Shown: positions 1 to 36,059 of the stretch, in pieces
Numbering within the stretch: the stretch's first letter is position 1
Layout: each line of letters opens with the position of its first letter
Assembly: GCF_035084215.1 (NCBI RefSeq)
Contig: NW_027138739.1
Location: forward strand, 1-36,059
Direction: 5' to 3'
Length of the DNA: 36,059 nucleotides
Origin: Heptranchias perlo
Lineage: Eukaryota
The notes under the pieces: generated by a model
Seen by the model: the letters and a program-made list of their open reading frames with translations, nothing else
The model's database searches: none
Told to the model about the DNA's origin: nothing
Made by a program: the position numbers and the translations under genes

Positions 1-108
1 TACATTACAACAGTGGCTACACTTGAAAAATAGTATTTAATTTACTGGAAAGCGCTTTGGGTCGCCCTGAAGTCGTGAACAGCGCTACATAAATGGAAAT
101 CTTTCCTT
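1..108 (+). mobile_element. 3' tail of a shark SINE (L2-tail/Deu-SINE-like), truncated by the window start
   Basis: The stretch ...AAGCGCTTTGGG...CCTGAAGTCGTGAACAGCGCTACATAAATG...CTTTC has an opposite-orientation relative at ~2330-2420. Confidence 0.5.
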
Positions 109-578
109 AGACGCTTTACAATAACCTTTAACGCATGCCTGACAGCATTGATATCATAACCAGTAGCATTTGCATTATTCTCGAAACCAATCACCACTGT
201 AATAAGCATTGTTTTTCATACCCTTTAGAATTTAACCCTATCAAAGAGCATTAATCTATCCCTGAGATCAATGCAATAAAAGCAAGGACTTTAATCCATA
301 TGAATCAGGATTAATCCCATTCATACTTTTCCTGACGCATCCCATTCATCCCTGCTCCTAGCATTGCCGATATTCATACCAACATTCTCTAAACTATCTC
401 CTCAGTCTCTCACAATATTGTTTGGTCCATTTGTCGATTTTGCCATTATTAACCATATGGACCTTCCTGCAGATTTCAGACTTGATATCATTATATTGCA
501 CCTTTCGCTGTTTCCTGATCATCTCAATCCACCCCCTCCAAGTTTACATGGTTTAGAAGAAATATGACTAAATCTATC

Positions 579-1720
579 AATTTTGGTTGCAGCTGTTTGA
601 ACCGCTCAACACGGGCGGGTTCGCCCCGAATTTACATAATGACTTATGTTTTCATGTCTGCAGGAAATCAGAACTAAGAAGTCTGTCACAAGTGTTGCCT
701 CACCTAAAAACGCCATTTATTAATTCAATTTGTAAACTAATCGATTAAGCTGAAGTGAGGTCAGTTAATGGACAGACAGCAGGAGTTGTGGCCTCATGTG
801 GCCTTACCGATGTGTCGTTAAGTACAAAGCCTTATTTAGGATCTAAGCTTTAGGCCGAAATCCTTGTTATTTTGCCGCAAAACAGCACGCAGCTCGCAGA
901 ATGCAGGTCAATGGCCCATAACTGAGCACAGGTCCCATACCATTCATCTGTAGCGTCTCGGTATCTTGTGATCTACAGCCGAATAAAACAAGAACTGGTG
1001 CCGAGAAACATTTCAAATGTTGGGTCGTGACTCTGCTGCGCGATTTGTTTGCAATGCTTTGACCTATTTTCCAAGGTGATAAATATTTTAATAATGATCA
1101 GTCTGTGCTTCCCATCAATAAAACTGACCGATCCACTTATAGACACTTGCTGAATAACATCGAATCGATTTAGCTCCGAAATATATGATGCAGTTTTATC
1201 AATCATTTTCCACCAAGCAATTGCATAACCGAGCTGTTGAACAGACGGCTATTCGAACTTATCGCTGAAATTATTTGATCTTAAGCATCTACTCGCATTA
1301 CGAACAAATTCTGGTTGAAAAGTTGTAAGAGGAACTGAAACAGTAGGATTTGGGCCCGGATCTCGCCGTCTCAGCCATAACTTGGAATGTATATCTTCCA
1401 AACAGCTTAAAGCCCACTTACTTTAAACCTCGTGATAAGGAGAGAGACAAGAATAGCTTTAGATAAATGACATAATCTTATTCCGTGTGTATCGCAAGCC
1501 GATTGTATTTTAATAAGTTGAGGAGGTTGTTCTGGACGGTGATTGATGCGCGGAACAGATTATTATTAGTTGATGATGTGGAAGTGGGGAGGTAATGGCG
1601 ATAACACACAGCAAACGAGTCAGTTCCTTGTTTTAGTTCCCTTACGATACGAAAACTTCAGGCTATAAGTGGCATCGGGGCGAACCCCGCCTGTGTGTTG
1701 CGGTGAAAGCCGTCAAAATT
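579..1720. repeat. Diverged inverted repeat pair (MITE/DNA-transposon-like arms at ~579-700 and ~1600-1720)
   Basis: AATTTTG...ACCGCTCAACACGGGCGGGTTCGCCCCGA (579-630) is close to the reverse complement of TCGGGGCGAACCCCGCCTGTGTGTTGCGGT...CAAAATT (1675-1720). Confidence 0.5.
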
Positions 1721-1879
1721 AATTGGCTGCACTGGCCAGTATTTACTTATTAAAACCATTAGGATTGAACGTACATCGATACTATTAATGGATTGATGTG
1801 TTTTATTGTGTTATATTATAAAAATATAAATGTATTAGCACATGTGTGAATGGAGAAATAAACCACACTGTCCGGAGAA

Positions 1880-2323
1880 GAAGGAATGGTTTGACTTATA
1901 GGGAGAGGTTAGATAGACTGGGACTTTTGTCCCTGGAGAGTAGGAGGTGATCTTATAGAAGTCTGTAAAATAATGAGGGGCATAGATCAGGTAGATAGTC
2001 AAAATCTTTTCCCAAAGGTAGGGGAGTCTATAACGAGGGGACATAGATTTAAGGTGAGAGGGGGGAGATATAAAATGGTCCAGAGGGGCAATTTTTGCAC
2101 TCAAAGGGTGATGAGTGTCTGAAACGAGCTGCCAGAGGCAGTAGTAGAGGCGGGTAATATTTTGTCTTTTAAAAAGCATTTGGACAGTTACATGGGTAAG
2201 ATGGGTATAGAGGGATATGGGCCAAGTGCAGGCAATTGGGACTAGCTTAGTGGTATAAACTGGGCGACATGGACATGTTGGGCCGAAGGGCCTGTTTCCA
2301 TGTTGTAAACTTCTATGATTCTA
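1880..2323 (+). mobile_element. CR1-like LINE 3' fragment
   Basis: Encodes decayed ERLDRLGL..., RGHRFKV and FTQRV motifs and ends in a TTCTATGATTCTA tail. Confidence 0.85.
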
Positions 2324-2562
2324 AGGAACATGCATTTCTGTAGCGCCTTTCACGGCCTCATGATGTCCCAAAGTGCTTCACAGCCAATGAAGTACTTCCT
2401 GAAATGTCGTCGTTGTTGCATAAGAAACATGTGGATGTTTATATTGCTCAAATCTCAACATTCCGGTTAAGAGACTACGTGGTAATTCAGTTGGAATTGC
2501 ATTCCTTAATTTAAATTGAAGGAGGAACATTCAGATATCAAAAGTGTTCAGTGCAACTTAGA

Positions 2563-3160
2563 TTCATAAAATCATAGAAAGGTTCGAGCACAGAAGGTGG
2601 CCGTTCGGCTCGTCGTGCCCGCGCCTGTTCTCTGCAAGAGCAATCCAGCGAGCTCCAATCCCCCGCCCTTTCCCCGTAGTCCTGCAAATGTTTTCCCTTC
2701 AAGTACTTATCAAATTCCCTTTTGAAAACCACGATTGAATCTGCCTCCACCACCCACTCAGGCAGTGCATTCCAGATCACAACCACTCGCTGTGTAAAGA
2801 AGTATTTCCTCCTGTCGCCTTTGTTTCTTTTGTAAATCACCTTAATTCTGTGTCCGCTGGTTTTCGAACCTTCCACCAATGGGATCAGTTTCTCTTTATC
2901 GAATCTGTCGAGACCTCACATGATTTTGAACACCGCAATGAAATATCCAATCAACCTTCTCTGCTCTGAGGTGAACAACCCAGCTTCTCCAGTGTATACA
3001 AGTAACTGAAGTCCCTCATCCATGGAATCATTCTTGTAATTCTTTTCTGCACCTCCTCCTAGGCCTTGACATCCTTCCTAAAGTGTGGTCCCCAGAATTG
3101 GACACAATACTCCTGTTGTGGCCGAAATAGTGTTTATTAAAGGTTCATCATAACTTCCTT
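2563..3160 (-). mobile_element. CR1-like LINE 3' fragment
   Basis: ORF 2538-2879(-) reads GHRIKVI...FFTQRVVVIWNALP, and ORF-end EYCVQFW codons are present near 3100. Confidence 0.85.
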
Positions 3161-3497
3161 GAAGTTTAGAGATTCCCGTAGCTGTGGATAGGATAACACC
3201 GGGGTAAACAGAGACAGAGCTAGATACCCAAAATATTACGCATATTGTGGAAACAAGGAAGCCATGTGACCAGGAAACAGAAACTGAGCGGGAACATTGA
3301 TAATGGCGGATGGAGATTATCATAGACAGGCCACACTGACCTGCTGGCAGGTTGCCAAATTGGCTGCTGAGGCAGAAAAAATAAGCAAACTAGCAGAGGC
3401 AAATACAGTCTATGTAAACCAAATTATACAGCAAATCTCACCAAAATATTAACGTCTACATTTGGGCAAAGAAAGAAGAAGACTGCATAGACAACTA

Positions 3498-4216
3498 AAT
3501 CATAGAATCGTTACAGCACAGAAGGAGGCCATTCGGACCTTCGAGCGTGTGCTGACTCCTTGTAAGAGCAATCCAGTCAGTATCCCCAGCTCTTTTCCTG
3601 TAGCCCTGCAATTTTTTTCTCTTCAAATATTTATCCAGTTCCTTTTTGAAAGTCGCGATTGAATCTGCCTCGACCATCCTTTCAGGCAGTTCATTCCATA
3701 TCATAACCACTCGCTGTGTAAAGAAGTTTTTCCTCACTTCATCTTTTGTTCTTTTGCCAATCACCTTAAATCTCTTTCCTCTGTTTCCCGACCCTTCTGC
3801 CAATGGGAACAGTTTCTCTGTTTTTACTTTATCTAAACCGGTCTTAAATTTAAACACTTCTATCAAATCTCGTGTCAACCTTCTCTTGTCTAATGAAAAC
3901 AACCCCAGCTTCTCCAGTCTATCCACGTAACTGAAGTCCCTCCTCCCTGGGAACATTCTAGTAAATCTTTTCTGAACACTTTCTGAGGCCGTCACATCCA
4001 TCCTAAAGTGCGATGCCCAGAATTGGGCACAATAATCCAGTTTGTAAAGGCTCATCATAACCTGTTTGGTTTTGTACTCTATGCGTATATTTTTATTAAA
4101 AACAGGATTCCCTATGCTTTTTAACTGCTTTCTCAACCTGTCCTGCCACCTTCAAAGATTTGAGAACTCATAACTCCAGGTCTTTCTGTTCCTGCACCAC
4201 CTTTAGAATTGTACCA
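3498..4216 (-). mobile_element. CR1-like LINE ORF2 C-terminal fragment
   Basis: ORF 3495-4136(-) contains LDYCAQFW, VQKRFTRM, RLEKLGLFSL and FFTQRVVMIWN. Confidence 0.9.
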
Positions 4217-4689
4217 CTGGGCAGTGAATCATTATTCCTAATTATCTTTAGCCATTGGGACCGAATTTCCTTGCACGTGCTTCTCTGCTTGCTTCACATA
4301 GTAGAAATTATTATTTGGATTCGGCATCCAAGAACTAGGAATTCCACAGAGCGGGCAGCCAGAGTTAGCAAAATCTTTAAATCATACAAGAGGCAGTTGG
4401 GATTTCTAAGGAAAGGTGAGTTAGGAAAGCAGAAAAGAGGGGAACATTCTGCATAAATATTGCTTTGGATTGATATGGTTATTAACACTTTTTTTAGGGG
4501 TAATCTTTGCACGGGTTGTCCTAATTATAGTGGTAAACATAGGTAAGTTTAACATTAGTGCCAATATGAACAGAATACTGAGCAGGCACCTGCGGAGTGT
4601 GTCAGTGTTGCTGCCACTGGGGCTGGTGATGACATTGCTGATGTCAGTGAGAGAGAGTTCAGATATAAGTGAGACAGGAATTTGACTCT

Positions 4690-5200
4690 CCAAACCCACC
4701 CTTCCTTAGAAACACAAACTGCCGGTTTTATGATTTCAAGATTTTTCTTCCACTGCCCCACCGGAAGACCATTCCCGTGAGTGGTCATTCTTTGTGGATA
4801 GAAGTGCTTCCTTACATCAGTCCTGAACTTGCCTTTTACCCGTTTCCACTTGTTTCTCATTGACCTGCAGTCGTGGTTTAACTTGAAGTAGAGCTCCAGT
4901 TTAATCTTTCCGCGTCCACTAATGCACCTGCCTCCTAAAAAGACGAAATAATCCACCCTTTACTGGACTTTGCTCATAACCCGGCCCTTGACAGTAGAGA
5001 TGACCTCAGTGGCCCTTCTTTGCACCGTTCCCAGGGCTTGGACCATTCTGCTGCGCCCCAATAACCCGAACTGAAATCTGTATCCAAGGCGTGACTTGAC
5101 CGGGTCACGATATGGAGTCAACGTGACAGTCTTTGAACTGTGCCTTCCTGAGATGGTAATGTAGCCCAGCATTCGGTTTCCTTCATAAATATGGTTCTGT
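4690..5200 (-). mobile_element. Old CR1-like LINE fragment
   Basis: Degenerate VQRRAT and KFRTDVRKHF motifs appear in ORFs 4960-5301(-) and 4555-4956(-). Confidence 0.6.
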
Positions 5201-5994
5201 TCTCTACTATATTTCAATGGGCCATTGTTCAGCTTTAGCACATGGCTGTAAACAATCGGCTGGGTACAGAGCAGAGAGGAAAATCTGGTAGGGAGAATCA
5301 CACACTGTTATTCTAGTCGGAGGAAAGTCGGACGGGTTCCATTACCAAGGGACGATTCTTTCCGCCTGATTTTCCTCATTCCACGAGTGATACCGTAGGC
5401 CCAGACCCTGAAGACACAAACCTGCCCCCGACCACCCCCATCTCTCTCAGCTTCTCCCTCACTGAGTTGTGCACCATCAAGTAAGCATGTTCTGCATTTT
5501 CCTTCCAATGTTAATTAGCTGAATTATATTTCATCTGTCGTATTCCCGCCCACATTAAAATATTATTGAGGTTTTCCTGTAACTCACCGGATTTTTCTAT
5601 TAGTCTCTACACCCCTTCTTTTTTCTGTGATATGGACCAATTTACATTACTTTTTGAATTGGTGCCACTTATAAAGCTCAGGAAATGTAGAAATCTTGAC
5701 GACCATCCCTGGGGCACTGCGCTCATCTTCTAACCCCGAAATCAGTCCCCAAACTACTACCTGCTGCTTACCCTCATCAAGACAATGGCTGACCCATCTC
5801 CAGGTTTTATCGATGATAAAAATGGAGAAGAAAACCGAGCCATGTGTAAAACAGATTGTCGATTCGTTATAACCCGTCCTTCGTCCGGCAGTGAGTAAAT
5901 ATTGCTCGCCCCCAGTGAAGTTACTACAAATTGTCATTAGGGATAGGGTGACTGAGCACGTGAACAAATATCACCTGCGGCTCTGTTAATGTAA

Positions 5995-7347
5995 GTCATG
6001 TCGGCCGAATCAAGTTGAATTTTATGAGGAGGTCACTAATAAGGTAGACGTGGGAGTTTCTATCGATATTTTCTGTTTGGACTTCCAGAAGGCGTTCGAT
6101 AAGGTTCTACACAGGAGATTATTAGAAAAAATGGGGGGCGGACGGAATTGAAGGGAGCTCTTTGACACAGGTTGGAAATTGGATGGGAGATCGGAGACAG
6201 AGAGTGGGGCTAAAGGGTACGTATTTGAATTGACAGGATCTGAGATGTGGTCTTCTCCAATGATCTATCTGTTTCTGGCTTCAACTTTTCACCATTGTTA
6301 TTAATGCCTTGGCTGACGGAATAGAAAGTTGTAAATCCATGTTTGCAGATGACACTAATTAGGAGGAGCAGTAAGTAGTGCAGATGGGAGCAGGGCGTTG
6401 AAAAGCGACATAGGTAGAATAAGTGAGTGGGAAAACTGTGACAGATGGAGTTCAATGTGAGCAAGTGGACACAAGAAAGATAAATCGGAGAATTGTCTAA
6501 ATCGTGGGAAACTAGGAACTGTACAAGCGCATAGACATTTGGGAGTTCAAGTACACCAATCATTAAATGCTGGGGGAGAGTTACAAGAAATAATCGAAAC
6601 GGTTGATGAGTTTTGGCTATTTCTCAAGGAGGCTGGAATACAGAGGGGAGCAAGTTACGCCTGGTTGTACAGACCCGTGATGTAAGTATCGGTGTACCAG
6701 GTAGAATAACCATAGTAAGATTTTATAATATATGCCCACATATTAGTACACATTCTGCAATGGCTATATAAGGTTAGGACTGGAGTGTTCCAGACAATAC
6801 CTCATGAACCTTCCATGAGAAGAGGTAAGAAATATACTGCAGAAAGTATATAGTAGATCTCACACACTGGAGCTCATGGGGACCTTCAACCCTGAAGGAG
6901 TCATTGGTCTGTGATTATTGGTACCGGTATTTCACATGCACTGCATTTAAGGGCGAGTGATTTATTATCTGATTGAGTTGATTTAATAACAGTTATTAAC
7001 CAGACGTTTCAGTGTTTCTTAGTCCTCCAAAATATTTCGACTTGTGGGGGAGTCTAAAACTAGGGGTCGTAAATATAATCGTAAATCCAACATGGAATTC
7101 GGGAGAAAGTTCGTACTCAAGCAGTGGTGAGAATGTGGAACTCGCTGCCACCGGGAGTGGTTGAGGTGAATAGCATAGATGCATTTAAGGGGAACCTAGA
7201 TAATGATATGAGGGAGTCAGGAATATATTGATTGGGTGAGATCAAGTGAGGTGCAAGGATGCTCCTGTGGAGCATAAATACCGGCCGAGACCAATTGGGT
7301 CGAATGGCTTGTTTCTGAACTGAACATTCTATGTAATTCTATGTAAT
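5995..7347 (+). mobile_element. Decayed CR1-like LINE RT region and 3' end, interrupted by an insertion
   Basis: DFQKAFDKV (GACTTCCAGAAGGCGTTCGATAAGGTT ~6080) and FADDT (TTTGCAGATGACACT ~6342) codons are present, with a TTCTATGTAATTCTATG tail. Confidence 0.8.
6681..6991 (+). mobile_element. Possible solo LTR nested in the CR1 copy
   Basis: A 311-bp non-LINE block begins TGTAAG and ends TAACA. It contains TATATAA (~6765) and is flanked by GTGA/GTTA, a near 4-bp duplication. Confidence 0.45.
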
Positions 7348-7349
7348 AA

Positions 7350-9670
7350 AGTTCAATATTCCATTAGCCTTTTGGTTGATTTTTGTCCCCGTTTACTAGG
7401 TTTAAATGATTGGTATGCTTGGATTCCCAAATCTCTTTGATCCTCTACAGTTCCTAATCTCTCAATATTTAGAAAATGTTCCGATTTATCTTTCTTGGTA
7501 AACTCCCACTCGCCAACATTGAAATCCACCTGCCAGAGTTTTGCCCACTTATTAATCTGTCGTCGTCGCCATGTAACTTTCTGTTCTCACCCACACAACT
7601 TACTGTCCCTCATCATTAATGTCATCTGCAGATTTGGATATACAACTCCTATTCCTTCATCCAAGTCATTAATAAAGGTGGGGAAACGTTGAGGCCCCAG
7701 AAAAGATCCCTGAGCCACATCACTTATCAGATCCTGTCAATCTGATTACATGCCTTGGTGAGATACCGCATTGTAAACTCATGGATAAGGTCAGAGCATG
7801 TGGAGTCAGGGGGCAGGTAGATGAACGGATTGCAAGTTGGCTACAAAACGGGAAACATAGAATGGGGGTTTAATGTTTACCCCTCAGGATAGCAAACGGT
7901 GGGAAGTGGTGTTCCACAGGTATCAGTACTGGGACAACTGTTGTTCACAATTTGAATTAATGCTTCGAATTCAGGAATCGGGAGTACAATTTCAAAATTT
8001 ACGGACGACATCAAATTGGGGGGTTGTGGATAACAAAAATGAAGAATGCGTCAAAATGCAAAAGGACATTAATAAACTCGCGGAAGGGTGTGTAATTGGC
8101 AAATCAATTTCAATATAGATAAGTGTGAGATGATGCATATTGGCAAGAAGAATAAGGAGGCAACATACTGCTTGGACAGTAAGGGTTTAAATGGGATAGA
8201 GGAGCAAAGGGTTGTAGGGGTACAGATACACATATTACTAAATGTAGCCACACAACTTAATAAGGCCATAAAAAGGCAAATAAAGCACGAGGGTTTATTC
8301 GAGAGGGATAGAATTGTAAAGCAGAGAATTTATGTTAAACTTGTATCGAACCTTAATTAGAACTTGGAGTATTGTGCACATTTCTGGTCTCCATATTATA
8401 AAAAGGATATAGAGGCATTGGAGAAGGTGCAAAAAAATTCGCAAGAACTATACAAGAACTGAACAGATATCCTTATCAGGAAAGGCTGAACAGACTCTCT
8501 ACAGAAAAAAGGCTGAGGGGTGAACTGATACAGGTCTTTAAGATAATGATGGGGTTTGAAAGAATTGAACAGTAGAAAATGTTTACTCTTGTCGGGGAGT
8601 CCAAAATTAGAAGACATAAATGTAAAATTGTCATTAATAAATCCAATAGGGAATTCAGGAGAAACTTATTTACCCAAAGAGTGGTAAGAATGTGGAACGC
8701 GCTACCACAAGGAGGAGTTGAGGCATCGATGCATTTAAGGTTAAGCTAGATAAGCACATGGGCGGTAATGGAATAGAAGGGTATCCAGAAAAGCTTAGAT
8801 GGATTCGGGAGGGAGGAAGCTCATGTGGAGACTAAGCACCAGCACAGACCAGTTGGACCGAATGACCTGTTTCTTTGCTGTAATGTCCATTTAACTCAAC
8901 TGTACTTGATTAGCGACCGCATGAAAAAAAAAATGTAGATTATCCAAATGGGGATTACCCTGAACAAAGCCACGCTTGTTCGCCCTGAACGTCTGATATT
9001 TGTTCACGTGCTCATTCATTCTATCCCTAATGAGAGACTCTGGTAACTTCTTCACAACTGATGTTAAACTGCAAGCTTTGCAGTTTCCTGGTTTCTCTCT
9101 CTCAGCCCTCTGAAATAATGAAGTGACATCAGCAATTTCCAATCTATCTGCACAATTACCGAACCAAGAGAGCTTTGAAAGATTATGACTAACGCTTCTG
9201 TATTTTCCTCACCCACTTATTATAATTCCCTGGGCTGGAAACTATCGGATCCAGGTGATTTATCTGTCCTAAATCCCATTATTTCCTGCATACCTTTTTT
9301 TTTTACCAATATTGAATATAATAAGATGCACCTCTTGATTTTTTTTTTAGTTTTCCTTCTATCACTGATATTTTATTCTCTTCCTGTACTGTGAACACGG
9401 ACACAAAGTGCTCGTTTAATAAATCTGCCATTAACGTGTTACCTATTACAATATTAGTTCCATCTGTCTTTAATGGCTTACATCTCCCTTAGTCACATTT
9501 TTACTCTGAATATGTTCATACAATCATTCACTATTAGCCTTCATATTACTTGCAAGTTTTTCCATATACCTTTTAACCAGATCTTCATATTTTCTTTGTG
9601 TCCTTTTGTTTTTTTTTCCTGTATTGCTCCCAGTCTGCTGGATGACAACCTTTCTGGGCATTGATGTAAG
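7350..9670. mobile_element. Cluster of CR1-like fragments in alternating orientation (- ~7350-7750, + ~7760-8890, - ~8890-9670)
   Basis: SGVPQ, NWQINFNIDKC, LEYCAHFWSP and PGNCKACSLTSVV (the PGNYRPVSLTS motif) remnants are present. Confidence 0.75.
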
Positions 9671-9939
9671 GTTAATATCCTACAACCGTGTTAGCAGTGA
9701 AACGTGCTTCATTAATTGTACAGACCAGCTCAGTCAAGACAATAAGGAAACATTGAGTTGAAAAGGGGGGGAGGGGTCAGGTGAGAGGGAATTTAGAAAT
9801 CTAATTAGATAAGTCAAGGCAATAGAGCAGTGGGGTGATTTGGGTAAAGATAAGCAGAGTGTGACATGAAGGGATGGAGAGTTTAACGGTAATAGCGCGA
9901 AAGCGAATAATGTCAAAGCAGGGAAAATGGTAAAATCTT

Positions 9940-10490
9940 AAAATTAAAGGCGCTTTATCAGAATACATGAAACATTCGTAACAAGACAGACGAATTAGTG
10001 CCGCAAAAAGGGATAAATGGATTTGATCTAATATCTATTACAGAGACGTGGTTGCAAGGTGTCCAGGGTTGGGAACAAAATTTTCCAGTGTACTTGACGT
10101 TTCGAAAAGACAGGCAGAATGGAAACGGAGGGGTGGGTGTAGCCCTGATAATAAAGGATGACATAAGGAGAGTGGTGAGAAAGGATCTTGGCTCAGGAGA
10201 TCGGGAATTTGAATCAGTATGGGTGGAAATATGAAATAACAAGGGGCAGAAAACATTGTTGGGAATAGTTTATAGGCCCACTAATAGTAGCTATACGTTT
10301 GACAGAGGATTAATCAAGAAATAAGAGGAACTTGAAACAAGGGAATGCAATAATCGTGGGGGACTTTAATCTTCATATAGACTGGACAAATCAAATTGGC
10401 AAAGGTGGTCTGGAGGATGAGTTCATGGAATTTATTCGAGACAGTTTGTTCGAACAATACATCATGGAACCAACCAGGGAACAGACTATT
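9940..10490 (+). mobile_element. CR1-like LINE apurinic-like endonuclease domain fragment
   Basis: ORFs 9998-10234 and 10332-10541 read DLISITETWL, GGVGVALII and IIVGDFNLHIDW. Confidence 0.85.
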
Positions 10491-11279
10491 TTATTACATT
10501 CAGATGCGCAGTGGTGTGAAGTGTTTCGGGCTTTGCATTAGTTGTGAAAGTGCCAGTGCAATGTTGGGGGTTAATATGAAGAGTGCCCTCTGGGAGGGAG
10601 TATGTTTGCAGCGGGTGAGATTGCCAATACATTAAATTAGATTGGTAAACCAGCTCCAAATGGCAGCACCAGTCACAGTATAACTACAGCTCAATGAGGA
10701 GCACGGTTTAAAGATGCCCAATTGTGGAACTCCTGCCCGCTTTATTCTAAAATTACAAAGTATCTAACAGAGGACAGCAGCTCACGCAGTATCCTTTTGT
10801 CCCTGATTATTGAGCAAGATCCAAGCGGCTGTGTCTCTCACTCAGCGAGCTGTAAATCACCCCACACATGGTGATCTGACACTGCTGCCTGTCGTATCAT
10901 TGTACTCAGTGACTCCTCCTAGTTTTACTTCCTAAAAGTTATATGAAAGCCTCAGTCTATATGTAGCACGGGGCAGACCCGATCTTTGATGTTGCGGCTC
11001 CCTCAAGCACAACAGGTGTTTAATAATTGAGACTGGAACTGAAGAAAATGAGCGGAGCAAACGCCTCCCTGTAGCATTCCTCCACTACTTAACTGGGGAG
11101 ACACACGTTTAAAATAAACTAATCAAAATTTGTGCTAAAATAGCGAACAAAAGAAACGCTTCCCAGTGCTCAAAATGCTGATTCGCAAAAGACAACAACA
11201 CCAAAATCAAGGCCGTGATGTCAGATGGAATTAATGCTCATGATATCAGCTATCAGAACTCGGACTGAGTTGATCTTAG

Positions 11280-12562
11280 TAATAATCAAAGAGAGCCAGC
11301 ATGCAGTTGTAAAGTGTAGTTCACGCATGAGGAATCTGATTGAATTTGTTGAAGAGGTGTCTAAAATAGTGGACAGGGGAATATCTCTATGACGGTTGTT
11401 GATATCGACTTCCAGAAGACATTCGACAAAATCCCTCATAAGAGACTGTTAGCTGAAGTTGAAGCTCAGGGAATTGAGGGAAAATTATTGACTTGGTTAG
11501 GAATTTTTCTGAGGGGCAGGAGACAGACAGTTGGTATAATGGGCAGGTACTCAAATTGGCAGGATGTGACTAGTGGCGTCCCACAGGGATTTGTGTTAGG
11601 GCCTCAGCTATTCACTGTAATTATTAACGGCTTAGATGACGGGATAGAGAGCCACATATCCAAATTTGTCGACGGAAAAAAAGATAGGCAAGATAGCAGT
11701 ATAGATGGAAGCATAAAATTACAGAGAGTTATTAATGTATTAAGTGAATGGGCAAAACTGTGGCAAATGGATTTCGTTATAAGCAATTGTGAGGTCATCC
11801 ACTTTGGACCGAAAAAGAATGGATCAGAGTACTTTCTAAATAGTTAAAAGCTCGAAATAGTGGAGCTCCAAAGAGACTTACGGGTACATATGCAGAAATC
11901 ATTAAAATACAGGAAATAATCAAAAAGTTTAATGGAATTCTGGCCCTTATATCTTGACGATTGAATACAAGGCCGGTAGAAGTTATGATGCAGCTGTACT
12001 TAGTTCTTGTGAGACCACGCCTGAAGTACTGTGTTCGGTTCTGGGCAGCGCACCTTAGGCAGGATATATTGGCCAAGGGGGGAGTGCAGCGTAGATTGAC
12101 TGGAACGATACCTGGACTCCAAGGGTTAAATTTCGATGAGAGGTTACACAAACTAGGGTTGTATTACCTGAAATTTAGAATACTAAGGGGTGATTTGATC
12201 GAAGATTTCAAGATATTAAGGGGATTTGATAGGATAGATAAAGAGGAATTATATCCGCTGGTTGGGGAGCCAAGGATTCGGGGACATAACATAAAAACTG
12301 GACTTTCAGGAATGAAGATAGGAAACGCTTCTACACGCAAAGGGTGGTTTAAGTTTGGAACTCTCTTCCGCAAACGGCAGTTGATGATTGCTCAATTGTT
12401 AATTTTGAATCTGAGATTGACAGATTTTTGTTAACCAAAGTGATTCAGTGATTTGGGACTAAGGCAGCTCTATGGGGTTACGTCACAGATCAGCCATGAT
12501 TTCATTGAATGACTGAACAGGCTGGAGGGCCGAAATGGCCTACTCCTGTTCCTCGGTTCCTA
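11280..12562 (+). mobile_element. CR1-like LINE RT domain to 3' end
   Basis: ORFs 11389-11847 (DFQKTFDKIPH, VTSGVPQGFVLGPQLF) and 11961-12434 (RPRLKYCVRFW) are followed by a CCTACTCCTGTTCCT tail. Confidence 0.9.
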
Positions 12563-12707
12563 TTTTCCGAATTAGATCCTAAATAATTGTCATGCTGTGA
12601 ATACTGCTTTGGTCCAGTAATACTTTCATGTTGCCAGGCCAATGAAATTCCAACACAGTAGGAGGGGGGTGAAAAAAAAATCTATTTATAACAAATCAAG
12701 ACGTTAA

Positions 12708-12805
12708 GAGTGATAACCTCTCGTCGATGACTCATATTTTGATGACAAAGGTTATGAGTGATAACCTCCAGTCGATGACCCATATTTTGATGATATGGTT
12801 CATGA
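12708..12805. repeat. 48-bp tandem duplication
   Basis: GAGTGATAACCTC...GTCGATGAC.CATATTTTGATGA occurs at 12708 and 12756. Confidence 0.8.
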
Positions 12806-13059
12806 CTGTGGAGTGAATCGAATAACTGGACCCTCGTTCCAGCGATTATCGATCACAAACAATTTGGATGGTGAAGTCTGGGGAGATCATCGGGGAATTT
12901 TCCCGCTCCGGGAGCGCGTATCGAAACATTTCCAGTCAGTGAAGTAATTAAATTCATAGATGACAGCAAGCTCGGAGAGTTATGGAATTAGCTTATGCCG
13001 CCAAAATATTACATTGAATGCGCTCCGCGGTCTGCACATAATATATAGAAATATATAAA

Positions 13060-15572
13060 AGTTGCAACATGGAAACAGACGGTTAGACCCAGCCAGACTG
13101 TGTCGCCGATTGCCCTCCAAGCAAACAATTCGTTCTTATCACATTTACCCACCCGGTTTCCACCTCGCTAAAACCGCATTCCTGCCTCCACCTGTCCAAT
13201 CTAATCGTGAATGTTGACATAGAAGATCCTGGCTCAACCACGAACCCTGGAAGTGAATTCCACAGCCTGCTGTGTGATGGAGTTTCTCCTGCCCTCTGTT
13301 CCAAATCTCTTACTTTTAATCCTTTATCTGTGGGTACTCGTCTTGATTGCTCAACCATGGAAACAATCTGTTTCTGTCTACCCTGTCCCATTATTCCATC
13401 ATTGTAAACACTTCTATTATATCGCCCCATAATCGAAGATGTTCGAACGAAAAAAAAAATGTTTTCAAACTTTGTTAAAATTTATATTTCCTCATACAAA
13501 GCAGCATCCTAGTCACTCTGTGTTGCAATATTCTTCCTATAGTGTGGAGCCCAATACTGCACACAGTATCCTAACTGAGGTCTTATTAAGATTTTATAGG
13601 CTCATCATCACCTATTGGCTTTCATATTCTCTACATCTTATAATAAACCTAGAATTCCATTAGCTTTTCTCTAGCCTGATCAACATGAGGTGCTGCCATT
13701 AATGTCCTGTGAACCCATGTCCCCAAATCCCTCTTCTTCCACAGCACTGAGCCTGCTTCCATTCAGAGTATAATTGCGACTGTTTTTCTTTAAAAAAATG
13801 TATCAACTCACACTTGCTGATAATGAATTCCATCTGCCACCATTCGGCCCATTCTCCCATTTTATTAATATCCCTTTGAAGCTTCTTTTGGTCTCCGAAA
13901 GAATTATCTGTACTCCTATTTTGGTCTCATGCTCCAATTTCGACACCACTTTCTCGAGGCCTAGATCCCGATCATTGGTATACGTTGTGAATGGAAGTGT
14001 CCCCAGAACCGAATCCTGTGGGATATCACGACCAACTTCCAACCCTTCTGAATATAGTGAGCTCTCTGTGGGACATCGCTACCCACCTCCAATCACTCTG
14101 AATATAGTGAGCTCTCTGTGGGACATCGCTACCCACTTCCAATCACTCTAACTATAGTGAGCTCTCTGAAACGAATTCTGTGGGATATCACCACCCACTT
14201 CCAACCACTTTAAATATAGTGAGCTCTCTGAACTGAATTCTGTGGGATATCACTACACACTCCCTACCACTCTGCATACATTCAGCTCTCTGTGGGATAT
14301 CACTACTCACTTCCAACTACTCTGAATATAGTGAGGTCTGTGTGGGATATCACTACCAACTTCCAACCACGCTGAATATAGTTAGCTCTATGAACCGAAT
14401 TCTGTGGGATATCACGACCCACTTCCAAACCCTCCGAATATAGTGAGCACTCCGAACCGAATCCTTTGGGGTATCACTACCCACTTCCAAACCCTCTGAA
14501 TATGGTGAGCTCTCTGTGGGACATCGCTACCCACTTCTAACCACTCTGAATATAGTGCGCTCTCTGAACTGAATTCTGTGAGATATCACTACCCACTCCC
14601 TACCACTCTGCATATATTGAGCTCTCTGTGGGATATCACTACCCACTTCCTACTACTCTGAATATAGTGAGGTCTCTGTGGGATATCCCTACCCACTTCC
14701 AACCACTCTAAATATACTGAGCTCTGTGAACTGAATTCTGTGGGATATCACTACCCACTCCCTACCACTTCTGCATATATTGAGCTCTCTGTGGGACATC
14801 ACTACCCACTTCCAACCACTCTGAATATAGTGAGCTCTCCGAACCGAATCCTTTGGGATATCACTACACACTTCCAACCCCTCTGAATATGGTGAGCTCT
14901 CTGTGGGACATTGCTACCCACCTCTAACCACTCTGAATATAGTGCGCTCTCTGAACCGAATCCTGTGGGTTATCACCATCCACTTCCAATCCCTCTGAAT
15001 ATAGTGAGCTCTCTGTGGGACATCGCTACCCACATCCAACCACTCTAAATATACTGAGCTCTCTGAACTGAATTATGTGAGATATCACTACCCACTCCCT
15101 ACCACTCTGCATATATTGAGCTCTCTGTGGGATATCACTACCCACTTCCAACCACTCTGAATATAGTGAGCACTCTGTGGGATATCACTACCCACTTCTA
15201 ACCACAATGAATATAGTGAGCTCTCTGTGGGATATCTCTACCCACTTCCAACCCCTCTGAATATAGTGAGCTCTCCGAACCGAATCCTTTGGGATATCAC
15301 TACCCACTTCCAACCCCTCTGAATATTGTGAGCTCTCTGTGGGACATCGCTACCCACTTCCAACCACCCTGAATATAGTGAGCTCTCTTAACTGAATTCT
15401 GTGGGATATCACCACCCACTTCCAACCCCTCTGAATATGGTGAGCTCCCTTATTCCTATCTTCTAATCGTTTTTAATCCCGTTTGCTCTCCTCTCCTTAT
15501 ATCTATACTTCTTATCTTTACATAATTTCCAATGTATTAACTTGTTGAATGCTTCCTTAAAGCCCATGTACA
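13060..15572 (-). mobile_element. Old CR1-like LINE (RT to 3' end) containing an internally expanded minisatellite
   Basis: ORF 13803-14042(-) reads DIPQDSVLGTLPF, a variant of GVPQGSVLGPLLF. The upstream motif M.FKEAFNK (DFQKAFDK) resumes at ~15540-15572, beyond the array. Confidence 0.7.
14005..15449. repeat. Minisatellite, ~26 units of 50 bp and 62 bp
   Basis: The unit is TGTGGGATATCACTACCCACTTCCAACCACTCTGAATATAGTGAGCTCTC, with or without a 12-nt TGAACCGAATTC-type insert. Anchor spacing is 50 or 62 nt. Confidence 0.95.
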
Positions 15573-15992
15573 TTGCAAACTGGATTACTAAATGTCAAGA
15601 GACCACATCGCAAACCAAACTGCAGGTCTAGTTCTATTAATGCGGCTGATGCGAAGTTTGTCACCGTAAAATATTATAGTGATAATTATTTGAGTGTGCG
15701 CTTTTTTTCTGCTTTCGCTGTGTTAAACTGCTATTTCAGCGCGGATATTATTATTAATACAGCATTAAAGTGTCACCCAATTATTACACTGGGAGAAGTC
15801 TGGAAGCACAATTCACATGGATGCGAAAATCCCAACACAGTTCCCATGAAGCGTGTGCTCCACAACTCTACTGATCTCTTCATGTTAATTGGATGAAGAT
15901 TCCTCTAGTGTGACTATGGATATAGGGGACAAGATGCAACACATCACAAACCGCGAGCTGTACTCACTGCGAATGGTCTCTCACTCTGCCCT

Positions 15993-16025
15993 ATGCAAAT
16001 AAGCTCACGCTCTCGCGATTTAAAA
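15993..16025 (+). promoter_or_regulatory. IgNAR V promoter: octamer ATGCAAAT (15993-16000) plus TATA-like TTTAAAA (16019-16025)
   Basis: A perfect heavy-chain-orientation Ig octamer lies 18 nt upstream of a TATA-like box, about 100-125 nt 5' of the leader ATG. This is the classic Ig V promoter layout. Confidence 0.8.
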
Positions 16026-16119
16026 GGACGGTGCTCAGATACACACGGTTACACAGCACAGTCGGTGTTGAGGTCTGGAGTTGGCCATGTTTAAAGTATT
16101 CACTGCTGGTGAAGAAACA

Positions 16120-16162
16120 ATGAATATTTTCTGGGTTTCGGTCCTTTTAGCCTGGTTACCGA
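16120..16162 (+). CDS. IgNAR: IgNAR leader (signal peptide) exon 1, MNIFWVSVLLAWLP
   Basis: ATG at 16120 starts a hydrophobic leader of the shark NAR MNIF... type. It ends at a phase-1 donor A|GTAAGT (16162/16163). Confidence 0.93.
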
Positions 16163-16303
16163 GTAAGTGCAGTATTTTTAAAGAGATTAAATGTTCATTG
16201 GATAAAACTGAGCGGCTGCGTCTAAATTGTGGAAATGTCCTTGATTTTAACTCTTGTATTGTTTCAGAGACGCGATGTATTAAATATATTTTTCTTCATT
16301 CAG

Positions 16304-16654
16304 ATGCCTTCGGTATAAGAGTGGACCAAACACCAAGAACGGCCACAAAAGAGGCAGGCGAATCCCTGACCATCAACTGCGTCTTAACTGATACTAACTG
16401 TGGGTTGTACAGCACAGGATGGTTCCGGCAATATCCGGGTACAAAAGATTGGGTTCGCATATCCATTGGCGGACGATTTGTCGAATCAGTCAACAAGGGA
16501 GCAAAGTCTTTTTCTCTGCGAATCAACGATCTGACAGCTGAAGACAGCGCCACTTATTACTGCAAAGCGGGTATACTATGGGGTGTGTTCTGGTGTGATA
16601 GGGAGGATTACCAATACTATGATGGAGCTGGCACCGTGCTGACTGTGAACTCTG
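16304..16654 (+). CDS. IgNAR: IgNAR variable domain exon, already joined V-(D)-J (type II VNAR; Cys22, Cys29, Trp36, Cys83, Cys94)
   Basis: Acceptor TTTTTCTTCATTCAG| at 16303. The exon translates (N)AFG-IRVDQTPRTATKEAGESLTINC...WFRQ...DSATYYC-KAGILWGVFWCDREDYQYY-DGAGTVLTVNS. It lacks the CDR2 region, as VNARs do. The J motif YDGAGTVLTV is contiguous with V, and the donor G|GTAAGT is at 16654/16655. Confidence 0.97.
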
Positions 16655-17395
16655 GTAAGTGACCTCTCTTGCTACATTATCACTAAGATTTTTTTCATAG
16701 AACATATGAAGAATTAGTGTTCTCGTTAAAATGGCCTTAAACGAACAGGGCAATAGCTGAAGCTGTTTTTGGAGGTTCTGTTAGGTTCGCTGTCAGTTTA
16801 TTTGTTTTAAACATAATAATCTTTTCCAAAAGAGATTTTGCTCGAGAATAAAACGAGCCTATGCTTAAATGTATGACGAACCTACGCTTATATACATAAC
16901 GAATGCCAAAATGAACATATATTTTAATATATAACGAACGTATATTTAAATATATAATGAACCTCTAAACAAGCCTGTTTTAAAATATATAACTAAGCAC
17001 CTATGGATCATTTAAGATGCTGATTTGAATAGTTATGAATCTCACCGGTGTGATAGTTTAAACAGTTAGAACAGAACCAGCCGAGTGCCGTTATTCTCCT
17101 CACTGAGGCGGCCCAGTATATTCCTGTTACACAGTATTTCTGATTCAAAGAATTTATACAATTCTGGGGCGAGGAAAGTTTGCTGCAAACAAGGGATTAA
17201 TTCAACGCGCAATTTAAGAAAATATTGAGTACGAATTCTTTCCCCCCTCTAAAATCATCCCTTATTAAATAAAAAAATGATAAATTAATACCGGTACCGA
17301 ACCTTTTTATATATTGTCTGTTCAAATCTTGAAATTTGTGACTCTGGATTAACGGCGCATGCGTCACAGTGAACCAGAAAGAAAAGAAAATGATT

Positions 17396-17679
17396 GGGGG
17401 TGAAATTGATCTGATCGAGGAGCGCGGAACGGGCGATAGCGAATCGGCCGCCTTGAAACATGGCATCAGATTGTCCTTCACACGGACTTGGAAAATATTG
17501 CGAATGTTCTTAAGATCAAACCAAGCAAAACGGACAGTGAAACTACCCGAATCTCCAAAAAGAGCTCGAACTATCGTTCTGTGAAATTCAGTGGAGAGAA
17601 GGTCTAGCGCGGTGTAAAACAGGCCGCCGATTCGCTCGCAGCCCGTGTCGCGTTACTGGCGCAGACCAATTTCACCCCC
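17396..17679. mobile_element. MITE with 18-bp terminal inverted repeats (PIF/Harbinger-like GGG termini)
   Basis: GGGGGTGAAATTGATCTG ... CAGACCAATTTCACCCCC match at 17/18. A subterminal inverted match GCGAATCGGCCGCCT / AGGCCGCCGATTCGC is also present. Confidence 0.75.
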
Positions 17680-18344
17680 TATACTGTAGGTCTGTGCGAG
17701 GCCTGTTTCAATGGAAGCCAGTCTCCTGGACACTCGTATTTCAGACAACAGAAACGCTCTGTGTTTAAGATTGTGCCGAGTAGCAGAGAACATTGAAACT
17801 GCGGTAGGTTTGAGTGTGATAATTGAAATTCTCTTTTAATATCCATGTATAGAAATAAAGTAAACGGTAACTTCATTATTTTATGCCTCGGGGAGAATCG
17901 TGAAGTCTTTGACTCACTGTTTATACATTTTACTGTCAGTTTACTTATTTTAATTCAAGAAACAATGTGTTTGTTTGGAACCTGAGTGTTGGTCTGATAG
18001 ACTGGATATTCAGTCAGCATTTCGAAGAGAGGAGAATCCCAGAGCTGATGTGCAGAGTAAGGGGGATGTTTTTGCCATCCCATGGTCTGGATATCGCTTG
18101 CCTGGAGATTGGACAGGTTAAGCCTCGGTGCAGATGTTGGGAGGGGCGGGTCCGCATACATGGATACCAAGCGACACTGAATCCGAGAAAATATTTACCT
18201 TAAAAATCCGAAAACGTTAAACTCGATCGACACAATCCCACCAAATATTCCCTGGTCAGGTAGAATATAGGTAGAAAAGAGGAATCAACTTGCGTTTATA
18301 AACGCATCTTTATTGCAAAGCGCTTTATTGCCGATGAATTTATC

Positions 18345-18770
18345 GAGTAAATCCCCCTCTACACTGTGTCATGTAACACTCCCAGTTCAGGAGCAGTAGG
18401 GGTCAGATAGAGGGTACAGCTCCCTCGATACTGTCCCACCAAACACTCCCAGTGCAAGTACAGCACAGGATAGATAAACAGTAAAGCTCCCTCTACGCTG
18501 TTAAAACAAATGGTCCGAGGGCAGGTATCGCACAGGTTTAGATACAGCGTAAACCTCCCTCTCCATTGTCCCATCAAACACTCCCACCGCTGGTACAGAG
18601 TTAGATACAGAGCAAGGCTCCCGCTACACTGTCATATCAAACACTTCCATGGCAGTTACAGCACGGGTTAGATACGGAGTTGCACTCCCTCTGCACTCTC
18701 CCACTAAATACTCCCAGGGCAGGTACAGATTCGGTTAGATAGAGGGTAAAGCTGATCTACACTCTATCCG
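18345..18770. repeat. Degenerate ~65-bp minisatellite (~6-7 units)
   Basis: Recurrent AGAGTAAAGCTCCCTCTACACTGTCCCATCAAACACTCCCAGGGCAGGTACAGCACGGGTTAGATAC-like units. Confidence 0.85.
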
Positions 18771-19673
18771 TAGGAGAAGGTAGATTACCATCCTTACCGG
18801 ATACCAGAGCAGTTTACCATAATGGCCCCTGCATTGAATCTGAGAAAATATCCAGCATAAAGCTCCCAAAATGTGGAAGTCAGTAACATTAGAGAATACT
18901 CTTTATGAACGGGAGCAATGAGATGCAGATTGTACTAGAAAGAGTGGTGAATGGAAGGGTTTCATCGCAGACATAGAACACCGCACTTATCGAAAGGAAA
19001 AACCTTCTAAGAACAGAAGAATGTGCGCGGGCAGAAACTCCGATTGGTTCCTTTACACAAATCCATGCAAATTGTTCTCCCATGAATTCGCTCCCAAAAC
19101 AACTGCTACTCCCCAGTTTAAATAATCCTAAATCTTATACCTTTCTCTTCCGAAATCATAGGACCATCCATTTAATCTGTCCGTTGCACTAAACCAGATG
19201 TTAACTGGTTTATTAAAAAACGGGCCATGCAGTAGAAGAGTGAACTGAGGAAACTCAAGCGTGAATCGTGGTGCCCTGAGACGGCCCACAGTGATGTTTA
19301 AGGTTAATATCCTTCCTTGCCTCCTCTGAGTGAAAAAAAAGGAATAAAGCAATGGTATTAATATCTCTGTCAATGGTATTCACTTTCCCACTATCATAGG
19401 GAGATCTTTATATATAATCTCCCAATTTGCACAAGGATGGCGAATTTCGTACTTGCATTCTGTCGTCGTTGTCCCGATAAATAACTTGTTCACTTCCACC
19501 TCGTAGTTTCGTTAATTCATCTTTCCTTTTTTCAAAGATTTGCATCATTTTTTTCACTTTTGTAAAGCATCTGAAGTTGTCCTTTGAGATTTATCTCTTT
19601 CTCTCTGACTAATTCATTGTTTCAGCAGCATTATTTTGAAGGCTTTTGTCCGAATCCAGCCCGACCCTGCCTA

Positions 19674-20780
19674 TCATAGAATCATAGAATGATACAGCAC
19701 AAAAGGAGGCCATTCGGCCCATCGGGCCTGTGCCGGATCTTTAAAGCTAGACAATTAGTCCCACTCCCCTACTCTTTCCCCATAGCGCGGCAAATGCTTT
19801 CACTGCAATTAATGATCGAATTCCCTTTTGAAATTTATTATTGAATCTGCTTCTACCACCCGTTCAAGCAGTGAATTCCAGATCATTACAATTCGCTGCT
19901 TAAAAAAATCTCCTCATCTCGCCTCCGGCTGTTTTGCCAATGACCTTAAATCTGTGTCCTCTGGTTACCGATCCGCCTGCCACTGGAAACGGTGTTTCCT
20001 TATTTACCCTTTCGAAACCTTTCATGATTTTCAACACCTCTGTGAAATCTCCCCTTAACCTTCTCTGCTCTAAGGAGAACAACCCGAGCTTCTCTAGTTT
20101 CTCCACGTAACATAAATCCCGCATCCCTGGTTTCTGGTAAATCTCCTCTGCACCCTCTCGAAGGCCTTGATACCCATCTTAAAGCGTGGTGCCCAGAAAT
20201 CGACACAATGCTCCAACTGGGGTCTAACCAGTGATATCTGAAGGTTTAGCATAACTTCTTGCTTTTATACTCTATGCTTCTATTAATAAAGCCCGGGATC
20301 CCATCTACTTGTTTAACAACCTTCTTAACTTGGCGTGCTAACTTCGAAGATTTGTGTACATCTCCCCCGAGGTCTCTCTGGTCCTGCACCCCCGTTAACA
20401 TCGTACCATTTTATGTGTGTTGTCTCTCCTCATTCTTCCGACCAAAATGCATCACTTCCAACACACTGCGCTAAATTTCATTTGCCACGTGTTTGACCAT
20501 TTCATCAGTCTGTCTATGTCCTCCTAAAGTCTGTTAATATCCTCCACATTGATTACTACATTTCCGAGCTTCGTGCCATCTGCAAATTTTGAAATTATGC
20601 CTTGTATCCCCAAGTCCAGGTCATTAATAAATATCAAAAAGAGCAGTGCTCCTAATACCGACCCCTGTATACTTCCCTCCAGTCTGAAAGACAACCGTTT
20701 ACCGCTACTCTCTGCTTTCTGTCCCTCAGCCAATTTCGTACCTAGGCAGCCACTGCCCCTTTAATGCGATAGGCTTCAAT
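19674..20780 (-). mobile_element. CR1-like LINE (RT C-terminus to 3' end) in the J-C intron
   Basis: ORFs 20524-20733(-) QGSVLGALLFLIFINDLD..SKFADGTK and 19900-20124(-) LEKLGLFSLEQRRLRGD, with an ATCATAGAATCATAGAAT tail. Confidence 0.9.
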
Positions 20781-21149
20781 TGTGTTATACTATGTTCCTT
20801 GCATACTTAAAGTATATCTATTTGATTGGATATCTCACTTTCAGACATTCAGAGCGCGAAACATCTCTGGCCCACAGCACATATTGTGAATTTGGGTGGA
20901 CGCTTCGGAATGATTCATCATCTGTTCATTTCAGTCATTGGCAAATTTTGAGGAGCACATTCCCGAATGGCTGGAGCCTGATTTTAATAAATTTTCCCCA
21001 GTCTTCTGATCTACCCTGAAAACAATGTGCTCTTTATCTCGCTGTGCTTCTTTCTAACCAACGTGAAACGGCGCTCTCGCAGCGACTGGTTTATAGTCCA
21101 TTGAAATTTGGATTCAGGGATTTTGGAAATGTTATTTAGGAAGTTGTGA

Positions 21150-23680
21150 AGAAGATTTTTCGGAAGTTCCTTGGGCAAATCGAAATACTAAGAGTAGAAT
21201 TAAAAAGTGGAATCAACTAACCTAAAGATGGGATTAGATTAGAGATGTAAAAGGAAATCTTCTGCAGGAAGATGAATTAATCGCAGAGATATTAAACAAG
21301 GACTTAGTCTCGGCTTTTACAGAATAATGTTTTGATGGGAATGGAAGGTTTGAGCTGGAGGGTGAGGTTCAATTAGATTGAATAAGTAGAGATAAATAAG
21401 GAGTGCTGAGAAAATTGGTGGAACTCATTCTATCCTAGAATGTTGAGAATAGACAAAAAGCAAAAAGCAGATGCTCGGCCCTCAAACATTCAAACATCCT
21501 AGGATGTGGAACTTTTGCCAGAGGACCGAGGTAATGTCTTTATCAAAGAAGGGAGAAAGGTTTACACAGGATAACCGTGGGGCCGTCGGCTTACTGTCAG
21601 TGGTGGATCATCTTCTAGAGTCATGTTACTGGAGAAAATTAACATTCACTTGCAGAGACATCGTTTCATTAAAGACAGCTAGCATGGATATGTAAACGGC
21701 AAGTTCTCTCAGACAGATTTAGTTCGACAGTTCTTCGAAGAACTCTACAGATTTCCAGGCTCAATTTTGGACACTGTACACCAGGACGGATAGATTGGCC
21801 TTGGAGGGAGTGCAACGCAGATTCACCAGAATAATACCGAGGCTAAAAGGGTTAAAATATGAGGCAAGACTGCATGGACTAGGCGTGCATTCCCTTGATT
21901 AAAGAAGATTAGTGGGTGATCAAATTAATGTGTTACGATTATTAAAAGATTTAATATGGTGGATAGAGATAAACTGTTGCCTTTGTTTGAGGAATGTAGA
22001 ACAAGGAGGCATAACCTTAAAATTAGTCCTAGGCCGTATCAGGCGGTTGATACGATACCAAATAATGGGTTTGTTAATCAAATAAATTCGTTCCTTTTCA
22101 ACATTCGCAAAGACTTTGCAGGGGAAGCACAAAATTAAATTATCAAGGAATATAAAAAACGAACAGTAAAGTATTCTACAGACAGATAAATAACGAAAGG
22201 ACAGGGTTAGGGCCACAAAGGGAAACATAAGATAAACTCGCAGGTAATGAGCAGTGAAATGGCACAAATATTGAACAGTTACTTTGCCTCAGTATTTACC
22301 AGGGAGAATAATAAGGTGGGCAGGACATTAGAAGAAAAGATAAAACAAACTAAGACATTTAAAATAGAAAGGGGGGATATAATTGATCAACTAATCAAGC
22401 ATAGAGAGGATCAAACCTCCGGTCCGTATGGATTTCATGTGCTCATAATAAAAGAAGTTAGGGAGGATATAGCAGACGCACTATTACATGTACATAAAAT
22501 TCATTAGCAAAGGGAATAGTGCCAGAAGACTGGTGGACAGCTAATGTGACAATTATATATTAAAAAGGAGATTCGAACAAGTCCAGGGAATTATAGACCA
22601 GTTAGCCTAACGTCGGTGATAGGAAAGATAATGGAAACTTTGCTCAAAGATGTAATAGAAAAACATCTAGAAAACGAAAATATAATAAAGAATAGTCAGA
22701 AAGCAAAGACATGCTTGACCAACCTTACTGAATTGTTTGAAGAAGTAAAAGGAAGGTTAGACAAGGGGTAATTTAGTAGATGGAATATGTTTGTATTTTC
22801 AAAAGGCATTCGATACTGTAGTGCATTGTAGATTCATCTGATGTCATAACATGTGGAGTCAGGGAACAGGTAGCAAAATGGAAAGCAAGCTGGCTACAAA
22901 TTAGAAAACAGAGAGATTGGTTTAAGGGTAGCTACTAAGAATGGGAGAAGTTGGGAAGTGGTTTTTCAAAGGGATCAGTGCTCGGGCCACAGTTGCTGAC
23001 AAATTTATATGAACAATTTGGACCGGGAATCGGGGGGTGTTGTTCATACAAAGGTAGAATACGTCAGGTTGCAAGAAGACATTATTGAACTTGCAGAACG
23101 GGCGTGTAATTGGCAAATGAATTTCAATATATTTAATTGTGAAGTGGTGCATTTTGTTTGGGAGAATAAGGAGGACATATACTGCATGGATAAAAGGAGT
23201 TAAAATGGGGTAGAGGAGCAAAGGGATCTCGGGGTACAGGTATACAAATCAGTAAAAGAGGCGACGCATGTTTTAAGGCCATAAAAAGGCAAACCAAGCA
23301 CTGGGTTCATTTCTAGAGGAAGGGAAATTGAAAAGGAGAGACGTTTTGTTAAACTTGTATAGAAATTTGCTTTTACCACACTTGGAGTACTGTGCACAGT
23401 TATGATTTCCATATTATAAAAAATATATTTAGCTCATATATGCATTGAAGAAGGTGTAAAAAAAGATTCACAAGGATGATACCAGAACTGAGAGAATATA
23501 CCTGTCAGGAAAGATTGAACAGGCTGGGGTTGTTTTTTTCTGGAAATTGAAAGGTTCAGGGTGACCTGCTTGAGATCTTTAAGATAATGAAAGGGTTTGA
23601 TAGATTAGTCGTAGAGAAAATGTTTCCACTTGTGGGGGAGTCCAAAGTCAGACATCGTAAATATTAGATAGTCACTAATA
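21150..23680 (+). mobile_element. Several nested/decayed CR1-like LINE ORF2 fragments
   Basis: MAQILNSYFASVFT (ORF 22247), PGNYRPVSLTS codons (~22582) and NWQMNFN (ORF 23009). Confidence 0.8.
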
Positions 23681-23681
23681 A

Positions 23682-24630
23682 ATCCTGGTCAAAGAGAAAG
23701 GTTTTAATGAGCGTTTTAAAAAGGAGAGAGGGAGTGAGGCGGAGAGGTTTAGCGAGACAATTCCAGAAATTAAGGCCTGGGCTGCTGAATGCACGGCCAC
23801 CAATTGTGGGGCGATGGAAAGCGGGAATGTGCAAGAGGCCAGAATTCGAGGATCGCAAAGATTTCGAAGGGTTGTAGGGCTGGAGACGGTTAAAGAGATA
23901 GAGAGAGGCAAGGCTATGGAGTGATTTGTGAACAAGGTTCAGAATTGTAGGGCTGGAGAACGTTAGAGATAGGGAGGGGCGAGGCTATGGAGTGATTTGT
24001 GAACAAGGTTCAGAATTGTAGGGCTGGAGAACGTTAGAGATAGGGAGGGGCGAGGCTATGGAGTGATTTGTGAACAAGGTTCAGAATTGTAGGGCTGGAG
24101 AACGTGACAGAGATCGGGAGGGGCGAGGCTATGGAGTGATTTGTGAACAAGGTTCAGAATTGTAGGGCTGGAGAACGTTACAGAGATAGGGAGGGGCGAG
24201 GCCATGGAGGGATTTGACCACAAGGATGAGCATTTTAAGTTCGAGGTGTTGCTGGACTGGGGGACGATATAGGTCAGTGAGCACAGGGGTGATGGGTGAA
24301 CGGGAGTTGGAGAGAGTTTGGATACGATCAGCAGAGTTCTGTATGAGCTTAGGTTTACGGAGAGTGGAAGGTGGGAGGCCGGCCAGGAGAGCATTGGAAC
24401 AGTCGAGTCCAGAGGTAACAAAAACATGGATGAAGGTTTCAGCAGCAGATGGGCCGAGGCAGGGGCGGAGATTGGCGACGTGATGGAGGTGGAAGTAGGC
24501 GGTCTGGTGATGGAGTGGATACGGGGTCGGAAGCTCAGCTCAGTGTGAAATGGGACGTGGAGGTTTAGAGCGGTCTGGTTCAGTCCCTGATCGTGGCCAG
24601 AGAGGGTGATAGAGTCGGTGGGAAGGTAAT
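23682..24630 (-). mobile_element. L2-like LINE 3' fragment with internal tandem repeat
   Basis: Minus-strand LVHKSLHSLAPPDLCHVLQPY, RSSNSGLLHIP..TIGGRAFS and FKTLIKTFLFDQ motifs. A homologous + strand copy lies at 35700-36059. Confidence 0.8.
23872..24225. repeat. 71-73-bp tandem repeat, ~5 copies
   Basis: TTGTAGGGCTGGAGA anchors occur at 23872, 23945, 24016, 24087 and 24160. Confidence 0.92.
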
Positions 24631-24706
24631 GGAGAGAAAGGTGGGCTATTTTCTTGAGAACCAGAAAGTGAAGCGGCAGTAAAATTGTAACTGTATTTGA
24701 TAAGCC

Positions 24707-25007
24707 AAATGGAGAAAAAACTATTTGCCGTTGTCGATAACTAGCGGGTATCAATTTAAATGGAAAGAAACTATTTGCCGTGGGCGGTAACTGGGGGGTA
24801 TAAGTTTAAATGGAGGGAAACTATTTGCCATGGTCGATAACTAGTGGGTATAATTTTAAATGGAGAGAAACTATTTACCGTGGGCTATAACTAGTGGCTA
24901 TAAGTGTAAATGGAGGGAAACTATTTGCCGTGGTTGAGAACTCGTGGTTATAAGTTTAAATGGAGGGAAACTGTTTACCGTGGGCTATAACTCGTGGGTA
25001 TAAGTTT
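24707..25007. repeat. 50-bp tandem repeat, 6 copies
   Basis: AAATGG anchors occur at 24707, 24758, 24808, 24858, 24908 and 24958. Confidence 0.92.
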
Positions 25008-26050
25008 CAGATCATCAGCAAAAGATGAATGGAGATATTTGGAGATTTATTTTTATTATGGAGATGGTTGTCAGGACACGGAACCTCCAACCATAAACAA
25101 TGCTGTTTGCAGAATCATGGTATCATAGTAGGTACAGCACAGGGGAGGACATTCGGCCGATTGTGCCTCTGCTGGGTCTTTGAAAGAGCTATCCAATTAG
25201 ACCCATTCCTCTGCTCATCCCCGTAGCCCTGGAAATTAGGTTAAAAGGAAGAAGGCAAATATTGAGAAAGAATGTACCGGGAAAGAAGAGGAGAATCGGA
25301 CTGCGCACATCCAGCCCTGATTATCGCTCCCTTAAGGTGAATAGATATAATATCACGGGCCGGGAATCTACAATTTCCCCATGTACTCTCCTGCTGTGAG
25401 CCATGGGCGGGCCCAGCGGAGTTTCCACTGGGAAGCGGATAGCTCTTCCACAGAGCCCGTAGTGGCGCGATGGGCCGAATGAATCCTTCAGTAATGTAAA
25501 ATATTTTAACTCTATCACTCCTTCGCCTAACATTACCAAAACCATTGCTGTCTCTGACCTCTGATTTACAAACTCGCTGCTGCAATCGTCTAGAAATCCA
25601 AACAACTCCTTCCTTAAGAAACGCCGGTTGCAAAATATTTCCCGGTAAAGTGACGGCATGAAACTGCTCCATCCCCAGGAAAATTAAAGCATGTTACTGG
25701 TAACAATAATCGATGTACATTTAAAATCTGACTGCAACTACACACCACTGGACAGTATAGATATTTTTCTTAAAATAAATTGATCATTATTCACTCCGAA
25801 ATTAACAAGTGATAAGAACATTATTTGAATGTTCGTTCATGACCGGAACTCATTTATCCCAACACGCCCACTGTAATATCAGCACATTCAAACCCAGCTT
25901 CAATGCATCCATGTGTGTTTAATTTGAAGGTGTCCGTGGCTGCGAGCAACGTGATACTGACCAGATAATCTGTTTTTAGGTGTTGGTTGAGGAATAAGTA
26001 TTGGCCAGGACTCGATATAAACGGTTTAATTGTCATTGTAATTTTCTCAG

Positions 26051-26368
26051 TGCAACTTACTCCACCGATCATCAGTCTCCTCTACTCTGCAAGTGACGAA
26101 CTGACAGCAAAGGGTTTTGTGCAACTGGTTTGCCTCATCAGCGAATATCAGCCAGAAAGCATTGCAGTGAGCTGGCAGAAGAACGGAAACGCTGTACAAT
26201 CGGGCTTTACAACCACATCCCCAGTTAAAAATTCGAATGGTGATTTTAGCTCCACGAGTCTCTTTAAAGTCACCCTGCAGGAATGGAACAGCGGGTCTCT
26301 TTACAGCTGCCAAGTGTCCCATTCTGCAACCAACAGTAACCAGCGGAAAGACATTAGAAAAACATCAG
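26051..26368 (+). CDS. IgNAR: IgNAR constant domain C1 exon
   Basis: Acceptor TTTTCTCAG|. Translation VQLTPPIISLLYS...VQLVCLISEYQPESIAVSWQK...EWNSGSLYSCQVSHSATNSNQRKDIRKTS has the C1-set Cys-Trp-Cys pattern. Donor G|GTGAGA; 318 nt; phase 1-1. Confidence 0.95.
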
Positions 26369-27167
26369 GTGAGAAAATGCAACCAATTCACAAGCTTGCA
26401 CAGGTGAAACATGTTGACTTTCTTTCTCAGTATTGGATTAGTTGGGATGTTATTGTGATAATTTATCTGTGCCAGTTTATGGTGCAGTGAGACAGTAAAG
26501 ATAGTTGGGGATGTTTCAGCAGCAATGGCTGAGGTTCCTGAAGGTGCTCGCTGCCAGGCGGATGTTGCAAAAGGCATGACTATGAGATCTTGACAAATAC
26601 ATGAATATTATTCTATGGTCAGGGTAACACATTGATCAAACACTTTTATGTTATTGCAAGCAATTTACAAATAATTGTGATACATCCTATTTAATTAATT
26701 CACCAGATCAATCCACGTGAAACAGGAAGGAAACAGAGCAGAAATGTATGTTTTACACACTAGGGATCAAACTTTAACAATGCGGTTCTGTTACTTTTTA
26801 TATTTGTGAGGATTTATTGTGTGTGATACTGGATATCAGTACAAAAATGTGTTCTAAAAAATGAAACGGGTGAGAGACGGACGGAGATAGAAACGAGAAA
26901 AGCAGAAAGAAAGAGGGAGAGATAGACAGAGAGGAGGTGCTGTATAAAGATTGAACCTACAGATACGGTCACAAAACCCGCAACAATAAGCTGTTCTTCC
27001 TTTTAAAAATTTTGTTTAAAAGACACGGGTAAGGGCCGGGGAATACGACTAAGTGGATAGCACATTCAGAGAGCCAGCAGACACGATGAACCGAATGGTC
27101 TTCTGAGCTGTAGAATTCATTCAATCTTTCTCTCTTTCTTTGTCTCCCTCTCTCTCTCTCTCTGTCA

Positions 27168-27342
27168 TGATGTGGAGATGCCGGTGATGGACACGGCTGG
27201 ACAAATGTAAGGACTTGCACAACACCAGGTTATAGTCCACCAGTTTTATTTTAAATCACAAGCTTTCGGAGCTTACCTCCTTCGTCAGGTGACGAAAATA
27301 AAACTGTTGGACTTTCACCTGGTGTTGTGCAAGTCCTTACAT
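27168..27342. mobile_element. Penelope-like retroelement pseudo-LTR remnant in inverted arrangement
   Basis: ATGTAAGGACTTGCACAACACCAGGT...AGTTTTATTT (27205-27251) is inverted at 27296-27342. The spacer carries a hammerhead-like core. Confidence 0.65.
27256..27292 (-). ncRNA. Minimal type I hammerhead ribozyme motif (Penelope-associated)
   Basis: The minus strand reads UCAC-CUGACGA-A-GGAG(GUAAG)CUCC-GAAA-GC-UU-GUGA. It has core boxes CUGANGA and GAAA, stem II GGAG/CUCC, stem I UCAC/GUGA and a palindromic loopless stem III. Confidence 0.6.
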
Positions 27343-27690
27343 CTCTCTCTGTCTGTCTCTCTCTGTGCCTCTCTATCTCTGTCCCTCACTCTCTCTCTGT
27401 CTGTTTCTCTCTCTCGCTCTGCTGTCTCTCAATATCTGTCTCTCTCAATTTGTCTCTCTCTGTGTCCCTTTCTCTCTCTCTGTGTCCCCCTTTCTCCGTC
27501 TCTCTCTGTCTTGCTCTCTCACCCTGTTTCTCTCTAACTGTTCGCCTGTCTCTTCCTTTTTCTTTCTCTCTGTCCTTCTCTCTCTGATTATCTCTATCAG
27601 TCTATTTCCCTGCCTCTCTCCCTATCTGTCTGTCACGCTCTGTCTCTCCATGTCCCTCTCTCTCTGTCTCTTGTTTCTTTCTCTCTCTCT
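27343..27690. repeat. Imperfect (CT)n/(CTGT)n microsatellite
   Basis: A pyrimidine-rich low-complexity tract between C1 and C2. It explains the spurious Leu/Ser ORFs at 27289-27811. Confidence 0.95.
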
Positions 27691-27893
27691 TAGTTTCGTT
27701 GAGTTGTACATAGTTTTGATTCGACTCAACATACGCGCAAACACCAAAATTATTTTTAAAAATTCAATAATAATCAGTAAGAGACCTTGCCGTGTTATGG
27801 ATTATCAATGAAATTAAAATCCTTGTTAAATTTCCGAAATCATCAACACTAAATCATCGCCCCGATTCTGAATCTCTCGTTTCTCACTGACAG

Positions 27894-28196
27894 AGCTCGC
27901 GGTATTTCTCAGAGACCCTTCCGTTGTCGAAGTTTGGCTCAATAAAACTGCCACCCTGGTGTGTGAAGTGGTCTCTACGGTTCCCACTGAGGTTACCATC
28001 TCTTGGACAGTGGGTGGAAAGATAAAGAATGAAGGAGTTCAAATTGAACCGGCTAAAAAGGATGGAAACCAATACCTGACCATCAGCCACTTGACCAGCA
28101 GCGTGGAAGAGTGGGATAGCGGGGTTGAATACTCGTGTTCGGCACAACAGGATCAATCATCTCCTCCGGTATTAAAACGAATCGGAAAGACAAGAG
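27894..28196 (+). CDS. IgNAR: IgNAR constant domain C2 exon
   Basis: Acceptor CTGACAG|. Translation ELAVFLRDPSVVEVWLNKTATLVCEVV...ISWTV...EEWDSGVEYSCSAQQ...GKTR. Donor G|GTGAGT; 303 nt. Confidence 0.95.
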
Positions 28197-28272
28197 GTGA
28201 GTTAAATAACTTTTGACATGATTTCGGATGGCAATGGATGGAAGACTAACACTTGTTGAACTTCCGTTACAG

Positions 28273-28590
28273 TCGAGCCAATGAAGCCAAAGCTCCGCCT
28301 CCTTCCTCCATCACCAGAGGAGAGTCAAAGTAGGAGCGCCCCGACTCTCACATGTCTGATAACAGGATTCTACCCTGACAACATAATCGTTTCCTGGGAG
28401 AAGGACGGAGCGGCTATAAGCGCGAACTTTACCAGTTTCCCCAGTGCTCTTGAACAGGACCTAACCTTCAGCACAAGGAGCAACCTCATTTTGCCTTCAG
28501 AGGAATGGAAGAAAGGATCAAGATACACCTGTATCGCCTCACATCCCCCTTCACAATCCGGCGTGAAGGCGACCATCCGCAATCTGGAAG
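28273..28590 (+). CDS. IgNAR: IgNAR constant domain C3 exon
   Basis: Follows a 76-nt intron with acceptor TTACAG|. Translation VEPMKPKLRLLPPS...TLTCLITGFYPDNIIVSWEK...EEWKKGSRYTCIASHP...RNLE. Donor G|GTACGG; 318 nt. Confidence 0.95.
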
Positions 28591-31500
28591 GTACGGACAG
28601 TTTTTCAAAATACTTTCACACAATAATGATTTTTACTTAAATCTAAGTCCAAACCCGAACCACACACGCACTAGCGATCACATCCCTCTAGGTTACAGAT
28701 ATAACAACATTTATGGCTATCAATTAATGCGCCTTTAATTCACAGGCAGCAATTGGATGATAAAATGATCAGCACTCTGAATGTGTTCGCCGCCACAAGC
28801 TATGTGAGGACCCAATAGTAAGAAGGGGCAGGATAAGGATCTATTTAACCTCACTGCACGGTACCCTGGTGATTGTGGGCTTTCATTAAACAACAATATG
28901 CAGTATCTGAAGACACTAAATCCACTTTTCACCGGGCAGAGTGTTCCATACTATGTGGGTAGAAGACTTTGAGTGGTGTTTACTTCACTCTGCACTGCCT
29001 GGTTTAGGTTTAGCTGGACACTGAGTGGTTGCCAGCAGCGAAATTCAAGACAAAAAAAACAGCCATTTCACAGGGCACCCAACCAATTGATGTGAGGAAC
29101 ATTGTACATTTCAAGTGTTCAAATCTTCTGAACCGCCAGCGCTATACGTTAGAGGAGGAGACAAATAATGTGTTAACTGACTGAACCCAATGATGTGACC
29201 TTTTGTTTTGATGAGTGTAAACTCCGCTCGTGTGATTAGTTTGTTTCATCTCTAATTGTTTTTGTTCAATCAAATTGACTCATTTGCTCAATAACTGGCC
29301 CAGCACCACCGTGCTCGGGATGGGGAAACTTTTAAACTTCTCTAAATCTTTGTTTGGATCCCCGATTACTGCTGAGTTCGTTGATCTCACCTGGTGGCGT
29401 TCGGGACCTTCTAATCAGACTTAGTGTCCATAGATTTGTGAAGTGGCAATAGCGCATTGTTCTGCTCCTGGTCTATGGTAAGTGCGTGTATGGTCACTCT
29501 GGGAACAACAAGATAGGAGTTGCCTGCGATGCCCTCACTGTACAATGGCCTACTGATACTGCATAGGAGGACTCAGGAAGTATAGACCATTGGATGAGGT
29601 ACCGGAGGGCAACCTATAGTTCTCATACACCAGTGAGGAAAAGAGGGGATATAATAGCAAACACTGTTATTAGACTCAAACTCGGGCTCCTCCGATTGGT
29701 AAGCAGCTGTACACTATAATGGCCCTGTACACTAAGAAGTTCCTGTGTTTTACCTCCCGATCTTCACTGAGTTAACTGATCTCAACTGGTAGATTTTTGG
29801 AAGTTACAGTGGACTACGCACATCCGGGTTACTGTGCATACACCCGTTCTTGTTTCTTCCTCCAATTGGGGGAGACCTAGTTGAAGTCGGGGTGTTCACA
29901 CCTCTGCTGACGGCAGGATTGGACTGGGCTCTGTTGCTTCCACCGTAGAGTAGGCTGTTGAATCACACTCTTTCTGCTGATTCACGAAGAATGACCACTT
30001 GAGAGATACTCAAGGTGACCTTCCTCTGTGAAGCCTGTACCGGATTAGCAATAAAACACCGACATTTATTTCCCACCTTTAAGCGCCTCATACCGTTTCA
30101 CAGAGTTTTAAGGAAAACAATCACCAATAAGGGGAGATTATGAGGTGTGACCAAAATCTTGTTGGGTTTGGAGGAAGGTCTGAAAGTGGGAGCAGGAGGA
30201 GAAAAGGCGGAGAGGATTAGGGAGGAATGTTCAGCACGGGACCTGGGACCTAATCAAGGTATCACCACCTTCCGTATGTATGAAAATAGTCTTGTCCGTT
30301 TTGTTATTTCTAGTCCTATTCCCGGATCATTAGATTTCCACAGAATGTTCAGCGGCCTGAAGTTCACCCAACACCTACACGGTTTATTTCAGCAACTCAG
30401 GTGAATGAGAGTCAGAGTAAAAGAACATCGTTACAACTACAATCACCACACTTGTTGCTGCTATAAGAACTTCTGTACGTTTTCACTCAATCTTTGGCTC
30501 CCTCAGATATCAAGGTTAATCCCTGAATTATGCCTTTTGATTGTCGCTCAATTCTGACCACTCCAAAAACAGTCTTTGACAAATGCGAAAATGTCAGTTG
30601 ACTTTTCCGTGATTTATTACATGAAGCAGCAGCGGATCGACGCTACAATGTTGTGGAGAAGTACAAATAATTATCCTCCTGGAAAGCCGGCACCATTAAC
30701 CTATGGTACCAAGGCCATTTTCCAGCGGTTGCCCAATTTATTATCAGGTCGTTGATAATTCGTGCTCTGCACAGACCCAGAAAGTTGATATTTAATGATG
30801 TGTCTTCTGAAAATCGAAGTGCATTTAGGTGTCTACTCAAATAGCCCAGTGGCGGCATAAAACCTAACGTGGACTTCCCAGAACAATAGTTTGTACCAAT
30901 TTCACTCCACTGTCACTGGGATTTGTTCGACGATCATTAATAATATCCTGTAAAACGTACATCAGGCTTTTCCTCCAGATCTACTGCTCCATAAACTGTT
31001 ACATGATTCTCCCTGTTTGGGTTTGGTTCCAATTTTCCAATGTGGCATCGTACTGCCCTCAGGTGCAAGCCATGCATTAACAGACTTTTAAACTACCTGG
31101 AGGAGTCTGGGATGCTTCATTACTTCGTTCGTTGGGAATCCAGGAATATATCCCAATTAGTACAGTTAAAATTCAAACTGAACTTAGCATGCTGTAAATC
31201 AGAAATTAGAATAGTAATTGCGAGAAAAACAGAGCAGGCCCGTCAGAATCTGTAAAGATAGATAGTGTTGTAAGATCCTGACTGAGAACTGAAACCCACT
31301 CTCTGGAACTGTCTGACCTCCTCAGCCCCACGCTATCCTTTCTGTGTAGAGATGCCGCAGAGCTACTGATTTTTGCAGCATTTTCTGTTGTTATTAACGA
31401 TATTATCCCGTCGGGTCTGCTCATCCAATGTGAATCAAAGGCTTTGACTTCCTTTGCAGCACACACTTTATTCTCCCCTTAGTATATTACAGATCCCAGG

Positions 31501-32039
31501 TCAATCTTCCCCGAAACTAAAGTCGCCCATTGTCTTCATTTTAGAAGACTGAGGTAAAGATCTCATTGCTGCAATCACAGCATTTCCTTCAGGTGAAATT
31601 TCTGCTGCTCGTTCCTTCCAAATACCCCTGTGTTGTAACTCAGTTTCCTGCTTGAACTTGTGGAGATGATTCATCTTGATATAACCAATCATCTGTTTTC
31701 TTCTTTCCCTCCTATCATTTGGTTTCACTGCTAAATGATGGTCATTTTTGGAAATGAAGATATCGCACAAACCCCTTCAGATAAGAGTGACCTTGGAACA
31801 CACACTGTGAAATAAACCGCACTCATTTTATGGAAGGATGATAATCTAATGTGTTTAAATCAGAGATCACTGTAGACAAGTATATGGTCATATCTGAGAA
31901 GCTGGAAGGAGAGAGAATGGAAGTGATTACAATCAGTCTGGAAACAGGTTTTATAACACTCCCCTCTGGAGCATTGGCATCATTGAGAGAAACGGAGCAA
32001 TTTTAGTGCAAGATTACAAAACAAAGTTTTAATATTGGA

Positions 32040-32110
32040 CACCCCCACAGTGGACCAAAGTGACGTGCCCATTGCCAATGGGCCCGTCACTTTGGTCCAC
32101 TGTGGGGGTG
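32040..32110. mobile_element. 71-bp near-perfect palindrome flanked by a 5-bp direct repeat (TTGGA); micro-MITE-like
   Basis: 35-bp arms with one mismatch surround a 1-nt centre, with termini CAC...GTG. TTGGA lies at 32035-32039 and 32111-32115. Confidence 0.7.
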
Positions 32111-33012
32111 TTGGATAGTTCAGAGTTGACATCCCAGTTGAATATAATGAAGGCGGCGTCTATAATTTTCAGAGTAATACATTAAGCTTTAAGCGAGAAC
32201 GCGGTGGGAGGATTCTTTGAGATTGCATCTCATGCATAAAGTAACGATCTCGACGGTCAGAGTGACTCTTTCACTTTAAAACTGGAGGAGTGTTTTCCCA
32301 CTTTCTGGTAGTATTTCCGTTCCTGCTCTCAAGGTGTAGATATCGAGCAAGTGTGGACAAGGTATATCATCGTCAAATCATGGACTTCCTCACTTTACAC
32401 TCTTCAAACAATGCGTCTTAAAGCTCAACCTTCCAAAAGCGCTCTTTCCTCGGCCTGAGTGGCAGTTTGTATTTCTCGACACTGTCTACCTTCTCTCAGT
32501 GAAAGAGCAAAATCGGTGCCAAATGGTGCAGAACATCTGCAGGTTGGTGCTGAGGGCACGTTTGCTTTCGCCGCTGATTTGATTGGTCGGACCGAGGCAA
32601 TCTCATTTCAGACCCAAGCTTTAGGACTGGAAAATATAGGACCTTTACATGAGGTTTATTGGAACCCACCACATACAGGCCACAGGGCAGCGTTTGACAT
32701 CCAGCATCAGTCAGTCTGATTGGTGAAGCTTTGTATCACCAGAGCGGGCAAAATGAGGTCCCCATTTAAAACCAGTCAGTTCTCGAATAGTGGAATGGTC
32801 GGATATATTGTGGAGGACATCATCCAAATAAGCCAGAGGGAAGAAAGCAACGAGCCCAGATGGGCTCTGTCCTAATAGCTCAGCAGAAATAAGCTGAGAA
32901 AACTCATAACAGCCGACAGTAAGTATAATTTAATTTTTTGAGTATGTTGCAGTCGTTATTACCCGTGGTTTCAACATGACACTTTGAAATGACCATTCCC
33001 TCTTCTTTCCAG

Positions 33013-33333
33013 GTGTATGTCATGAGACAGACATTTCTGTCATCATACTGAACCCTTCTTTTGAAGAGATTTGGACCAAACGAACAGCGACCATTCTTTG
33101 TGAAGTCGTTTATAGCGATTTAGAAAACGTCAGCGTGTCCTGGCAAGTGGATGGGAGTCGGAGAACGGAAGGAGTGGAGACTCAGGCTCCTGAGTGGAAT
33201 GGAAGTAAATCCACAATCGTTAGTAAATTGAAAGTCACCACGACAGAATGGGGCAGTGGGGTTGAATATTTGTGCTTCGTGGAAGACATTGAATTGCCAA
33301 CACCAGTGAAAATCTCCACCAGAAAAGTAAAGG
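33013..33333 (+). CDS. IgNAR: IgNAR constant domain C4 exon (with N-terminal linker Cys, GVCHET)
   Basis: Acceptor TCTTCTTTCCAG|. Translation GVCHETDISVIILNPSFEEIWTKRTATILCEVVYSDLENVSVSWQV...EWGSGVEYLCFVED...RKVK. The extra Cys is at the C3-C4 junction where IgNAR forms its interchain bond. Donor G|GTAAGC; 321 nt. Confidence 0.95.
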
Positions 33334-33409
33334 GTAAGCACAGATAATATTCGTTCTGAGACTGACCCTACTCCATCAATGGTCGTCAAAGATCATTCAT
33401 TTTCTACAT

Positions 33410-34112
33410 TAAGGATAGTGATAGACTTCAAGATGATATCGACAGGCTGGTAGAATGGACGGACACATGGCAGATGAAATTCAACGCAGAAAAGTGTGAA
33501 TTGATACCTTTAGGAAGGAAGAACGAGAAGAGGCAATATAAACTAAAGGGTACATTTCTGAAAGGGGAGCAGGAACAGAAAGACCTGGGGGTATATGTGC
33601 CTAAACCGTTGAAGGTGGCAGGGCAGGTTGAGAAAGCGATTAAGAAAGCTTAGGGGAACCTGGGCTTTATAAATAGAGGCAGAGAGTGCAAAAGCAAGGT
33701 GGTTATGATGAATCTTCATAAAACAGTGGTTCGATTACAACTGGAGTATTGTGACCAGTTCTGGGCACCGCGCTTTAGGGAGGATGTGTATGCCTTGGGG
33801 AGAGTGCAGAAGAGATTTAATGGAATGGTTCCAGGGATGAAGGACTTCGGTACGTGGTTAGAATGGAGAAGATGGGGCTGTTTTCCTTAGAACAGAGAAG
33901 TTTACAAGAACATTTGATCGAGGTATTCAAAATCATGAAGGGTCGAAACTGTGTCGATGGAGAGAGACTGCTCCCATTGGATGAAGGGTCAAGAACCAGA
34001 GGACATAATTTTGCAGGGATACGGGAATCGGGCAGGGGAGTGGGGCGAGCTGGATTGCTCTTGCAGAGAAACGGCACGTACTCGACGGGCCGTAACAATT
34101 CTATGATATCAT
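33410..34112 (+). mobile_element. CR1-like LINE 3' fragment in the C4-C5 intron
   Basis: LQDDIDRL, WQMKFNAEKC, LEYCDQFWAP and GLFSLEQR motifs, with a TTCTATGAT tail. Confidence 0.88.
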
Positions 34113-34460
34113 GAAATGCTCTTATAATCAGTGAAACATAGTCCGGGATCCTGCCATTCACCCCACGGGTAAAGAATAGCGAGAAAAATGTAAGCGGTTT
34201 GAAACTGTTGCGTCACAACAGTATCATCGTTATCCAAATATGAGATTGTCCCCAACTCTTAGCAAAATAACATCAGGTCACAATGAAAACTCCCAAAAGA
34301 AAGAACATTAAAGAAATCCATGGCCCCGCAGAGAAATGTGTAAACTCTCTCAGATAACAATTCCAATTGTCCAAAGACGCAAATTACCAGCAGACGGGAA
34401 TGCGAAGTGAAGGACGGACAAGAGACAGACTCAGTTTAACAAATATTGTTCTCTTTCCAG

Positions 34461-34843
34461 TTGACGGAATGTATCCTCCTAAAGTCTACGTCCTGCCTCC
34501 ATCAGCGGTCGAGATTGACACTGAGAAGACGGCAACTCTGGTGTGTTTAGCAACCGGCTTTTACCCTGCCGAGATTTACGTCGCGTGGATGGCCAATGAC
34601 ACCCTTTTGGATTCAGGTTACACCACCCAACCGGACACGGAGAAGAAAAGTGGTTCCAGCTCCATTGTCAGCAGACTGAGAGTCACCGCAGCGGAGTGGA
34701 ACGGCGGGACCACTTACTCCTGTTTAGTGGGACACCCGTCTCTCACAATGAATTTACACAGAAGTATAAATAAATCTTACGGTAAACCTACTTTAGTTAA
34801 TGTTTCACTAGTTCTAACCGACAGTTTTCAATCGTGTACATAA
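34461..34843 (+). CDS. IgNAR: IgNAR constant domain C5 plus secretory tailpiece (GKPTLVNVSLVLTDSFQSCT*)
   Basis: Acceptor CTCTTTCCAG|. Translation VDGMYPPKVYVLPPS...LVCLATGFYP...VAWMAN...YSCLVGHPSL. The tail has an NVS sequon and a penultimate Cys, and TAA ends at 34843. Confidence 0.95.
34781..34787 (+). other. Internal splice donor for the membrane (TM) isoform, G|GTAAAC
   Basis: GGTAAA encodes G-K at the C5/tailpiece boundary, the canonical Ig heavy-chain position for splicing to TM exons. No TM exon is recognisable downstream within the window. Confidence 0.75.
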
Positions 34844-35128
34844 CCCCCCGTGGTTCAATAGCTGTTTTCTATAGAAGTGTTAGACCTGTTATGTTCGGGC
34901 ATCTGAGTCAGCCTCCAGATCAGCTAACGATTGTTTAGATATTTCGCAAATCTATGAGACTATATCAGTGAATGAAGGATAATTACGGTTATAATCCGAT
35001 AATGGTGAATAACCTTAATACCGCTTGATACAAGTTGCAATATTTTTGAAGATTCTTTGAAGGGTTCAGTGACGTTATTGGATAAACAGGAAATGATGCT
35101 TTAGACTGTATGTGGCTCCGCAAATCGC

Positions 35129-35192
35129 AATAAATGCAGAATGAAAACCTCCTGACTTCCCGATTCGTTGTTTGTGTGCGTGTTATCTTGGT
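35129..35192 (+). terminator. Secretory-form polyadenylation signal AATAAA (35129-35134) with downstream GT-rich element
   Basis: AATAAA lies ~285 nt after the stop and is followed ~30 nt later by TTCGTTGTTTGTGTGCGTGTT. Confidence 0.7.
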
Positions 35193-35339
35193 GATGATGG
35201 TTTAAACCTTGATCCAGAAATCTATGGTGTCCATTGTCTAATATTCCACCTGTGCAACACGTTTCAATTCCCCAATTTTTTACAAACACTCGTGATGCTT
35301 TTAATCTGGTTACATTCATTCTCTGGTTTAAATTGACCC

Positions 35340-36059
35340 ATGAGTTATCGACCTGTGAACGGAATTAATAAAGGTCGACTAACATCCGGTCACCCTTTCG
35401 AATGACAATTATTGACCAAGGCTGTTGATTGCCTGGTTCGATTCTTATCCATCCAGTCGTTGCTTGGGCATCTCCCGCAATGACTTCTTTTCCCGCTCCC
35501 ACACCGTTACCTCTGGAGTCCCCCCACCGATCTATATTTGGATCCTCCTATTTCTCATCTTCGTGCTGCCCGTTGGCTACGTCATCTGAAAACAAAATGT
35601 CAGATTCTGCATGTATGCTGCCGACACCCAATTGTAACCCACTAGCACCACTCTCGATCCCTCCACTCTCTCTGATTTGTCACACTGCTTATCCGACATC
35701 CAGTATTAGATGAGCAGACATTTCCTCAAATTAAATATTGCGAAGACCAAAGCCATTATCTTTGGTCCCCACCACCAACTCTGTTCCCTCGTCACCGACT
35801 CCATCTCTCCACCTGCCCACTGTCTGAGGCTGAATCCCACTGTTCGCAGCCTCGAGTTCCTTATTGACCCTGAGCTGAGTTTCTGACCCCAGATACTCTC
35901 CATCACCATGACCGTCTACTTCCACCTCCAGAACGTCGCCCGTCTCTGCGGCTGCCTCAACCCATCTGCTGCTGAAACTCTCATCCATGCATTTGTTACC
36001 TCCAGACTTGACTATTCCAATGGTATCCTGGCCAGCCTCCCAGCTTCTATCCTCCGTAA
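35340..36059 (+). mobile_element. L2-like LINE RT fragment running off the window end
   Basis: FLKLNIAKTKAIIFG and AETLIHAFVTSRLDYSN codons are present, homologous to the minus-strand copy at 24230-24630. Confidence 0.8.

Follow-up and report, generated by a model that had tools for sequence, protein, structure and literature searches.

A contiguous, RSS-free V-D-J exon in an IgNAR gene of Heptranchias perlo: a possible germ-line join

The stretch of DNA analysed here (the window) spans positions 1-36,059 of contig NW_027138739.1 of the Heptranchias perlo assembly GCF_035084215.1, probably the entire contig, and carries an intact IgNAR heavy-chain gene of seven exons, in which all splice sites are canonical and all six introns run from GT to AG (Table 1). 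Domain searches were run exon by exon, the exons never being joined into one protein query, and they revealed five C1-set constant domains that correspond to C1-C5 of IgNAR; the solved structures matched by C1 and C4 are both annotated as novel antigen receptor. The secretory tail ends in SFQSCT, with a Cys two residues from the C-terminus. As the window stops 1.2 kb past the secretory stop codon, the transmembrane exons would lie outside it. Identification as a NAR-TcR was rejected on account of the five C exons and the secretory tail, which are those of IgNAR, and a processed retrocopy was rejected because the six introns are kept. Upstream of the leader, an Ig octamer is followed by a TATA-like box, and a promoter role for this pair is inferred by analogy with the layout of classical Ig V promoters. 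A preliminary description made from the sequence had called the gene intact and not retrocopied, and this was borne out by the presence of the leader intron and every other intron, including the 9.4-kb one between J and C1, of the promoter motifs, of five open C exons and of an AATAAA signal. The 678-aa open reading frame given in that description has to be corrected, since the coding length summed over the exons is 2016 nt, or 672 codons.

Table 1. Coordinates of the IgNAR gene features along the window, with the basis of each assignment
Feature	Coordinates	Strand	Basis
Putative promoter: Ig octamer ATGCAAAT at 15993-16000, followed about 19 nt later by TATA-like TTTAAAA (about 16019)	15993-16027	+	read directly
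Leader exon, 43 nt from ATG (ATG + 14 codons + 1 nt), donor GT	16120-16162	+	read directly
Leader intron, 141 nt, GT..AG	16163-16303	+	splice-site reading
V portion of the joined exon, from FR1 to Cys-Lys-Ala, non-canonical Cys in CDR1 (DTNCGLYS)	16304-16568	+	V-set and VNAR matches; split copies in X5 and X9 diverge at 16568
V-to-J junction, 38 nt, putative D1-D3 remnants with or without N/P nucleotides, encoding GILWGVFWCDRE with one Cys	16569-16606	+	lies between both departure points of the split copies
J part (..YQYYDGAGTVLTVNS), ending ..DGAGTVLTVNS, donor GT at 16655	16607-16654	+	match to X1, X3 and X5 contigs begins at 16607
J-C intron, 9,396 nt, containing repeats and fragments of transposons	16655-26050	+	splice-site reading
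C1 exon, 318 nt	26051-26368	+	C1-set, E 1.4e-21; solved IgNAR C1 4q97, 2e-43; AG/GT
C2 exon, 303 nt	27894-28196	+	C1-set, E 4.5e-10
C3 exon, 318 nt	28273-28590	+	C1-set, E 8.6e-20
C4 exon, 303 nt	33031-33333	+	solved IgNAR C4 2mkl, 1e-43; C1-set
C5 exon and secretory tail (..GKPTLVNVSLVLTDSFQSCT), coding to 34840, stop TAA 34841-34843	34461-34843	+	C1-set, E 7.5e-23
First AATAAA after the stop, about 290 nt on	35129-35134	+	read directly

Leader exon, leader intron and V-D-J exon share one stop-free frame (open reading frame 16081-16662, 193 aa); retention of the leader intron would insert 47 residues and cause no truncation. Among the introns between constant exons, that separating C2 from C3 (28197-28272) measures only 76 nt, against 1.5 kb for C1-C2 and 4.4 kb for C3-C4. 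Tandem repeats are found on both sides of the V-D-J exon. A 1.4-kb array, whose units are about 50 and 112 nt long and 73-85% similar, occupies 14008-15447 and ends about 550 b upstream of the promoter octamer, and three further arrays lie in the J-C intron (18347-18753, 67-nt units; 23872-24257, units of about 72 nt; 24668-25057, 50-nt units). A CT-rich low-complexity tract in the C1-C2 intron (27290-27810) gives rise to spurious Leu/Ser-rich open reading frames. Three other frames, two of them upstream of the gene (3495-4136 and 11389-12434) and one in the C4-C5 intron (33474-34161), appeared by eye to be fragments of LINE-type reverse transcriptases, and related copies are repeated within the window. 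The window holds no stretch of N, and its right end falls inside an interspersed repeat.

The variable exon (16304-16654, 351 nt) is flanked by AG and GT and is stop-free in the frame that begins at 16306, encoding by translation a V domain of 116 aa. This domain matched the Pfam V-set (E 3.7e-12), and its best 30 solved relatives were all shark VNARs (7spo, 7spp and 4hgk among them; E 1.3e-41 to 1e-37). The alignment with VNARs is free of gaps from FR1 to FR3 and the domain is short, lacking the C'/C'' region at CDR2, as expected for the single N-terminal V domain of a VNAR. An extra Cys in CDR1 and another in CDR3 (..VFWCDRE..) give it the Cys pattern of type II VNARs. It differs from type III, as CDR1 has no Trp beside its Cys and joining is complete, not confined to D1-D2. 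A search of 5.8 billion proteins returned 15 matches to the V-D-J domain, the best of them VNARs of Squalus acanthias and nurse shark at 64-67% identity, and the CDR3 of the window occurred in none of these 15, a negative that applies to proteins of 64-203 aa. The claim that V, CDR3 and J form a single in-frame exon stands.

Recombination signal sequences (RSSs) were sought across the window. The heptamer CACAGTG is absent within about 700 b of the V-D-J exon and occurs at chance frequency across the window, a strict heptamer-spacer-nonamer pattern gave zero matches anywhere in it, and a relaxed 12/23 scan gave 9 weak matches against 5.3 expected from shuffles, none of them less than 3 kb from the exon. 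A hidden or degenerate RSS was thus rejected, as both scans stayed at chance level with nothing near the exon, in agreement with the absence of RSSs noted earlier. V, D and J accordingly lie contiguous in genomic DNA, free of RSSs and with introns and C exons in place, which is the anatomy of a germline-joined Ig gene.

A single sample of the species (S1) supplied public runs, four of them DNA-like and four RNA-like, and a related species added one thin run (X9, depth 2-4). They were compared as assembled contigs aligned with positions 15450-18340, where contigs show presence but not absence and drop minor variants. The eight longest pieces of each run were considered, the shortest being 153 nt in the DNA runs and 61 nt in the RNA-like run X5. 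One contig of X5 matched V up to 16568 and then continued with TCAGAGC-CACAGCA, that is, coding nucleotides of the V end followed by a heptamer; the match of an X9 contig to V also ends at 16568. On the other side, contigs of X1, X3 and X5 enter the window at 16607 after ..GAATGACTGTG-GTT, a heptamer (GACTGTG; CACAGTC on the other strand) followed by 3 nt of J, and these three nucleotides (GTT) are missing from the J end of the window. The X9 counterpart, running from heptamer into J, joins the window at 16615, and X9 shows split V and J alone. The species thus holds ordinary split IgNAR clusters beside the fused exon of the window. The join itself looks RAG-made, to judge from its sequence, because the signals are cleanly lost, the J end is trimmed, the V match ends at 16568 and a D-like insert is present. 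The RAG-type joining proposed earlier gains support in the same way, since the split copies depart exactly at 16568 and 16607 with a heptamer at each.

The same contigs provided further observations on the split clusters. A J-like copy in X3, at 16623, shows an extended coding flank following its heptamer (..CTGTG-GCATTTACGGTTACTGTTCCTCTAT-GATGG) and represents a paralogous J, with an insertion of about 8 nt relative to the J of the related species. The X5 contigs that run from V into an RSS and from an RSS into J are sterile transcripts of unrearranged IgNAR clusters, present at noticeable depth, and X5 also covers the J-C intron at a depth of about 55. In S1, the start of this intron (16646-17372) falls into two classes, one about 99% like the window and the other about 10% diverged and carrying a 58-nt deletion (16863-16922).

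Relative to the unique contig upstream of the gene, figures for the depth of the two intron classes range from one to four times, the window-like class standing at about twice. Two classes at raised depth point to several IgNAR clusters. Such a family of near-identical clusters, with the J-C intron in two contig classes (put at 2-4 times the depth of the upstream contig in this argument), might have favoured an assembly artefact of another kind, either the chimeric joining of reads that stem from different clusters or the loss of the D region by collapse. We regard this as very improbable, as a collapse would not delete the RSSs cleanly, shorten V and J at their ends and still retain a D-like insert of 38 nt in frame.

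The locus of the window is present in the DNA of the sampled animal at ordinary depth, a statement that concerns the locus and not its joined state. The upstream contig matches the window at 449 of 450 bases (15450-15899) with depths of 26.8 in X1 and 16.2 in X3, and the T of the window at 16530 is found at depths of about 31.7 and 19.7 in the same runs. All four DNA runs of S1 contain 0.67 of the window's sampled words. At the junction, no contig bridging 16568-16607 was found among the eight longest pieces per run, a set that a bridging contig of about 100 nt in the DNA runs would escape. Junction coverage was also read from depth bins, with some coverage in X1 and none in X3, and this measure was dropped because overlapping contigs inflate the bins.

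These data bear on a second origin for the join, namely that a B or plasma cell rearranged an ordinary split IgNAR cluster somatically and that the assembler kept the product as a small contig. We consider this a real possibility, somewhat short of an even chance. It could have happened if the DNA was drawn from blood, spleen or another lymphoid-rich tissue, and the joined gene would then be neither heritable nor informative about the locus. The depth of IgNAR V and J in the RNA of the same sample is very high, for which reason lymphoid tissue of the animal appears to have been sampled. Moreover, split V-RSS and RSS-J copies nearly identical to the V and J of the window occur in that sample, at this or another locus, and the missing bridging contig among the longest pieces and the word share of 0.67 point in the same direction. 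The join is productive, and its CDR3, type II-like, Cys-paired and about 17 residues long, is typical of expressed adult VNARs. The size of the contig, its freedom from N and its end in an interspersed repeat fit an unplaced minor contig.

On the other hand, an assembler needs several concordant long reads per contig, and polyclonal B cells seldom supply them for one junction. A contig of 36 kb would need several long reads with one and the same junction, and a single IgNAR clone would presumably make up a tiny fraction of the cells. A somatically joined gene might moreover be expected to carry hypermutation, which peaks in V and J and extends over the first 1-2 kb. Most differences between the window and the contigs involve a window letter that is present in some contigs, or in one run and not another, and these look like differences between near-identical clusters or alleles. 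Among the sites listed, at least nine (15630, 16087, 16098, 16237, 16958, 17130, 17210, 17324 and 18210) are private to the window, no S1 contig agreeing with it. Seven of the nine listed lie between the promoter and +1.3 kb, an excess that is not significant (binomial p about 0.06); of the others, one precedes the promoter by 420 b and one follows it by 2.1 kb. No site in V or J at which all contigs disagree with the window is among those listed. A reading of the nine private sites as hypermutation was therefore not upheld, and the lack of a signature at the listed sites would speak against a somatic rearrangement, the upstream and the far downstream site looking allelic rather than like products of AID. 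The private sites are explained equally well if, as we assume, the window represents one haplotype whose private alleles are in the minority against the other haplotype and a paralogue together and drop out in contig building, an account that the depth figures fit. One of these sites has a visible effect: at 16087 the A of the window makes an in-frame ATG 33 nt upstream of the leader ATG, where all S1 contigs have C (CTG).

The RNA evidence comes from one RNA-like run of S1 (X5), of unrecorded tissue and age. Depth in this run was very high over V and J and low over the junction. X5 yielded no junction-spanning piece of 100 nt or more, among pieces reaching down to 61 nt, and no contig carrying the T of the window at 16530. 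The first of these results counts in favour of a somatic join and the second against it, since a V with this T in an active split cluster should appear in X5. Together they argue against abundant expression of the fixed CDR3 in the tissue of X5, where the gene, if inherited, would be at best weakly expressed. The suggestion of an innate-like or early-life antibody in the preliminary description receives no support. Early-life expression, as known from other joined genes of sharks (PMC5192425), and a silent relic are equally compatible with the X5 result.

In the latter case the join would be inherited, as a relic or as a presence/absence polymorphism, and unused as an antibody despite its open frame. 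This alternative, which we rate as rather unlikely, agrees with the lack of an abundant CDR3 or T16530 transcript in X5 and with the upstream in-frame ATG that the private A at 16087 creates in the 5' leader region; in addition, one of three IgNAR loci of nurse shark is reported not to be expressed (PMC11641339). Against it, the seven open exons, canonical splice sites and promoter motifs are intact, the transcript evidence is that of a single run of unrecorded tissue and age, and early life is the main period of expression for the germline-joined Ig genes known from sharks (PMC5192425).

We favour a heritable germ-line join of the IgNAR V-D-J, to which we give about an even chance, on the grounds that somatic joins in a polyclonal population seldom assemble and that IgNAR is known in partly joined form. 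The V, three D and J segments of an IgNAR mini-locus would have been fused by RAG-type recombination in a germ-line cell of an ancestor, as has been reported for shark IgM and light-chain clusters and for IgNAR D-D joins, and the fused locus would since have been transmitted through the germ line with V-D-J as one exon. If so inherited, every cell would carry the joined gene, whose transcription and splicing to C1 could proceed independently of RAG, and the product would be a type II-like VNAR with one fixed CDR3. Germ-line RAG joining is common in IgM and light chains of cartilaginous fish (PMC2193156, PMC5192425), and IgNAR D-D joins have been made in the germ line of nurse shark and bamboo shark (PMC4622739, PMC8692893). 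That the join is inherited and the gene also used, as a RAG-independent IgNAR of fixed CDR3 with an innate-like or early-life role and possibly a polymorphism of joined and split forms, we consider unlikely.

Several findings weigh against a germ-line origin. Germ-line joins show little sign of TdT, with trimming and P nucleotides and little or no N region (PMC2193156), and the G-rich sequences at the ends of the window's 38-nt junction (GGG, GGGAGG) may represent N nucleotides, as a somatic join would have them. The junction is in frame and its CDR3 Cys is able to pair with that of CDR1, as expected of a selected B cell. Also counted against it are the want of a bridging contig among the pieces listed, the word share of 0.67, the nine private sites and an X5 run without junction or T16530. 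Finally, the window is probably a whole contig of 36 kb, the type of small piece that collects somatic or minor variants.

If the join is of germ-line origin, it would be the first fully germline-joined IgNAR described and would add a single-domain isotype to the phenomenon. Its VNAR specificity would have been fixed by evolution and not by a B cell, so that its target can be asked, and it would provide a dated case in which a germ cell underwent four RAG joins. If the join is somatic, the contig would be an assembly by-product and a warning against reading antigen-receptor contigs from lymphocyte-containing tissue as germ line.

Germ-line joining of Ig genes is the classic sign of RAG action in the germ cells of sharks, and newborn sharks are thought to receive ready-made antibodies from their joined IgM and light-chain genes. 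Partial IgNAR joins and full IgM and light-chain joins were found in the literature searched, and no fully joined IgNAR was described there (PMC4622739, PMC8692893, PMC5192425). The somatic type II VNARs (PDB 7spp and 2coq, cDNA libraries) have the same domain, the same Cys pattern and a CDR3 of similar length; they come from cDNA or B-cell DNA, whereas the copy in the window belongs to a genome assembly and retains both its introns and 16 kb of DNA upstream. For a different receptor and taxon, rearranged TCR V(D)J sequences have been reported from the channel catfish germ line, likewise as a claim of heritable rearrangement outside the Ig families usually found joined (PMC6170632).

Closer in structure are the joined VDJ genes of IgM (IgM1gj of nurse shark) and the joined VJ light chains of sharks and skates, which likewise are fully joined V exons in cluster-type genes; their origin has been ascribed to RAG acting in germ cells, and early-life expression is known for some of them (PMC2193156, PMC5192425). 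These genes belong to other isotypes, and their germ-line status was established by cloning from non-lymphoid DNA, whereas the window is known from an assembly. Closest in isotype are type III IgNAR of nurse shark and the white-spotted bamboo shark's 'pre-joined D' IgNAR2/5/6, mini-loci with RAG-type joining in the germ line as proposed here (PMC4622739, PMC8692893). Germ-line joining of D segments limits CDR3 diversity in those clusters, and type III is preferred early in life in nurse shark (PMC4622739, PMC8692893). Type III VNARs carry a Trp next to the CDR1 Cys, in contrast to the DTNCGLYS of the window. Moreover, only D-D joining is complete in type III and in IgNAR2/5/6, where V-D and D-J joining still need RAG, whereas in the window all four joins are made and the exon is free of RSSs.
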